Source: an uncultured Gemmatimonadaceae bacterium (GTDB lineage Bacteria > Gemmatimonadota > Gemmatimonadetes > Gemmatimonadales > Gemmatimonadaceae). Taken from it: a DNA stretch of 64,000 nt. Position 1 is the first letter of the stretch. Every line of letters begins with the position of its first letter. The stretch covers positions 1,056,001 through 1,120,000 of the forward strand of contig CAWFQK010000004.1 in NCBI GenBank assembly GCA_963817955.1, given 5' to 3'. The notes under the pieces were generated by a model that saw only the letters and a program-made list of their open reading frames with translations, was not told the DNA's origin and did no database searches. The translations under genes and the position numbers were made by a program. Shown in pieces: positions 1 through 64,000 of this stretch.

Positions 1-1
1 C

Positions 2-1558
2 GCGAAGCGCGAGCAGTATGGCACCTGGCGCAGTTGGCGGCGCGGCGTGTCGCACATCGACCTCGTGGCGCCGCGCACGCGGTCGCTCGAGGGGATGATG
101 CTCGCCTGGAGCCCTGGCACCAAGGGCAAGCCCGTCACCGCACAGGCGATCGTGTTGCCGAAATTCAAGGACAGCACGGAATTCGTGAAATGGCTGCCGC
201 AGGCCAAAGGAAAGATCGTGCTCCTCTCCCCTGCGTGGCCCACGTGCCGTCCGAGTGAGGACTGGTACCGATGGGCAACACCGGCATCGATGGCTCGCAT
301 GGACTCTTCCATCGCCGAGATGCAGCGTGAGTGGGCAGTGATGAACGACGCCGCCGGCCATCCGGACAGCACGAAGCTCTATCGTGGTACGGGCTACTCG
401 CTGGCGCTCGGCACGGGCTCGCTCGGCATGCGTCTGGAGAAAGCGGGCGTCGCGGGCATGATCTCATCGCGTAACAAGCTGAGTGCGTTCCCCAATCCAT
501 TCCAGGCGGATGGTGGCGGCCGCGGCGGTCGTGGTGGCGGTCGTGGTGGACGCGGCGGCCCGGCCGGCGGCGCGAGTGAGCGTGGCGGTGGCGGCCCGGG
601 CGCGAACCTTCGTCCGACGCCGAGTGGCGAGCCGGGTCCTGCCGCAGCGCCAGTCGGCACGGGCGGTTGGGGCGTGATCGAAGTGTTCGAGACGTACAAC
701 AAGACCGCACCCGCCGTGACGCTCACGTGCGAAGACTACGGTCTGGTGTACCGCCTCGCCGAGAACAAGCAGAAGCCGATGGTCCGCCTCGATCTCGATG
801 CGCAGTTGCTGGGCGAACAGCCCGCGACCAACACCATCGCCATGATCAAGGGCACGGAGAAGCCAGACGAATACGTCGTCCTCTCGGCGCACTTCGACTC
901 GTGGGATGGCTCGAGCGGCGCCACCGATAACGGCACCGGCACGGTGATGGCGATGGAAGCCATGCGAATTCTGAAACAAGTCTATCCCCATCCGAAGCGC
1001 ACGATCCTGGTCGGACACTGGGCGAGCGAGGAGCAGGGGCTGAACGGCTCGACGGCGTTCACCGAGGATCACCCCGAAGTGATGAAGGGATTGCAGGCGT
1101 TGTTCAATCAGGACAACGGCACGGGCCGCGTGCAGTCGCTGTCGGCCTCGGGTCTCACGGACATGGGCCATCACCTGAAGTCGTGGTATAATCAGCTCCC
1201 GAGCTTCTACACGGACAGCATGAGCCCGAACGTGGTGTCGTGGAGCTTCAACGACGTACCGGCTGGGAATCCGGGCGGCACAGACGGCGCGGTGTTCACG
1301 TGCAAGGGCACGCCGTCGTTCGGCATGGGCGCGGTGAACTGGAATTACACGGCCTACACGTGGCATACGAATCGCGACACGTATGACAAGATCGTGTTCG
1401 ACGATCTGAAGCACAACGCGACGTTGGCGGCGATGCTCGCGTACCTTGCGAGCGAAGATCCGACGTTCATCTCGCGCGAGAAATCTCCGGGCACGTGGCC
1501 CGCGAATTGGCCGGAGAACTGCGGCAAGGCGCCGCGCAAGACGCGTCCTCGTTTGTAA
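2..1558 (+). CDS. M28 family metallopeptidase (carboxypeptidase Q-like), 5' end outside window
   Basis: Frame open from base 2; SAHFDSWD, GATDNGTG, SEEQGL, NQDNG and YTWHT zinc-ligand motifs; Gly/Arg-rich insertion. Confidence 0.9.
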   Translation, partial: AKREQYGTWRSWRRGVSHIDLVAPRTRSLEGMMLAWSPGTKGKPVTAQAIVLPKFKDSTEFVKWLPQAKGKIVLLSPAWPTCRPSEDWYRWATPASMARMDSSIAEMQREWAVMNDAAGHPDSTKLYRGTGYSLALGTGSLGMRLEKAGVAGMISSRNKLSAFPNPFQADGGGRGGRGGGRGGRGGPAGGASERGGGGPGANLRPTPSGEPGPAAAPVGTGGWGVIEVFETYNKTAPAVTLTCEDYGLVYRLAENKQKPMVRLDLDAQLLGEQPATNTIAMIKGTEKPDEYVVLSAHFDSWDGSSGATDNGTGTVMAMEAMRILKQVYPHPKRTILVGHWASEEQGLNGSTAFTEDHPEVMKGLQALFNQDNGTGRVQSLSASGLTDMGHHLKSWYNQLPSFYTDSMSPNVVSWSFNDVPAGNPGGTDGAVFTCKGTPSFGMGAVNWNYTAYTWHTNRDTYDKIVFDDLKHNATLAAMLAYLASEDPTFISREKSPGTWPANWPENCGKAPRKTRPRL

Positions 1559-1568
1559 CCTGGTTCGA

Positions 1569-2054
1569 ATGCCCACACCAACGCCCTATCGTTCACTTCC
1601 TGCCGACCAGCGCATTGCGCTGGTCACGCACCTCATCAAGTCGGGCCGCGAAGCCAAGGCGCTGTACATCCAGCGCCTCGCCTCGCGGCACGGCGGCTTT
1701 CGCCTGGTGACGCTGCAAACGTGGTCGGCCGATCGCCTGGCGAAGGAAGTCGTACGCACGAACGCTCAGACCGCGCAGGACGAGTTCGATCTCATGCACC
1801 TGCTGTACGTCGATCTCGAGCCCCAATTTCAGATCACCTTTCTCGATGCCGCCGGCGTGAAGCACGAGGGCGGCACCATGCCGGACGACTTGGTGGCGCC
1901 GTATGCCGACGAAGCCTCGGTGCGACGAGGCGCGGCGGAATTGCGTGCCAAGTACGCTGAGGATGGCGAGCGGTACCTGCGCACACTTGCCAAGTACAAC
2001 CGCGAAGGGTGGCCGGGAATCGAGGCAATCGTGGAAGAGTTCAGCGCACACTGA
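1569..2054 (+). CDS. Hypothetical protein
   Basis: 161-aa ORF 10 bp after the M28 stop, protein-like composition; no motif recognised. Confidence 0.7.
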   Translation: MPTPTPYRSLPADQRIALVTHLIKSGREAKALYIQRLASRHGGFRLVTLQTWSADRLAKEVVRTNAQTAQDEFDLMHLLYVDLEPQFQITFLDAAGVKHEGGTMPDDLVAPYADEASVRRGAAELRAKYAEDGERYLRTLAKYNREGWPGIEAIVEEFSAH

Positions 2055-3024
2055 GAGCGCCGCCGGGCCTCTCTGTCACGCGCGCCTCGCGCTCGCGTAT
2101 CACGTCCCGCGGCTTCTTGTCGCCGCGAAATCCCTGCAGCGACGGATGGCGAATACGGCCGTCGTCCGTCCACTCCGTGAAATCCACCTCAGCAACGAGC
2201 TTGGGCTTCACCCAGTGGACGTTCTTTAGGAGCCGTCCGCGCGGCTGCGGCTCGAAGGGCGCCTCCTTCACTTCCAGCGCGTCGAGCTGCCGGCGCAGCT
2301 TCCGTCCGAACGCGTCGCTCCACCCGCGGCCGGTGCCCACCTTTCCCGCGAAACGGAGCGCCGTGTCCTCGTAATACCCAATGAGTATTGCGCCAACACC
2401 GACGCGTGCCCCGGCAGGTTCGGTGAACCCGCCAACAACGAATTCCTGCCGCTTCAGACACTTGATCTTCTGCCACTCGGCCGAGCGCACACCGATCCGG
2501 TACGGCGCATCGCGCAGTTTGCTGACGATCCCTTCGGCACCACGCGCGCAAGCTTTCGACAAGAACATTTCGCCCTTGCTGTCGGTATGCGCCGTGTAGC
2601 GGATCAGGCCGGCGTGCGGTCCAACGAGGTCCTTCAGGCGGCGCTTCCGCTCCTCGAGCGGCAGCGGAGTGAGGTCCTCGCCGTTGAGCGCGAGCAGGTC
2701 GAAGGCAAAGTACGTCAGACCCTTTCTACTGCTGCCAAGCTGCTGCAGGAGTTGAAAGTTGGTCACGCCATGCTCGTCGAGCACGGTGATCTCGCCATCG
2801 AGAATCGCGCTCTTCGCGCCGAGCGTTTTTGCCGCGGCGGCAATCTCCGGATAAGCGGCTGTGTAGTCCTTGCCGCGCCGCGAAATGATTGCCACGGAGC
2901 GCCGCGTGACGAACACGCCCATGCGAAAGCCGTCGAGCTTGATCTCGTGAATCCAGCGTGGACCGGACGGCGGCCGATCGACGAGGAGCGCCTTCTGCGG
3001 ATGGTAGCGAGACGGCGTGAGCAT
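2041..3024 (-). CDS. ATP-dependent DNA ligase, stand-alone LigD-type ligase domain
   Basis: EIKLDGFR (adenylated Lys), LDGEI, FAFDLL, EGIVSK, WQKIK, OB-fold with GKVGTG and IRHPSLQGFRGDK. Confidence 0.9.
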   Translation of the reverse strand: MLTPSRYHPQKALLVDRPPSGPRWIHEIKLDGFRMGVFVTRRSVAIISRRGKDYTAAYPEIAAAAKTLGAKSAILDGEITVLDEHGVTNFQLLQQLGSSRKGLTYFAFDLLALNGEDLTPLPLEERKRRLKDLVGPHAGLIRYTAHTDSKGEMFLSKACARGAEGIVSKLRDAPYRIGVRSAEWQKIKCLKRQEFVVGGFTEPAGARVGVGAILIGYYEDTALRFAGKVGTGRGWSDAFGRKLRRQLDALEVKEAPFEPQPRGRLLKNVHWVKPKLVAEVDFTEWTDDGRIRHPSLQGFRGDKKPRDVIREREARVTERPGGALSVR

Positions 3025-3150
3025 TGGTCTAGATTCTATCCGAGACGGTCCGCATTTTTCGAGCGAATCCGTTTTCACTGACGGGCTCGCCAAGCCAGTC
3101 GTCGATGGAGATACGATCATGATCGTTGACGCCAGGCAGCGGAGGATCGA

Positions 3151-4290
3151 ATGATGGAGCTGTCTCGCGACGAGCGACTCCGCTACAGCCGGCATCTCGT
3201 GCTTCCCGACGTTGCGCTCGAGGGGCAAGAGAAGCTCAAGGCGGCGCGCGTTGTCCTCATCGGCGCCGGCGGATTAGGTTCGCCCGCCGCGCTGTATCTC
3301 GCCGCCGCCGGCGTCGGCACGCTCGGTCTCGTGGACTTCGACGTCGTGGACGTCACGAACCTGCAGCGCCAGGTATTGTACGGCACCAGTGACGTCGGGC
3401 GGCCCAAGCTTGACTCGGCGCGCGATCGCATCGCCGATCTCAATCCGCACGTGCACATCGAGACGTACGAGACGCGCCTCACGGCGGCGAACGCGCTCGA
3501 CATTCTGCGCGACTACGACGTCGTCGTGGACGGCACGGACAATTTCGCCACGCGCTATCTCACGAACGATGCGTGCGTCATACTCGGCAAGCCAAACGTC
3601 TACGGGTCGATCTTCCGGTTCGAGGGCCAGGCGTCGGTGTTCTCGACACCGGAGGGACCGTGCTACCGCTGTCTCTTCCCCACACCGCCCCCGGCCGGCC
3701 TGGTACCTAGCTGCGCCGAAGGCGGGGTGCTGGGCGTGCTGCCCGGCCTCGTGGGAACTGTCCAGGCAACGGAAGCAGTGAAGCTGATCCTCGGCATCGG
3801 CGATTCGCTCGCCGGACGCTTGCTGCTCATCGATGCGATGAACATGCGCTTTCGCACCATACGCATACAGCGCGACACGGCCTGTCCCGCGTGCGGAACG
3901 CGGCAGATCACGGAATTGATCGACTACGACGAATTCTGCGCCGGCCCCAACGCCACGCCGCACGATGAGGGCAAGATTGTGGACATCACACCGCGCGAGC
4001 TCGCCGACCGCATGTCGGCCGACAACGAGATCACGCTGATCGACGTGAGAGAGCCGTACGAGTGGCAGATCGGGCACATCGCCGGCGCGAGACTCATTCC
4101 GCTCGGCCAGCTCCCAAGCGAGTTGTCGTCGCTCGATCGCACGCGCGAAATCGTCGTGTACTGTCGGTCAGGAATGCGAAGCGCGAATGCGGCTGAACAG
4201 TTGAGATCCGCTGGCTTCCGCGTTGCGAATCTCGCCGGCGGCATTCTCCGCTGGAGCGACGACGTCGACCCGGGTGTTCCGAAGTATTGA
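3151..4290 (+). CDS. moeB: Molybdopterin-synthase adenylyltransferase/sulfurtransferase (MoeB/MoeZ; ThiF + rhodanese)
   Basis: RYSRHL, GAGGLGSP, NLQRQ, CYRC and CPAC zinc pairs; C-terminal rhodanese YCRSGMRS. Confidence 0.92.
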   Translation: MMELSRDERLRYSRHLVLPDVALEGQEKLKAARVVLIGAGGLGSPAALYLAAAGVGTLGLVDFDVVDVTNLQRQVLYGTSDVGRPKLDSARDRIADLNPHVHIETYETRLTAANALDILRDYDVVVDGTDNFATRYLTNDACVILGKPNVYGSIFRFEGQASVFSTPEGPCYRCLFPTPPPAGLVPSCAEGGVLGVLPGLVGTVQATEAVKLILGIGDSLAGRLLLIDAMNMRFRTIRIQRDTACPACGTRQITELIDYDEFCAGPNATPHDEGKIVDITPRELADRMSADNEITLIDVREPYEWQIGHIAGARLIPLGQLPSELSSLDRTREIVVYCRSGMRSANAAEQLRSAGFRVANLAGGILRWSDDVDPGVPKY

Positions 4291-4434
4291 CGCCCGTTCA
4301 TCTGGTCGCGGCTGTCCGACACAAACCACAGCCTGGCCGCGTAGAACACTCTGACTACTGGCGCTTCGCCAGCGCGGTCGATATCTCCTCAGTAACGGCC
4401 CTGTTTCCACACGCTTTGCGTGCATCGCCACTAT

Positions 4435-7400
4435 ATGCCTTCCGTCTTTCAACACGTCCTCGCCCGAACGACGCGTGCCTTGCTGTGCTCCATCTTCATC
4501 AGCTGCGCTCTCCTGCCCTTTGTCGCACGGCAGGCGGCAGCGCAAATCGGCACGACAACCCAGATCATCACCGGCAAAGTGGTCGGACCCGATAGCCTGG
4601 CGCTCGCTGGCGCGCATGTCGACATCACGTCGGTGGAAACAGGAGTCGTCAAGCACACGCTCACTCGCGCCGACGGGCGTTTCTCCCTGCTCTTCCGCGA
4701 CGGAGGCGCGCAGTACATCGTCAAAGTCACGTATATCGGTATGGCGCCTGCCACGGTCACGCTGGCACGTCAGGCGGATGAGGATCGGCTCGTGGCGGAG
4801 GTGCGCATGGGCCGCACGGCAGTGCAGCTCTCGGCCGTGCAAGTGCGGGCGGCAAACAATCGCGCTGGAGGGCCCGGCGCCTCGAACGCCGGCGGCTCCG
4901 GTAGTGCGCTGCCCACGCAACTTCTGGAGCGCCTGCCGGTGAACTTCGGCGACCTCGCGACCGTCGCGGCGTTGGCACCTGGCGTCATTCCCACGTCGGC
5001 GACCGACTCGACGCCGGCGTCGTTCTCCGTCGCCGGCCAGCCCGCCAACCAGAACAACGTCACAGTGGACGGTAGCTCGTTCCTGTTCGGCAGCCTGCCG
5101 CAGGACGCCGTGCGCGCGGTCCGCGTCGTGACGAACGCATACGACGTGAGCCGCGGACAGTTCACCGGCGGCCAGATTGCCACCACCACCAAGAGTGGCA
5201 CGGCGGATTTCCAGGGCACGGCCACGGTCAACCGGCAAGAGCCGTCGCTGCAATTCCCCACGTCCACCTCGCCAACCTTCGGGCAGAAGTACACCCAGAG
5301 TACGGGCAGCTTCGGTGTGGGTGGTCCGCTCAAGACCGACGAGATCTTCTACTTCGGATCGCTGCAGTACGATCGGCGCTCCGACGCCGTCGCATCGCTG
5401 CTCGATGCGAGCCCCGGCGCTCTCGCCAACCTTGGCGCCAACCCGGACTCGGTCGCTCGCTTTCTCCAGTTGGCGGCACGGAATGGCCTCAACGGCCTCT
5501 CCATCGCTCCCGACTCTCGGACGTCCTCCACGACGAGCGCCCTGGCGCGAATCGACTGGGACATGAACGACTCGCACTCACTCATGTTGCGGGGTGACTA
5601 TCGCCACCTGACGCAGGATGCAACGCGCATCGCACCACTCGCGCTCCCGCAAACCGGTGGCAACATGAGCTCCGACGGCGGAGGCGCCATGGCAACGCTC
5701 ACGTCGAGCCTCGGCAACTTCATCAACGAAGGCCGTGCCTATGCATCGGCGGATCATCAGTCTGCGTCGGCGTTCCTCACCGCGCCGCTCGGCGTCGTAA
5801 CGGTCGCCTCTGACGTTGCCGCCGGCGCGACGACTGGCGGTGTCGCATCGCTGCAGTTCGGTGGCAATCCCGGCCTGCCTCGCGCGTCGACGAATCGCCT
5901 CGTCGAGGTGTCGGACGAGCTGTCCTGGCTCGCCGGCAGCGCCCATCGTCTCAAGATCGGCGCGCTGCTCAACGAGACCCGCTCCACCGTCGGCGTCGTG
6001 CCCAACCGCTACGGCTCCTTTCTCTACAACTCACTCGCCGATTTCGACGCCGGGCATCCCGCGCTGTTCTCCCGCGCGTTGTCCGGCGTCGACCAGTCGT
6101 CCGGCGCCGACAACGCGGCGCTGTACCTGGGCGACGCGTGGCGCCACTCGGGCACGCTGCAGATTACGTACGGCGTTCGCGCGGAAGCAACGCGACTGCC
6201 CGGCGCTCCCGCGGAGAACGCAGCGGTGACGCAGGCGTTCGGTCGCTCCACGAGCGACTGGCCCACCGACTTCCGTGTCACGCCGCGCTTCGGGTTTACA
6301 TATCTCATATGGAATGACGCCGGCCTGCCGACCGGGTCGGTCCGGGGCGGCATCGGCGAATTCCGCGGCACCGTTCCCTCGCCGCTCGTCGGCGCGGTCC
6401 GCAACGCCACCGGGCTCGCCGGGACGCAGACGAATCTGCTCTGCGTCGGTTCGGCGGTTCCGACGACGAACTGGGCAGCCTACGTCGCCGATCCATCGAC
6501 CATCCCGAGCACGTGCGTAGGTGGCGCGGCGCCGAATCTGTCGTCGGCCCAGCCGACGATCCTGCTGTTCGACCCGAACTTCGGCGCACCCGCCGTATGG
6601 CGTGCGTCGCTCGGATTCGCGCGACGCATCGGCGACCTGTATTCAGTGGGCCTGGACGGCCTGTTCGCCTACGGCGTGAGCTCCCCTGTCGCCACGGACA
6701 TCAATCTCCCTCAGCCGAACTTTGCGCTGGCATCGGAGGACGGGCGGCCGGTCTTTGCGCGTCCAATTGACATCGTGCCAACCACCGGCAGCATCGGTGC
6801 GCTCACGACGCGACCGCATCCGGAATTTGGTCCGGTGCTCTCCCTGGGGTCGGGGCTCAAGTCGCGCACCGGCCAGCTCACCGCCACGATGAATGCGCCG
6901 GGTTTCCACGCGGGGATCACGACCCTGGCGTATACGTTCAACCGCGTGATCGATCAATCGAATGGATACGCGCTCGGCGCGTATCTGCCGACGACCTCGG
7001 GCAATCCCAACAGCATCGAATGGGGCACGAGTGATCTGGAGCGCCGGCACCAGTTTCTGGCAACATCCTTGATGCAGTTCAGCCACGGCTTCGATTTCAA
7101 CTTCATTGGTCGCTTGCTCTCCGGGCCACGCTACACGCCGGTGGTGAACGGTGACATCAATGGCGACGGCATGCGAAACGACCGCGCCTTCATCTCGCAA
7201 ACCGGGGCACTCGGCGGTCAGATCTCGCAGTTGATCACCACGACGGACGAACGCGCCTCCGACTGCCTGCGCTCGCAGTTGGGACGCGTAGCGTCGCGCA
7301 ACTCGTGCACAACGCCGTGGACGCCACAGCTCGACATGCAACTCGATTGGCAGCCGCGCGCCGCGGCACTTGACGATCGGCTCACCGTATCACTCGTCAT

Positions 7401-8088
7401 GACCAACACCCTCGCCGGCGTCGATCGCATGTTGCACGGCAGCGCCATCCACGGATGGGGTCAGCCGGTGATACCGGATCGCAACCTGCTCACCCTCACG
7501 GGCTTCGACCCGTTGACGCAGCAGTATCAATATCATGTGAACACGCACTTCGGCACGCCGGTGGGCGCCGGGAGCGCGTTCCTCGTGCCCTTCCAGATCG
7601 GCCTACGCGCCCATGTGACGCTCGGCACGGATCCAGTCAAGGCACAGATCAAGGCCGTCACGGGCGGAGCGAACGGTCAGCAGGCGTCAGTGGAGGAGAT
7701 CAAGGCGCGTATTCTCAAGGGCGTACCATATCCGGTGAAGTTGCTGCTCGACCAGGCTGACTCATTGGAGCTGGGCCTGACGCGGGATCAACGCGTGAAG
7801 CTCACGGCGATCAACGCGGTATACGCCAAGCAGATCGACTCGGTGGGCAACGTCGTCGCCGAGATCCTGCGCGCGGCGGGGCCACGTCCCGATCTCGGAG
7901 CGCTCGCCCCCAAGTTACAGGGTATCAACATGGGCGTGATCAAGGCGCTGTCCCAATCGGTAAAGGACGCGCAGGCAGCACTGACCCCCGAGCAATGGGT
8001 CAAGGTGCCGCAGCGCATTCGCCTGCCGCTCTCCGCGCCACCACCGGCTGCCAACGGTGCCGCGGGGCGGCCACCGGAGGATGGCTGA
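4435..8088 (+). CDS. TonB-dependent-receptor-like outer-membrane protein with N-terminal carboxypeptidase-regulatory domain and C-terminal helical extension
   Basis: Signal peptide ending AAAQ; ITGKVV...GRF domain; plug motifs NNVTVDG and AYDVSRGQFTGG...TKSGT; barrel strands; DINGDG loop. Confidence 0.85.
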   Translation: MPSVFQHVLARTTRALLCSIFISCALLPFVARQAAAQIGTTTQIITGKVVGPDSLALAGAHVDITSVETGVVKHTLTRADGRFSLLFRDGGAQYIVKVTYIGMAPATVTLARQADEDRLVAEVRMGRTAVQLSAVQVRAANNRAGGPGASNAGGSGSALPTQLLERLPVNFGDLATVAALAPGVIPTSATDSTPASFSVAGQPANQNNVTVDGSSFLFGSLPQDAVRAVRVVTNAYDVSRGQFTGGQIATTTKSGTADFQGTATVNRQEPSLQFPTSTSPTFGQKYTQSTGSFGVGGPLKTDEIFYFGSLQYDRRSDAVASLLDASPGALANLGANPDSVARFLQLAARNGLNGLSIAPDSRTSSTTSALARIDWDMNDSHSLMLRGDYRHLTQDATRIAPLALPQTGGNMSSDGGGAMATLTSSLGNFINEGRAYASADHQSASAFLTAPLGVVTVASDVAAGATTGGVASLQFGGNPGLPRASTNRLVEVSDELSWLAGSAHRLKIGALLNETRSTVGVVPNRYGSFLYNSLADFDAGHPALFSRALSGVDQSSGADNAALYLGDAWRHSGTLQITYGVRAEATRLPGAPAENAAVTQAFGRSTSDWPTDFRVTPRFGFTYLIWNDAGLPTGSVRGGIGEFRGTVPSPLVGAVRNATGLAGTQTNLLCVGSAVPTTNWAAYVADPSTIPSTCVGGAAPNLSSAQPTILLFDPNFGAPAVWRASLGFARRIGDLYSVGLDGLFAYGVSSPVATDINLPQPNFALASEDGRPVFARPIDIVPTTGSIGALTTRPHPEFGPVLSLGSGLKSRTGQLTATMNAPGFHAGITTLAYTFNRVIDQSNGYALGAYLPTTSGNPNSIEWGTSDLERRHQFLATSLMQFSHGFDFNFIGRLLSGPRYTPVVNGDINGDGMRNDRAFISQTGALGGQISQLITTTDERASDCLRSQLGRVASRNSCTTPWTPQLDMQLDWQPRAAALDDRLTVSLVMTNTLAGVDRMLHGSAIHGWGQPVIPDRNLLTLTGFDPLTQQYQYHVNTHFGTPVGAGSAFLVPFQIGLRAHVTLGTDPVKAQIKAVTGGANGQQASVEEIKARILKGVPYPVKLLLDQADSLELGLTRDQRVKLTAINAVYAKQIDSVGNVVAEILRAAGPRPDLGALAPKLQGINMGVIKALSQSVKDAQAALTPEQWVKVPQRIRLPLSAPPPAANGAAGRPPEDG

Positions 8089-8159
8089 CGAGACGCGGGC
8101 GGGGGCACGAGATACGAGAGGTGACTAGTTTGGGATAGCACCTCTTGGGGGGTAGCACC

Positions 8160-9035
8160 GTGCAGATTCTGTATGTGGCGGCTGGATTGGTGGCCGCCTA
8201 CGTGCTGTCGAGCATCCGCGTTCTCGCCCAGTATGAGCGCGGCGTCGTGTTCTTCCTGGGCAAGTACACTGGAACGCGCGGCCCGGGACTGGTATTCGTG
8301 CCGTCGATCCTCGCGCGCATGAGAACGGTGTCAATGCGCGTCGTCGTTCTCGACATCCCGCCGCAGGACGTGATCACGCGCGACAACATCTCCGTGAAGG
8401 TGAACGCGGTACTCTACTTCCGCGTCGGAGACCCGTCGCTCGCCGTTATCGAAGTGCAGGACTTTCTCCATGCCACGGCGCAGCTCGCTCAGACGACGCT
8501 GCTCTCCGTGCTTGGGCAGGTCGAGCTCGACGAGCTGCTCGCCGACCGCCGCAAGGTCAACGAGATTCTGAAGGAGATCATCGACGAGCGCACGGACTTC
8601 TGGGGCATCGAGGTCTCGGCAGTTGAAATCAAGGACGTGCTGCTGCCCGATACGATGCGGCGGGCGATTGCGCGTCAGGCTGAGGCAGAGCGCGAACGGC
8701 GCGCAAAGGTCATCAGCGCGCAGGGCGAGCTGCAGGCCTCGGAGACGTTGGCGCAGGCAGCGCGCATGCTGCAGAGCCAACCCGCATCCATCCAGCTCCG
8801 ATATCTGCAAACCGTCACCGAGATCGCGTCGGAGAACAATTCGACGGTCATCTTCCCGCTCCCGATCGATCTGCTCAAGCCATTCTTCCAGCGAGCCGAC
8901 GATTCGGTCGCCGCAACGACGCCGGCTGGCGCGGGATTGCCTCCCGCAGTGCTCCCGAGCGCGCTCGGGGCCGGCGAGGCACTGCCGCAGATCTCGTTCG
9001 GTCGCGAAGCCAAGAGCAAACCGGGCTCGTCGTAA
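8160..9035 (+). CDS. SPFH/slipin (stomatin-like) family protein
   Basis: N-terminal [36 protein letters not shown]. Confidence 0.92.
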
Positions 9036-9036
9036 G

Positions 9037-9981
9037 TCAGTAGACGTCCAGGTCTCGCGCCGACACCACGTGACCATGAAAGTGAAGTCGGATTTCGCCG
9101 AGCAGCTCCGCCTCGTCGAAATCCGGCGGTAACTGATGGTACAGCACGAGTAGTTTCGGCTGCGCCTTTTCCGCGATGGCGCTGAGGTCATTCCCGTTGG
9201 TGTGGTATGCGGCGTGGTAGCGTTGCCATTCGGGCGGGCGATGCTCGAGACTCTTCGACGAAATCACCTCGTGCACCAACACGTCACAGCCATGGCAGGC
9301 GTTGACGACGGCGTCGCTCGCACGCGTATCACCTGAGATGACCACTGAGCGATCTGGAGTGTCAAAGCGATAGGCGTACGCGTGTGGCCAGGCGCCGTGC
9401 GGCACCTCGAACGCAGTCACCGTCACCAGGGCGTCGCGGTACACCACACCGGCCGGCACATCATGTCCGCGACCGCCGTATCCGGTCTTGTTCGATGGTT
9501 CTCCACCATGCAATCGAATATCGATGTCCTGCGCGTACGCGGCCTGCAGATGCCCAATCATGGCGCGCGTGCCCGGAGGCCCGTACACCTCGAGCGGTTT
9601 CGTTCGGCCGAGCACCCACGGCGAAAACATCAGGTCAGGAACTCCAAGGGTGTGATCGGTGTGGAGATGTGTGAGGAACAGCAGTCCAAGCCGGGCTGCG
9701 TCCAGCGCCGGAATCGTGTCGGTTCGCGCCGCAGCTGCGGCGCGACGCACGACTCCCGGTCCGGCATCGACGATGTAGACGTTGCTGTCGACGACGATGG
9801 CGACGGATGGCCCGGAACGATCCGGATCGGCGTTTGGAGTGCCGGTGCCGAGCAGCACGACGCGCGTACGCGCGGGACGTTGGGCTCGGATCGGAGACGC
9901 GCCACCGAGCGCCGCCATTCCCAAGAACACGGCGCCGGCACGCCGAAGCGTGCTCGAGTTGTCGCGGAGAGAAATTCGCAA
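9037..9981 (-). CDS. Secreted MBL-fold metallo-hydrolase (RNase Z/AtsA-like); start uncertain
   Basis: LLGTGTP, THLHTDH, ISGDT, LVHE, YHT, LYH motifs; signal peptide. Confidence 0.85.
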   Translation of the reverse strand: MRISLRDNSSTLRRAGAVFLGMAALGGASPIRAQRPARTRVVLLGTGTPNADPDRSGPSVAIVVDSNVYIVDAGPGVVRRAAAAARTDTIPALDAARLGLLFLTHLHTDHTLGVPDLMFSPWVLGRTKPLEVYGPPGTRAMIGHLQAAYAQDIDIRLHGGEPSNKTGYGGRGHDVPAGVVYRDALVTVTAFEVPHGAWPHAYAYRFDTPDRSVVISGDTRASDAVVNACHGCDVLVHEVISSKSLEHRPPEWQRYHAAYHTNGNDLSAIAEKAQPKLLVLYHQLPPDFDEAELLGEIRLHFHGHVVSARDLDVY

Positions 9982-10057
9982 GTCAATACTCTCTAATACT
10001 TTAAGTTCTACGAACAATGATTAGATTTCATAGTTCGCACGCCAATCCGAGAGTTCC

Positions 10058-10085
10058 CGGCAGGAGTTGCCAACAACTCCTGCCG
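10058..10085. promoter_or_regulatory. Perfect 12-bp hairpin in the leader of the L,D-transpeptidase gene
   Basis: CGGCAGGAGTTG-ccaa-CAACTCCTGCCG downstream of an AT-rich divergent intergenic stretch. Confidence 0.4.
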
Positions 10086-10135
10086 ACCGTCATATGCCTG
10101 AGCGCGATGTCGCGCCAGACGAAGGAGGAATGCGC

Positions 10136-10972
10136 ATGAGATCACCAAACCGCATGAAGAACGTACTCATCGGCGCGGCGGCTGTCATCGTGGCCGGAGC
10201 GCGGTTCGTGCCGGGCCATGATAGGCAGGGCCCGGTGTTGGCGGCGGCAACATCGTTCGTCAGCGCTCCCGCAGCGACGAGCTCGCCTGTACCCGTGGGA
10301 GACCCGGGTGTAGCGACCGAGACAAAGGCCGCGCTCGGCGCGCTCGCGTCTCTCGTGCGCCCGCTCAGCCATCCGCGCGCGCTCGAGGACGCCTTCCGCG
10401 GTTACTTCGCGTTCAAGACGGCACATCCGGACGAGGTGAAGAAGCCGTTGCTCTACTTCGTGGACTACGGCCTGCCGAGCACGGAGGCGCGCGGCTACGT
10501 GTTCGACATGGAGTCGCTGAAGGTGATCGACGGCCCCTTCACGGTTGCGCACGGTCGCGGCTCGTCCACATCGCAGTACGGCGTCCCGACGCGCTTCTCC
10601 AATTCCTCGCGAAGCAATGCCACGTCACTCGGTCTGTACGTGACCCGCGCGCTGTACGCGTTTCATGGACATTCCGGCGGTCAGGGGTACAGCTCGGTGG
10701 GCCTGCAGCTGATGGGCGTGTCGCATGGCTTCAACGACAACGCCTTGGCGCGCGGCGTTGTGGCGCACGGCGCGCCGTATGTCACCCCGAGCAAGGCCGG
10801 CCGCAGCGAAGGCTGCCCCGCCATGGAGCCGTCGCGCGCACAGCGGCTGCTGCCGAAGCTGGCGAACGGCGCGATGGTGTTTCTGTTCGCCCCCATTCGC
10901 TCCTGGATGGACCGGGATGAATGGGTAGCCGGTGCAGCCGATGTCTCGAGCTCGGCGGCGACGAAGGGCTGA
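10136..10972 (+). CDS. Murein L,D-transpeptidase catalytic-domain protein (YkuD_2-like)
   Basis: AGGAGG RBS at 10123-10128; VAHGRGS, FSN...TSLG, HGAPYV, GRSEGCPA catalytic His/Cys. Confidence 0.85.
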   Translation: MRSPNRMKNVLIGAAAVIVAGARFVPGHDRQGPVLAAATSFVSAPAATSSPVPVGDPGVATETKAALGALASLVRPLSHPRALEDAFRGYFAFKTAHPDEVKKPLLYFVDYGLPSTEARGYVFDMESLKVIDGPFTVAHGRGSSTSQYGVPTRFSNSSRSNATSLGLYVTRALYAFHGHSGGQGYSSVGLQLMGVSHGFNDNALARGVVAHGAPYVTPSKAGRSEGCPAMEPSRAQRLLPKLANGAMVFLFAPIRSWMDRDEWVAGAADVSSSAATKG

Positions 10973-11018
10973 ACGGCCGCGGACGTTTAGAAACTTCTGA
11001 AAGTGCGCTGGGCTCCGA

Positions 11019-11267
11019 TCATCCGGAGCCCTTTCTCGCTGCTGGCTCGAGCTGCTCCCACCACTCCCGGATCAATTGCTCCACCGCGGCCGGCGCGGGA
11101 TCCCCCGCAACGGGACCGACATGCTGTCTGCCGCGCGCGTCGAGCACCATCCAGCGCGGCTCCTCCTCGCGCCCTATCCAGGCGAGGGAGCACCGCAGAC
11201 GCATCCCGTCGGCGGTGGTGACAATCACGTGCTCGGGAATGGGATCGTTCTTTCGGCGATGCAGCAT
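11019..11267 (-). CDS. Small hypothetical protein
   Basis: 82-aa ORF downstream of the amidase with a plausible fold (RWMVLD...LIREWW). Confidence 0.55.
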   Translation of the reverse strand: MLHRRKNDPIPEHVIVTTADGMRLRCSLAWIGREEEPRWMVLDARGRQHVGPVAGDPAPAAVEQLIREWWEQLEPAARKGSG

Positions 11268-11334
11268 GACGGCCGGCCCTGGAACAAACGTGCCGGGCGG
11301 CCCTGAGACATCGAGGCCGGGCCGGCAATCCAGG

Positions 11335-13140
11335 TCAGGCGTATCCAGCCGGCCGCTCGCCCACGACGCCAAACGCGCGCTCGAGCGCCACGCCAGCGCG
11401 GCCGAGCATGCCGTCGTCGAACAGCCGTCCGATGAGCGTGACGCCATGCGGCACGCGCCGGGCCGGCGAGAAATTCGGAAGCGGATGCGCGGGATCCGGC
11501 GCCCAATCGCTGCGCGCCTGGCTGACATTGACGAAGCCGGCGCGGAGGGTGAGCGCGGGATGTCCGGTGAAGTTCGAAATGACGAGCATCTCGTCGCGTA
11601 GCGAAGGCACGATGAGCAGATCAACGCTGGAGAATACTCGTGTCATCTCCGCGGCCACTTTTCGCCGGAAACGATCGGCCTGCACGAAATCCACCGCGGA
11701 TAGGAATCGCGATTCCCGGAACAAGTTCGGCCATGCATCGGGCACTTGTGCCTTGAGCTGGCGATCCGTGTGACTCAGCGTCATGTCCTCGAATGCCGCC
11801 GCCGCCTCGGCGAAGAGTATGAGCTGGAGCGAGTCGTAGGGCCAGTCAGGCAACGTGACCTCGGCGGGCACCATGCCCAGCTTCTTCACGGTGTCCAGCG
11901 CGGCACGATCGACGTCGGTCGCCGGGTTCTCCTTCATCCACGCAGGGAAGTAGCCGACGCGCAGACCTTTCACGCCGGCGCCGGCGTCGAAGTCGAGATG
12001 ACTCGGCACACTCGCCGCGTCGCCAGCATCGGGACCCGAGATTGCCTGCAGCACGAGCATGGCGTCTTCTACACTACGCGTCATGGGACCGAGCTTGTCG
12101 AGCGACCAGCAGAGTGTCATGGCACCGGTGCGCGGCACGCGGCCATACGTTGGTCGCAGACCCGTGACGCCGCATCGCATGGCGGGACTGATGATGCTGC
12201 CGCCAGTCTCGCTGCCAATTGAGAAGCCGACGAGCCCCGCCGCGGTTGCCGCGCCCGGTCCGGCGCTGGACCCGGACGCACCCTCCTCGGGGAGCCATGG
12301 GTTCACGGTCTGGCCGCCGAACCAGATGTCGTTGAGGGCCAGCGCGCCCATGCTCAGTTTTGCGACGAGCACCGCACCGGCGCCTCGGAGCCGCGCAACG
12401 ACGGCGGCGTCAACAGTCGGCACGCGATTCCGGAATGGCTCGGCGCCGTAGGTTGTCGGAATGCCTGCCGTGTCGAGAAGATCTTTACCGCCCCAGGGAA
12501 TGCCGTGCAGCGGACCACGATATTTTCCGGCGGCGATCTCCGCGTCAGCCTGCTTCGCCTGCGCGAGCGCCGCGTCGCGAGTGAGCGTGATGACGCAGCG
12601 CAGCTTGGGGTCGAAACGCTGCAGCCGCTCCAGATAGATATTGGTGAGCCGGGTAGACGTGAGCTTTCGCGTCTCGAGCCAGCGCGAGAGTCGGGTGACC
12701 GGCGCAAAGGCGATCTCGGCGTCGCTCGCCGGCAGGGGGCCCGGATCGGCTGGCGTTCGTATGAACCGGTCCCGAGTCGGGCCGGCGCTATTGCCAGCGA
12801 TCACAGGATTCCAGCTCGTCGCGGGCGCGATACCAGGCTCGAGCACCACCTTTCGCGGTCCGGTGCGCCGCTCGAGCATCGAAGCCATCGACGTGCGCCA
12901 ACTCGAGGCAGCCATCGCACGCTCCGCGTCGCTCATCTGCACCTGCGTCAGCTTCTCCACTTCGGCAAAGGTGGTTGGCGTCACCTCGGGACCAACGGCC
13001 GGCGCAGCACCGAATGTTGGCGGAGCGCCTGGAGTAGACGTCGATGACGCAGCAGGCTTCTGCTCCTCGCCCCGGCACGCGGCGACGGCGCCAAGCAGGC
13101 CAAGTGGAGCAGTGATCAGAAAGTGTCGGCGGGAGTTCAC
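11335..13140 (-). CDS. Amidase-signature family amidase, predicted Tat-exported lipoprotein
   Basis: SRRHFL twin-Arg plus VAAC lipobox; GKDL, GSSAG, GSETGGSI Ser-cisSer-Lys triad. Confidence 0.9.
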   Translation of the reverse strand: MNSRRHFLITAPLGLLGAVAACRGEEQKPAASSTSTPGAPPTFGAAPAVGPEVTPTTFAEVEKLTQVQMSDAERAMAASSWRTSMASMLERRTGPRKVVLEPGIAPATSWNPVIAGNSAGPTRDRFIRTPADPGPLPASDAEIAFAPVTRLSRWLETRKLTSTRLTNIYLERLQRFDPKLRCVITLTRDAALAQAKQADAEIAAGKYRGPLHGIPWGGKDLLDTAGIPTTYGAEPFRNRVPTVDAAVVARLRGAGAVLVAKLSMGALALNDIWFGGQTVNPWLPEEGASGSSAGPGAATAAGLVGFSIGSETGGSIISPAMRCGVTGLRPTYGRVPRTGAMTLCWSLDKLGPMTRSVEDAMLVLQAISGPDAGDAASVPSHLDFDAGAGVKGLRVGYFPAWMKENPATDVDRAALDTVKKLGMVPAEVTLPDWPYDSLQLILFAEAAAAFEDMTLSHTDRQLKAQVPDAWPNLFRESRFLSAVDFVQADRFRRKVAAEMTRVFSSVDLLIVPSLRDEMLVISNFTGHPALTLRAGFVNVSQARSDWAPDPAHPLPNFSPARRVPHGVTLIGRLFDDGMLGRAGVALERAFGVVGERPAGYA

Positions 13141-13270
13141 GGGTGCAGGGCTGAAGAAGCGAACATCGTAGCACCGAGGGGCGTCCGGGGGAAGGAACAC
13201 GCTGCGGCATGGCTGCTGACGATCACGAGGCCCGGCGGGAAGTTCCGAAAGCCGCCCCGCGAAACCGCGA

Positions 13271-13636
13271 TCAACGATTATGGATCGCGATGGCCTCTGT
13301 AATCATGGCAACGACGTGCGCTGGGTGCTCGACCTCTATCACCAACCGCTTGTAGTGCTCGTGATCCAGCTCCAGCACGATCGTTCCCTCCGGATCGTGC
13401 ACGTCGTAGAACACCGCACCATCATGCTGATAGAAAGTGCCGGCGGTGAGCACGCCGGGAATCTGCGTTCCCGGCAGCCGCAGCCCATGCCACCAGCCGC
13501 GCGCCGGCTCGGGGTCTACCCGCGCCTCACGGATATGCGCGAGCGGAATCTCGAGCTGGCTCTTGAGTGCCCAGAGCTTGTCCCAACCCTCGACTTCGAA
13601 GCGAACACGATCATTTTCGATCGAGACAGTGACCAT
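13271..13636 (-). CDS. Conserved hypothetical protein (PH-like); frame extends to 13828
   Basis: GAGGGG RBS before ATG 13636; EGWDKLWALKSQLEIPL and GTQIPGVLTAGTF motifs. Confidence 0.75.
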   Translation of the reverse strand: MVTVSIENDRVRFEVEGWDKLWALKSQLEIPLAHIREARVDPEPARGWWHGLRLPGTQIPGVLTAGTFYQHDGAVFYDVHDPEGTIVLELDHEHYKRLVIEVEHPAHVVAMITEAIAIHNR

Positions 13637-13882
13637 CCGGAGCCCTCGGGGCCAATGCTGCGTTCTCGTCAGCTCGGCTGCAGACCGAAGGCGCTGAACG
13701 ATGTTGTCGATTTCTCGCAAGACCCACATCGGGTCCCCAATGCCATTGACGGCGAGCGAAACCAACTCACGCGCCGCGCGCGTGACCGGTCCATCATCGT
13801 CGTCTGGAAAGCGTCCCGCCACCGGCACCTACAGGGATAACATCGTGCATCAGCGGAGCAAGCGGAATGCCGGTACGATGAT

Positions 13883-14464
13883 TTACCGGGGCCACCGGCG
13901 CGGAGGCGCGCTCCGTTTCCCCATGTGAAACGTGAGCCCAAAGCGCAGCTCCTTCACTTGCTCCGGCCGCGGCTTGGCCGTGGGCAACACGAATCGCTGC
14001 ATGCGCCAGCGGGAATCGGCGAACAGATCCACGATCGAGCCGAGCGGTAGCACGGTGCCGATGCCGTAGCTCCAATTGTTGGTCACGATGCGCTTGTCAG
14101 CGCTGTCTGCGCCCGCCATGCCGCGTCCGACGAAGACGAACGACGCAACGCTACGATTCGACGCGCCGAAAGCTCGCCCGCTCAGTGCGAGCACGGCATC
14201 GGCGTCAGCACCCCAGGGCGGAAGCACGGAGCCGGCGCCAAAAGCGCCCGTGTATGTGTTTCGCAGCGCCGTCCGGCCGCTGATTCGTACGGCAAAGCCT
14301 GGACTATCCGAGAACCCGAGCGCAAGTCCGGCGAGCGGGGTCATGCCGGTGGGCGCGAGAAACGACACGAACGGGCTGAGCGAAACGTCAGCCCCTTGCG
14401 CGGCCACCGCACAGACTGGCGTGGTGATCGTGAGGAGGAAGGCGATGGCTCGGACGGGACGCAT
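13883..14464 (-). CDS. Secreted hypothetical protein, probable small outer-membrane beta-barrel
   Basis: Signal peptide ending AAQ; alternating strands; LRFGLTF near the C-terminus. Confidence 0.6.
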   Translation of the reverse strand: MRPVRAIAFLLTITTPVCAVAAQGADVSLSPFVSFLAPTGMTPLAGLALGFSDSPGFAVRISGRTALRNTYTGAFGAGSVLPPWGADADAVLALSGRAFGASNRSVASFVFVGRGMAGADSADKRIVTNNWSYGIGTVLPLGSIVDLFADSRWRMQRFVLPTAKPRPEQVKELRFGLTFHMGKRSAPPRRWPR

Positions 14465-14597
14465 GCAGGCTCTCGAAAAGGTGTGTCCGAGAGGAGCTCC
14501 CGGGGGTTGTGAAGCGGCCATGTGCGTGACTGCCGGGGCGGCGGTCGCGTAACGACGTCAGCACTGGTCATCCAGATTGCCGAGCGGGTTTGAGATA

Positions 14598-14643
14598 CGT
14601 GTCTCGTGTCTCAATCCCGTGTCCCGTGTCCCACCTCGTGTCC
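14598..14643 (-). repeat. Heptamer tract (GRGACAC)n over the ccdC-like stop
   Basis: cgtgtct/cgtgtcc units on + strand; encodes the GHGTRD tail. Confidence 0.75.
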
Positions 14644-15099
14644 AACCACCCTCCGGTACTCGAACAGCATCCCCACGCGCCACCGCAGAATCATCCCGAA
14701 CGCGAGCACGAAGAAGATCGCCCCCGTCTGCAGCGGCGAGATGAATTGGTCGATGTAGCTGCGCGCCGCAAATCTGACGGCGACGAGTACGAGCAGAATC
14801 GCCATGAAGGCCGGCGAGCGGTGCATCACCACGCGCTCGCCGTCGTGCTCGAGACGCGACGTTTTGGCGAGGGGAATGGCCAACACCCCGGCTCCGACCA
14901 GGAAAGCCGCCGTGGCCCACATCCACGGCACGCGCATGAGCGGTGACACGAACATCGCGAATCCAGTGCTCATGCCAAGCGGCGGCAGCACGATGCCGCG
15001 GACCGTCACTGGACGCCGCGTCTCGTGCACCCGCCACACTATGATTCCGCCGGCGCCTACGAGAGAGGCCGCCGAGCCGAAAATGGTTTGCAGCTGCAT
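14611..15099 (-). CDS. ccdC: CcdC/DUF1453 family membrane protein
   Basis: RPVT..IVLPPLGMSTGF, FFVLAFGMI.W motifs; several TM helices. Confidence 0.8.
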   Translation of the reverse strand: MQLQTIFGSAASLVGAGGIIVWRVHETRRPVTVRGIVLPPLGMSTGFAMFVSPLMRVPWMWATAAFLVGAGVLAIPLAKTSRLEHDGERVVMHRSPAFMAILLVLVAVRFAARSYIDQFISPLQTGAIFFVLAFGMILRWRVGMLFEYRRVVGHEVGHGTRD

Positions 15100-15170
15100 G
15101 ACCGAAAAATACAAGACAGCGCGTCCCAACGTTACGGCGTCGGCGTCCGACCATGCCGCTATACTATGGC

Positions 15171-17474
15171 ATGGAGCACCAAGACGAATGGCTCTGGGGC
15201 TGGGACCCCACGCCCGGCATCGTGTCGGTGTGGGCCGAGGAAGACGGCCGCGCATTCGTCTGGCGCCGCAATCCTGACACCGACGAGCTCGTGCAGGAAG
15301 TGGATCGCTTTCGCCCGTGGCTGTTGCTTCGCCATGTGGACGACGTGCGCCACGCCGGCGCGTCCGTGGTCTGCCGCGAGCTCGACGGACCTGGCGAGCT
15401 GCGCTGGATCGCCTCGGCTGACCACTGCAGAACGTTGACCTCGGCGCTGTTCACCGGCGCATCGCGCCGGCTGGGGCGACGCATTGGCCACGTCCGCGAC
15501 TTGGGCGACGAGGAGATTCTGGCGTTGCCGCCTGACGAGCAGTACCTCGTCGCCAGCGGGCGCACGTACTTTCGGGATCTCTCATTCGACCATCTCCATC
15601 GCCTGCAGTTCGATCTGGAGACGTTGGGTCTCGACGCCACCCGCGACCGCATCTTCATGATCGCGGTGCGACATCCGTCGGGCCGTTCCGAGTTGCTCGA
15701 GGCCGAGGGCGAGGGCGACGCTGGCGAGGCCGATCTCATGCGCCGACTCGCCGCCACCATTCAGCGTGCCGACCCCGACGTCATCGAGAACCACAATCTG
15801 CATGGCTTCGACCTGCCTTTTCTCGACGCACGCGCCCGCAAGCTCCGCGTGCCCCTCTCGCTCGGCCGCATCGGCGGGCCGGGATTGCGCCAGCGCGGCG
15901 CAAGGCGAGGTGCGCCGAGCGGGCGCGAGGACGGACGGAATGTGCGGTTCGTCGCACCCGGACGCGAGCTGATCGACACCATGGACGCCGTGCGCCGCTT
16001 CGACCAGGCGTCCCGCGACTTACCGGGCTACGGACTCAAGGCACTGGCTCGCCACTTCGGGATCGCCGGCCCGGATCGCGAGCTGATCCCTGGCGCCGAG
16101 ATTTACGCTACGTACCGGACAGATCCTGAACGCGTCCGCCGGTACGCGACTGCTGACGTCGACGAGGTGGCGGCGCTGTCGCGGATGCTCGGCGGTGCGG
16201 CGTTCGCGCTGGCACGCATGGCGCCGCGCCGGTACGAACGCCTGGCCGATGCGGGCGCTGCAACGGGCGTGATCGATCCAATGCTCGTCCGGGCGTATCT
16301 GCACGCCAGAATGGCGTTGCCCGCGCACCAGCAGGGCGACGGCACGGTGCACAGTGGCGCGGCGCTCCATCTGTTCGCGACGGGCGTGGCACATCGCGTC
16401 GTGAAAGCCGACGTCGCAAGCCTCTATCCGTCGCTGATGCGCGCCTTCCGCATTGGTCCGCGGCGCGACCACCTCGGCGCACTGCTCGCGCTCGTCGATC
16501 GGTTGGTGGAGACGCGGCTCGCGGCCAAGGGGAGCGCACGCACCGCGCCTCCCGGATCAGCCGAACGCTACACCCATGAGGCGATGTCGTCGGCAATGAA
16601 GATCGTCGTCAACTCGGCATACGGGTACCTGGCGGCCGACGGCAGTCTGACGCGTTTTGCCGACGTGCACGCGGCAAACGAAGTGACGCGGCGCGGACGC
16701 GAGACACTCGACCTGATGTGCCGCGAGCTCGCCTTGCGGAGCGTGACCCTGATCGAGGCCGACACCGACGGCGTGTACTTCGCCGTGCCGCCGGACTGGA
16801 CCGAAGACGACGAACGGCGGGTCGTGTCGGAAGTCGCCGCGCTGCTCCCACCGCTGGTCCAACTGGAGTTCGACGGACGGTACGCCGCCATGCTGTCGCA
16901 CGAGCCCAAGAACTACGCATTGATCGAGTACGACGGCACGCTCATTCTGCGCGGCGTTGCATTCCGATCGAGCCGAAACGAACCATTCGCCGACGCCTTC
17001 CTGCGGCGCGCGATTGCGCATCTGCTCACCGGCGACATTGCCGGTGTGCGCCACGCCTACCTCGCCACCATCGGTGCACTCCGCCAGAGAGCGTTCACGA
17101 CACACGATGTCTCGTCGCGCGTACGACTCACGAAATCGCCGCAAGCATATCTCGCAACGCGCGAATCACGACGCGAGCCGCCATATGAGGCCATGCTGGC
17201 CAGCGGGCAGACATCGTGGAACGCTGGCGATCGTGTACGGGTGTACCGCGCGCGCGGCGGCGTGGGGGCTGTCGTTGCCGAAGGTGAAGATCCGCGCGAC
17301 TATGACGTGGACTGGTACGTGCGCCTCCTACGCGAGACGTACGCGGCGCGAATGGCGCGCGCGTTCACGGCACACGATTACGCATTAGTGTTCCCACATC
17401 CCGATCAATTGTCACTGTTTGCGCCGGAGATCGACACGGTGCGGACGGTGCTTCGCACCGGGTCGAAGGCGTGA
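15171..17474 (+). CDS. Family-B DNA polymerase with 3'-5' exonuclease
   Basis: ExoI FDLET, ExoII NHNLHGFD, ExoIII YATAD; Pol A DVASLYPS, B KIVVNSAYG, C ADTDG, KNYA. Confidence 0.92.
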   Translation: MEHQDEWLWGWDPTPGIVSVWAEEDGRAFVWRRNPDTDELVQEVDRFRPWLLLRHVDDVRHAGASVVCRELDGPGELRWIASADHCRTLTSALFTGASRRLGRRIGHVRDLGDEEILALPPDEQYLVASGRTYFRDLSFDHLHRLQFDLETLGLDATRDRIFMIAVRHPSGRSELLEAEGEGDAGEADLMRRLAATIQRADPDVIENHNLHGFDLPFLDARARKLRVPLSLGRIGGPGLRQRGARRGAPSGREDGRNVRFVAPGRELIDTMDAVRRFDQASRDLPGYGLKALARHFGIAGPDRELIPGAEIYATYRTDPERVRRYATADVDEVAALSRMLGGAAFALARMAPRRYERLADAGAATGVIDPMLVRAYLHARMALPAHQQGDGTVHSGAALHLFATGVAHRVVKADVASLYPSLMRAFRIGPRRDHLGALLALVDRLVETRLAAKGSARTAPPGSAERYTHEAMSSAMKIVVNSAYGYLAADGSLTRFADVHAANEVTRRGRETLDLMCRELALRSVTLIEADTDGVYFAVPPDWTEDDERRVVSEVAALLPPLVQLEFDGRYAAMLSHEPKNYALIEYDGTLILRGVAFRSSRNEPFADAFLRRAIAHLLTGDIAGVRHAYLATIGALRQRAFTTHDVSSRVRLTKSPQAYLATRESRREPPYEAMLASGQTSWNAGDRVRVYRARGGVGAVVAEGEDPRDYDVDWYVRLLRETYAARMARAFTAHDYALVFPHPDQLSLFAPEIDTVRTVLRTGSKA

Positions 17475-17494
17475 ACGGTCCTCTCCCATGCGAA

Positions 17495-17530
17495 GTGGGG
17501 CCGGACTTCCACTCGGAAATCCGGCCCCAC
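17495..17530. terminator. Hairpin between convergent polB-like and degP-like genes
   Basis: GTGGGGCCGGA...TCCGGCCCCAC inverted repeat. Confidence 0.65.
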
Positions 17531-17552
17531 GTTCTATTCGAAACGATTGAAG

Positions 17553-19160
17553 TTACTGGTCGGAGCCAATTCGCATGCGTTCGATCCGATGGGCCTTGGA
17601 CGGCACATTGTAGACGCGGAGTGACACCACGTCGCCCTGCTTCACGTGGCTGAGCGCCGCCCGCATCTCCTCAACGGTCCGCACCGGCGTTCCTTCGACG
17701 GACAGGATCACGTCCGGTCCCCCGTTGTCCGGCGTCGCCAGATGACTGGCCGCAGCACTGCCATCCGGCACGCCCGTCACGACCAGACCCTGCACGTCTG
17801 CCGGCAGCCCATACTGGCGCGCGGTTGCCGCATCCAGCGCAGCCACGCTCGCCCCCAGCGCACGCATCGATGATCCGCTCACGCCATCGCCTGTGTTGCC
17901 GGTGGCGGCGTGATTATCGTCCGCCGTCGGCGCAGCGTCCACTCGTTGAAGGGGCACGCGCACGGTGGCGAGCTTTCCGCCCTTGCGCGCAACCTGCACC
18001 GCGACGACGTCACCAGGCTTGCGGAACGCGATGGCTTCCTGTAGCTGCGCGACGTAGTCGACGCGCTTGCCGTCAACGGCGATGATGACGTCACCCGCCT
18101 CGATCCCGGCCTTCTGGGCTGGCGACGCCGTGTTGCCAAAATCCTCAACAAGCACGCCGCGGGTACCGTCTAGTCCGGCATAGGCCGCATCGTCGGGGCT
18201 GGCATCGCGCACCTGAATGCCGAGCGCGGCGCGCTCGACGTGGCCCGAACGGATGATCTGGTTCATCACCGAATGCGCAAGATTGATCGGCACGGCAAAG
18301 CCGTATCCCGCGTTGTAGCCCGTGGGGCTCTCGATAGCGCTGTTGATTCCGATGACCTCGCCACGCACGTTGACGAGCGGACCACCCGAGTTGCCCGGGT
18401 TGATCGCGGCGTCCGTCTGAATGAAGTCCTGGATCGTCTTTTCAGACTGTCCGGGCAACGCGAGCGCGCGGCCCTTCGCGCTGATGATGCCTTGCGTCAC
18501 CGTGAAGGTGAGATTCTCACCGAGCGGATTGCCCACCGCCAGCACCCACTCGCCCACTCGCGCAGCCTCGCTGTCGCCAAGCGGCGCAGGCGTGAGACCG
18601 TTCGCGTCGATCTTGATCACGGCGACGTCCGTGTTCGGATCGCGGCCGACGACACGGGCCTTGAACTCGCGACGATCGAGCAGCCGGACGCGCACTTCAC
18701 TCGCGCCGTCCACGACGTGGTTGTTCGTGAGGATATAGCCATCGGCCGAAACGATGAATCCCGAACCCGACGCCATGCCGCCGCCGCGTGGTGCGTCAGG
18801 CATATCGGGCGCGCCAGGCATATCGCGGAAGAACTGGCGGAGCTCGGGAGGAATCTGGTTGAGGTTCTGCCGTCCGGACCGTTGAGCGACCGGGCGGGAG
18901 GCCTGCTTCGCCGTGATGTAGACGACGCTTGGCTTGATGCGAGCCGCGATGCCGGCAAAGGCATCGCTGAGCTCTTCGAGCTTCGAAGCGGGCGGATTTC
19001 CGGCGCGAGGAGCGAGGTGTACGACGGCGGTGTCGGCGGCGGCCCGAGCAGCGTGCAGCATACTCGGCGTCTCGACCAGCGCGGCGGCGGCGAGTGCAGC
19101 TGCCGCGACTCCTGCAATGACGGAGACCTTACCCCGTCCACTGCGTAAGAAGCGGTTCAT
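17553..19160 (-). CDS. Do/DegP/HtrA family serine endoprotease with two PDZ domains
   Basis: GSGFIV, TNNHV, TDVAVIK, QTDAAINPGNSGGPL; signal peptide; RBS AGGAG. Confidence 0.95.
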   Translation of the reverse strand: MNRFLRSGRGKVSVIAGVAAAALAAAALVETPSMLHAARAAADTAVVHLAPRAGNPPASKLEELSDAFAGIAARIKPSVVYITAKQASRPVAQRSGRQNLNQIPPELRQFFRDMPGAPDMPDAPRGGGMASGSGFIVSADGYILTNNHVVDGASEVRVRLLDRREFKARVVGRDPNTDVAVIKIDANGLTPAPLGDSEAARVGEWVLAVGNPLGENLTFTVTQGIISAKGRALALPGQSEKTIQDFIQTDAAINPGNSGGPLVNVRGEVIGINSAIESPTGYNAGYGFAVPINLAHSVMNQIIRSGHVERAALGIQVRDASPDDAAYAGLDGTRGVLVEDFGNTASPAQKAGIEAGDVIIAVDGKRVDYVAQLQEAIAFRKPGDVVAVQVARKGGKLATVRVPLQRVDAAPTADDNHAATGNTGDGVSGSSMRALGASVAALDAATARQYGLPADVQGLVVTGVPDGSAAASHLATPDNGGPDVILSVEGTPVRTVEEMRAALSHVKQGDVVSLRVYNVPSKAHRIERMRIGSDQ

Positions 19161-19427
19161 GGCGTACTCCTAAAACGTTTTGGTTGTTTGGGCCGCTCAT
19201 CCCGCTCGCTGTCGAGCGCGGTGCTGGAATGAGAGCGCCGAATCTTTCCCGGACTCGATGAGACATCGAGCATACTGCGGGACACTCATGGCATACCCAC
19301 GTCGCGGCGCGAAGTGCCAATGCAGGCGCGCGGGGACGGCTGCTCGTAGAGCTCGCTGAGCGCGGCGTGTTCCTACCAGGGCGTCGACCCCGTCTATCGG
19401 CCCACCGGCGCAGCGATCGTGAGGCGC

Positions 19428-19599
19428 GGATTGGACTCCGCGTCGTTGACCGGCTGGATGTCGCTGGCTGCTCCGTAGCGGTCGGCCCACCGGTCGGCGA
19501 GTTTCGAGTTGCCAGTTGTGAGTTATGCGTGGTGCGTTCTTACAACTCACAACTCACGACTCACAACTCACAACTGGCCACCCGAACCTCGCCGACCGG
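19428..19599 (+). repeat. Dispersed intergenic element, copy 1, followed by an inverted partial copy
   Basis: Core 19450-19509 identical to 56740-56799 and 63876-63935; arms 19490-19524 and 19565-19599 form a 35-bp inverted repeat with 3 mismatches. Confidence 0.92.
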
Positions 19600-19643
19600 C
19601 GCAAGAAATCGCACCCGCTCGACAGCCTCGGCCGTGTCGCCGT

Positions 19644-20888
19644 TCAAACCGCCGCCCCCTCCCCCGCCGCGCGTCCGGTCGCCCAGGCCCAAGAGAAGTT
19701 GTATCCGCCCACCGGTCCAAACGCGTCGAGTACCTCGCCACAGATATAGAGCCCCGGATGCCGCCGACTCTCCATCGTGCGTGGATCCACTTCGGCCAGA
19801 CTGAGCCCGCCGCCGGTCACCTCCGCCTTGCGGTACCCCTCGTCGGCCGTCCAGGGTAGCGGACCGGCAACCAACATTTCAATGAGCCGCATGCGTTCGT
19901 CGCGGCGGAGCTCGGCGAGCACTCGCGCCGGATCGATGCGCGCCAACGTCAACAGCACGCCAACCAGACGATCCGGCAACACGGCGCGCAGAACACCCGC
20001 CACCGCGCGGTTTCCCTGCGGGCGTAACGCCTGCTCCCACTCGGCAGCACCACGCTCCGTCCATTGCACTGTCAAACGCGCCTGCGCGCCGGATTCCAAT
20101 CGTGAGCGCACCAGCACATGCGACACGTCGAGCACCGCCGGTCCGCTGTAGCCCTGATGCGTGAACAGAAAGCCGCCGGTGGCCGTGGCGCTGCGTCCCG
20201 CCGCCGCATCGCGCGCCGAGAGCGTGACGCGCAACGATACGCCGCTGAGCTCAGCGAACGGCGAGCCCGCGGCGGTGAGCGGCGTGAGCGCCGGATAGAC
20301 CGGATGCATCACATGGCCGAGCTTCGCCAACTCGCGTACTCCAAGGCCGTCGCTGCCGGTGTTGGGCACCGAGAGCCCGCCGGTCGCGACGATGAGCGCG
20401 TCGGCGTCCACCGGCGGTGCGTCGGCGCATTCGACGCGCCACCCGCCGTTGAACGGTGCAAATCCGGTGACGGTCGTGTTCATGCGTAGCGTCGCCCCGG
20501 CACGTCTGGCGTGCGAGAGCAGACCGTCGCGCACGTCGCGCGCCTTGTTCGACAACGGGAAGAGTTTCGCCGATTCCGGCTCCTCGGCGAGCGGCAGTCG
20601 CAGCTCGTTCTCGAAGAACGCGATCTGCTCTGCGAGTGGCCATGAGCGGAGAATCTTACGCAGCAACTTTGGCGACGAGTCGGTGACGTAGCGCGATTCA
20701 TCGACGTGCATTGGCAGCACGTTGCACCGCCCCCCACCGCTGATGAGAATCTTCCGTCCGCCGTCGTGGGTTCGCTCGAGGAGCGTCGTCTGGGCGCCGG
20801 CGGTGGCGGCAAAGATCGCGGCCATCGACCCGGCCGCGCCCGCGCCGAGAACGACGACGCGCCTGGGCGACTGCGGTGGAGGCGGCAT
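19644..20888 (-). CDS. HI0933/YhiN/BaiN family flavoprotein
   Basis: GAGAAG, KILISGGGRCN, ATGGLS, LFTHQGYSGP, VTGGG, GEVLD...GGYNF. Confidence 0.92.
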   Translation of the reverse strand: MPPPPQSPRRVVVLGAGAAGSMAAIFAATAGAQTTLLERTHDGGRKILISGGGRCNVLPMHVDESRYVTDSSPKLLRKILRSWPLAEQIAFFENELRLPLAEEPESAKLFPLSNKARDVRDGLLSHARRAGATLRMNTTVTGFAPFNGGWRVECADAPPVDADALIVATGGLSVPNTGSDGLGVRELAKLGHVMHPVYPALTPLTAAGSPFAELSGVSLRVTLSARDAAAGRSATATGGFLFTHQGYSGPAVLDVSHVLVRSRLESGAQARLTVQWTERGAAEWEQALRPQGNRAVAGVLRAVLPDRLVGVLLTLARIDPARVLAELRRDERMRLIEMLVAGPLPWTADEGYRKAEVTGGGLSLAEVDPRTMESRRHPGLYICGEVLDAFGPVGGYNFSWAWATGRAAGEGAAV

Positions 20889-20936
20889 TGCGATCAAAGC
20901 TAACGATCGCCGCGCGATGGCGTCATCTTCATTCGC

Positions 20937-21713
20937 ATGATCCAGAGTCCACGACCGGGTGTGCCCGGCGAACGCGGCACCGTGAGCGTGCCGCGCGCAC
21001 TCTCCAAGCTCGGCGTCTGCTCGAGAGCGCAGGGCGAACGACTTGTCGAGGCAGGCAAGGTTCGCGTGAACGGCACGATCGTCCGCGACGCATCACTCCG
21101 CGTGCGGCCGGAGCACGATGTCATCGAAGTGGACGGCGCGCCTGTGGGACGCGCCGAGCAGGTGTATCTGATGCTCAACAAGCCGCGCGGACTCGTGACG
21201 ACGGCGGACGACCCGCAGGGTCGCGCGACTATCTATGAATGCCTGAGCGGTGCAGCACTGCCATTCGTCTCGCCCGTGGGGCGACTCGACAAGGCCAGCG
21301 AGGGCTTGCTCTTGTTGACGAACGACACGCGTTGGGCGGCGCGGCTGATCGTGCCTGAGTCACACGTCGACAAGGTGTATCACGTGCAGGTGCGCGGCGC
21401 CGAGTTGGGCGCGGTCATGGAGCGCGTGGCGGCTGGTATCGTGGAGCGGACTACCGGCGAACTGTTGGAGGTGAAGGAGATCACGCTGCGGCGCACGGGA
21501 TCGCGGAGCGGTGCGTGGTTCGAAGTCACGCTCGACGAGGGCAAGAACAGGCAACTGCGCCGGATCTTCGCCGAGGCAGGCGTCGAAGTGCTGCGGCTCG
21601 TGCGCGTCGCCATCGGGCCGCTGGCGCTCGGCGATCTTGCGAAGGGAGCGTGGCGGACGCTCCAGCCCGAAGAGGTTCGAGCTTTGACGGAGCGGCGCTC
21701 GATGATCCGATGA
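20937..21713 (+). CDS. rRNA pseudouridine synthase (RsuA/RluB family, S4 domain)
   Basis: S4 domain CSR...GKVRVNG; LNKPRG, VGRLDKASEGLLLLTND, EGKNRQLRR. Confidence 0.93.
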   Translation: MIQSPRPGVPGERGTVSVPRALSKLGVCSRAQGERLVEAGKVRVNGTIVRDASLRVRPEHDVIEVDGAPVGRAEQVYLMLNKPRGLVTTADDPQGRATIYECLSGAALPFVSPVGRLDKASEGLLLLTNDTRWAARLIVPESHVDKVYHVQVRGAELGAVMERVAAGIVERTTGELLEVKEITLRRTGSRSGAWFEVTLDEGKNRQLRRIFAEAGVEVLRLVRVAIGPLALGDLAKGAWRTLQPEEVRALTERRSMIR

Positions 21714-21842
21714 TAGTGTTGTCAACACCGGAAAGACACGGGACCTGCGCGCAATCGGTTGATGATGACCCGTTCGCTTGGCGGCGCTACGCTCGGCTAT
21801 GCTCGCTTGCTCACTCGGCGCCGAGGACGGTATCATATGCTC

Positions 21843-22400
21843 ATGGCAACGCTCAAGCGACCGTGGATCGTCGACGATCTCCAGGGTCTACCGGACGACG
21901 GGAATCGGTACGAGGTCATCGACGGAGAACTGTTCGTGACGCCGGCACCTACCTGGAAGCACCAGGAGGCAGTCGTCCGGCTCCATCACCTCCTGGCTGA
22001 TTACCTCAGTACCCAGCGGGTGGGGCACGCGGTGATTGCGCCCGCGGACGTCGTGTTTTCGCCACAGCGCGGAGTGCAACCGGACGTCTTCGTGACGCCG
22101 CTCGTGAACGGGCGGAGACCCGAACGGTTCGAGGACGTAGGCCGGCTGCTCCTCGCCGTCGAAGTCGTATCGCCTTCGACGGCGCGCGCCGATCGTGTCG
22201 CAAAGCGCGTTTTGTATCGGAACCAGGGCGTGGCAGAATACTGGGTCGTCGATCTCGATTCCCGCACCGTGGAGCGCTCGACCCCAGCAGATCCACGCGT
22301 CGACGTGATGGTCGACACGTTAGCGTGGCTGCCGGAAGGCGCGGGCGCTCCCTTGTCGATCGATTTGACTCAGTACTTCACGCAAGTGCTCGACGGCTGA
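21843..22400 (+). CDS. Uma2 family PD-(D/E)XK endonuclease
   Basis: RYEVIDGEL, QPDV, AVEVVSPST..DR..K, GVAEYWVVD. Confidence 0.92.
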   Translation: MATLKRPWIVDDLQGLPDDGNRYEVIDGELFVTPAPTWKHQEAVVRLHHLLADYLSTQRVGHAVIAPADVVFSPQRGVQPDVFVTPLVNGRRPERFEDVGRLLLAVEVVSPSTARADRVAKRVLYRNQGVAEYWVVDLDSRTVERSTPADPRVDVMVDTLAWLPEGAGAPLSIDLTQYFTQVLDG

Positions 22401-22455
22401 CGGGGGAGTCAGACCCGTTACCGCTTGGCACCCGCGTGATCGTTGCGCCGCCCCC

Positions 22456-22773
22456 CTACGCCCCTGTCTCGATCTTGTAGATCTCCCGCCTTCCGTGATC
22501 GACGAGATCATGATAGCCCTTCATGATCTTTTCCATTTCCTTCACGCCCGCCGAGGCGTCCGGGGCGTTGAACATCATGCTCTCGAAGGCTTGGAGACTC
22601 GGAACCTCCATCTCCGTCACCACCGTCCAGTACTGATCGGCACACACGTCGGTCATCACGCGCATCTTCGGCATGCCCATCTTGTCGCTCAACGCAGACA
22701 TGGTGAGGAACTTCTGCACGAGCGGACGCACCTGGCCGGGTTTGCAGAACATGGTTTCGCGAATGAGGTACAT
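22456..22773 (-). CDS. Small hypothetical protein (NIPSNAP/dimeric alpha-beta-barrel-like)
   Basis: AGGAG RBS; CKPG near the N-terminus, GRREIY at the C-terminus. Confidence 0.7.
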   Translation of the reverse strand: MYLIRETMFCKPGQVRPLVQKFLTMSALSDKMGMPKMRVMTDVCADQYWTVVTEMEVPSLQAFESMMFNAPDASAGVKEMEKIMKGYHDLVDHGRREIYKIETGA

Positions 22774-22861
22774 GCGGATCTCCTGTAGCGCGAAGTAGGA
22801 ATGCGACGATGCAGCAGGATTCCGTATTGTAACGCGACCGGTTCCCGGCGGCGCAGCCGCC

Positions 22862-23968
22862 TCAGCGTTTGGCTGCCGACGCTCGGTCGAGCAGCCAACC
22901 CTGCCAATCGGCCTCAGCCTGCGCGAGCGTCATGGACATGTGTTTCTTGAACACGTCATCCAGCGGCTGCCCGTGAATCTGGGCATCCGCAACTGCTCCG
23001 ATCAGGGCATGACCACCGCGCACAACCAGATAGCGGCCAACGAGCGCCGCTTCCGCCGCATACAGGCCGGCACCCTGCAGCTGCGGGCTCTCGCCGCCCG
23101 AGCGTCCCGCCCCGGGCGACCGACCGCCGCCGCGCCGTCCGCCGCCGCGGCCACCCATCCCACCCATCCCACCCATTCCACCCATTCCGCCCATGCCGCC
23201 ACGCCCGCCAATGCCGCCCCGCCCGCCCGCACCACCACCAACCCCCGTCCCGCCGCGACCTTCTCCCCCGCGGCCGGCGGCTACGGACTGCGGTGCTTCC
23301 GGCCGTGGCATGGTGAAGAACGCCGATAACGAATAGAGGGCGTCGGGATGCGACGCGAGCATGGCAGCCATCCGGTCGGCTGAAGAATCGGTGGCGAGTG
23401 ACGCAATGGTCGCCTCAACCCATCCCGGCACTCGCGGGTCGTCCGTCTCGCCATTCGCTTGGGTGGACGACGCGGGCTTCTGCGTCAACGTGCTCGCGTG
23501 TGCGGAAAGCCAGGCGCGAAGCACCGGCAGGGTGGATGTCCCGCGCGGGCCGCTCCGTCCAGCCGACTCGTCGCGGCGGGCGTTCGGGTCGACGAGTGCA
23601 ACCTCCACCACGGGCACATTCGTCGTTGGCGGTACCGGCGCGGCCAGCACGTATGGACCACCGTCGGCTGCCACCCGTCGCACGGTCACGACGACGTGGC
23701 CCGAGCTGTCTCCCGGGAACACGCGATGGAACAACGTGGCCTCGCGATTCAGCCGCGGTTGCACCATGGCGATATCGCCCTTCGAACGGCCGACCAATTC
23801 GTAGCCTGGGCCGTGTGTCACGTACGTCGTTTCGCCGCGCACCACTCGCACGTCGGCCTGCACCGCGGCAAGCGCCGCGGGATCGTCTTCAACCGTACGC
23901 ACATGGTGCGATGAGCAGGCCGCCGCGAGGAATGCCGCGCTGGCGACGGGGAGAATTCGTGTGTGCAT
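22862..23968 (-). CDS. Lipoprotein of unknown function with Gly-rich GGR/GGM insertion
   Basis: AAAC lipobox; long GGMGGMGG/GGRGG tract. Confidence 0.7.
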   Translation of the reverse strand: MHTRILPVASAAFLAAACSSHHVRTVEDDPAALAAVQADVRVVRGETTYVTHGPGYELVGRSKGDIAMVQPRLNREATLFHRVFPGDSSGHVVVTVRRVAADGGPYVLAAPVPPTTNVPVVEVALVDPNARRDESAGRSGPRGTSTLPVLRAWLSAHASTLTQKPASSTQANGETDDPRVPGWVEATIASLATDSSADRMAAMLASHPDALYSLSAFFTMPRPEAPQSVAAGRGGEGRGGTGVGGGAGGRGGIGGRGGMGGMGGMGGMGGMGGRGGGRRGGGRSPGAGRSGGESPQLQGAGLYAAEAALVGRYLVVRGGHALIGAVADAQIHGQPLDDVFKKHMSMTLAQAEADWQGWLLDRASAAKR

Positions 23969-24075
23969 CAAGGGGAATCCCGAATGTGACTGGAAAGGAC
24001 ACAGTACGGACACGCGAACGACGGGTTCCCCTCTCGACCAATCCCGGCCTATCGCCGGCCGGCCATTGGCCATCG

Positions 24076-25272
24076 TCACTGCGCCATCAAGCGCGCCAGC
24101 GCATCGACGACGCCGTCGATCTGCTCGTTCGTATGGTGCGCGTTCATGATGAAGCGCAGCCGGCTCTGCCCCGCGGCGATGGCGGGAAACATGATCGGAT
24201 CCACATGAAATCCGGCGTCGCGCAGGCCGGTGGCAATGCGGACGCAGTCGGCATCGTCACCGACGTGCACCGGAACGATTGGGGTGGACGCCGACGTCGG
24301 CGCGAGACCGCGCGTGGCCATGCGCGAGACGAAGTACCGCTGATTCTCCCACAATTGCCGCCGGCGCTGCGGCTCGTCCGTCACCATGTCGATCGCCTCG
24401 AGCACGGCCGCTGCCTGGTCAGGCGGCAACGTGGAGGTGAAGCCGAACGCCGAGCAGCCGATCCTCAGGATCTGCGTGATGTGCGTCTCGGTTGCGACGA
24501 AGCCGCCGATGCACCCGTACGCCTTGCTCAACGTTCCCATGTGGATGATGCGCGGACTCTCGATGCCAAAATGCTCCGTGGTTCCGGCGCCGGTGGCTCC
24601 GAGCACCCCAGTGCCATGCGCGTCGTCGATGTACACCACGGCGTCGTGCCGGTCGGCCAGCGCGATCATGTCAGGCAGCGGCACGATGTCGCCGTGCTGG
24701 CTGAACACGCCGTCGGTCACGATGATCTTGATCTGCGCTTGCGATGCACCGAGCTTGCGATCGAGGTCGTTCATGTCGACGTGCTTGTACGCGAACGACG
24801 GCGCACCCGACACCCGGATGCCCTCGCGAATGCTCAGGTGATTGTACTCGTCGGTGAAGAACGCGTGCTTCCAGTTGACACTCGGCGCGTAGCCGAACGC
24901 GCGCGCCAGGTTCGACGATTTTACCAGCGTCGGCAGCACGCTGAGGTTCGTGAGGTATCCCGTGGCGAAGAGCAATGCCGCGGGCTTGCGCTTGATCTCG
25001 GCGAGGCGCGCCTCCAGCCGGTCGTACAACTCGAGATTGCCGCCGAGCAGACGCGACTCGCAATTCCCGACGCCGTACCGGTCGAGCGCTTCGCGCGCCC
25101 GTGCTTTCATGCGCGCGCTGGTGGCCAACGCGAGATAGTTGTTGGTGCTGAACGATACCAACTCGCGGCCATTGGCCATGAACGTTGGATCGGGAAGCGT
25201 GTCCGGCGTGATATCGTCGCGAGGCGTGCCGCGCGACGCCATCCAGGCGCCGATTTCTTTCAGATCATGCAT
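24076..25272 (-). CDS. PLP-dependent alpha-oxoamine synthase (BioF/Kbl/Spt family)
   Basis: FSTNNYL, SRLLGG, FATGY.TN, TDGVFS, DDAHG, GTLSKA (PLP Lys), RLRF. Confidence 0.9.
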   Translation of the reverse strand: MHDLKEIGAWMASRGTPRDDITPDTLPDPTFMANGRELVSFSTNNYLALATSARMKARAREALDRYGVGNCESRLLGGNLELYDRLEARLAEIKRKPAALLFATGYLTNLSVLPTLVKSSNLARAFGYAPSVNWKHAFFTDEYNHLSIREGIRVSGAPSFAYKHVDMNDLDRKLGASQAQIKIIVTDGVFSQHGDIVPLPDMIALADRHDAVVYIDDAHGTGVLGATGAGTTEHFGIESPRIIHMGTLSKAYGCIGGFVATETHITQILRIGCSAFGFTSTLPPDQAAAVLEAIDMVTDEPQRRRQLWENQRYFVSRMATRGLAPTSASTPIVPVHVGDDADCVRIATGLRDAGFHVDPIMFPAIAAGQSRLRFIMNAHHTNEQIDGVVDALARLMAQ

Positions 25273-25286
25273 GTGGGGCTGTGTTT

Positions 25287-26516
25287 CTACTGTTGGTAGC
25301 GGCGTGCGACGAGTACCGCATTCATGCCGCCAAACCCAAAGGAATTGGACATCACGGCCTCGAGCAATGCAGGGCGAGCTTCGTTCGGGACGTAATCGAG
25401 ATCGCAGGCTGGATCCGGACACTCGAGGTGCGCGGTTGGCGGGATCACGCCCTGCTCCATCGCCATGATTGCCGTCACCATCTCCACGGCGCCGGTAGCG
25501 CCCATGAGATGGCCGTGCAGTGCCTTGGTCGACGACACCGGCAGACGCGCGGCGTCCGCCCCGAACACCTGCTTGATCGCGCTCGTCTCGACAACGTCGC
25601 CAATTGCCGTGGCCGTACCGTGCGCGTTCAGATAGCCAATGTCGCACGGTGCGAGTTGCGCGTCGGCCAGTGCTGCGCGCATGGCGCGCACCTGCCCTGC
25701 GGCATCCGGCTTGGAGATGTGATTCGCGTCCGCGGAGTTGCCATATCCCGCAAGCTCGGCATAGACGCGTGCGCCGCGGCGCTTCGCATGGTCGGCACTC
25801 TCGAGGATGAGCGCTGCGGCGCCCTCGCCAAGCACGATGCCCGTGCGATTGGCCGAGTAGGGTTTGCAGCTCCGAGCGGGATCGTTCGCGTCGGCGTGCG
25901 CCAACGCCTGCATCGCATCCCACGCACGCAGATTGCCGTGAGTCACGAGCGCTTCGGACCCGCCGGCAACGATGACGTCGGCATAGCCGGCCTTGATCGC
26001 ACGGTACGCTTCGCCAATGCTCGTGGCCGATGACGAACAGGCCGTCGACACATTGAGCAGTGGACCGCGCAACCCGTTCGCGATGGAGATGTTTCCGGCC
26101 GCGGCGTTGTTCATGCCGAGCACGACGGACGTGGGACGGACGCGACCGTTTCCCGCGTAGAGCAGCCGATAGGATTCTTCTATTGAGCTCGCGCCCCCCA
26201 GGCCCGTGCCCCAGTAGGTTCCGGCACGCAGCGACTCTTCTTCGCTCAACGTGAGGGACGCATTGGCCATTGCCTGCCTGGCAGCGACGAGCGCGAACTG
26301 CACGGCGCGGTCGAACTGCGCCGCCTGGTGCGCCGGCCAATGTGCCGTGGCGTCAAAATCCACGAGACCGGCCACGAGGCAGGCTGGTCCGGAATAGATC
26401 GTGTCCGGCACGCGCCGGATACCCGAACGCCCGCTCGCCAAGCCGTCAAAGAATTCCGAGAGGGACTGTCCGACGGACGCGACGACGCCCATGCCGGTGA
26501 CGACGACACGCGACAT
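25287..26516 (-). CDS. Beta-ketoacyl-ACP synthase (FabF-like)
   Basis: RVVVTGMG, TACSS, NAHGTAT, KALHGHL (Cys-His-His), SNSFGFGG. Confidence 0.93.
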   Translation of the reverse strand: MSRVVVTGMGVVASVGQSLSEFFDGLASGRSGIRRVPDTIYSGPACLVAGLVDFDATAHWPAHQAAQFDRAVQFALVAARQAMANASLTLSEEESLRAGTYWGTGLGGASSIEESYRLLYAGNGRVRPTSVVLGMNNAAAGNISIANGLRGPLLNVSTACSSSATSIGEAYRAIKAGYADVIVAGGSEALVTHGNLRAWDAMQALAHADANDPARSCKPYSANRTGIVLGEGAAALILESADHAKRRGARVYAELAGYGNSADANHISKPDAAGQVRAMRAALADAQLAPCDIGYLNAHGTATAIGDVVETSAIKQVFGADAARLPVSSTKALHGHLMGATGAVEMVTAIMAMEQGVIPPTAHLECPDPACDLDYVPNEARPALLEAVMSNSFGFGGMNAVLVARRYQQ

Positions 26517-26526
26517 GGTTTGCGCC

Positions 26527-26832
26527 CTAGGTCGGGGTCGGGGTCGAGTCCGGAGCCGGTGTCGAGTCCGGAGCCGGGGTCGAGTCCGGACTCGCGGCCT
26601 TGGCGGCAATCAACCCGTCGATCGCCGTCGCGAGATCACGGAGTGTGCGGACGCCAGCCACCGATTCCTGCGGAATTGAAAAGCCGAACTTGTCCTCGAG
26701 CTCAAATAAGAACTCGAGGAATCCCAGCGAATCGATACCGAGCTGGTCCACCGGCGCGTTTTCGTCGATGGCGTCGACCTCGCCGCCGAACTGCTTCGCG
26801 GCAAGTTCCTTGATAGCTAAGAGCGTATCCAT
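26527..26832 (-). CDS. Acyl carrier protein with C-terminal (PDSTP[A/T])x3 tail
   Basis: LGIDSL phosphopantetheine Ser; ELEDKFGFSIP; acidic. Confidence 0.9.
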   Translation of the reverse strand: MDTLLAIKELAAKQFGGEVDAIDENAPVDQLGIDSLGFLEFLFELEDKFGFSIPQESVAGVRTLRDLATAIDGLIAAKAASPDSTPAPDSTPAPDSTPTPT

Positions 26833-26922
26833 TATGAGTGGCTTGGGTGAGCGTCCGGCGCTCCATAATATCATACACTTCAATCCGCCTGACGGACGCG
26901 CGAGTCGTACTAACTTCCCTTT

Positions 26923-27387
26923 ATGCTACACCACATTAGCGCATCAGGGCGACCCTTTCTCTATCTCGCCGCGCTACTCGTGATCGCCGGGACCCGCGTT
27001 GCGTCAGCGCAGGCGTCGCCAGCGGGGTTCTGGAACACGATCAGCGACACCGATGGTAGGCCGACGGCGGTGGTCGAGATCGGTGAGGTGAACGGCGAGT
27101 TCGTCGGCGTGGTGCGCGGGTTGCTCGTGCCCGCCACGCCCGAAGACAGCGTCTGCGACAAGTGCACGGGCGACCGCAAGGGAAAGCGCATTGTGGGGAT
27201 GGAGATTCTGAGTCACATGCGGCCGGAAGGCGACGAATGGGGCGGTGGCGAGATTCTCGATCCGGAGACCGGCAAGACGTACCGCGCCAGGATGAAGCTT
27301 GCCGACGGCGGTTCTCGGCTCATCGTACGGGGGTACATCGGGTTCTCGCTGTTCGGCCGGTCGCAGACGTGGGTCAGACGGCCGTAG
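26923..27387 (+). CDS. DUF2147 domain protein
   Basis: Signal peptide; G.W.T, CDKC, GEILDPETGKTY, VRGYIGFSLFGRSQTW. Confidence 0.88.
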   Translation: MLHHISASGRPFLYLAALLVIAGTRVASAQASPAGFWNTISDTDGRPTAVVEIGEVNGEFVGVVRGLLVPATPEDSVCDKCTGDRKGKRIVGMEILSHMRPEGDEWGGGEILDPETGKTYRARMKLADGGSRLIVRGYIGFSLFGRSQTWVRRP

Positions 27388-27486
27388 TCGTGCGATCAGT
27401 ACAGCAATCGCGCCGGGCGATTGCGACGGGGCCCCTGGCGACGGGGTCCCTGGCGTGCAGGCCACTCTCGGCGGGGGGTGCAGCGA

Positions 27487-27630
27487 GGATTGGGCTCCGG
27501 GCCGTGGACCGGTCGGATGCCGCTGGCTGCTCCGTAGCGGTCGGCCCGCCAGTCGGCGAGGTTCGAGTGTCCAGTTGTGAGTTGTGCGTTGCGAGTGTCC
27601 CGTGTCCCGTGTCCCCCGCCCGTGTCCCGT
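27487..27630 (+). repeat. Dispersed element copy 2 (diverged) with (GTGTCCC)n tail
   Basis: ggattgggctccg...gctggctgctccgtagcggtcggccc...ccagttgtgagtt aligns with copy 1. Confidence 0.9.
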
Positions 27631-27700
27631 CGCGCAGGTCAACCTGCGCGCGCTGACTCCATTCTCAGCTCTGCGCATCCAAACCAAGGGCACAGAACCA

Positions 27701-28177
27701 ATGCCACCGACCAACCTGCCCAACGCCGGCGTGAAGTTCCCGCCGCCGCTCGTTTACCTGCTCGGGCTGGCCGCGGCGCTGCTCATCAATCGCGCGGCGC
27801 CACTCGATCTCGCGGCGCCGGAACCACGATGGATGTTCCGGCTGGGGGGTTTCCTGGTCGTCGGCGGCCTGCTATTCGCCGCATCGGGGATCGTCACGTT
27901 TCGCCGGCATCATACGGCGATCATCCCCGTCCATCCGGCCACGACCATCGTGACCACGGGGCCATACGCCGTCACCCGCAATCCGATGTATATCGGATTG
28001 ATCATTTGTTATGTTGGCGGCGGTTTTCTGCTCGACACATGGTGGGCCTTCCTCCTGCTGCCAGTCGTGGTGCTGATCATTGCCCGGCAAGTCATCGCGC
28101 GCGAAGAGCGGTACCTGGCGAGCGCATTTGGCGCCGAGTACGACGCGTACCGCGCCCGTGTGCGACGCTGGATCTAA
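27701..28177 (+). CDS. Isoprenylcysteine carboxyl methyltransferase (ICMT/PEMT-like) family membrane protein
   Basis: PPP, TTGPYAVTRNPMYIG, REERYL..FG.EY..Y...V.RWI. Confidence 0.88.
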   Translation: MPPTNLPNAGVKFPPPLVYLLGLAAALLINRAAPLDLAAPEPRWMFRLGGFLVVGGLLFAASGIVTFRRHHTAIIPVHPATTIVTTGPYAVTRNPMYIGLIICYVGGGFLLDTWWAFLLLPVVVLIIARQVIAREERYLASAFGAEYDAYRARVRRWI

Positions 28178-28205
28178 TGATCTGCGCGAGGGTTTGGTGA
28201 GGTGT

Positions 28206-28335
28206 GGGACACGGGACACGAGACACGGGACACGGGACACGAGACACTCACGACTCACAACTGAAAACTCGAACCTCGCCGCCCGCTACGGAGCAGCCAG
28301 CGACATCCAGCCGGCCAAAACACGGAGTCCAATCC
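28206..28335 (-). repeat. Dispersed element copy 3 (inverted, internal deletion) with (GRGACAC)x6 tract
   Basis: Reverse complement reads ggattggactccg...ccggctggatgtcgctggctgctccgtagcgg-gcggcgaggttcgagttttcagttgtgag; six heptamers at 28206-28247. Confidence 0.9.
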
Positions 28336-28401
28336 CCGCCTGAACCAAACCTTCCACCTGCGGCCGCTGTCCCATAACCAGACCTCCCCAGCGACCACGA
28401 C

Positions 28402-30822
28402 ATGCTCCAAGATCTCCGCTACGCCGTTCGCACGCTCATCAAGAACCCCGCGTTCACCTTTGCCGCGGTGCTCTGTCTCGCGCTCGGCATCGGCGTGAAC
28501 GCCACCATATATAGCTGCATACGCGCGCTGCTCCTTCGCCCGTTTCCGTATCGCAACCCCGACGAGCTCGTAGCAATCGGCGAATCGAATGTGAAGCGCG
28601 GATGGCGCATGAATAGCGTGTCCTACCCGAACTTTCGGAGCTGGCAGGCGGAGAACCGCACGCTCGAGAGCATCGCCATCGTTAACAACGCGTCGTTCAA
28701 CCTCGCCATTCGTGACGGCGCCGACTACGTGCAGGGCGCGACCGTGTCGTGGACGGCGTTTCACACGCTCGGCATGTCACCGGCCCTCGGCCGCGACTTT
28801 CGGGAGGAGGAAGATCGCGTCGGCGCGCTAAAGGTGATCATCCTGAGCGATCGTATCTGGCGCGACCGGTTCGACGCCCGCCGGAGCGTGATCGGCCAGC
28901 AGATCATGATCAATGGCGTGCCGCACACCGTCATCGGTGTCATGCCCCCGAACTTCGAGTTCCCCGCGGCGTCCGGTGTCTGGACGACGATTCAGACCGA
29001 TCCACTCAAGAACCGCGGCAATCATTCCTGGCAGGTGATCGGACGACTCAAACCGGGCGTCACGGTCGAGCAGGCGCGCGGCGATATCGGCCGAATCGCA
29101 ACGCAGCTCGAGACGCAGTATCCGAGCTCGAACACGGGCTGGGGCGCCGAGGTCCAGTCGCTACGTGAATCCGAGGTCGGAGAGTTTCGGCCGATGCTGA
29201 TGATCATGATGGTATCGGTGGCGTTCGTGCTGCTCATTGCCTGCGCCAACGTCGCCAACCTGCTCTTGTCGCGCGCCGCGGCACGGCAGAAGGAAATGGC
29301 TGTGCGGGTCGCGCTCGGCGCGGACAGTTGGCGCGTCGTGCGGCAAATGCTCACCGAGAGCATCCTCGTCGCATTCCTGGGCGCGGCGCTCGGGGTAGCG
29401 TTTGCCTATGCGTTCCTACAGTGGATCAAGGCGAACATTCTCGGGGGCGTGCCGTTCTGGATGAAGTTCTCGATCGATGGGCAGGTGCTCCTGTTCACCA
29501 CGGCGGTCGCTGTCGGCACAGGGCTGCTCTTTGGACTCGTTCCGGCGCTCCAGGCTGCGCGTCCCAATCTCAACGAAACGTTGCGCGATGCGGGCGCGCG
29601 CGGTTCGAGCGCCGGTCGCTCGCGCCAACGGCTGCGCTCCAGCCTCGTCGTGGGTGAAGTCGCGCTCTCGCTCGTGCTCCTGGTGGGCGCGGCGTTGCTC
29701 ATTCGCAGCTTTCTCGGCATGCAGAGCGTGAAGCCAGGGTTCGACGCGAGCAACCTGCTGACCATGCGCGTGACGCTCAACGGACCGGCGTACGACTCCG
29801 GGTACAAGCGCTTTGCCTTTTTCGACGCCTTGCTCACGCGCGTGAATGGCCAACCAGGGGTCGTCTCTGCATCGATCGTCAATAACATCCCCCTCAGCGG
29901 CAGCAACAACAACAGCTTCTTCAACGTCGAAGGCCAGGATACCAAAGTCGGATCGGAACCGCTGCTCGAGATCCGGTGGGTCTCTCCGCGCTATCTCGAG
30001 ACACTACGCATTCCAGTGGTGACCGGACGCATGTTCACCCAGCAGGAATGGGCCGACAGCGGCGTTGCTGGCCGGGTGGCGGTGGTCAACCAGTTCATGG
30101 CACAGAAGTTCTGGCATAGCCCGCAGGAGGCAATCGGCAAGCGCTTTCGGTTCGGAAGCGTCACCGACACGACGCGTCGCTGGATCACAATCATTGGCGT
30201 CGCCGCGGACATCAAGCACAAGCAGCTCTCGCAGGCGGCGCCCGACCTGCAGGGCTATATGCCCTATCGCCAGGGTTCCTGGAATGCGATGGCGATCGTG
30301 GTGCGTACGCTCGGCGAGCCGACCAGAGCGACGGGCACCGTGCTGGCAGCACTGAAGCAGACTGACCCATTGTTGCCGACGTACCGCGTGATGAGCATGG
30401 ACGCGAACATCCGGCAGTCGTACTGGCAACAAGCGCTGTACGGTAAGATGTTCGGCGCCTTCGCGGCAATCGCGGTCGTGCTCGCGGCCGTCGGCGTGTA
30501 CGGCGTGATCTCGTACGCGGTGTCGCAGCGGACACAAGAGATCGGCGTGCGCGTTGCTCTCGGCGCACAGCGGAGCGACGTGCTGCGCCTGATCGTGGGA
30601 CACGGTGCACTGCTTGGCGGGGTAGGTATCGCGATCGGCCTCGTGGGGGCGCTGGCAGTCACGCGATTCCTGCGGACGATGCTGTTCGGCGTATCGCCGT
30701 TCGACGTGGCGACATTTGTCGGGGTATCGCTGCTGCTGAGCGCGATCGCCCTGGTGGCGAGTTACATCCCGGCGCGGCGCGCGGCGACGGTCGATCCGGT
30801 AGAGGCGCTGCGGTACGATTGA
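28402..30822 (+). CDS. Duplicated orphan ABC permease (ADOP; MacB_PCD + FtsX x2)
   Basis: QDLRYAVR, LLIACANVANLLL, EMAVRVALGA, EIGVRVALGA, IPARRAATVDPVEALRYD. Confidence 0.93.
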   Translation: MLQDLRYAVRTLIKNPAFTFAAVLCLALGIGVNATIYSCIRALLLRPFPYRNPDELVAIGESNVKRGWRMNSVSYPNFRSWQAENRTLESIAIVNNASFNLAIRDGADYVQGATVSWTAFHTLGMSPALGRDFREEEDRVGALKVIILSDRIWRDRFDARRSVIGQQIMINGVPHTVIGVMPPNFEFPAASGVWTTIQTDPLKNRGNHSWQVIGRLKPGVTVEQARGDIGRIATQLETQYPSSNTGWGAEVQSLRESEVGEFRPMLMIMMVSVAFVLLIACANVANLLLSRAAARQKEMAVRVALGADSWRVVRQMLTESILVAFLGAALGVAFAYAFLQWIKANILGGVPFWMKFSIDGQVLLFTTAVAVGTGLLFGLVPALQAARPNLNETLRDAGARGSSAGRSRQRLRSSLVVGEVALSLVLLVGAALLIRSFLGMQSVKPGFDASNLLTMRVTLNGPAYDSGYKRFAFFDALLTRVNGQPGVVSASIVNNIPLSGSNNNSFFNVEGQDTKVGSEPLLEIRWVSPRYLETLRIPVVTGRMFTQQEWADSGVAGRVAVVNQFMAQKFWHSPQEAIGKRFRFGSVTDTTRRWITIIGVAADIKHKQLSQAAPDLQGYMPYRQGSWNAMAIVVRTLGEPTRATGTVLAALKQTDPLLPTYRVMSMDANIRQSYWQQALYGKMFGAFAAIAVVLAAVGVYGVISYAVSQRTQEIGVRVALGAQRSDVLRLIVGHGALLGGVGIAIGLVGALAVTRFLRTMLFGVSPFDVATFVGVSLLLSAIALVASYIPARRAATVDPVEALRYD

Positions 30823-30835
30823 CCAGGCGTCCCGT

Positions 30836-30861
30836 TGTCTCGTGTCTCGTGTCTCGTGTCC
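30836..30861 (+). repeat. Heptamer tract (TGTCTCG)x3
   Basis: Direct tandem 7-mers between the permease and the YncE-like gene. Confidence 0.75.
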
Positions 30862-30956
30862 GATCTACTCCCATTTGACAGCACGCGACGTGCAGCTCAG
30901 TATCCCACTCACTCAGCTGCACCCCCTTCGCGTCTGTCTTTTTGGGAGTTCCATCT

Positions 30957-32075
30957 ATGCGACGACCGTTAGCCCTGGCATCTGCAGTTGCAATCACGCT
31001 ATTCGCGCACCCGGTGCGGGCCCAGCAGGCCGGCACGGACGGTCCATACAAAGTGCTCAAGAGGGCGCGCGTCGGAGGAGAAGGGGGCTCCGACTACATC
31101 TATGCCGACGTCGCGGGACGGCGGCTCTACATTCCGCGGGGCGGCACGCGCGCGGTTGCGCAGACCGACAGCACGCCCGCTAAGCCCGCGGTGCCGGGCC
31201 GGATCACGGTGTTCGACCTCGAAACGATCGCCCCGCTCGGTGAGATTCCCGGCACCGGCGGCAATGGCGTCGCAGTAGATCCCAAGTCAGGGCATGGGTT
31301 CTCGAGCAGCAAGCCGGTGTCGATGTTCGACACGAAGACGCTCACGTTGATGAAGCAGATCGATGTGGGTGCCGCGCAACCGGACGGCATTCTGTTCGAT
31401 GCGTTCAACGAGCGGATCTACATCTTCAGCCACCCGACGAAGGACGCCACGGTGATCGATGCCAAGGACGGCACCGTACTCGGCACGATCGACCTGGGCG
31501 GGGTGCCGGAACAAGGGGTGTCGGACGGCAAAGGCACGATTTACGTCGTGATGCAGGACGCGCAAGGCAGCGTCACCGTGGTCGATGCCAAGGCCATGAA
31601 GGCAACGGCACACTACACCCTGGGCGACAAGGGCGGATGCAACGGGCTCGCGCTCGATGCCAAGAATCACATCCTCTTCGCGGCGTGCGCACGATCGGGC
31701 AATCCGCCGGCGCAACCGGCCCAACCGATGATGGTGATTCTGAACGCGGAGAACGGCACCATCATCACCAACCTGCCGCTCGCGGGAGGCTCTGACGGCG
31801 CCGTATTCAATCCGGCCACGATGGAGGCGTTCAGCTCGCATGGCAACGGAACGCTGACCGTCGTCAAGGAAAAGAGCCCGACGAGCTTCGAGGTGGAGCA
31901 GAATCTTCAGACCATGATGGGCGCGAGAACGCTGACGCTCGACACGAAGACCAACCATATCTTGACGATGAGCGTGGAGCGTGGCCCTGCACCGCCGCCG
32001 CCCGCCGGCGGAGGCCGCGGACCCGGCGCGCCGGCCATACCAGGGTCATTTACAATTCTCGTAATCGGAAAATGA
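30957..32075 (+). CDS. Secreted YncE/YVTN-type beta-propeller protein
   Basis: Signal peptide; GGEGGSDY, repeated blades, GARTLTLD. Confidence 0.82.
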   Translation: MRRPLALASAVAITLFAHPVRAQQAGTDGPYKVLKRARVGGEGGSDYIYADVAGRRLYIPRGGTRAVAQTDSTPAKPAVPGRITVFDLETIAPLGEIPGTGGNGVAVDPKSGHGFSSSKPVSMFDTKTLTLMKQIDVGAAQPDGILFDAFNERIYIFSHPTKDATVIDAKDGTVLGTIDLGGVPEQGVSDGKGTIYVVMQDAQGSVTVVDAKAMKATAHYTLGDKGGCNGLALDAKNHILFAACARSGNPPAQPAQPMMVILNAENGTIITNLPLAGGSDGAVFNPATMEAFSSHGNGTLTVVKEKSPTSFEVEQNLQTMMGARTLTLDTKTNHILTMSVERGPAPPPPAGGGRGPGAPAIPGSFTILVIGK

Positions 32076-32092
32076 TCGGGTGGTCGTGAGCG

Positions 32093-32133
32093 AGGGCCCC
32101 GCAACGAGATCGTTGCGGGGCCCTTTTCCCTTT
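32093..32133 (+). terminator. Rho-independent terminator of the YncE-like gene
   Basis: AGGGCCCCGCAACG...CGTTGCGGGGCCCT followed by TTTCCCTTT. Confidence 0.8.
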
Positions 32134-32143
32134 GCGAGAAGCC

Positions 32144-32175
32144 GTCCCGTGTCCCGTGTCCCCCGCGCGTGTCCC
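32144..32175 (-). repeat. Heptamer tract abutting the kinase stop codon
   Basis: gtcccgtgtcccgtgtcccccgcgcgtgtccc, nearly identical to the tail of element copy 2. Confidence 0.75.
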
Positions 32176-34778
32176 TATCGCCCAGATTGCATGAGTTGCA
32201 GACCCGCCCGTGCGAACGGCGCGTCCTCGGCCTCGACCGTACCCGCGTCGGCGGCTGGTACCGGCAGCAGGATACGGAACGTGGTGCCAAGGCCCACCGT
32301 GCTCTCGACGCTGATCGCGCCGTTCAGCTGGCTCACGATGCCGTGCACCGTCGAGAGGCCGAGTCCCGTCCCGACGCCCACTGCCTTCGTCGTGAAGAAT
32401 GGCTCGAAGATCTTCGGCAGGATTTCCGGCGGAATGCCTTCGCCTTCGTCTGACACCGCAACCTCGACGTACCGCCCCGCCGGCACGATAGCATTTCCGG
32501 TAGCGCTCAGCTCGGACAATACGCGCTCCCCGACGACGAGCTTCAGATCACCGCCCTTTGGCATGGCGTCACGCGCGTTGACCGCGAGGTTCACGATGAC
32601 CTGGTGGAGCTGTCCCTCGTCGGCGAGCACCGTCGGCAGGTTGGCACCGCAGGCCACCACGATGCGCACGTGCTCACCAACCATGGGCCGCAGCATGCGT
32701 GCAAGATCCCGCACGACGGCTCCCACGTCGACAGGCTGCAATCGAATCACCTGACGACGGCCGAAGGCCAGCAACTGCCGCGTCAGATTCGCGGCGCGTG
32801 AGGCAGCGTTGAGGATCTCGGTGGTAAAGCCCCGGAGCTCTTCGTCGTCGGGCGGCAAGCGCTTCATGAGGAATCCGCCGTACCCGATGACCGCCGTCAG
32901 CACATTATTGAAATCGTGGGCGATGCCGCCGGCAAGTTGGCCGACCGCTTCCATTTTTTGCGCGTGGCGCAATTGCGCGGTGAGCTCGCGCACGTCTGTC
33001 ACGTCGGTCAACACTTCGAACGCGCCATCCTCGGTGCCGTGATCGAGCGGCACATAGCTCGCAACAACCGTTCGTGCGCGTCCGGCGGAATCATGGAGTG
33101 TGTTCTCGCGTGGAGCCAGATCGCCGTCTCGCGCTCGCCGCAGCGCATCAGTGGCCACCAAGGCCGCGCTGGATCCGATGACGTCCACCATCAGGCGCCC
33201 AACGATCTCGCGCTCTCCCTTGCCAAGAAATTCGCGGTACGCGCGATTGACGAATGCGTAGCGGCCGTGCGCATCGAGTTGACTGACGAGTACGGGCATG
33301 CGCTCCAGCAACCGACGGTTTCGAATGCCCTCGTCGTGGAACTCTCGTTGCGCATTGATCTGCTCGGTGCGGTCCAGCATGAGCGCCACGACACCTTCCA
33401 CGTCGCCGCGCTCGTCGCGTAGCGGGACCGCCGAGAGCTCGATTTCCCGCAACTCGCGATCCTTGCGCATGCAATGAATGAGCAATCCATTCGTTGACGT
33501 ATCGGACCCTGCAATGATCGCGTCAAGGATCCGCCGAGTTTCCGGCACGAGCGCGCCCGATTTGCCAGTCACCGCGCCGCCGATCACCTCCGAGGCGCTC
33601 CAACCGAATATGGTTTCAGCCGCCGGGTTCCACGTCTGTACGCGCCGGTTCCGATCCAGCGTCACGATGCCGATGGGCGCATCCCGAATGATTGCCGAGA
33701 GGAGCTGGGACGTCCGACGCACCTCTTCATAGGCACGCATCTGCGGTGTGAGGTCGAGCACGGACAGGATGATCCGCTGCCGCTCCGCGCCCACACGGGG
33801 CACGGCAGAGGCGGTGAGAAGACCCCAGACGGTCTCACCATCCTTCCGAATGAAACGCGTCGTCAGTGTGTACTTGCCGATCGCCCCCGCCCGCAGTTCG
33901 TCGAGGTGTGCGCGTTGCGCAGCGATGTCGTCCCGGTGGGTGAACTCCGCAAACGTCGACTGCTCGAGCTCGGCCCGTGTGTAGCCCAGAAAATCGCACA
34001 GCCGCTCGTTCACCCACAGCCATTCGCCGGCGTCCGTCGCATGCGCCAGCCCGATTCCCGCATTCTCGAATGTCACGCGATAGCGTTGTTCCCGCTCCAG
34101 CACCTGCCGCTCGGCTTTCTTCCGGCGGCGAAGCTCCCAGGCGATGAGTACGCCCACCACGCCAGCAATGAGGATGGCCAGCACCACTGCGACGATGGTC
34201 AACTCCAGCGTTTGCATGAACGCTTGGCGGCGACGCGTCGCTTGGTCCGCCATGACCCGGTGCCAGCTGATCGCGACAGCTCGTCTGAGATCGTCGAACC
34301 GCTCGTGCTGCTGTACCTCAGCCGGCAGGGCCATCCTGGCGAGCGCGGAATCGGTGTGGCCCGCTTGAACGAGTTCCCGGCCTCGACGAATCGTGAAGAA
34401 CCTCGCGCGCACGAGGGCGTCCATTCCATCGAGCATTGCGTGCTCGGCTGGCGCGCTCGCCGTCAACTGTCGCGCATCACGGAGGAATTCGTAGGCCTGA
34501 CGCTCATTTGCCGCGATCGCGACCTGCGCCGTGCTGTCATTGCGTCCACTCGGCAACAAGAGGGTCATTTCGGCGCGCAAGACAGACTCGGAGAGCCATT
34601 CGAGATCGGCCAATGCCGCCTGCATCCGATCCTGCGATTCGAGAATCGCCAGGAGTGAGCGAAGCCGATCAGTCGCCAGGATGGCGCTTCCCAGCGATAC
34701 GACAAACCCTGCCGCCGCGACGAGTATCAGAACGACGTGGACTAGTCGGCTGCGCGAGGGTTCAAATCGGCGCGGCAT
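32175..34778 (-). CDS. Membrane PAS sensor histidine kinase (CHASE3-like sensor, 3 PAS, CckA-type kinase, no receiver)
   Basis: Two TMs; [38 protein letters not shown]. Confidence 0.92.
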
Positions 34779-34799
34779 AGCGCTGCTGGGCGACCAACG

Positions 34800-35288
34800 T
34801 CAGGATGCCATCGGCATCCGAGCGGCCTGCACATGAGACGCGTCGAGGAGCTGGCGAACCTCGCTGACCAGCGAGTGCATCTCAAATGGCTTCCCGAGAA
34901 ATGCCGTTGGGCTGCCTTTGAAGTGCTCGTCTCCAAGCGCACCCCGTGCGTATCCGGAAATAAACAAAATACGCATCTGCGGATTCCATTGTCTCAAGTG
35001 CTCCGAGAGAACACGACCATCCATGTCGGGCATGATGACGTCGCTGATCACGAGATTGATGGGCGCGGAGTGTGCCTCCGCCTTTGCCATTGCATCCTCG
35101 CCATTCTGCGCCTCGAGCACCGTATAGCCCTTGTCCCGAAGGACGAGACACAGGAGCCTGCGAACAGGCGCTTCATCTTCGACCACGAGTATGGTCTCTG
35201 TGCCGGCGCCGTCGGAGTCGTCTGATCCGACCGCGTCCTGGAAGAGTGCCGAGTTCGAATGTGCGATCATGGAGTGCCTGCGCGTCAT
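34800..35288 (-). CDS. Single-domain response regulator
   Basis: ILVVEDE, SDVIMP, FISGY, GKPF. Confidence 0.88.
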   Translation of the reverse strand: MTRRHSMIAHSNSALFQDAVGSDDSDGAGTETILVVEDEAPVRRLLCLVLRDKGYTVLEAQNGEDAMAKAEAHSAPINLVISDVIMPDMDGRVLSEHLRQWNPQMRILFISGYARGALGDEHFKGSPTAFLGKPFEMHSLVSEVRQLLDASHVQAARMPMAS

Positions 35289-35401
35289 CGCGCGTACGGG
35301 TTGGCGGAAGGCTATGCTGCCGAGCTCTTCGAAGAAGTCAGCGATTGTCTGACGAACAGCGGAACATCCCCGACGCGAGAGACGCTGCGCAATTATATGG
35401 G

Positions 35402-36085
35402 CTACAACAAGCTCTCATCCGCGCGCCTCGCGACGTAGAGCGCGTGCCGTGCGCTACCCGTGCCGTGCGCCCGCGCGCTGGTCGCTTCGACGGTCAGTCC
35501 TGCACGGTGCATCGCATCGGCGAACGCCGGATCCACGGCCGCCGACCAATAGGCGAGCCGCCCACCGGGGCGAAGTGCCGCAGTCGTGGCGCGGATTCCA
35601 GCGTCGTGATAGAGCCGAGCGTTGCCCGCCGTCGTCAACGCGTCGGCGCCATTGTCCACATCCAGGATGATGCTGTCGAAGACGCCGACGCTCGCCGCGA
35701 GCACGTGCGCAACGTCGTCGTGCAGCAGCGACACCCGTGGATCCTCCAGCGCGCCGGCGGCGAGATCGTACGCGGGGTTCTTGTTCCAGCGAATGACTGC
35801 GCCAACGAGCTCCACGACAGTCACGTGAGCGTCGTCGCGCAACGTACGAAGCGCCGCGCGAAGCGTGAAGCCGAGCCCCAGCCCGCCAATGAGCACGCGG
35901 GCGGCTGCCGTGTGCTGGAGCGGCGCGCACACGAGCTCCGCGAGCCGTTCCTCAGACTCGTGGCGACGCGTGGACATCAACTCCACACCATCGACGCGAA
36001 TGACGTAGGCGCCGTCATGGCGGTACAACGTGAGAACGGTGCCGTCAGGCGCGACGGCCTCGTCGAGGCGCTCAAATTTCTTCAT
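35402..36085 (-). CDS. Spermidine-synthase-like SAM-binding protein
   Basis: ELMS...SE..LA, VLIGGLGLGFTL, ILDVDNG. Confidence 0.82.
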   Translation of the reverse strand: MKKFERLDEAVAPDGTVLTLYRHDGAYVIRVDGVELMSTRRHESEERLAELVCAPLQHTAAARVLIGGLGLGFTLRAALRTLRDDAHVTVVELVGAVIRWNKNPAYDLAAGALEDPRVSLLHDDVAHVLAASVGVFDSIILDVDNGADALTTAGNARLYHDAGIRATTAALRPGGRLAYWSAAVDPAFADAMHRAGLTVEATSARAHGTGSARHALYVARRADESLL

Positions 36086-36255
36086 CGACTACGGGGCGAA
36101 TGAGCAAAGCATGCAGCCGAGCCTGCTTGCCGGCGGAGGCTCCCTCCAAAGACGCTTCACATATCACCTCGTTACACGTGTGCGCCTCAATCGTCATATT
36201 GGAGCAGAAGCGGCCGCCGAGGTCGCTTGCGTGAATCCTCCCCTCCGACGTACAG

Positions 36256-37041
36256 ATGTTCGTACGGACCATGTTCACGGCGATGATGGCCGTAGCGTTC
36301 GTACCGCGCGCCGCTCGCGCGCAAGCCACGCCATGCGGAGCATCCAGGAGTGTCTTCGCTGCCGTCGGTATTGCTCAGGACGATCGAGTGGATGCGAGCG
36401 CATCGGCGGCCCAGTTCGAAGGGCGCGGCGAACAGTATTCCGTAGGCGGAGACGCGCCGTTCAGACGCTTGTGCGTCGTCGCCAATATTCGCGCGCAGGC
36501 ACCCGCGCTCGCGGCAACTGGACGGCCGTTGGAGCATGAGCATATGCTCACTGACGACGGCGACCTGGCCGCGCTGAGACGCGTGAGCGGCTTCCCGGAT
36601 CGGCACCTGTCGATCTGGGCGGGAGCCGAACTGCGTGGATTACTCATGGTGACCTCCCACGTCTACCCGGACCGCCAGCGCAGCACGGCGCGCTTCCGCT
36701 TCGGCATGGTATCGCTCGGGCCCGTCCTGCGCGGACAGTTCGTGCTCGGACGCAGCTCCATTACCGCCAGACTCTCATCGCCCGTCGTCGGACTGGTCGA
36801 CCACTCCTACTCGGCCATCTGGTCGGGCGATTCGCGCCCGGACTTCCGCGTCACTTCTCTCAGCACCTTGCGAGGCGCAACGGGCGACATGTCGTACACC
36901 TGGGCGGTCCACCCAGACCTCGGCATCAACACCGCGTATCGCGCCTCGATGGTTCGCTACGACGGTGCACGGCCCGTGCGCTCTCTGACGCAGAGTATGA
37001 CGCTCGGCGCCAGCGTGCGATTTCCAGCACACCATCGATGA
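36256..37041 (+). CDS. Secreted hypothetical protein, possible beta-barrel
   Basis: Signal peptide ending ARAQ; ATGA overlap with the S41 gene. Confidence 0.6.
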   Translation: MFVRTMFTAMMAVAFVPRAARAQATPCGASRSVFAAVGIAQDDRVDASASAAQFEGRGEQYSVGGDAPFRRLCVVANIRAQAPALAATGRPLEHEHMLTDDGDLAALRRVSGFPDRHLSIWAGAELRGLLMVTSHVYPDRQRSTARFRFGMVSLGPVLRGQFVLGRSSITARLSSPVVGLVDHSYSAIWSGDSRPDFRVTSLSTLRGATGDMSYTWAVHPDLGINTAYRASMVRYDGARPVRSLTQSMTLGASVRFPAHHR

Positions 37042-38195
37042 CGCGCGTCCGTCACCGCCTGGTATGCTGTGCCGCGGCGCTGTCAGCCGTCTTCCTCGCT
37101 GGCTGCATGAGCCCCACGCTCGCGCCGCCGGCCGGCTCGAGCAACGCCGATCTCTTCGATGCCATGTGGCACGAAGTCGATCTGAATTACTCCATGTTTG
37201 GTCTCAAGCGAGTGAACTGGGATTCCGTCGGGCTGGTCAATCGCCCGGCCGCCATTGCCGCACCAACCGATGCTGCCCTCGCGCGCGTGCTCGGCGGCAT
37301 ACTGATGACGTTGCACGATCGTCACGTCTCGTTGACGCCGGGGACCGCCGGCCCCGTCGTCATGTATAGCACGTCAGGCGACGCGGCGCCGGCCGCGTTC
37401 GACGCCGCGCTCATCGAGCATCGGTACCTCTCGGACGCGACGGCGTGGTACGAGACGCATGTATTGGTTGGCCGATTGTCGTCATCCCTCGGATACGTGC
37501 GCATTCCGAGCTTTGGCGGCGACGGGTGGGTTGGCGACGTGGACGACGCCCTCCGGTCGCTCGCGGACATGTCGGCCATCGTCGTGGACGTCCGCTGCAA
37601 TTTTGGTGGCAACTATGATCTCGCACTTCAAATCGCCGGTCGTTTCGCCGATCACCAGCGCACGTTCGGCTATGTGAAGGTTCGCAACGGCCCGCGTCAC
37701 GACGATTTCACTCCTTTAATTCCAGAAACCGTCCGGCCCGCCGGGCCGATGCAATTCCACGGTCCGGTCTACGTGCTCACCAATCGGAAGGTGTACAGCT
37801 CCGCCGAGAACTTTGTCCTGGCCATGCAAGCCTTGCCCACCGTGACAACCGTGGGCGACACGACCGCGGGATCGTCAGGCAAGCCAATTGTGCGAGCGCT
37901 GCCGAATGGCTGGACGTACGAGGTTTCGAGCTGGCTCGAGTACACCAGCGCGCAAGTGCCATACGAGGATGTCGGCCTGCCGCCGGCCGTCTACGTTGCG
38001 TCACGCGCCGCGGACATCCGCGCCGGGGTGGACGTCGTGTTGGAGCGCGCGATCGTGCTCGCCACCGCGGCTATGCGCACGACGACGCTCCGGAGCCTGC
38101 ACGCCGAGCCAACGCGTGAGCGCCTGACACCGCCGGCGGCTGACGCGCACTCGGGCGCCACACGCCATGTACAGCTCTCCATCACCGCTCGATAG
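37038..38195 (+). CDS. S41 family peptidase lipoprotein
   Basis: LAGC lipobox; LHDRHV, GYVRI, DVRCNFGG, YSSAENF, VGDTTAG, LPNGW. Confidence 0.88.
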   Translation: MTRVRHRLVCCAAALSAVFLAGCMSPTLAPPAGSSNADLFDAMWHEVDLNYSMFGLKRVNWDSVGLVNRPAAIAAPTDAALARVLGGILMTLHDRHVSLTPGTAGPVVMYSTSGDAAPAAFDAALIEHRYLSDATAWYETHVLVGRLSSSLGYVRIPSFGGDGWVGDVDDALRSLADMSAIVVDVRCNFGGNYDLALQIAGRFADHQRTFGYVKVRNGPRHDDFTPLIPETVRPAGPMQFHGPVYVLTNRKVYSSAENFVLAMQALPTVTTVGDTTAGSSGKPIVRALPNGWTYEVSSWLEYTSAQVPYEDVGLPPAVYVASRAADIRAGVDVVLERAIVLATAAMRTTTLRSLHAEPTRERLTPPAADAHSGATRHVQLSITAR

Positions 38196-38681
38196 GCGCC
38201 GAAACGATTCGATCCGGCGCAGGTGAACGATGACCGAGCGATGAACCCGCATGAACTTCGCGGGGTCGAGGTCGGCTTCGAGCGCGCCGAGTGATGCGCG
38301 AATCGTGAAGCAACGACCGTTCGTCACCACATCGGCATACGATCCGCTCGCGCGAATAAGGTCGATCTCGTCCATCGGCACGACCACCAGGCGGCCGCGA
38401 ATTCGCACGGTGATTTGCTGTCGAAACCGGCGATCGAGCTCAGGCGCTGCCGCGATCATCACCGTGTCGTTCATTGCCGCGGGACGCGGCAGGCCGGAAT
38501 CGCCAGCGTGCAGTATTGCGGCATCGGCCACGATGACCTGCGGATGTAGCTCGTTGATGATGTCCTGCAACTCACGGCTGCTGCGCGCGTGACCGACGAT
38601 CGTGACGTTCGGGTCCCGTTCCAGCGTGTCCCGGAGATGATGATGCTCTGCATCGCCAGCGACGATCACCACTCGAATCAT
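38001..38681 (-). CDS. LytTR-domain regulator with truncated/atypical receiver
   Basis: IDLIRASGSY, LDPAKFMRVHRSVIV, RVSRR; the receiver lacks its C-terminal half. Confidence 0.82.
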   Translation of the reverse strand: MIRVVIVAGDAEHHHLRDTLERDPNVTIVGHARSSRELQDIINELHPQVIVADAAILHAGDSGLPRPAAMNDTVMIAAAPELDRRFRQQITVRIRGRLVVVPMDEIDLIRASGSYADVVTNGRCFTIRASLGALEADLDPAKFMRVHRSVIVHLRRIESFRRLSSGDGELYMACGARVRVSRRRCQALTRWLGVQAPERRRAHSRGGEHDRALQHDVHPGADVRGA

Positions 38682-38776
38682 GTGTTCCAGACAGTAGGGC
38701 CACAAAGCGAAGGACACCGATCTCGGCGAATTCCCGCGTGACCCGTTGCATGTCTCGCTCCAGACAGCGGGCCGTG

Positions 38777-38811
38777 CCACCATTCGGAACGATTCCTCCA
38801 CCATTCGGAAC
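38777..38811 (+). promoter_or_regulatory. Putative LytTR binding site: 14-bp direct repeat, 21-bp period
   Basis: CCACCATTCGGAAC at 38777-38790 and 38798-38811, between the divergent lytTR and lipoprotein genes. Confidence 0.65.
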
Positions 38812-38944
38812 AACGTCGCGTCTACGACTTCGGGCGGATCGATTGATGGCCCGCGGTTGGCCGTTGAGGGCCACGCGCGAACGCGGCGTTCGTGCTCGGC
38901 GGTCATGCAAGCCGCTCGATGACGATAGGACAGGAGATTGTTCA

Positions 38945-39634
38945 ATGAACACATCGCGAGCACAGCGGCATCTCGTTGCACTGACAGCCCTGGTCGCACT
39001 CGGCGCCTGCAGCGACAATTCGACAAATGAGGTGCTGGCCACACCCACTACCATCTCGATCACGGCGAGCTCGAATGGCCAGACCGGCGTAGTCGGAACC
39101 GCACTGGCGTCGCCGCTCAGCGTCTCCGTCCTGAATCAGCTTGGCCTCCCGATATCGGGCGCCCCCGTGGCGTGGACGGTGGTGGGAAGCCGCGGAACAC
39201 TCAGCAGCCCGACGAGCACATCCGACGCGAACGGTTTGGCGACGGTGAACTTCACGCTCGGCAATACCGCCGGCACCGACTCCGTCATCGCGGTGATCCC
39301 GAACGGCGCCTCGGTCACGCTGACGGCGACGGGGACAGCGGCGTCATTCTCCAGTCTCGTCCTCTTCAGCGGTGACTCGCAGACCGTTGCGGCCGGGACG
39401 GTGACGCAGCCGCTGATGGTGCTTGCCATCGATCAATTCGGCAACGCGGTTGGCGGTGTCCCCATCACGTGGGCCACCACGGGCGGCGGCGTGTTGAGCG
39501 CCACGTCATCGACGACGGACGCATCCGGAATGGCCCGGGTGACACTGACGACGAACTCCACGGCGGGCCCATACACCGTTACAGCTTCGTCGGGCACCGC
39601 CACGCCGATCGTCTTCCACGGATCAGGCACGTAA
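38945..39634 (+). CDS. Lipoprotein with two bacterial Ig-like (Big_1-like) domains
   Basis: AGGAG RBS; LGAC lipobox; TSDANGLATV and TTDASGMARV repeats. Confidence 0.8.
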   Translation: MNTSRAQRHLVALTALVALGACSDNSTNEVLATPTTISITASSNGQTGVVGTALASPLSVSVLNQLGLPISGAPVAWTVVGSRGTLSSPTSTSDANGLATVNFTLGNTAGTDSVIAVIPNGASVTLTATGTAASFSSLVLFSGDSQTVAAGTVTQPLMVLAIDQFGNAVGGVPITWATTGGGVLSATSSTTDASGMARVTLTTNSTAGPYTVTASSGTATPIVFHGSGT

Positions 39635-39670
39635 GCCACCACCGGCTGACACCACATCACGACCTGACAT

Positions 39671-39700
39671 GGAAGAGGCAGACGCCGGTCTGCCTCTTCC
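39671..39700. terminator. Perfect 13-bp hairpin after the Ig-like lipoprotein gene
   Basis: GGAAGAGGCAGAC-gccg-GTCTGCCTCTTCC; no U-tract. Confidence 0.55.
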
Positions 39701-39818
39701 CGTATACGGGAGCCGCGAGATCAGCCGCAGCAGTCGGTGGCGAGCCGAACGTATTCCAGAGTCAGCCGCTGGAGTGGAAACAGACTTGCATGTGCCTGCT
39801 TCGACCCCGAGAGGACAC

Positions 39819-40463
39819 ATGAAGCCGCCAGTGATCGAGCAGGCATTCCGATCGTTCGCCCTGTGGTCCACAGCATGGGACGCCGGGTCCTCCGTGCATC
39901 CGTCCGTCGAGGAGCCCTTGCTCGCGCGTCTCGAGCAGCTCCACCGTTTCAACTACGACTTGTGGAATCAGGAGGACATTGCTCGCCGGACGGACGTCGC
40001 CGATTCGGTGATTCGCCAAGTGAAGCGGGCAATCGATCGTCTCAACCAGCAGCGCAACGACGCGATCGAAGCAGTCGACGAATGGCTCCTGGCAACGTAT
40101 TACAGTGGAGCCGCTGCCACGAATGCCGAGCTGCGCACGGAAACGCCGGGGAGCGTGTTTGACCGGTTGTCCATTCTGTCGCTCAAGATCCTGAGATCGC
40201 GGCAGCAGACCGAGCGAGCCGACGCGGCACCCGCCCATGTCGCGGCATGCCAGCACAGACTCCGGGTGCTCCTGCAGCAGCGCGCTGACCTGCACGCTGC
40301 GTTTCGGCTCCTGGCCACCGAATTGAACGCCGGTGTCGCCCGCATGCGGATATACCGTCAATTAAAAATGTATAACGACCCGGACTTGAATCCGCAGTTG
40401 TATGGCGCCCACGATATGCAGGCCGGCGGTTCCGATCGGATGACACCGGATGCTAGCGCATGA
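39819..40463 (+). CDS. DUF4254 domain protein
   Basis: LWNQEDIAR, IDRLNQQRND, TETPG..DRLSIL, YRQLKMYNDP.LNP.LY. Confidence 0.88.
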   Translation: MKPPVIEQAFRSFALWSTAWDAGSSVHPSVEEPLLARLEQLHRFNYDLWNQEDIARRTDVADSVIRQVKRAIDRLNQQRNDAIEAVDEWLLATYYSGAAATNAELRTETPGSVFDRLSILSLKILRSRQQTERADAAPAHVAACQHRLRVLLQQRADLHAAFRLLATELNAGVARMRIYRQLKMYNDPDLNPQLYGAHDMQAGGSDRMTPDASA

Positions 40464-41563
40464 AGATCTTGCGCACGGCGCTGTGCCGAGTCGAAGAATA
40501 CTCCCGCCAGGGGCTGTTCCGTGCCTTGATGCGTGTGAGTAGCCGGGAGCAGCAGCCAGACGAGGATCTGCTGCGCAACGGGCCGATGCGCGTGTTGTTC
40601 ATTGCCGAGGATGCCATCGGCGACACCATTCTTGCGATACCGGCCATCCGGGCGATCGCCGAATCGCACCCGGACACTGTGGTCGATGTCGTGACATGGG
40701 CTGGTCCGGCCGAGGCGCTCCGGCATGCACCGTTCCTTCGCCGAGTGATTGTCTTTCCGCGCTACGACCGCCGCCGGTTCAATGCGTGGAGCGTCGTTCG
40801 ACGAAATGGACCGTACGACGTGGTCGTCGATGGCATGCTGTTTCGCGGCCACGTGCGCTCGCGCAGCATGGCCATGATGATCGGCAGCGGCGCCAAGTAC
40901 TGGCTCGGCGAGGGCGGTCGTGGCAACGAATACCTGTTGAACGTGGTGCGCCCGGCGGTAGACGATGAGGCACCGCATTTGATGCGCATGCTCAGCCTGG
41001 CGCAGCCATTTCTGTCGCGCCCTCCGGCCTGCCGACCTGAGCTGACCCTGACCGAGGATGAACGACAGGGCGCCCAGAGATCCTGGAGCACCGTTGGGGG
41101 AACACCGCGCATTCTCCTCAACGTGTCGACGAATGGGCCGGATCGCCGCTGGCCGACTGAGCGCTTCGTCGCCGTGGCGCAACACCTCCGGCAACGGTGT
41201 TCCGGCGCCGGCATCATGGTGGTTGGTCTCGATCGCGATCGGGTCGCGATGGACCGCGTCGCGGAAGCGGCCGGCGGCGTACCGCTCGGTTCCACTCTCC
41301 GAGAGCTCATCGCGCTGGTCGCCGGGAGCGACTTGGTCGTGAGCCCGGACACGGCCGTCTGCCACATGGCCTCCGCCTTCCAGCGGCCGCTCGTCTCGAT
41401 CCATATCGCAGGCATGCGCAGGTTCCTGCCGTACGAAACTCCGGGCGTGCGCATCGTCGGCACGTCAACGGTGACACTGGAAGACGTTCCGGCACGCAAG
41501 GTCCTTCGTGCCCTGGACGACGTGCTCCCGCAGATCGTCGGACCAATCGAGCGGCGCGCCTGA
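40460..41563 (+). CDS. Glycosyltransferase family 9 (heptosyltransferase-like)
   Basis: AIGDTIL, RRWP.ERF, VVSPDTAVCHMASA; ATGA coupling to DUF4254. Confidence 0.88.
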   Translation: MKILRTALCRVEEYSRQGLFRALMRVSSREQQPDEDLLRNGPMRVLFIAEDAIGDTILAIPAIRAIAESHPDTVVDVVTWAGPAEALRHAPFLRRVIVFPRYDRRRFNAWSVVRRNGPYDVVVDGMLFRGHVRSRSMAMMIGSGAKYWLGEGGRGNEYLLNVVRPAVDDEAPHLMRMLSLAQPFLSRPPACRPELTLTEDERQGAQRSWSTVGGTPRILLNVSTNGPDRRWPTERFVAVAQHLRQRCSGAGIMVVGLDRDRVAMDRVAEAAGGVPLGSTLRELIALVAGSDLVVSPDTAVCHMASAFQRPLVSIHIAGMRRFLPYETPGVRIVGTSTVTLEDVPARKVLRALDDVLPQIVGPIERRA

Positions 41564-41593
41564 TACTGCGTGCGGCGCCGGCGCCGACGCCGT

Positions 41594-42774
41594 TCAGTTG
41601 GCGATGTGAGGATCGACCGGCAGCCAGAGCGTGAACGTGCTTCCCATCCCCGGCGTGCTCTTGAACGTGATCACCGCACCGAGGGCGCGTGCCATTCGCT
41701 GGCTGATCGCCAGTCCGATGCCCGATCCCTCCACCGCATTGGGCGCAAAGCGCGTGAACTCGCGAAAGAGCAAGTTCTGCTTGTCCAACGGAATGCCTGG
41801 TCCGTTGTCGTCAACGGCGAGCGCCACCCATCGCCCGGGCCGCGGGACGTCGCCCTCGTCAACGGTACGCGCCCACACCGTGATGCTTCCCTCCGGCTGC
41901 GTGTACTTCACCGCGTTGGAGATCAGGTTCGCGAGAATCTGGCGCACGCGTGCGCGATCCGACTCGATGACGAGCGAGTCGTCTCCGCTCGGGAGCACCA
42001 CGCCGAGGTAGAGGCACTTCGCGTTTGCCGCGGCCCGAAACTCTTCGACGGCTTCGCGGGTGACGGCGCCAAGGTCCACGCGCCCTCGCTCGATCGTCAG
42101 TTGTCCCGCCTCCGCACGCTCGATCTCCAGGAGCTGCGACACGAGGTCGAGGGCCGTGCGAATGGACCGTCGTGCATGCTCCACGCTCTTCGTCTGCATC
42201 GCGGACATGTCGCCGAAGATGCCCTCCTCGAGAAGCGAGAGATAGCCGTCCGCGGCGCCGAGCGGGTTCTTTACATCGTGCGTGAAGCCGCGAATGAGCC
42301 GCTCGTGGCTCTCGACGATCTGTTTGCGCTCGGTGACGTCTTCAATGACGCTGGCGATGCGGTAGATATCGCCGTTCGCGTCGCGCACCGGAAAACCACG
42401 GCACCACACCCAGCGCAGCTCGCCGGTGGGGCGCACGACGCGGAACTCCAAGTCATACTCCCCCCGCGGATGCAGGAAGAGAGCATGGCGAACCCGCTCG
42501 CGGTCCTCCAGGTGTACGCTCTCGAGGAACACCATCGGATTCGTGTACAGCTCCTCGCGCGACCGACCCCAGATCTGCTCATACGCCGCATTCACGTAGA
42601 ACACCTGCGCGCCACTCTCGTCACTGAGCGAGACAATGTCATGGAGCGCCTCCAGGATTTGCCGGAACCGCTCCTCGCTCTCGAAGCCCCCCCTCCCCGC
42701 GCCCCGCTGCCGCGCACTGCCTCCGACATCTTCGGCAGCCGCTGTGACACGCGTCGGGAACCTCGAGCAGTCAT
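41594..42774 (-). pseudogene. PAS sensor histidine kinase split by a frameshift, probably at a G7 run (or a sequencing error)
   Basis: ATG 42774 with AGGAG RBS is out of frame with ESEERFRQ-PAS-THDVKNPL-NAVKY-GSGIGL; one extra G at 42687-42693 would join them. Confidence 0.72.
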
Positions 42775-42987
42775 GACGATCTCCTGTCGTGCTGACTCAC
42801 ACAACAGTGCCGTTACGCCACCGCGATGTCTGTGAGGCAACGTTCAACTCGACGTCCAACATTCCCTGAAGGTTTCCGAATGGCAGTCTCGGCCTCTGGT
42901 CACCCGCTGGTCGCGAACCGGGCACGGCCGCGAGCCCCGAAACGGCCTGGTCGCTTAGATTCGAGTCAATCCTACGCCAAGGCACTC

Positions 42988-45444
42988 ATGCGCCCGTTTG
43001 TTTCCGGTCTCGCCGCGCTCGTCCTTGCTGCGCCTGCGTTCGCGCGCGCGCAGCAAACCGGCAACCCCAATCTCGAGCGTATCACCAACGACGCTTATAC
43101 GCGCTCGCACGACTACGACCTCGTGCACCAGCGCATCAGCGTCCGCGACTTCAACTGGGATTCCCTCTCGTTTACCGGACGCGTGGCCACGACGCTCATC
43201 GCGCGCCGCCCAGGGCTCGACTCCGTGGTGCTCGACGCGGGAGCGCGGCTCGCCATTCGATCGGTCACGTCCGGCGCGCGCGCCGCGCTGCGCACCGGAC
43301 GGCACGGCGACACGCTCGTGGTGTACCTCGCCAGGCCCACGGGGTTCGGCGACACGGTGCGCTTCACCATCGACTACGACGCGCGCATCACGAACGGCCT
43401 CGGACTCACGTTCATCGACACTCGGCCGCAGACGCCTCGCCAGATCTGGAGCCAGGGCGAGGACATGAACAACCATTTCTGGTTCCCCACATACGATTTC
43501 CCGAACGACAAGATGACGTGGGAACTCGACGCCACGGTGCCGGCGGGATTCACGGCGATATCGAACGGCGCCCTCGCGGGTGATACGCCGGAGCCGGGGG
43601 CCGGCGGAGCGCACACGTTGCACTGGGACCAGCGAACACCGAGCGCGACGTACCTCGTGTCGCTCGTCGTCGCGCCCCTCGCGAAAGTGCACGACACCTG
43701 GCACGGCATTCCGGTCGACTACTACGTCTACCGCCAGGATAGTGCGCTCGCCCGCCCGCTGTTCCGCGTGACGCCCGACATGATCGACGTCTATTCGCGT
43801 CTCACCGGCATTCCCTACCCCTGGCAGAAGTACGCGCAGACCACCGTCGCTGACTTCTTTGGCGGCATGGAGAACGTGAGCGCCACGACACTCGTCGATT
43901 GGCTTCCCGACGCCGCCGCGTACCCGGACCGTCCGTGGTATCAGTATATCCTCATTCCTCACGAACTGGCGCACCAGTGGTTTGGCGACTACGTGACGAC
44001 GGAGAATTGGGCCAACACCTGGCTCAACGAAGGCTTCGCCGAGTTCATGCCCGGGCAGTATTGGTCGCAGAAGCTGGGGGCGCGCGCGGAACAGGACTAT
44101 TACGCGGACGAATACCGGCAGTTCATGGGGATCGAGGCGAGACGTCCCATGCCGCTCGCGTCGATGGGATCGAACAACATCTATCCCAAAGGAGCGCTCG
44201 TCCTCGAGATGCTGAAGCAGTTCGTCGGCGACGCACCCTTCTGGGCGGGCGTGCACCGGTACCTGGTCGATCATGCCTTGGGCGGGGCAACGACGGATGA
44301 CCTGCGGCAGGCATTCCTCAGTGCCACGGGCCAGAATCTCGACTGGTTCTGGCGCGAATGGATGTACAGCGCGGGATACCCCGCGTTCACGGTCACGTCG
44401 TCCTATGACGCAGCCGCGCGCCGCCTGACGCTCGTTGCGCGGCAGACGCAGCGCGACTCGCTCCACGCCGACAGTACCGGCATGCGCTACCCCATTCCTG
44501 AAACGTTCGTCATGCCGGTGACGATCCGCGTCGGCACGAGCGCCGGTGATGTCGTGCAGCAGACGTGGATCCGTCAGCGCGATGATACCATCATCGTCGA
44601 TGGAGTGACCTCCGCGCCAACGATGGTCGTATTCGACGACAGCAATCACATCCTCAAGTCTTTGGATTTCGAGCAGCCAACGGCGTGGCTCGCCACGCAA
44701 CTCGCGCGCGACGCTGATCTGTGGAACCGCAACTGGGTCATCGGCCAGCTGGCCACTCGGAAGAGCGACGTCGCCGCCGCTGCAGCCGTGGCGAGCGCCG
44801 CAACGAGCGCGGACTACTTCGAGACGCGCGCCGTCGCGACGCAGGCACTCGCGGGCTTTCCGCAAGCCATCGTCCTTCCCGCCCTCGAGCGAGCGCTTGC
44901 CGACACGTCCGCGCAGGTGCGCACAGCCGCCGCCAGCGTGTTGGGCAGCGTCGGCGGTGCGCACGCCAGCAATCTCGCGCGAACGGCATGGAGCAAGGAT
45001 CGCAGCTATGAGGTGCGGGCATCAGCGCTCGCGTCATTGCTGCAGCTCGACACGGCGGCGCGGCGCGCGCTCATCGCGCAAGGCCTCGCGACACGCTCGT
45101 ATCGCGATGCCATTCAGAACGCAGCACTGCTGGGGATCGCGCGGAGCAACGATACGACTTTCATAGGTGACATACAGCGCCTGGTGGGCGATCAGTCGTT
45201 GCCCACACGCGTCCTCGCCGTCTTCAGCGCCCGCGGAAACGAACACGCGCTCAGCGCGCTCACTGCAGATCTCGACGACACTCGTTCGTGGGTACGTGGG
45301 TGGGCGCTCGCGGCGCTCGGCACCATCGAGCCGGGCCGGCGGCTGGCGCTCCTGCAAGACGTGGAGCCGCGACTCACGCACGCCGATACGCGAGCGGCGG
45401 TGCAGCGGGCGATCGAACAGCTAACAAAACGCCCGACGCGTTGA
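42988..45444 (+). CDS. M1 family aminopeptidase with C-terminal HEAT repeats
   Basis: Signal peptide; GGMEN, HELAH...NEGFAE, IYPKG. Confidence 0.92.
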   Translation: MRPFVSGLAALVLAAPAFARAQQTGNPNLERITNDAYTRSHDYDLVHQRISVRDFNWDSLSFTGRVATTLIARRPGLDSVVLDAGARLAIRSVTSGARAALRTGRHGDTLVVYLARPTGFGDTVRFTIDYDARITNGLGLTFIDTRPQTPRQIWSQGEDMNNHFWFPTYDFPNDKMTWELDATVPAGFTAISNGALAGDTPEPGAGGAHTLHWDQRTPSATYLVSLVVAPLAKVHDTWHGIPVDYYVYRQDSALARPLFRVTPDMIDVYSRLTGIPYPWQKYAQTTVADFFGGMENVSATTLVDWLPDAAAYPDRPWYQYILIPHELAHQWFGDYVTTENWANTWLNEGFAEFMPGQYWSQKLGARAEQDYYADEYRQFMGIEARRPMPLASMGSNNIYPKGALVLEMLKQFVGDAPFWAGVHRYLVDHALGGATTDDLRQAFLSATGQNLDWFWREWMYSAGYPAFTVTSSYDAAARRLTLVARQTQRDSLHADSTGMRYPIPETFVMPVTIRVGTSAGDVVQQTWIRQRDDTIIVDGVTSAPTMVVFDDSNHILKSLDFEQPTAWLATQLARDADLWNRNWVIGQLATRKSDVAAAAAVASAATSADYFETRAVATQALAGFPQAIVLPALERALADTSAQVRTAAASVLGSVGGAHASNLARTAWSKDRSYEVRASALASLLQLDTAARRALIAQGLATRSYRDAIQNAALLGIARSNDTTFIGDIQRLVGDQSLPTRVLAVFSARGNEHALSALTADLDDTRSWVRGWALAALGTIEPGRRLALLQDVEPRLTHADTRAAVQRAIEQLTKRPTR

Positions 45445-45482
45445 TGCGTCAGGCGTAGCAGGTCGAGGGACACGAGTACGGA

Positions 45483-46109
45483 TCACGCGCGGTAGGGCGA
45501 TTCCTCATCGTCATCTGCCGCGCCCCACCGTACGCGCTCCTTCGGCGCATCCGGCACCGGCACTGGGTCCCGCACGAGCGGCCGTGCAAGATCCAGCAAG
45601 CCGACGCTCAGATGCGCGCCGTACTTGAGCAGATTGGCCGCGCGGCTCTTGACCGCGAGCAGGAACGCAAGCGGCGCCTTGTCGCGTTTTGCCGCGTTGC
45701 ATGCAGAGCAAGACAGCACGAGGTTATCGCGGCGATCGAAGGCAGTCTGTCCACGGCGCGGCGCGACGTGATCCAGCGTCATGACCCGGGGAGAGAACTT
45801 GACGCCACAGTAGGCACAGTGCGGTCCGTAGTGCTTCAACAGCCATGCGCGCGTGTCGACCTGCGCGGCTCTGCTGGTGGAATGCGACGTCAACTCGTGC
45901 TGTGTCGCTCCTGCGCCCCGCTTGCGACCGCGACCTCGCGTGGCCGGCCGTCCGCCGGCGGCCTTGGCGACCGTCTTGGGCTTGGAGTGAGACGTCCCCC
46001 CCGTGTGCGACCGAGCTGGGGACGCCGCTGGAGTGGCCGGATGATGGCGTCGCGTCGGCCCGGTTACCGGGGTCTTTCGATACGGTGATTCTTCTCGGCT
46101 GTTTGGCAT
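45483..46109 (-). CDS. HNH endonuclease with basic disordered N-terminus
   Basis: CAYC, TLDHV.P, NLVLSCSACNAAK. Confidence 0.88.
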   Translation of the reverse strand: MPNSREESPYRKTPVTGPTRRHHPATPAASPARSHTGGTSHSKPKTVAKAAGGRPATRGRGRKRGAGATQHELTSHSTSRAAQVDTRAWLLKHYGPHCAYCGVKFSPRVMTLDHVAPRRGQTAFDRRDNLVLSCSACNAAKRDKAPLAFLLAVKSRAANLLKYGAHLSVGLLDLARPLVRDPVPVPDAPKERVRWGAADDDEESPYRA

Positions 46110-46255
46110 GACTGACGGAAGTCTAACATCGGGACCCGTTCGGTGTCGGATCTGAGGCACCACGGACCGTGCCTTGCATGCGTTCGGTGCGCCCGGTGCG
46201 CCCGGCCCGTGGAACGCGCCGAGGGTCGCCCAATTCCTCGCTGGAGGATGCGCCG

Positions 46256-46963
46256 ATGTCGGTCGTACACCTGCGCTTGCTCGCTTTGGTGTTGCCGGTC
46301 GCCGCCGCTGCCGCAATTGCGGCCTGTGATGTCCGGCTAGGCGTCATCACCGGACTCGCAACGGACACCACTGCCACCGTGCGCTTCAACAACGCCACGA
46401 ACACTGCGATCGACGTGGTGAATGACGGAACCATCACAGCGGGAAACGGAAATCTGGGCTTCGGCGCGAACTCCTCGTGCATGACCGTCAGCACCACGGC
46501 CGGCAACAGCCTCCTATTCCAGCAGGCGGGTACGTTTACGGCCATTCCGGGCTTTGCGCAGAATTTCGCGCCGGGCGGCAACTATACCGTCATCGCATTC
46601 CAGACAGCGATCGGCGCCACGCAGTTCGCAACTCTGAGCAACAGCTTTACGCCAGCGGGGGGGCAGGCTGGCGTGCGCATCTTCAACGCCGCGCCGGGCG
46701 CCGGCAGTCTCGACGCATATGTCACAGCACCCGGCGCCGCGCTCGGAACGGCCAGCGCCACAGCGATCAGTTTCGGAACTGCCTCGAGCTTCTTTGGCGT
46801 GAACTCCGGTGGACAGGAGCTACGGCTGACGAATGCCGGAACCCAAACCGTCGTACTCGACGCCGGGACCCTGATCTTTACGGGCGGGCTGAATTCCACG
46901 GTCATCGTCGCGCCGGCTACAGGCACTAGCGCACTGCAGGCATTCTCGATTCCCGCCTGCTGA
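46256..46963 (+). CDS. Lipoprotein with DUF4397-like domains
   Basis: GGAGG RBS; IAAC lipobox; VRFNNA and VRIFNAAPGAGSLDAYV. Confidence 0.78.
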   Translation: MSVVHLRLLALVLPVAAAAAIAACDVRLGVITGLATDTTATVRFNNATNTAIDVVNDGTITAGNGNLGFGANSSCMTVSTTAGNSLLFQQAGTFTAIPGFAQNFAPGGNYTVIAFQTAIGATQFATLSNSFTPAGGQAGVRIFNAAPGAGSLDAYVTAPGAALGTASATAISFGTASSFFGVNSGGQELRLTNAGTQTVVLDAGTLIFTGGLNSTVIVAPATGTSALQAFSIPAC

Positions 46964-47010
46964 GCGGCTGGGGGTGTACCGGCGCGCACGATTGCAAATG
47001 GGTCCGCGCA

Positions 47011-50000
47011 TTACATGGACGATCCAGCTGCCCTCCGCCCCGCTCGCGGTTCTCCAAGCCACCGTGCAACGACCCCGAGCAACTGGCGGGCGACAAACGG
47101 CTTATCCAGGAATTCTACGTTATTCCAATCCCGCCTATCGGCGCTCAATGCGTCGTGACTGTTGGACGTAGTGAGTACCACCGGAATCTCGAGTTCGACG
47201 CTGTCGAGCCAGGCAAGTAGCGCTTTCCCGCCAAGGCGCGGCATCGTCACGTCGCTGATGATGAGATCCACGGTGTCCGCGGCGCTGCCGATTAGGTCTC
47301 GGACCTCGTCGCCCGTGGCGCACGCGCACACATCATATCCGTTATCCCGGAGAATGCGCTCCATGATGCCGCGCAGCATGGGATTCTGCTCGGCAACAAC
47401 AATTCGCAAACGTGTACTCTCGCCAGCAAGAGACGCGGGCGACGACAGTGCTGCCTCGGCGTCGTCCGCCGGCGCGGCAACTGGCGCGGCCACCGGCGCT
47501 GCACCAAGAATGGGCAATAGAATGCGAAACGTCGTTCCGCGGCCGACGGTACTCTCGACGTCGATGACCCCATTCAGCTGGCTGACGATGCCGTGAACCG
47601 TGGACAGGCCCAGCCCCGTGCCCTCCCCCTTTCCCTTGGTCGTGAAAAAGGGCTCGTAGATCTTGCTCAGGATTTCTGGTGGTATGCCTGCACCCTCGTC
47701 GGCCACTTCCAACTCGATGAACTTTCCGGCTTCCACGAACATTCCACCCACGCGAGTCCGTTCGACAAGCTCGCGCTCGCGCACAGTGACTCGCAGTTCG
47801 CCGCCGTTCGGCATCGCGTCGCGCGCGTTGACCGCGAGATTGACCACCACTTGCTGCAGCTGCCCTTCGTCGGCCAGCACCATCGGGTGCTCCACTGCAC
47901 ATGCAACCGTGATACGAACACGCTCCCCGACGATCGGCTGGAGCATGCGCTGTAAGTCCCGCACGACGAACCCGACGTCAATCGGCTGGAGGTGGAACAC
48001 CTGCCGCCGACCGAACGCCAGCAACTGGCGCGTCAACTTGGCGGCGCGGTCGGCGGTAGCGAGGATCTCCGCGGTGAAGCTCTTGAGCTGCGAATCGTTG
48101 GCTGAAAGGCCATCCATCACGAAGCGACCGTACCCCATCACCGCGGTCAGCATGTTGTTGAAGTCGTGCGCAATGCCGCCGGCAAGTTGCCCAATGGCCT
48201 CCATCTTCAATGCATGGCGCAGCTGTGCGGTGAGCTCACGCACATCGGTGACGTCGGTCGTTACTTCGAACGTACTCTGTCCGTCCTCCGTCTCGAGCGG
48301 AAAATAGCTTGCGACCACGGTGCGCGTACGCCCGTGAGAATCCACAAGCGAATTCTCGCACGCTGCCAGATCGCCATTGCGGGCGCGTTGAAGCCCCTCG
48401 AGCGCAACGCCCGCGGAGCCAATCCCAATGACATCGACCAGCGGACGGCCGAGGATTTCGACGTCCATCTTGCCGAGGAACTCGCGATAGGCGCGATTCA
48501 CAAAGACGTACCGCCCGTCTGCATCGAGCTGGCCTACGAGAACCGGCATTCCCTCGAGGAGCGTGCGATTCCGCATCGCCTCGGCGTGGAAGTGGCGTTC
48601 CGCATTCACCTCCTCTGTCCGATCCAGCAGGAGCGCGACGACGCCATCCACGACGCCGTGCTCGTCACGGAGCGGAACAGCCGACAGCTCGATCTCGCGC
48701 ACCTGACCATCCTTACGCGGACGCTGTCCGCGCAACCGGCTCACCGACGTGCCCGTCGCGGTGAGCGTATCGATCCCCCGCCGAATCTTGTCCCCGACGT
48801 CGCCGTCCCACGGCAGCGCGCCATCGACCAGCTCACCCTCCTGCCAGCCAAAGATCTCTTCAGCCGCCGGGTTCCATGTCTGGACCCGGTGCGCTCGATC
48901 GAGCGTGACTATGGCCACCGGCGCATCACGAATGATCGCCGAGAGAAGTTGCGATGTCCGGCGCACTTCCTCGTACGCTCGCATCTGCGTCGTCAGATCG
49001 AGAACGGAGTAGATGATCCGTCGCGCCTTGATTCCCGACCGCTGTGCCGCGGACACTGTGAGGACGGCCCACACCACCCCACCATCCTTGCGAATGTATC
49101 GCTTGGTGATCGAGTATCGCCGAATCACGCCCGAGCACAGTTGCTTGATCCGGTCGGCGTCATCCTCGATGTCGTCCGGATGTGTGAAGTCACGAAAGTT
49201 GAGCCGCTGCAGTTCGGCGCGTGTGTAGCCGAGGAACTCGCAGAGCTGCTCGTTCACCCAGAGCCATTCCCCGCTCTCGGTTCCGTGGGCCAGCCCAATT
49301 CCGACGTTCTCGAATGTCACCCGGTAGCGTTCTTCGCGCTCAGAGACCTCTTCTTCCGCGAGCCGTCGCCGACGAAGCTCCCACGTCAGGAGAGCGATGA
49401 CGACACCGCCAATGAGCACCGTCAGGGCGATTGCCGCGATGCTGAGCGCCAGTGTTTCCAGAAAGCGCTGGCGACCACGGTCAGCGTTGATGTCAAGGAC
49501 GGCAAGTCCCCGGTCCGCCACGGCTTGCTTCAGATCGTCGAATGTGTCTCGTTGTGCCGTCACCAGCGGCCGCATCAGACGTGCGCGCCCGACATCGGCG
49601 TGCCCGGTGCCGATAAGTTCGCGTGCCTCCTGGATCGCGTCGAACCGTGCGTGGACCAGGCGCTCAATGGAATCGAGCACCGGCCCTTCCGACGCCAGCG
49701 TACCGGTCATTCGCCTGGCTTCGCGCAAATTCGCATAAGCCCGGCTCTCGTCGGCGGCAATCGTCCCCGCCGCCACCGTATCAGCCTGTCGGTCACCCGG
49801 CAGCAGCACGGCCATCTCGGCCCGCATGACCGTGTGGGAGAGACTTTCCAACTGCGCCAGCGCGGTCTGCAATTCCGCTCGCAGTTCGACGATGGCAAGA
49901 AAGGAGCGCAGTCGCTGCGTCGCCACGATCGCGCTCGCAAGCGTGAGGACGAAGCCGGCAGCCGCAATGACGACCAGGGCGAAATGTACGCGCCGGGCGC

Positions 50001-50025
50001 GCGGGCGACTACGAAGATCTGGCAT
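47011..50025 (-). CDS. Hybrid membrane PAS histidine kinase/receiver (paralog of 32175..34778)
   Basis: Same architecture plus a C-terminal REC (SDVTMP, DKPF); GIAHDFNN intact. Confidence 0.92.
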   Translation of the reverse strand: MPDLRSRPRARRVHFALVVIAAAGFVLTLASAIVATQRLRSFLAIVELRAELQTALAQLESLSHTVMRAEMAVLLPGDRQADTVAAGTIAADESRAYANLREARRMTGTLASEGPVLDSIERLVHARFDAIQEARELIGTGHADVGRARLMRPLVTAQRDTFDDLKQAVADRGLAVLDINADRGRQRFLETLALSIAAIALTVLIGGVVIALLTWELRRRRLAEEEVSEREERYRVTFENVGIGLAHGTESGEWLWVNEQLCEFLGYTRAELQRLNFRDFTHPDDIEDDADRIKQLCSGVIRRYSITKRYIRKDGGVVWAVLTVSAAQRSGIKARRIIYSVLDLTTQMRAYEEVRRTSQLLSAIIRDAPVAIVTLDRAHRVQTWNPAAEEIFGWQEGELVDGALPWDGDVGDKIRRGIDTLTATGTSVSRLRGQRPRKDGQVREIELSAVPLRDEHGVVDGVVALLLDRTEEVNAERHFHAEAMRNRTLLEGMPVLVGQLDADGRYVFVNRAYREFLGKMDVEILGRPLVDVIGIGSAGVALEGLQRARNGDLAACENSLVDSHGRTRTVVASYFPLETEDGQSTFEVTTDVTDVRELTAQLRHALKMEAIGQLAGGIAHDFNNMLTAVMGYGRFVMDGLSANDSQLKSFTAEILATADRAAKLTRQLLAFGRRQVFHLQPIDVGFVVRDLQRMLQPIVGERVRITVACAVEHPMVLADEGQLQQVVVNLAVNARDAMPNGGELRVTVRERELVERTRVGGMFVEAGKFIELEVADEGAGIPPEILSKIYEPFFTTKGKGEGTGLGLSTVHGIVSQLNGVIDVESTVGRGTTFRILLPILGAAPVAAPVAAPADDAEAALSSPASLAGESTRLRIVVAEQNPMLRGIMERILRDNGYDVCACATGDEVRDLIGSAADTVDLIISDVTMPRLGGKALLAWLDSVELEIPVVLTTSNSHDALSADRRDWNNVEFLDKPFVARQLLGVVARWLGEPRAGRRAAGSSM

Positions 50026-51615
50026 CTATGCGCTAGCCGCGGCGTCTGATCCCGAAGACCCCACGGGAGGCGCCGCGACCGGAACCTCCATCATCCCGTG
50101 CGATTCGAGCAATCGGTGCACCTCGTCGATCAGCGCTCGCATCTCGAACGGCTTGGCCAGGAACGCGGTGCCCGCCCCCTCGAACTCCATATCGGTCAGC
50201 ACTCCCCGCGCATAACCCGAGATGAACAGGATTCGAAGACTCTGATACAACTGTCGCAGGAGCTCGGACAGAATTCGCCCGTCCATGCCGGGCATGATGA
50301 CATCGGTGATGACGAGATCGATGGGAGCGGCGTGAGATTCCACGACCGACAGCGCCTCAATGCCGTTCGTTGCTTCCAGAACTGAATAGCCCTGGTCGCG
50401 TAGCGTCCGGCAGATGACCGCGCGGACCGACAGTTCGTCCTCGACGACCAGAATGACTTCCGCTGGCATCGCCTGAGGCGGCCGTGCCGTGGTCATTGGC
50501 GCAGGCGCCGCACTGCGTGCAATGGGCAGGTACACAGCCACGCCAAGTCCGTGCTGCGGGGATGCAGCTACGAGATATCCTCCCAGTTCGCGGACGGCGG
50601 CCGACAGCAGCGTCACTCGCATCTCTGGCAGCCCGGCCTCGTCGGGGAGCGGTGGCGGGCGCAGACCATCCGGCCGTTCGCCGTCGATCAGCTCATGTGC
50701 CGTCGCTACCAGAGTGATGAATTGTCCCGCTGGTAACGCCGCGGAGGCCACCGCGTTACCATCCGGTGCCACCCTCGGATCCCTGGTGGACACGATGACA
50801 GCCCCCGCGTTCCCAACGGTTGTCGTCGCCGCGAGCACGACATCGACGAGCATCATCTGAAGCGTGCCCTCATCCGCCAAGATCGTCGCGTCCTCCGAAG
50901 CCAGGTCGAGAATGAGCGACGTCTGCTCGCCAATGAGTTGCTGAAGGAGCGGCTCGAGATCTCTCAGCAGCGCATCGATGGCAATCGGCAACGGCTCGGC
51001 AGATTTTCGGGTGCCGAAAGCTAGGAGACGCCGGGCGAGGCGGGAGCCACGCTGGGCCTGCTCCGACAGCGCGTCGACGTCCTGGCGCGCCGGTCCGTCA
51101 GCCGGAATCGAGGGCCGAATGAAATCCAGGAGGGCAAGGATTACCGTCTGGATATTGTTGAACTCCTGGGCGACACCGGTGGTGAGCCGGCCGAGCACCT
51201 CGGATCGCTTGGCCTGACGCAGCTCGGCCTCGGCAGCGCGTCGCCAGGTGAGGTCCCGTTCGATGACCGCGAGCGCAGAGACGTCGCCGCATGGATCGCG
51301 CACTGGCAGGATCGTCACCAGCACGATCGAGGTTCTGCCCTCCGCCCCCAAGCGCTTCGACTCCCAGTGCGCCGGCCGACCCGTTTCGACTACATGGTCC
51401 AGACGCTTCGTCTCAATGCGCCTGGCATCCTCCGGAATAAACCGGGACCAGGGCTGCCCAACTGTCTCAGTAGACGGGAGACCGTAAAACGCCTCGGCGG
51501 CGGGGGGCCAACTCGTTATTGTGCCGGCGGTGCTCACGCCAATGCACAACGCGCCTAGCCCCTCGACAACCTCGGCAAGGTCCTCTAAACGGACCGTGGT
51601 GGGCTGCGGTACCAT
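50026..51615 (-). CDS. PAS - degenerate histidine kinase - receiver protein (probable pseudokinase)
   Basis: H-box reads GVAQEFNN; N/G1/F/G2 boxes unrecognisable; REC intact (VEDE, TDVIMP, AKPF). Confidence 0.8.
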   Translation of the reverse strand: MVPQPTTVRLEDLAEVVEGLGALCIGVSTAGTITSWPPAAEAFYGLPSTETVGQPWSRFIPEDARRIETKRLDHVVETGRPAHWESKRLGAEGRTSIVLVTILPVRDPCGDVSALAVIERDLTWRRAAEAELRQAKRSEVLGRLTTGVAQEFNNIQTVILALLDFIRPSIPADGPARQDVDALSEQAQRGSRLARRLLAFGTRKSAEPLPIAIDALLRDLEPLLQQLIGEQTSLILDLASEDATILADEGTLQMMLVDVVLAATTTVGNAGAVIVSTRDPRVAPDGNAVASAALPAGQFITLVATAHELIDGERPDGLRPPPLPDEAGLPEMRVTLLSAAVRELGGYLVAASPQHGLGVAVYLPIARSAAPAPMTTARPPQAMPAEVILVVEDELSVRAVICRTLRDQGYSVLEATNGIEALSVVESHAAPIDLVITDVIMPGMDGRILSELLRQLYQSLRILFISGYARGVLTDMEFEGAGTAFLAKPFEMRALIDEVHRLLESHGMMEVPVAAPPVGSSGSDAAASA

Positions 51616-52010
51616 AATGCATGTCCTGCGCAGCGTCGCGCGATTGAATTCGAGAATTACTTCAGTCCCGCAATGAGCTGGCGGGCTTCTTTCAGAGTGC
51701 GGATTGGTCGTGTGCGCGCGAGTTTCGTGGCTGCTGCAGCTACAGCGCAGCCACCGCGGCTGCCGACGTGAACGCAACCGTATGTTCGCGGAAGTACGAC
51801 GTCACTTGGACGAGGGAGGAATTAATGAGAATACGGCTGGAACACTGTGCGCGTTGATCGGCAGATTGCATCGGGCGTTCCCCACGGCCGCCTCGGGGGA
51901 GTTCCCCAAGCGCGGCCTCAGTTCGGCCACTCTAACGGGATTTCGCTAGACTTCCAGCTACGACGGCGTCAGACCTTGCTGCGTCCGGCGGTCTCCTAGC
52001 AGCCTTCGAC

Positions 52011-52718
52011 ATGGCACAGCCTTCCATCCTGATTGTTGACGATGAACCGCAAATCCGGCGGGCAGTCCGGCACGCCATCGAGCGGGACTCCCCCAGGGTC
52101 ATCGAAGCCGCATCGGGGCAAGAGGGTATCGATCTCGCCGCTACACAACAGCCGGATCTCATCATCCTCGATCTCGGGCTGCCCGACATCGCTGGAGAGC
52201 AGGTCTGCCGGGAAATTCGAGGCTGGAGCTCCGTCCCCATCATCGTATTGTCCGCCCGGCATGCGGATTCCGAAAAGGTGCAGCTTCTCGATGCCGGCGC
52301 GGACGACTACATGACCAAGCCGTTCAGTAGCGACGAGCTGAGGGCACGCGTCCGCGCGCAAATCCGCCGCGCGAGGCTTGCGCCGCGTGACGCGAGCGAA
52401 GCGATCGACGCCGACGGGCTGATCATTCGTCTCACCAAGCGAACCGTCGCGCGCGATGGACAGGAGATTCATCTGACGCCGATCGAATGGGAATTGCTGC
52501 GTGCGTTCGTCGCGAGCCGGGGGCGAACGCTCACACACGCACAGCTCTTTGGGATGGTGTGGAATCAGGGGGCCGGCGATCCGCAGCAATACCTCCGTGT
52601 GCACGTCGCGAACCTACGCCGGAAGATCGAACGGGAGCCGCTTCGGCCGCGTCTCATACTCACGGAGCCGGGCGTCGGATATCGATTCGCGGACCCCCGA
52701 GCGGATGGCGATGTCTAG
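52011..52718 (+). CDS. kdpE: KdpE-like OmpR family response regulator
   Basis: VDDEPQIRR, LDLGLPD, LDAGADDYMTKPF, YLRVHVANLRRKIE, LTEPGVGYRF. Confidence 0.88.
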   Translation: MAQPSILIVDDEPQIRRAVRHAIERDSPRVIEAASGQEGIDLAATQQPDLIILDLGLPDIAGEQVCREIRGWSSVPIIVLSARHADSEKVQLLDAGADDYMTKPFSSDELRARVRAQIRRARLAPRDASEAIDADGLIIRLTKRTVARDGQEIHLTPIEWELLRAFVASRGRTLTHAQLFGMVWNQGAGDPQQYLRVHVANLRRKIEREPLRPRLILTEPGVGYRFADPRADGDV

Positions 52719-54228
52719 TCCGTGGCCTGGCGACGCTCCGACCGCCGCCGCACCGCGACTCGCTCCCTCGTCGCGGGAAAGCGTCGCGTGGGTGGCGGTC
52801 GCCGCGGTCGTCACGGTTGGACTCATTCCATTCCGTTCCCGAATTGGCGTCGCTCAGGTCGCACTCGTCTACCTGCTGGTGGTGTTGTTCGCGAGCGCCC
52901 GTCGAGGCCGGAATCTGGGGCTCCTTCTCGCCGCTGCCTGTTTTCTCGCATTCAACTACTTCTTCGTCCCGCCGTACGGCACCTTGTCGGTGGACGATCC
53001 CCTCAACTGGACCGTCCTGCTCGCCTTCTTCACCACGAGTGCGGTCGCCACCCAGCTCCTGCACCGGGCTCAGTTCGAGGCAGGGGCCGCACAGCGACGC
53101 GCCTTCGAGCTGCAACGTCTCGCGACCCTCGGCGCGGAGGCGCTGCAATCGGTGCGCGCCGTGGACGCCGCCGCGGCCATCGCCCGCGTCATCCGCGAAG
53201 AGTTCGTGGTCGACGTCTGCGAACTGTATCTTCGCGATCCGGGAACCGAGCGAATGCGTCTGGTCGCGCGGGCAACCGCGGCCGCCGAACAAGGCTTTGC
53301 GAATGAAGACGACGAAGGTGTGTCGGCGACGGACGTCATTCTTGCCGCCGACGCAAAGACACTGCTCCTTCCACTTCACACCTCATCGGGGCAGGTCGGA
53401 CTCCTGCGCTTGAAGTCGGAACGAGTCATCGCGCCGAATGTCGGACAGCATCCCTTCGCCCAAGCGCTCGCCTATTACGCCGCGCTCGGGCTCGAGCGCA
53501 TCCGATTGTCCGCGGCGGCGGAGCATGCCAGCGCACTCCTCGAGGCCGACAAGCTCAAGGACGCACTGCTCGCGACGGTATCGCACGATCTCCGCACGCC
53601 GCTGACGTCGATCAAGGCGATCGCGCACGAAATCGCGGAAGGTGGTGATCGGCGCGGAGCGACCGTGGAGATGGAGGCCGACCGGCTCAATCGCTACGTG
53701 TCGAACCTCCTCGACCTGTCGCGTCTGAACGCGGGCGCGATCCGCATTGCGCCGGAGCTGGTGCCCATTGAAGACCTGCTCGGAGCCTCGCTGCAGCAAC
53801 TGGCCGGCGTCGTCGGCGACCGCGATATCCGCGTCGCCCTCGATCCCAACGCACCCATGTTGATCGGCCGGTTCGATTTCGTCCTCACGCTCCGCGCCCT
53901 CGGCAATGTGATCGAGAATGCCGTTCGATATTCTCCCGCCGGAACTCCGGTGGACGTACACGCGTACAGCGACGGCGGGTCTATCCGAATCGACATCGCC
54001 GACCGTGGACCGGGCGTCCTTCCCGCCGACAGGGAGCGCATCTTCGCGCCCTTTCAGCGAGTCACCGCCGATCATGGCGATGGCGCGGGCCTCGGGTTAT
54101 CGATCGCGCGACGCGTGCTCGAGGCTCAACATGGCTCGCTGACGTTTCACCCACGACCCTCGGGCGGTTCGGTGTTCACGCTCTCGCTCCCAGGGACGGA
54201 GACGACCGCGCCTCAGGCCTCTTTGTAA
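52711..54228 (+). CDS. Short KdpD-like sensor kinase (DUF4118 TM + GAF + kinase; no N-terminal KdpD/Usp domains)
   Basis: AFNYFFVPPYGTL, VSHDLRTPLTSI, NAVRY, DRGPGV, GAGLGL. Confidence 0.87.
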   Translation: MSSPWPGDAPTAAAPRLAPSSRESVAWVAVAAVVTVGLIPFRSRIGVAQVALVYLLVVLFASARRGRNLGLLLAAACFLAFNYFFVPPYGTLSVDDPLNWTVLLAFFTTSAVATQLLHRAQFEAGAAQRRAFELQRLATLGAEALQSVRAVDAAAAIARVIREEFVVDVCELYLRDPGTERMRLVARATAAAEQGFANEDDEGVSATDVILAADAKTLLLPLHTSSGQVGLLRLKSERVIAPNVGQHPFAQALAYYAALGLERIRLSAAAEHASALLEADKLKDALLATVSHDLRTPLTSIKAIAHEIAEGGDRRGATVEMEADRLNRYVSNLLDLSRLNAGAIRIAPELVPIEDLLGASLQQLAGVVGDRDIRVALDPNAPMLIGRFDFVLTLRALGNVIENAVRYSPAGTPVDVHAYSDGGSIRIDIADRGPGVLPADRERIFAPFQRVTADHGDGAGLGLSIARRVLEAQHGSLTFHPRPSGGSVFTLSLPGTETTAPQASL

Positions 54229-54286
54229 CATCTTGATACGGTGGTGCCGGTTCTTTGTGCGGTCTTTGCGACACCGCGCTTAGGCT
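54221..54286 (+). promoter_or_regulatory. Putative KdpE-type boxes and -10 element of the permease gene
   Basis: CTTTGTA/CTTGATA (54221, 54232) and CTTTGTG/CTTTGCG (54253, 54264), each pair 11 bp apart; TAGGCT at 54281-54286. Confidence 0.55.
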
Positions 54287-54291
54287 GCGGT

Positions 54292-56289
54292 ATGCAAACC
54301 CGCATCAAACGTCTCGTGTACGGCAAGCCACGGGACCCCGAAGATGCGAGCACGCATCACAGCATTTCGCTGATCGCGTTACTCGCTTGGGTCGGCCTTG
54401 GCGCAGATGGTCTGTCATCATCGGCGTACGGCCCTGATGAGGCATTCCGGGCGCTTGGCGAGCATACCTACCTGGCCCTCGGATTGGCCCTCGCGACGGC
54501 CGTCACCGTGCTGGTGATCTCGCTCGCGTATTCACAGATCATCAGACAGTTCCCCTTCGGCGGCGGCGGATACGTCGTCGCGACCGAGCTGCTCGGTCCC
54601 CGCTGGGGCGTCATCTCGGGCTCTGCACTGCTCGTCGATTATGTCCTGACCATTTCGGTGTCGATCGCCAGTGGCGCCGATCAGGTGTTCAGCGTGCTTC
54701 CGGCGTCCGTTGCACACTGGAAGCTGTTGCTCGAAGGCGCCGTCATTCTGCTGCTCACGGTCATGAATCTCCGAGGGGTGAAAGAGTCGGTCACGATTCT
54801 CGCGCCCATCTTCTGCCTGTTCCTCGTCACCCATCTCATCCTGATCGCCGGCGGCATCGGGATGCATTTTCATCAGATCCCACAGGTGGCCTCCACCATG
54901 AGAACCGGCTTTCACTCCGGCCTCGGCACGCTTGGTGGGCTCGCGCTGTTCGCCATATTTGTCCGCGCCTACTCCATGGGTGCCGGCACGTACACCGGTA
55001 TCGAGGCCGTGTCGAACGGGCTTCAGATCATGCGCGAGCCAAAGGTGCACACGGCGCGCAAGACGATGACGCTCATGGCCTTTTCACTCGCACTCACTGC
55101 GGGTGGCATCCTCGTGCTGTATCTGCTGTTTGGCACCCGGCCCGTAGAAGGCAAGACGATGAACGCCGTCCTCCTGGATGCATTCGCCGGGCAATGGATG
55201 GTGGGCGGTTTTCACGCCGGGTACGTCTTCGTCGTCGTCACGCTCGGCGCCGAGGCCGCATTGCTCTTCGTGGCGGCACAAGCCGGTTTCATCGATGGTC
55301 CACGAGTGATGTCGAGCATGGCAACCGATTCGTGGCTGCCGCACCGATTCGCGCAGCTCTCGAGCCGGCTCACGATCAGCGACGGTGTCATGCTGATGGG
55401 CGGTGCCGCGATCGCGACGCTCATCTACACGCACGGCAGCCTCACGGCGCTGATCACGATGTACTCGATCAACGTGTTCGTCACCTTCTCCCTTTCGCAG
55501 CTCGGCATGCTTCGCTTCTGGCGCCGCCATCGCGGGACAGGGAGAATGAAGGGGTTTGTGATCCACGGGATCGCGTTCGCCCTCTGCTTCGGCATTCTGA
55601 CCGGCATTCTGTACGAGAAATTCGCGCTCGGCGGATGGGTCACCGTGACGGTGACGGGAGCATTGGTCGCGCTCTGTTTCCGCATTCGCCGTCACTATCG
55701 TCGCGTCGAAGGCAATCTCACGCGGCTGGACAGCATCATGGCGGCGCTGCCTACGCAATCACCGGTCGAGGTACCGCCCATGGACCGGAAACGTCCAACC
55801 GCCGTGCTGCTCGTGGGAGGGTATAGCGGAATGGGAGTGCACGCGTTGCTCACCATTCAACGCCTGTTCCCCGGCCACTACCGGAATTTCCTGTTCGTGT
55901 CGGTGGGCGTGGTCGACGTCGCAACAATGAAAGGCGTCGAAGAGGTCGATCGGCTCCGGGCGGCCACGGAAAAGTCCCTGCAGGAGTATGTCGCGCTGGC
56001 CAACCGATTTGGACTTGCCGCTGAATGGCGCATGGGGATGGGAACGGATGTCCTGGACGCTGGGTTGGACATCTGCACGGCGATCCGCGCGGAGTTTCCT
56101 CGGGCTGTCTTCTTCCTGGGCAAACTCATTTTCGAGCGCGAGCACTTCTTTCAACGCATCCTGCACAACGAGACTGCGTACCAGCTTCAGCGCCGCATGC
56201 AGTTCGCGGGTCTGAACGCGATGGTGCTGCCGGTCCGAGTGATTGAGGTACGCGACGACCTCGCGCAACTCAATCCGGACGCGGCCTGA
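54292..56289 (+). CDS. APC-superfamily permease, KimA/YdaO-like potassium transporter
   Basis: DGLSSSAYGPDE, GGGGY, VDYVLTISVSIASG, TGIEAVSNG; cytoplasmic C-terminal domain with ILHNETA. Confidence 0.82.
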   Translation: MQTRIKRLVYGKPRDPEDASTHHSISLIALLAWVGLGADGLSSSAYGPDEAFRALGEHTYLALGLALATAVTVLVISLAYSQIIRQFPFGGGGYVVATELLGPRWGVISGSALLVDYVLTISVSIASGADQVFSVLPASVAHWKLLLEGAVILLLTVMNLRGVKESVTILAPIFCLFLVTHLILIAGGIGMHFHQIPQVASTMRTGFHSGLGTLGGLALFAIFVRAYSMGAGTYTGIEAVSNGLQIMREPKVHTARKTMTLMAFSLALTAGGILVLYLLFGTRPVEGKTMNAVLLDAFAGQWMVGGFHAGYVFVVVTLGAEAALLFVAAQAGFIDGPRVMSSMATDSWLPHRFAQLSSRLTISDGVMLMGGAAIATLIYTHGSLTALITMYSINVFVTFSLSQLGMLRFWRRHRGTGRMKGFVIHGIAFALCFGILTGILYEKFALGGWVTVTVTGALVALCFRIRRHYRRVEGNLTRLDSIMAALPTQSPVEVPPMDRKRPTAVLLVGGYSGMGVHALLTIQRLFPGHYRNFLFVSVGVVDVATMKGVEEVDRLRAATEKSLQEYVALANRFGLAAEWRMGMGTDVLDAGLDICTAIRAEFPRAVFFLGKLIFEREHFFQRILHNETAYQLQRRMQFAGLNAMVLPVRVIEVRDDLAQLNPDAA

Positions 56290-56312
56290 GGCTGCCGACT
56301 GAGGACACGATC

Positions 56313-56738
56313 ATGCGTCCATCGATTGTATCTGAAGGACAGAAGGACGCCACCGCCGAACGGCTCGTGGAGATACTCTGCGAGATACCGCTGGCGACGT
56401 GGCGCTCCACCGCACTCGCGGCAGCCTTCGCCCCGGGCGGCCGCGCCGCGGCCGAAGCGTTGACCGCAGCAATGCCATCGGTCAATCCAGTCCATGCGTG
56501 GATGGTGCTCGACGATCTCGAGACGGCTCTCTTTCGGCTCACAGCCGTCAACGCGCGCGACATCGTTCCCAGTGCAAAGGAATACGAGTTGATTCGCATC
56601 GCTACGCGCCGTGCGGTGCAGGCCTTACTGTGCCGAGACTACCTGGCGCCTGAGCATGTCCATGCCCTCGCCGGGCCCTTTCTGTCCATGACACTCGATA
56701 GTGCCTGTCCTCCTGAGCGGAGCGAAGGATTTCTGTGA
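56313..56738 (+). CDS. Hypothetical protein; C-terminus encoded by a REP-like motif
   Basis: GAGG RBS, 141 aa; ends CPPERSEGFL. Confidence 0.55.
   Translation: MRPSIVSEGQKDATAERLVEILCEIPLATWRSTALAAAFAPGGRAAAEALTAAMPSVNPVHAWMVLDDLETALFRLTAVNARDIVPSAKEYELIRIATRRAVQALLCRDYLAPEHVHALAGPFLSMTLDSACPPERSEGFL
56706..56730 (+). repeat. REP-like motif TGTCCTCCTGAGCGGAGCGAAGGAT
   Basis: Resembles the GTCATCCTGAGCG..GCGAAGGA short repeat (recognised from memory); directly precedes element copy 4. Confidence 0.55.
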
Positions 56739-56739
56739 G

Positions 56740-56847
56740 CCGGCTGGATGTCGCTGGCTGCTCCGTAGCGGTCGGCCCACCGGTCGGCGAGTTTCGAGTG
56801 TCCAGTTGTGAGTTGTGCGTTGTGAGTTTCTCGTGTCCCGTGTCTCG
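56740..56847 (+). repeat. Dispersed element copy 4 with heptamer tail
   Basis: 60-nt core identical to copies 1 and 5; tail ttgtgagtttctcgtgtcccgtgtctcg. Confidence 0.92.
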
Positions 56848-56852
56848 TCAGG

Positions 56853-58892
56853 CTACCGTCCCGCCCAAGTTAAACTCTCCCGATGCAGGTATGGAAACCG
56901 CCCGTCCGGATCGATGACCACCCGTACCACGGCGGGCACGCCCGGTACCCGCACGACATGACGCCGTAGGCCGGTGAGCCAGACGTCCGCCGACACGGTG
57001 AGGCGCTGCACCGTGCCGTCAACACGGGTGATCGCGAGGTCAACCGGCATGGGCGCAAGGCCGCGATCGTCGATGGTGATCGTCGTGGAGTCGCCGCGCG
57101 TGTCCACTGACGCAATGGCCTGATCGAGCGGCCACGGTTGGTAGAACCAGGTGGTGAAGAACCAGCCGAGGTCGCGCCGCGCCACGTCGGAAACGGTATT
57201 GAAGAAGTCATACGGATACGGGTGCTTGCCAGTCCACCGCCGGCCATACTCGCGGTACGCCCGGTGAAACGTCTCCTCACCCAGCACCCCGCGGAGCGCA
57301 GCGAGCACCTGAGCGGTCTTGTCGTAGAACATGATGAAGTACAGGTCCTGCGGATACAGATCGCCTGGCCACATGAGCGTCATGTCGTGTCCGGTTCGCG
57401 CGGCGTCGAGGTACAGTCCCCGTTGTCCGGCCTCGGAATCGCCGGGGCGTCCACCGGTGCGCGGCTCACCATAGAGCGCGCGCATCCCCTGCGCGACATC
57501 GAACTGCGTGAAGCCTTCATCCATCCATGGATGCCGCGTCTCGTTCGAACCAACCTGCATCGGGAACCACATGTGTCCCGTCTCGTGCATCAGATCGCCC
57601 GCGAGCGAGAGGGTGTCGGCCCAGGGCTGCATGACCGTCATCATCGGATACTCCATGCCGCCCGAGTCGAGGACGCCCTCCATCGATGTCATGGTCGGCC
57701 ATGGATACCGCCACAGATACGTCGAGAGTTGCTCGATGGCATCGCGCGTGAATCGTGCGCCACCGAGCACCCAGGCCACGGCGGGCGCGTTGCGGCGATA
57801 GAAGCTGTAAATGTTCACTGTATCTGGCGATGCTCGGCCGGAGTCGGTCACGAACGCCCTAGTGGCGTCCCACACGTACTGGTCACTCGCCCCCCAGGCA
57901 AAGTCGCGCACATCGGGCGCCGTGAAGTGCCACATCGTGGTCGCGCCGCGCCCAATGAATGCGGCTGCCGCGTCAGCGCCCGGCTCGACGACGTGCACCA
58001 CGCTGCCGGTGCGCCGGGCTTCGGCCAATCGCCCGCGCGCAACTGGTGACAGCACTTCGTCCGCGTTGCCGAGTGTGCCGGTGGCGCCGATCACCCAGCC
58101 GCGCGGCACGGTGAGTCGCACATCGTAGTCCGCCGGATCCATGTAGAACTCCGCTTCGAGCAGATACGGATCGGCCACCCAGCCATGCACGTCGTCGTAC
58201 ACGGCGACCTGCGGGTACCAGTATCCCATGAAGTACAGGTGATGGTCTTCGCGTCCCTGACGTCCATCGGATGGCGAAGGTGGCACCACGTATGACCAGG
58301 CGAGGTCCAGCCGCACGCTGTCGTGCGGCACCAGCGGCGCGGGCAGCGGGAGCCACATCACCGTGCCGTCCACGGTATAGCCGCCTACATCCGACACCTG
58401 ACGTTTGGCGACGTCGGTGATTGGCACCACGTCCACACCGGCCGATTTCGGGGGAACCACGCGTTCATTCACCGCCACACGGTCCAACCGCATACCTCCG
58501 GTGATCGGCGCCGACTGTCGCCGAGGATTTCCGGCGGCGAAAACATTCTGTCGAACGTGCACAGCCAGCCGTCGCAGCGTATCGGGAGAGTTGTTGAGGT
58601 AGACCACGCGTTCCCTGCCCGATACACGATCGGTGGACGGATCGAGCCGCGCCTGGATGGCGTAGCGCGCGTGTTGCACCCAATAGGCGGCGCCCGGACG
58701 CCCCGTCCGCGTGCGCGTGCCGAGCTCCACGGCTCGCGTGAATTCAGGGCTTTCGTAGACGGGACCCGGCACCGGACGCGAGTCCCGCGCCGTAGTGGCG
58801 GGCGCGAGCGGGACGGACGGACGACTCTGCGCCCGCGCGGTCGCCGAGAGGGCAAGCAGCGACAGGCCGGCGGCGACGGTACGGATTCGCAT
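56853..58892 (-). CDS. Secreted M1 family metallopeptidase
   Basis: Signal peptide; YWYPQ, GGMEYP, HETGHMWF...DEGF, YDK. Confidence 0.9.
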   Translation of the reverse strand: MRIRTVAAGLSLLALSATARAQSRPSVPLAPATTARDSRPVPGPVYESPEFTRAVELGTRTRTGRPGAAYWVQHARYAIQARLDPSTDRVSGRERVVYLNNSPDTLRRLAVHVRQNVFAAGNPRRQSAPITGGMRLDRVAVNERVVPPKSAGVDVVPITDVAKRQVSDVGGYTVDGTVMWLPLPAPLVPHDSVRLDLAWSYVVPPSPSDGRQGREDHHLYFMGYWYPQVAVYDDVHGWVADPYLLEAEFYMDPADYDVRLTVPRGWVIGATGTLGNADEVLSPVARGRLAEARRTGSVVHVVEPGADAAAAFIGRGATTMWHFTAPDVRDFAWGASDQYVWDATRAFVTDSGRASPDTVNIYSFYRRNAPAVAWVLGGARFTRDAIEQLSTYLWRYPWPTMTSMEGVLDSGGMEYPMMTVMQPWADTLSLAGDLMHETGHMWFPMQVGSNETRHPWMDEGFTQFDVAQGMRALYGEPRTGGRPGDSEAGQRGLYLDAARTGHDMTLMWPGDLYPQDLYFIMFYDKTAQVLAALRGVLGEETFHRAYREYGRRWTGKHPYPYDFFNTVSDVARRDLGWFFTTWFYQPWPLDQAIASVDTRGDSTTITIDDRGLAPMPVDLAITRVDGTVQRLTVSADVWLTGLRRHVVRVPGVPAVVRVVIDPDGRFPYLHRESLTWAGR

Positions 58893-58999
58893 GCGGTAGG
58901 GGCGAAGCATATAGACGGACGGAGGTAGGAGGGCCGGCCCCCGAAGAATAGCACGGCTCAAGGAACTGGAGTCCAGGAGTTGCGAGTTGCTGCCGGCGG

Positions 59000-59027
59000 C
59001 TACTGGTTACTGGTTGCTGGTTGCTGC
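59000..59027 (+). repeat. Heptamer tract (TTRCTGG-like)x4
   Basis: ctactgg ttactgg ttgctgg ttgctgc in a divergent intergenic region. Confidence 0.6.
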
Positions 59028-59110
59028 TATCGCGCAGTGTCATCGCGCATCGCCATCGCGGAGCCATTCATGCCCAAACAGCTTTCATCCCTCGGAGCGA
59101 CGCGCAGCAC

Positions 59111-60514
59111 ATGAGCGCGCCGGACACTCAATTGCCCGGATCCGTCGAGCAGCCGCACCTCCTGCGCCGGTTCAGCCTGCTCCCCGCGACCGCGCTGAAC
59201 ATGACCAACATGATCGGCGTTGGACCGTTCATCACGATCCCCCTGCTCATGTCGGCGCTGGGCGGTCCTCAGGCGATGCTGGGCTGGATCGTCGCGCTCG
59301 TCATCGTCGTGTGCGACGGGATGGTGTGGAGCGAGCTCGGTGCGGCAATGCCCGGATCGGGCGGCTCGTTCCACTACCTGCGCGAAGCGTTCGGGCGGGA
59401 GACAGTTGGACGTCTGATGGCGTTCCTGTTCGTCTGGCAATTCGTCCTCAGCGGCCCACTCGAGATCGCGTCGGGGTACATCGGGTTCGCGGACTACTCG
59501 AGCTACATCTGGAAGGGAATCACGCGTCCCGAGTCCATCGGACTCATTACCATCGTGGGGCTGGTCAACATTGCCCTGCTCTACCGGCGCATCCACTCGA
59601 TTGCCGTGATCACCATCTCACTGTGGATCGGCACGTTGATCACGGTGCTCGCGGTGATCGTGACCGGGGCGATGCACTTCAACTCGCATGTCGCGTTCGA
59701 TTTTCCGCCGGGCGCGTTCAACTTCTCCCTCGGGTTCTTCATCGGAATTGGCGTGGCGTCGCGCATCGGGATCTACGACTACCTGGGCTACTACGACGTC
59801 TGCTACATCGGCGACGAGGTGCGCGACCCTGGGCGCGTCATCCCGCGTTCGATCCTCATCAGCACCGCTGCGGTGGCGGTCATCTATCTGGGGATCAATC
59901 TCTCGATCATCGGGGTGGTGCCCTGGCGGGAGTTCGTGCCGGCCGCCGCACACGCCGAGTCGAACTTCATCGTCTCGATCTTCATGCAGAAGATCTACGG
60001 CGCACACGTCGCGACGGCGTTCACGCTCCTCGTCTTGTGGACCGCGTTCGGATCTGTGTTTGCGTTGCTGCTGGGCTACTCGCGTATTCCATACGCCGCA
60101 GCCGAGAGCGGCTACTTCTTTCGCGCATTCGGGCGGCTCCACGCCACGAAAGATTTTCCGTACGTCTCACTGATCGTGCTGGGCGTCATCTCCATCTTCG
60201 CCGGGTTCTTCTCGCTCGGCACTGTCATTGACGCGCTCATCGTCACGCGCATCCTCGTGCAGTTCATAGGGCAGATCTTCGGCCTCATTCTTCTGCGCCG
60301 GCGGGCACCAGACATGGCTCGACCCTATCGTATGTGGCTGTACCCGATCCCGGCATTGGTCGCGCTGCTCGGGTGGATCTTCGTCTTCGCGACCACCCAG
60401 TGGATGGTGATCCTGTTTGGCGTGGGGGTCCTCGCGCTGGGTTGCCTCGCATTTCTGTTCTGGTCGTGGAACACCAAGCGTTGGCCCTTCGGCCTCGAGG
60501 AGGCGACATCGTGA
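59111..60514 (+). CDS. APC family amino-acid/amine permease
   Basis: NMIGVGPF, ELGAAMPGSGG.F.YL, GDEVRDP.R.IPRSI; about 12 TMs. Confidence 0.9.
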   Translation: MSAPDTQLPGSVEQPHLLRRFSLLPATALNMTNMIGVGPFITIPLLMSALGGPQAMLGWIVALVIVVCDGMVWSELGAAMPGSGGSFHYLREAFGRETVGRLMAFLFVWQFVLSGPLEIASGYIGFADYSSYIWKGITRPESIGLITIVGLVNIALLYRRIHSIAVITISLWIGTLITVLAVIVTGAMHFNSHVAFDFPPGAFNFSLGFFIGIGVASRIGIYDYLGYYDVCYIGDEVRDPGRVIPRSILISTAAVAVIYLGINLSIIGVVPWREFVPAAAHAESNFIVSIFMQKIYGAHVATAFTLLVLWTAFGSVFALLLGYSRIPYAAAESGYFFRAFGRLHATKDFPYVSLIVLGVISIFAGFFSLGTVIDALIVTRILVQFIGQIFGLILLRRRAPDMARPYRMWLYPIPALVALLGWIFVFATTQWMVILFGVGVLALGCLAFLFWSWNTKRWPFGLEEATS

Positions 60515-63138
60515 AGCGGATCCTGACAGCCATCGTACTGCTCGCTGTCGCGCGTGTCGCGCATTCGCAGGAGCGGCAGATGCTGCAGGCCGGCTGGCTC
60601 GTACAGTCATCGGCCAGCGCCGGCGTGGACGGCATGCGCATCTCCTCACCGGCGTACCACACGGCGGGATGGTATCGCGCCACGGTGCCATCGACCGTCG
60701 TTGGATCGCTCGTCGAGGCCGGCGTGTATCGCGACCCGTTCTTCGGGATGAACCTCCGCACGCTGCCGGGAATGACCTATGCGATTGGCGCGAACTTCGT
60801 GCATACCGCAATGTCGCCAGCGAGCCCATTCGCCGTGCCGTGGTGGTACCGCACCAGCTTCCACGTACCAGCGGCTATGCGAGGCAGGCGACTTGCGCTG
60901 CAGTTCAATGGCATCAACTACCGGGCAAATATCTGGCTGAACGGCCGGCGGTTGGCAGACTCGAGCCGCGTGGCCGGCACTTACCGACACTACGAGCTGG
61001 ATGTCACGGATGCGGTGCGGCCGGCCGGCGCCAACGTCCTCGCCGTCGAGATCTTTGCGCCGACCCCGCCCGACCTGCAAACGACGTGGGTGGACTGGAA
61101 CCCGTCACCGCCGGACAAGGACATGGGGATCTGGCAGCCGGCATTCCTCGCCGCAACCGGAGACGTGGTCGTGCGTGACCCACTCGTCGTGAGTCACGTG
61201 GATACAGCCACGCTGCGCAGCGCCGAGCTGACCGTGGCGGCGAACGTCAGAAATCTCTCATCCCATGCGGTGACCGGTGTCTTGCGCGGCCACGTCGGTC
61301 AAGTCGCGTTCAGTCGATCGGTAACGTTGGCGCCGCACGACAGCGCGTTCGTGCGCTTCACGCCGGACAGCTTCCCACAGCTCCGCTTGCGGAATCCGCG
61401 GCTCTGGTGGCCCGCTGAAATGGGACGTCCGGAGCTGAACGATCTGGACATCGAGTTCGCCGCTGGCGGGCGAGTATCGGACCGCCAGCATATCCGCTTC
61501 GGGATCCGCGAGATCACGAGCGAAATGACGAGCAAGGGCGCACGCCTCTTCCGCGTTAACGGGCGTCGCATCCTCGTCCGCGGCGGCGGCTGGGCGCCGG
61601 ACATGTTCTTTCGACCGCAACCGGAGCGGCAAACCGCGCAGCTGCGCTACGCGCTGGACATGCATCTCAACACCATTCGACTGGAAGGCAACTACGAGGA
61701 CGACCGGTTCTGGCAGCAGACCGACAGCCTCGGCGTGCTCGTCATGAGCGGCTGGGTGTGCTGCCTCGCATGGGAGGAGTGGCCGAAGTGGGGCGCGGAG
61801 CAGTACGCGGTGGCGGCGGCCTCACTGCGCGATCAGATCCGGCGACTGCGCGCCCACCCCAGCGCGCTCGTCTGGCTCAATGGCAGCGACAACCCACCGC
61901 CGGCAAATGTCGAGCAGATGTATCTGGACATCGAGCGCCAGGAAGCGTGGCCCAACCCAACGCTCTCCTCGGCAAGCGCAAAGCCGGCGCAGTTCTCGGG
62001 GGCAAGCGGCGTGAAGATGACCGGACCATACGACTGGGTGCCCCCGTCGTATTGGCTTCAGGACAGCACCCACGGTGGCGCATGGGGCTACAACACGGAG
62101 ACCAGCCCCGGCGCGGCAGTCCCGCCGATCGAGAGCATGCAGCAGATGATCCCCGCGCGCGACATCGCATGGCCGCTGGACAGCGTGTGGCTCTATCATG
62201 CCGCGGGCGGCCAGTTCACCCATCTGCTCGACCGGTTCAACACGGCGCTGTCCACGCGCTACGGCGCGCCAACGAGCATTCGGGACTACACCGTCAAGTC
62301 GCAGCTCATGACCTATGAAGGTGAACGTGCGATGTTCGAGGCATACCGCCGCAACGCGTACGGTTCCACCGGCGTGATTCAGTGGATGCTCAACAACGCG
62401 TGGCCCTCGATCTACTGGCATCTCTTCGACTGGTACCTGCGACCCGCGGGAGGCTACTTCGGCACCAAGAAAGCGAACGAGCCCGTCCATGTATTGTTCT
62501 CGTATGACGACCGGTCCGTGGCCGTGGTGAACGCCACGCGCACGTCACTGCGCGGCACGCACCTCCGAGCGCGAGTGCTCGGGCTCGACGGTTCGGAAAA
62601 GCTGGCGCGCGACACCGTGTTCGACGTGCCCGCTGACAGCAGCCTACGAATGTTCATGCTCCCGGAGCCGCCGAACACGTCGGGCGCCTATTTCGTGGAC
62701 CTGCGGCTGACCGGTGCCGACGGACGGGCGATCAGCACAAACTTTTATTGGCTGTCCACACACCCAGACGTGCTGGCCGACACGTCGACGTGGTACGTGA
62801 CACCCGTCAAGGCGTATGCGGATCTTACGGCACTCTCCGGCATGCCGGCGGCCCAGGTGACGGCCAGTGTCCACTTCAGCGGCGGCGGCGGCGGGACGGA
62901 CGAGGCGCGAGTCACTCTCAGGAATCCTGGCACGACGATCGCTTTCTTCCTGCGGCTGCAGGTGACCGGGCGCGGAGGGGCAGAAGCGCTCCCGGTTTTT
63001 TGGGATGACAATGACCTCTCGCTGCTGCCGGGAGAAACGCGCGTGGTGACGGCACGGTACCGCACACGCGACCTACACGACTCGCCGCCGCGGCTCGTGG
63101 TGAGTGGGTGGAACGTACCGCAAGTCACGCTCAGGTGA
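60511..63138 (+). CDS. GH2 exo-beta-D-glucosaminidase (CsxA-like), secreted
   Basis: DWNP, RGGGW, IRLEG, GWVCC, NGSD, GPYDWVPP.YW, GGAWGYNTET, WMLNNAWPS. Confidence 0.82.
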   Translation: MKRILTAIVLLAVARVAHSQERQMLQAGWLVQSSASAGVDGMRISSPAYHTAGWYRATVPSTVVGSLVEAGVYRDPFFGMNLRTLPGMTYAIGANFVHTAMSPASPFAVPWWYRTSFHVPAAMRGRRLALQFNGINYRANIWLNGRRLADSSRVAGTYRHYELDVTDAVRPAGANVLAVEIFAPTPPDLQTTWVDWNPSPPDKDMGIWQPAFLAATGDVVVRDPLVVSHVDTATLRSAELTVAANVRNLSSHAVTGVLRGHVGQVAFSRSVTLAPHDSAFVRFTPDSFPQLRLRNPRLWWPAEMGRPELNDLDIEFAAGGRVSDRQHIRFGIREITSEMTSKGARLFRVNGRRILVRGGGWAPDMFFRPQPERQTAQLRYALDMHLNTIRLEGNYEDDRFWQQTDSLGVLVMSGWVCCLAWEEWPKWGAEQYAVAAASLRDQIRRLRAHPSALVWLNGSDNPPPANVEQMYLDIERQEAWPNPTLSSASAKPAQFSGASGVKMTGPYDWVPPSYWLQDSTHGGAWGYNTETSPGAAVPPIESMQQMIPARDIAWPLDSVWLYHAAGGQFTHLLDRFNTALSTRYGAPTSIRDYTVKSQLMTYEGERAMFEAYRRNAYGSTGVIQWMLNNAWPSIYWHLFDWYLRPAGGYFGTKKANEPVHVLFSYDDRSVAVVNATRTSLRGTHLRARVLGLDGSEKLARDTVFDVPADSSLRMFMLPEPPNTSGAYFVDLRLTGADGRAISTNFYWLSTHPDVLADTSTWYVTPVKAYADLTALSGMPAAQVTASVHFSGGGGGTDEARVTLRNPGTTIAFFLRLQVTGRGGAEALPVFWDDNDLSLLPGETRVVTARYRTRDLHDSPPRLVVSGWNVPQVTLR

Positions 63139-63746
63139 TGACGCAACGAGACACCATGCCAGAAGAAACAGAGATCGATACCGACAAGCTCCGCGAGACC
63201 ATCGACGACGAGATCGAGAAGACCGGCGGCACCATGCTCCGGATCGTCGCCTTATGTACTGCGATCCTCGCCGCCGTGACGGCGGTCGTGTCGTTGCACG
63301 CCGGCTCCACGATCAATGAGGCGCTGGTGCTGAAGAGCGAAGCGACCGCGTTACAGGCGCGGGCCTCCGACCAATGGTCCTATTATCAGGCCAAGGGCAT
63401 CAAGAGCGCCATCGCGAGCAGCATGGCCAGCAGTTATGTCGCCGCGGGGCGTGTCGCACCGGACTCTATGCGCGCCACGGCCGCGCGGTACATCAGCGAG
63501 CAGTCGGCAATTCAGACGGCGGCGCGCAAACTCGAGGCAGAGCGCGATGCCAAATCCAACGAGGCCGACCAGCTCCTCGCGAAACACCACCAGTACGCGT
63601 TCGCCGTCGCCCTGCTCCAGGTCGCGATCGCGCTCGGAGCCGTGGCCGCCCTGACCAGGCAGCGAGCGGCGCTGGCTCTCTCGTTGGTTGCGGGATTGAC
63701 CGGGATCGTGGTGTCGCTCAGCGCCGCGCTTCGGCACTACGGTTGA
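63138..63746 (+). CDS. DUF4337 family membrane protein (alternative start 63156)
   Basis: TGATG coupling; ASDQWSYYQAKGIK, ALLQVAIAL. Confidence 0.82.
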   Translation: MTQRDTMPEETEIDTDKLRETIDDEIEKTGGTMLRIVALCTAILAAVTAVVSLHAGSTINEALVLKSEATALQARASDQWSYYQAKGIKSAIASSMASSYVAAGRVAPDSMRATAARYISEQSAIQTAARKLEAERDAKSNEADQLLAKHHQYAFAVALLQVAIALGAVAALTRQRAALALSLVAGLTGIVVSLSAALRHYG

Positions 63747-63787
63747 TTGCGGGAGGGAGGCACCGCAACTCCGCCAATCGAACTCGA

Positions 63788-63821
63788 GGGACACGGGACA
63801 CGGGACACGGGACACGGGACA
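63788..63821 (+). repeat. Heptamer tract (GGGACAC)x4+
   Basis: Perfect tandem 7-mers after the DUF4337 stop. Confidence 0.85.
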
Positions 63822-63854
63822 ACGGCTGACTGCGTGCTAACTGCGCTAACTGCG

Positions 63855-64000
63855 GGCTTGGGCTCCGGGTGTTGACCGGCTGGATGTCGCTGGCTGCTCC
63901 GTAGCGGTCGGCCCACCGGTCGGCGAGTTTCGAGTTGCCAGTTGTGAGTTATGCGTTATGCGTTTTTAGCAACCCACAACTCACGACTCACAACTGGACA
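63855..64000 (+). repeat. Dispersed element copy 5 with the start of an inverted arm (runs off window)
   Basis: 63871-63956 identical to 19445-19530; ends ...ctcacaactggaca, the beginning of the inverted arm. Confidence 0.92.

Follow-up and report, generated by a model that had tools for sequence, protein, structure and literature searches.

Results

Five copies of a modular repeat in the window

The window analysed here is a 64-kb stretch (C4:1056001–1120000) of a Gemmatimonadaceae genome of 4.53 Mb (nine contigs, 64% G+C, 94% complete); positions inside it are counted from its first letter and positions elsewhere are given with the contig (C1, C2 and so on). A repeat occurs in it five times, at 19428, 27487, 28335 (reverse), 56740 and 63855, all of them positions listed in a first-pass annotation of the same sequence. 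As stated there, all five are intergenic. The called genes on either side have ordinary enzymes as products; they code for a DegP-like protease, an HI0933-like flavoprotein, a DUF2147 protein, a PEMT/ICMT methyltransferase, an M1 peptidase and a DUF4337 protein. The gene following copy 2 was called with 57 nt of overlap with the tail of that copy, and it probably starts further downstream. The reported identities were reproduced: an exact 60-nt string, the longest shared by copies 1 and 4, is also present in copy 5, and the longest exact string common to copies 1 and 5 measures 86 nt.

Copy 1 (+ strand) consists of a leader (L, 19428–19449), which is the least conserved module, a core (K, 19450–19489) that matches the K module at 100% and is predicted to fold into a hairpin with three G-U pairs on the + strand, and a tail (T, 19490–19538) that module and inverted-repeat matches identify as a frozen heptamer array forming the left arm of a long hairpin. 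The loop of this hairpin (19539–19550), whose equivalent place is occupied by a four-helix-bundle gene in two other loci, is followed by the right arm, an inverted tail (T′, 19551–19599, − strand). The inverted arms of copy 1 had been described as 35 bp long; they are present, with a size of 49 nt and a complementarity of 86%. Upstream, 19398–19427 (+ strand) reads as what is left of the end of a core copy ahead of it, together with the linker joining tandem heads; the same linker also separates the heads of the tandems at C1:455636 and C5:32811. Downstream (19600–19645, boundary approximate), a third kind of outer head stands instead of the second head, H2; by eye, it resembles the flanks at C2:239564 and C2:997141.

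The other copies were delimited by module matches. Copy 2 (27487–27630, + strand) comprises L, K (27515–27547), T (27552–27596) and a (GTGTCCC)n array (27595–27630), and is preceded by a diverged 3′ half of H2. Copy 3 (28206–28335, − strand) comprises L (28335–28315), K (28314–28278), a shortened T and an array (28247–28206) that ends 28 nt past the stop of the upstream gene; about 12 nt are missing from the end of its core. Copy 4 (56704–56848, + strand) is squeezed between convergent genes and lacks the leader, as had been observed, a different module of the M1 type (56704–56738) standing in its place before K (56740–56779), T (56780–56827) and a short array. Copy 5 (63855–64000, + strand) is a closed hairpin with L, K (63876–63915), T (63916–63957), a loop and T′ from 63975, collinear with a gene-carrying copy described below; it runs past the window end, with T′ and H2′ at 63975–64066 in window numbering, and just upstream of it repeat and module matches mark an inverted (GGGACAC)5 array with 9-nt repeats (63788–63854). 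The leader match is exact at 19428, 27487 and 28335 (−) and has one mismatch at 63855. The decay of the tail into 7-nt units was likewise seen, as period-7 rows at 19497–19524, 27573–27596, 56804–56828 and 63923–63950. Direct-repeat and module matches also revealed two stand-alone heptamer arrays on the + strand (14594–14647 and 32144–32175), with the same type of unit as the arrays in the element.

An assembly artefact is unlikely to account for the copies, because they differ in sequence and flanks and because the core stands in several flank contexts on short contigs of two soil sequencing runs from one study, possibly of the source sample; among the contigs of three sequencing runs, none bridged the element. 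The window also holds two pairs of direct repeats (32522–32821 with 47772–48071, and 33923–34097 with 49167–49341; 300 and 175 nt long, 71–77% identical and about 15.25 kb apart), which suggest a paralogous gene pair or an old segmental duplication.

Modules and their arrangement

A set of modules was derived from an alignment of 107 copies, whose consensus serves as reference for the identities. The leader L is variable (21 nt, 77%), the core K (41 nt) is 94.6% identical to its consensus and the tail T (48 nt) 88%; the much stronger conservation of K compared with L and T is a hint of constraint as opposed to neutral decay. The units of T, a degenerate heptamer array, end in AGT or CGT and keep the register of the live (GTGTCYC)n arrays downstream of it. 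Genome-wide, blastn-short found 108 copies of K, 136 of T, 39 of H2 and 106 of M1, and the module scan shows that these follow a fixed grammar: K is followed by T in 87 adjacent pairs, T by an array in 55 (the reverse order occurring once), H2 by T in 37, T by inverted T′ in 22 and M1 by K in 10. The leader-core-tail unit proposed for the window copies is no more than a single arm of a more extensive mosaic. Among the 108 K copies there are closed hairpins of the form L–K–T–loop–T′–H2′ with loops of 6–12 nt (29 copies, including window copies 1 and 5), open composites of the form array′–T′–H2′–second heptamer array–Ma/M1–L–K–T–array (13 copies), single arms running into a live (GTGTCYC)n array (58 copies, including window copies 2, 3 and 4) and eight unclassed copies, so that the T arms are central in the first class, outermost in the second and single in the third. 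Tandem one-and-a-half units were seen at C2:812175–812469 and C4:1572982–1572672, and a diverged H2 half with a short linker precedes L in at least 10 copies.

A private tail variant characterizes the closed hairpins, being present in 19 of the 20 that could be typed (6 untyped) and in only 1 of 47 typed copies of other kinds (34 untyped), which indicates that the closed-hairpin form spread as a unit. Leader variants are common to closed hairpins and other copies. Together, private tails and common leaders show that many loci received whole multi-module units by block copying, and that modules were also reshuffled.

The M1 module, present in the window at 56704–56738, has a 25-mer core that is letter-perfect in 18 of 121 family genomes, and its distribution is patchy, with up to 119 copies in some family genomes and none in two other genus genomes sampled. 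Inverted pairs of M1 lie 50–70 nt apart in several genomes, and in this genome 10 pairs are 300–600 nt apart. A literature search with the exact string of the module returned no match.

Copy number and species distribution

When the 172-nt sequence of copy 1 was used as a blastn query, 278 alignments were obtained, among them 107 places with the core (108 by the module scan) on all nine contigs, 55 on the + and 52 on the − strand; 26 of the 107 cover the query from position 1 to at least 165. This number of core-bearing places excludes chance. The copies had been thought to be recently spreading, which agrees with the 95% identity of the core to its consensus; the 77% and 88% of leader and tail do not fit, nor does the finding that only 5 of the 107 places have a twin of at least 97% identity.

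Outside this genome, BLAST detected no core in 40 relatives, where only the heptamer part matched, in 4 genomes. The core 34-mer had no match in 185,579 species genomes; a looser core pattern hit two stretches in the same genomes and two in a metagenome collection, with no real copy among those inspected, since the two inspected stretches had only the 26-nt pattern in common and are chance matches in unrelated sequence. Plasmid and phage collections gave heptamer-only matches in three plasmids and none in phages. The array unit behaves similarly: (GTGTCYC)3 occurs 294 times in this genome, two times in one other genome of the genus and never in the remaining 29. Judged by these searches, core and array unit appear confined to one species among the 31 genus genomes. 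The best relatives' versions of the genes flanking copy 1 are 72–77% identical and lie on different contigs, not in synteny.

Copies are dense in one region, C1:396000–480000, where twelve K-bearing copies, mostly closed hairpins in one orientation, occur in 84 kb. Some of them bracket AAA-type ATPase genes, two of which are 96% identical paralogues, and the region looks like a variable island.

Copies that carry a four-helix-bundle gene

The window copies are themselves gene-less. A four-helix-bundle gene flanked by the element, which the first-pass annotation had named as a possible partner, was found in two loci when the genes between inverted module pairs were listed. At C4:1553034–1553744, L–K–T arms of 121 nt with 96% complementarity enclose a gene at C4:1553148–1553633 for a 161-aa protein of the PF05635 (23S_rRNA_IVP) family (86.9 bits, cut-off 33.8). 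At C1:471947–472787 the order is H2–T, seven 24-nt units, a PF05635 gene and T′–K′–L′, an asymmetry of K and H2 that the closed hairpins also show. With 94% identity between the two proteins, a single event may lie behind both copies. Of the five PF05635 genes in the genome, four have flanking inverted repeats: besides the two above, one lies about 1 kb before the window (C4:1054462–1055123) in 127-nt arms with 94% complementarity and GATCAGT/CATCAGT-type units, and a fourth (C4:1616850) stands between 110-nt arms made of 9–17-nt units; the fifth has no arms. The 130-nt flanks of the gene-carrying copies recur elsewhere in the genome, at 105–109 other places for the K–T type, at 20–21 for the type before the window and at 2 and 25 for the type at C4:1616850. 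Across the genus, 3–12 PF05635 genes were found in each of 31 genomes, and of 34 loci, 29 from 25 genus genomes had enough flanking sequence; inverted repeats of at least 25 nt within 450 nt flank 19 of these 29, compared with 1 of 150 control genes, which were random small genes of the present genome.

Four gene-less copies are collinear with the gene-carrying copy on C1 minus about 630 nt, in blocks of 86–94% identity with the same order and orientation. One empty copy aligns from 9 to 123 with positions 3–117 (93%) and from 124 to 256 with positions 747–879 (86%), and window copies 5 (92% and 88%) and 1 (90.5% and 94%) each align in two collinear blocks. We consider it probable that the repeat is the gene-less form of a hairpin cassette of the rRNA intervening-sequence (IVS) type, a selfish insertion that is tolerated mainly between convergent genes and behind genes.

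The relation could also be one of target choice instead of ancestry, the K–T/H2–T hairpins forming an independent MITE- or BIME-like family and the four-helix-bundle unit being a separate insert that prefers hairpin loops. The insert at C4:1553034 is bounded on both sides by GTTAAC and starts with a 24-nt unit that is doubled at the ends of an IS481-like element, which would also fit a gene landing in an existing hairpin loop, and the C1 copy has seven such units in tandem. The two GTTAAC hexamers are equally compatible with a deletion between short repeats. In agreement with a separate insert, the other armed PF05635 genes of the genome lie in arms of quite different sequence, and the gene-carrying copies have the single-arm tail variant and not that of the closed hairpins, from which it follows that the extant gene-carrying copies are not the direct parents of the closed hairpins. 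Against it, the gene-in-arms arrangement recurs in the 19 genus loci with many different arms, which is explained more simply if gene and arms travel together, and we regard a separate insert that prefers hairpin loops as rather unlikely.

The IS481-like element itself (encoding a 391-aa rve/LZ_Tnp_IS481 protein) was located at C4:905249–907057, C5:39393–41008 and C9:169557–171277. It lies inside the second heptamer array of composites, and in two loci or more its relative position there is identical; the 24-nt unit doubled at its ends also immediately precedes the two four-helix-bundle genes with K–T arms, in a single copy or in seven.

Placement among genes

Genes were called with a purpose-made caller based on codon usage, according to which 87% of the genome is coding. 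Convergent spacers hold 55 of the 107 copies but make up only 576 of all 3984 spacers (14.5%); a further 44 copies lie between co-directional genes, 25 with the tail and 19 with the head towards the 3′ end, and eight between divergent genes. Dispersed repeats account for 17.5% of intergenic bases and are found in 20% of convergent, 6% of co-directional and 8% of divergent spacers. The elements thus survive mainly between convergent genes. Repeat-bearing convergent spacers have a median length of 365 nt, of which a remainder of 34 nt is non-repeat, compared with a median of 38 nt where convergent spacers are free of repeats; the elements are hence additional DNA, about 330 nt of it, in spacers that are otherwise short and ordinary, and the process was insertion, not replacement.

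Heptamer arrays were found at 179 loci, of which 51 continue the tail and core and 116 have neither. At 115 of the 179 loci the outer end of the array faces the 3′ end of a gene, the G-rich strand being the sense strand, and in 72 of these 115 the distance from the outer end to the stop codon is between −30 and +15 nt, a regularity that holds for arrays and not for K. Such a placement could mean that the repeat acts in cis within 3′ untranslated regions and is under selection, with a hairpin and G-rich arrays that end or protect transcripts, a role also proposed for REP/BIME and for G-quadruplex heptamers, and with a copy number that reflects usefulness instead of selfish spread. The conservation of K and the long hairpin, which folds far better than shuffled sequences (z = −8.95 and −8.36), would agree with this, and GGGNATC repeats are reported with the same placement and with transcription (Rehm et al. 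2015, PMC4692102). However, closeness to stops needs no targeting, because the native spacer is so small, and only 116 of the 576 convergent spacers carry at least 40 nt of dispersed repeat. Moreover, neither a T-run terminator nor a sigma-70 promoter consensus was found inside copies 1–3, and both the core and the array unit appear limited to a single species among the 31 genus genomes. We hold a selected function of this kind to be improbable.

RNA families and mobilising genes

A repeated structured RNA had been proposed as one identity of the element, and this was not borne out. RNAalifold gave almost no consensus structure over the 107 copies, and on the consensus fold only 10 cells were compensatory while 449 of 3565 were broken. 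The K hairpin is more stable on the + strand (mean z = −2.0, compared with −0.4), which speaks for small structured RNA genes as a family, although G-U pairs alone are responsible for the difference; the lack of covariation, of a promoter consensus and of an Rfam family, as well as the occurrence of copies in both orientations relative to neighbouring genes, make RNA genes a very improbable identity. The Rfam search of the window had no match at the gathering threshold and returned only sub-threshold long hairpins resembling miRNA precursors at E ≤ 1 (copy 1). Two further candidates were dropped, a lipoprotein signal in one reading frame of the core (VAGCS) because no hydrophobic stretch precedes it, and an integron attC site because the copies are dispersed in both orientations.

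The view of the repeat as a dispersed, MITE-like intergenic family that has neither a transposase nor a named match was upheld, the Rfam, plasmid and phage searches having provided no name. A REPIN family mobilised by a RAYT (Y1 transposase), which high-copy extragenic hairpins, often in inverted pairs, and a GTAG tetranucleotide inside K might recall, is scarcely credible, since PF01797 had no match in this 94%-complete genome while 6 of 14 control genomes were positive, five M1-rich family genomes contained no Y1 transposase either and the copies show no replication-strand bias. An IS110 gene flanked by the element had also been envisaged; the genome has five IS110-type genes, none adjoining K or T. 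TnpB was not detected in the genome, and its one reverse transcriptase gene (C4:732178) does not adjoin any four-helix-bundle gene. The longer, gene-carrying partner encodes only the four-helix-bundle protein and no known transposase. Target-site duplications or sharp termini could not be defined, the outer ends being variable arrays or other modules.

Two other repeat families were encountered next to K–T copies. A 710-nt repeat is present in five copies (C2:333835–334544 and four other places, 87–95% identical), each between two outward-facing K–T heads; it showed no clear reading frame, three-base periodicity or Rfam match, sub-threshold miRNA-like hairpins apart. Repeats of 1.5–2 kb (C4:658650–660690, C4:1204241–1205995, C4:1406457–1408311 and about 14 more), whose right ends could be aligned at 17 places, contain internal 21/41/62-nt tandem repeats and had no Pfam or Rfam match; on account of a stretch of about 1 kb with steady three-base periodicity and a conserved end of low G+C, they are probably a family of repeat-protein genes. 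They often adjoin K–T copies, and immediately beyond the end of the window a 2-kb stretch of such repeats is enclosed by full elements of 256 nt in inverted orientation.

Discussion

Relation to known repeat families

Several known families share part of this design. BIMEs, the REP mosaics of enterobacteria, are built from few modules in alternating orientation and lie behind genes and between convergent genes. The present element is likewise a mosaic of modules in such places, with leader and tail variants shuffled; its modules are longer (40–50 nt) and include heptamer arrays, and no RAYT was found. Whereas a REP unit is a palindrome of 20–40 nt with hundreds of extragenic copies, the unit here measures 110–260 nt, is modular and has about 108 extragenic copies. 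The BOX elements of Streptococcus pneumoniae have a modular head, a variable number of repeated middle units and a tail, about a hundred copies and no known mobiliser. The head-repeats-tail design and the copy number are similar here, but the repeated unit is 7 nt and not tens of nucleotides long, and there is no sequence relation. Like MITEs, the gene-less copies are small, ORF-less, numerous and intergenic and, apart from an internal segment that they lack, collinear with a longer relative that carries a gene. They differ from MITEs in that no target-site duplication or sharp terminus was found, that the longer relative lacks a known transposase and that the inverted repeats of the closed hairpins are central, not terminal.

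The arrays resemble the GGGAATC repeats of Xanthomonas and the heptamers of Nostoc and the cyanobacterial STRRs, as these are described in PMC4692102: all are intergenic 7-nt units with the G-rich sense strand near the stop, occur in convergent inverted pairs and vary in unit number. The difference is that 51 of the 179 arrays continue the conserved tail and core, whereas Rehm et al. (2015, PMC4692102) present GGGNATC heptamers near stop codons and in convergent pairs without heads and connect them to no mobile elements. According to the same source, about 6% of Xanthomonas (Xcc) genes adjoin a GGGAATC array (242 of 4170; file 4), one array (repeat 15; row 27 of supplement file 2) lies over the XCC0516 start codon, and heptamer arrays behind bacterial genes are left without explanation. 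XCC0516 is the crystallised S23p protein (PMC4990558, PMC10053308), and PF05635 has been tied both to it and to Avd, the accessory protein of diversity-generating retroelements (DGR) (PMC10053308).

The closest likeness in content is to the intervening sequences of 23S rRNA genes. The IVS of Coxiella is called selfish in PMC4990558, has an inverted-repeat stem that is cut by RNase III and an S23p ORF, and carries tandem GACAGAT heptamers before this ORF whose number varies between strains. IVSs with S23p ORFs have been known in rRNA genes for decades; in the account given in that paper, neither the function of the protein nor the way of moving had been found, and an old idea that the ORF serves mobility is quoted and attributed to Ralph and McClelland 1993 (PMC4990558). 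As in the IVSs of Coxiella burnetii (helix 45), Leptospira, Brucella and the Xanthomonas type, the two gene-carrying copies consist of a PF05635 gene in long inverted repeats, with tandem heptamers of varying number beside the ORF. The present copies differ in that they lie between protein genes, that about 100 of them are gene-less and that the arms have unique, non-repeat heads (K and H2). Apart from the Coxiella IVS paper (PMC4990558), our search found no literature joining four-helix-bundle genes to MITE-like or heptamer repeat families.

A probable gene-less hairpin cassette

If the repeat is the gene-less form of an IVS-type cassette, its long inverted arms would consist of the frozen heptamer array T, closed off by short heads of unique sequence: K plus the leader L on one side, H2 or the third head on the other. 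The loop between the arms holds the four-helix-bundle gene in two loci and measures only 6–12 nt in 29. Gene-less forms would have arisen from gene-carrying ones by internal deletion, as in MITEs, and single arms would be broken or recombined halves. In read-through transcripts the arms may form a stem of the RNase III type, by analogy with the rRNA intervening sequences. It counts against this reading that a four-helix-bundle protein is not known to have catalytic activity.

A wider reading, which we put forward tentatively as a possibility, is that heptamer arrays behind stop codons, the 179 found here and perhaps the STRRs and the GGGAATC repeats of Xanthomonas elsewhere, might be worn single arms of four-helix-bundle cassettes of the IVS type, protein and arms being one selfish system that seeds arrays across phyla. 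Pointing in this direction, T shares the heptamer register of the live arrays and precedes them 55 times to 1, and array unit and heads are both confined to the species. The GGGAATC array over the start of XCC0516 and the heptamers ahead of the S23p ORF in the Coxiella IVS point the same way. The genome combines two gene-carrying cassettes, about 100 gene-less copies with unique heads and 179 arrays of one unit, all in one species, so that the relation between parent and derivative, the role of the protein and the origin of the arrays become directly testable.
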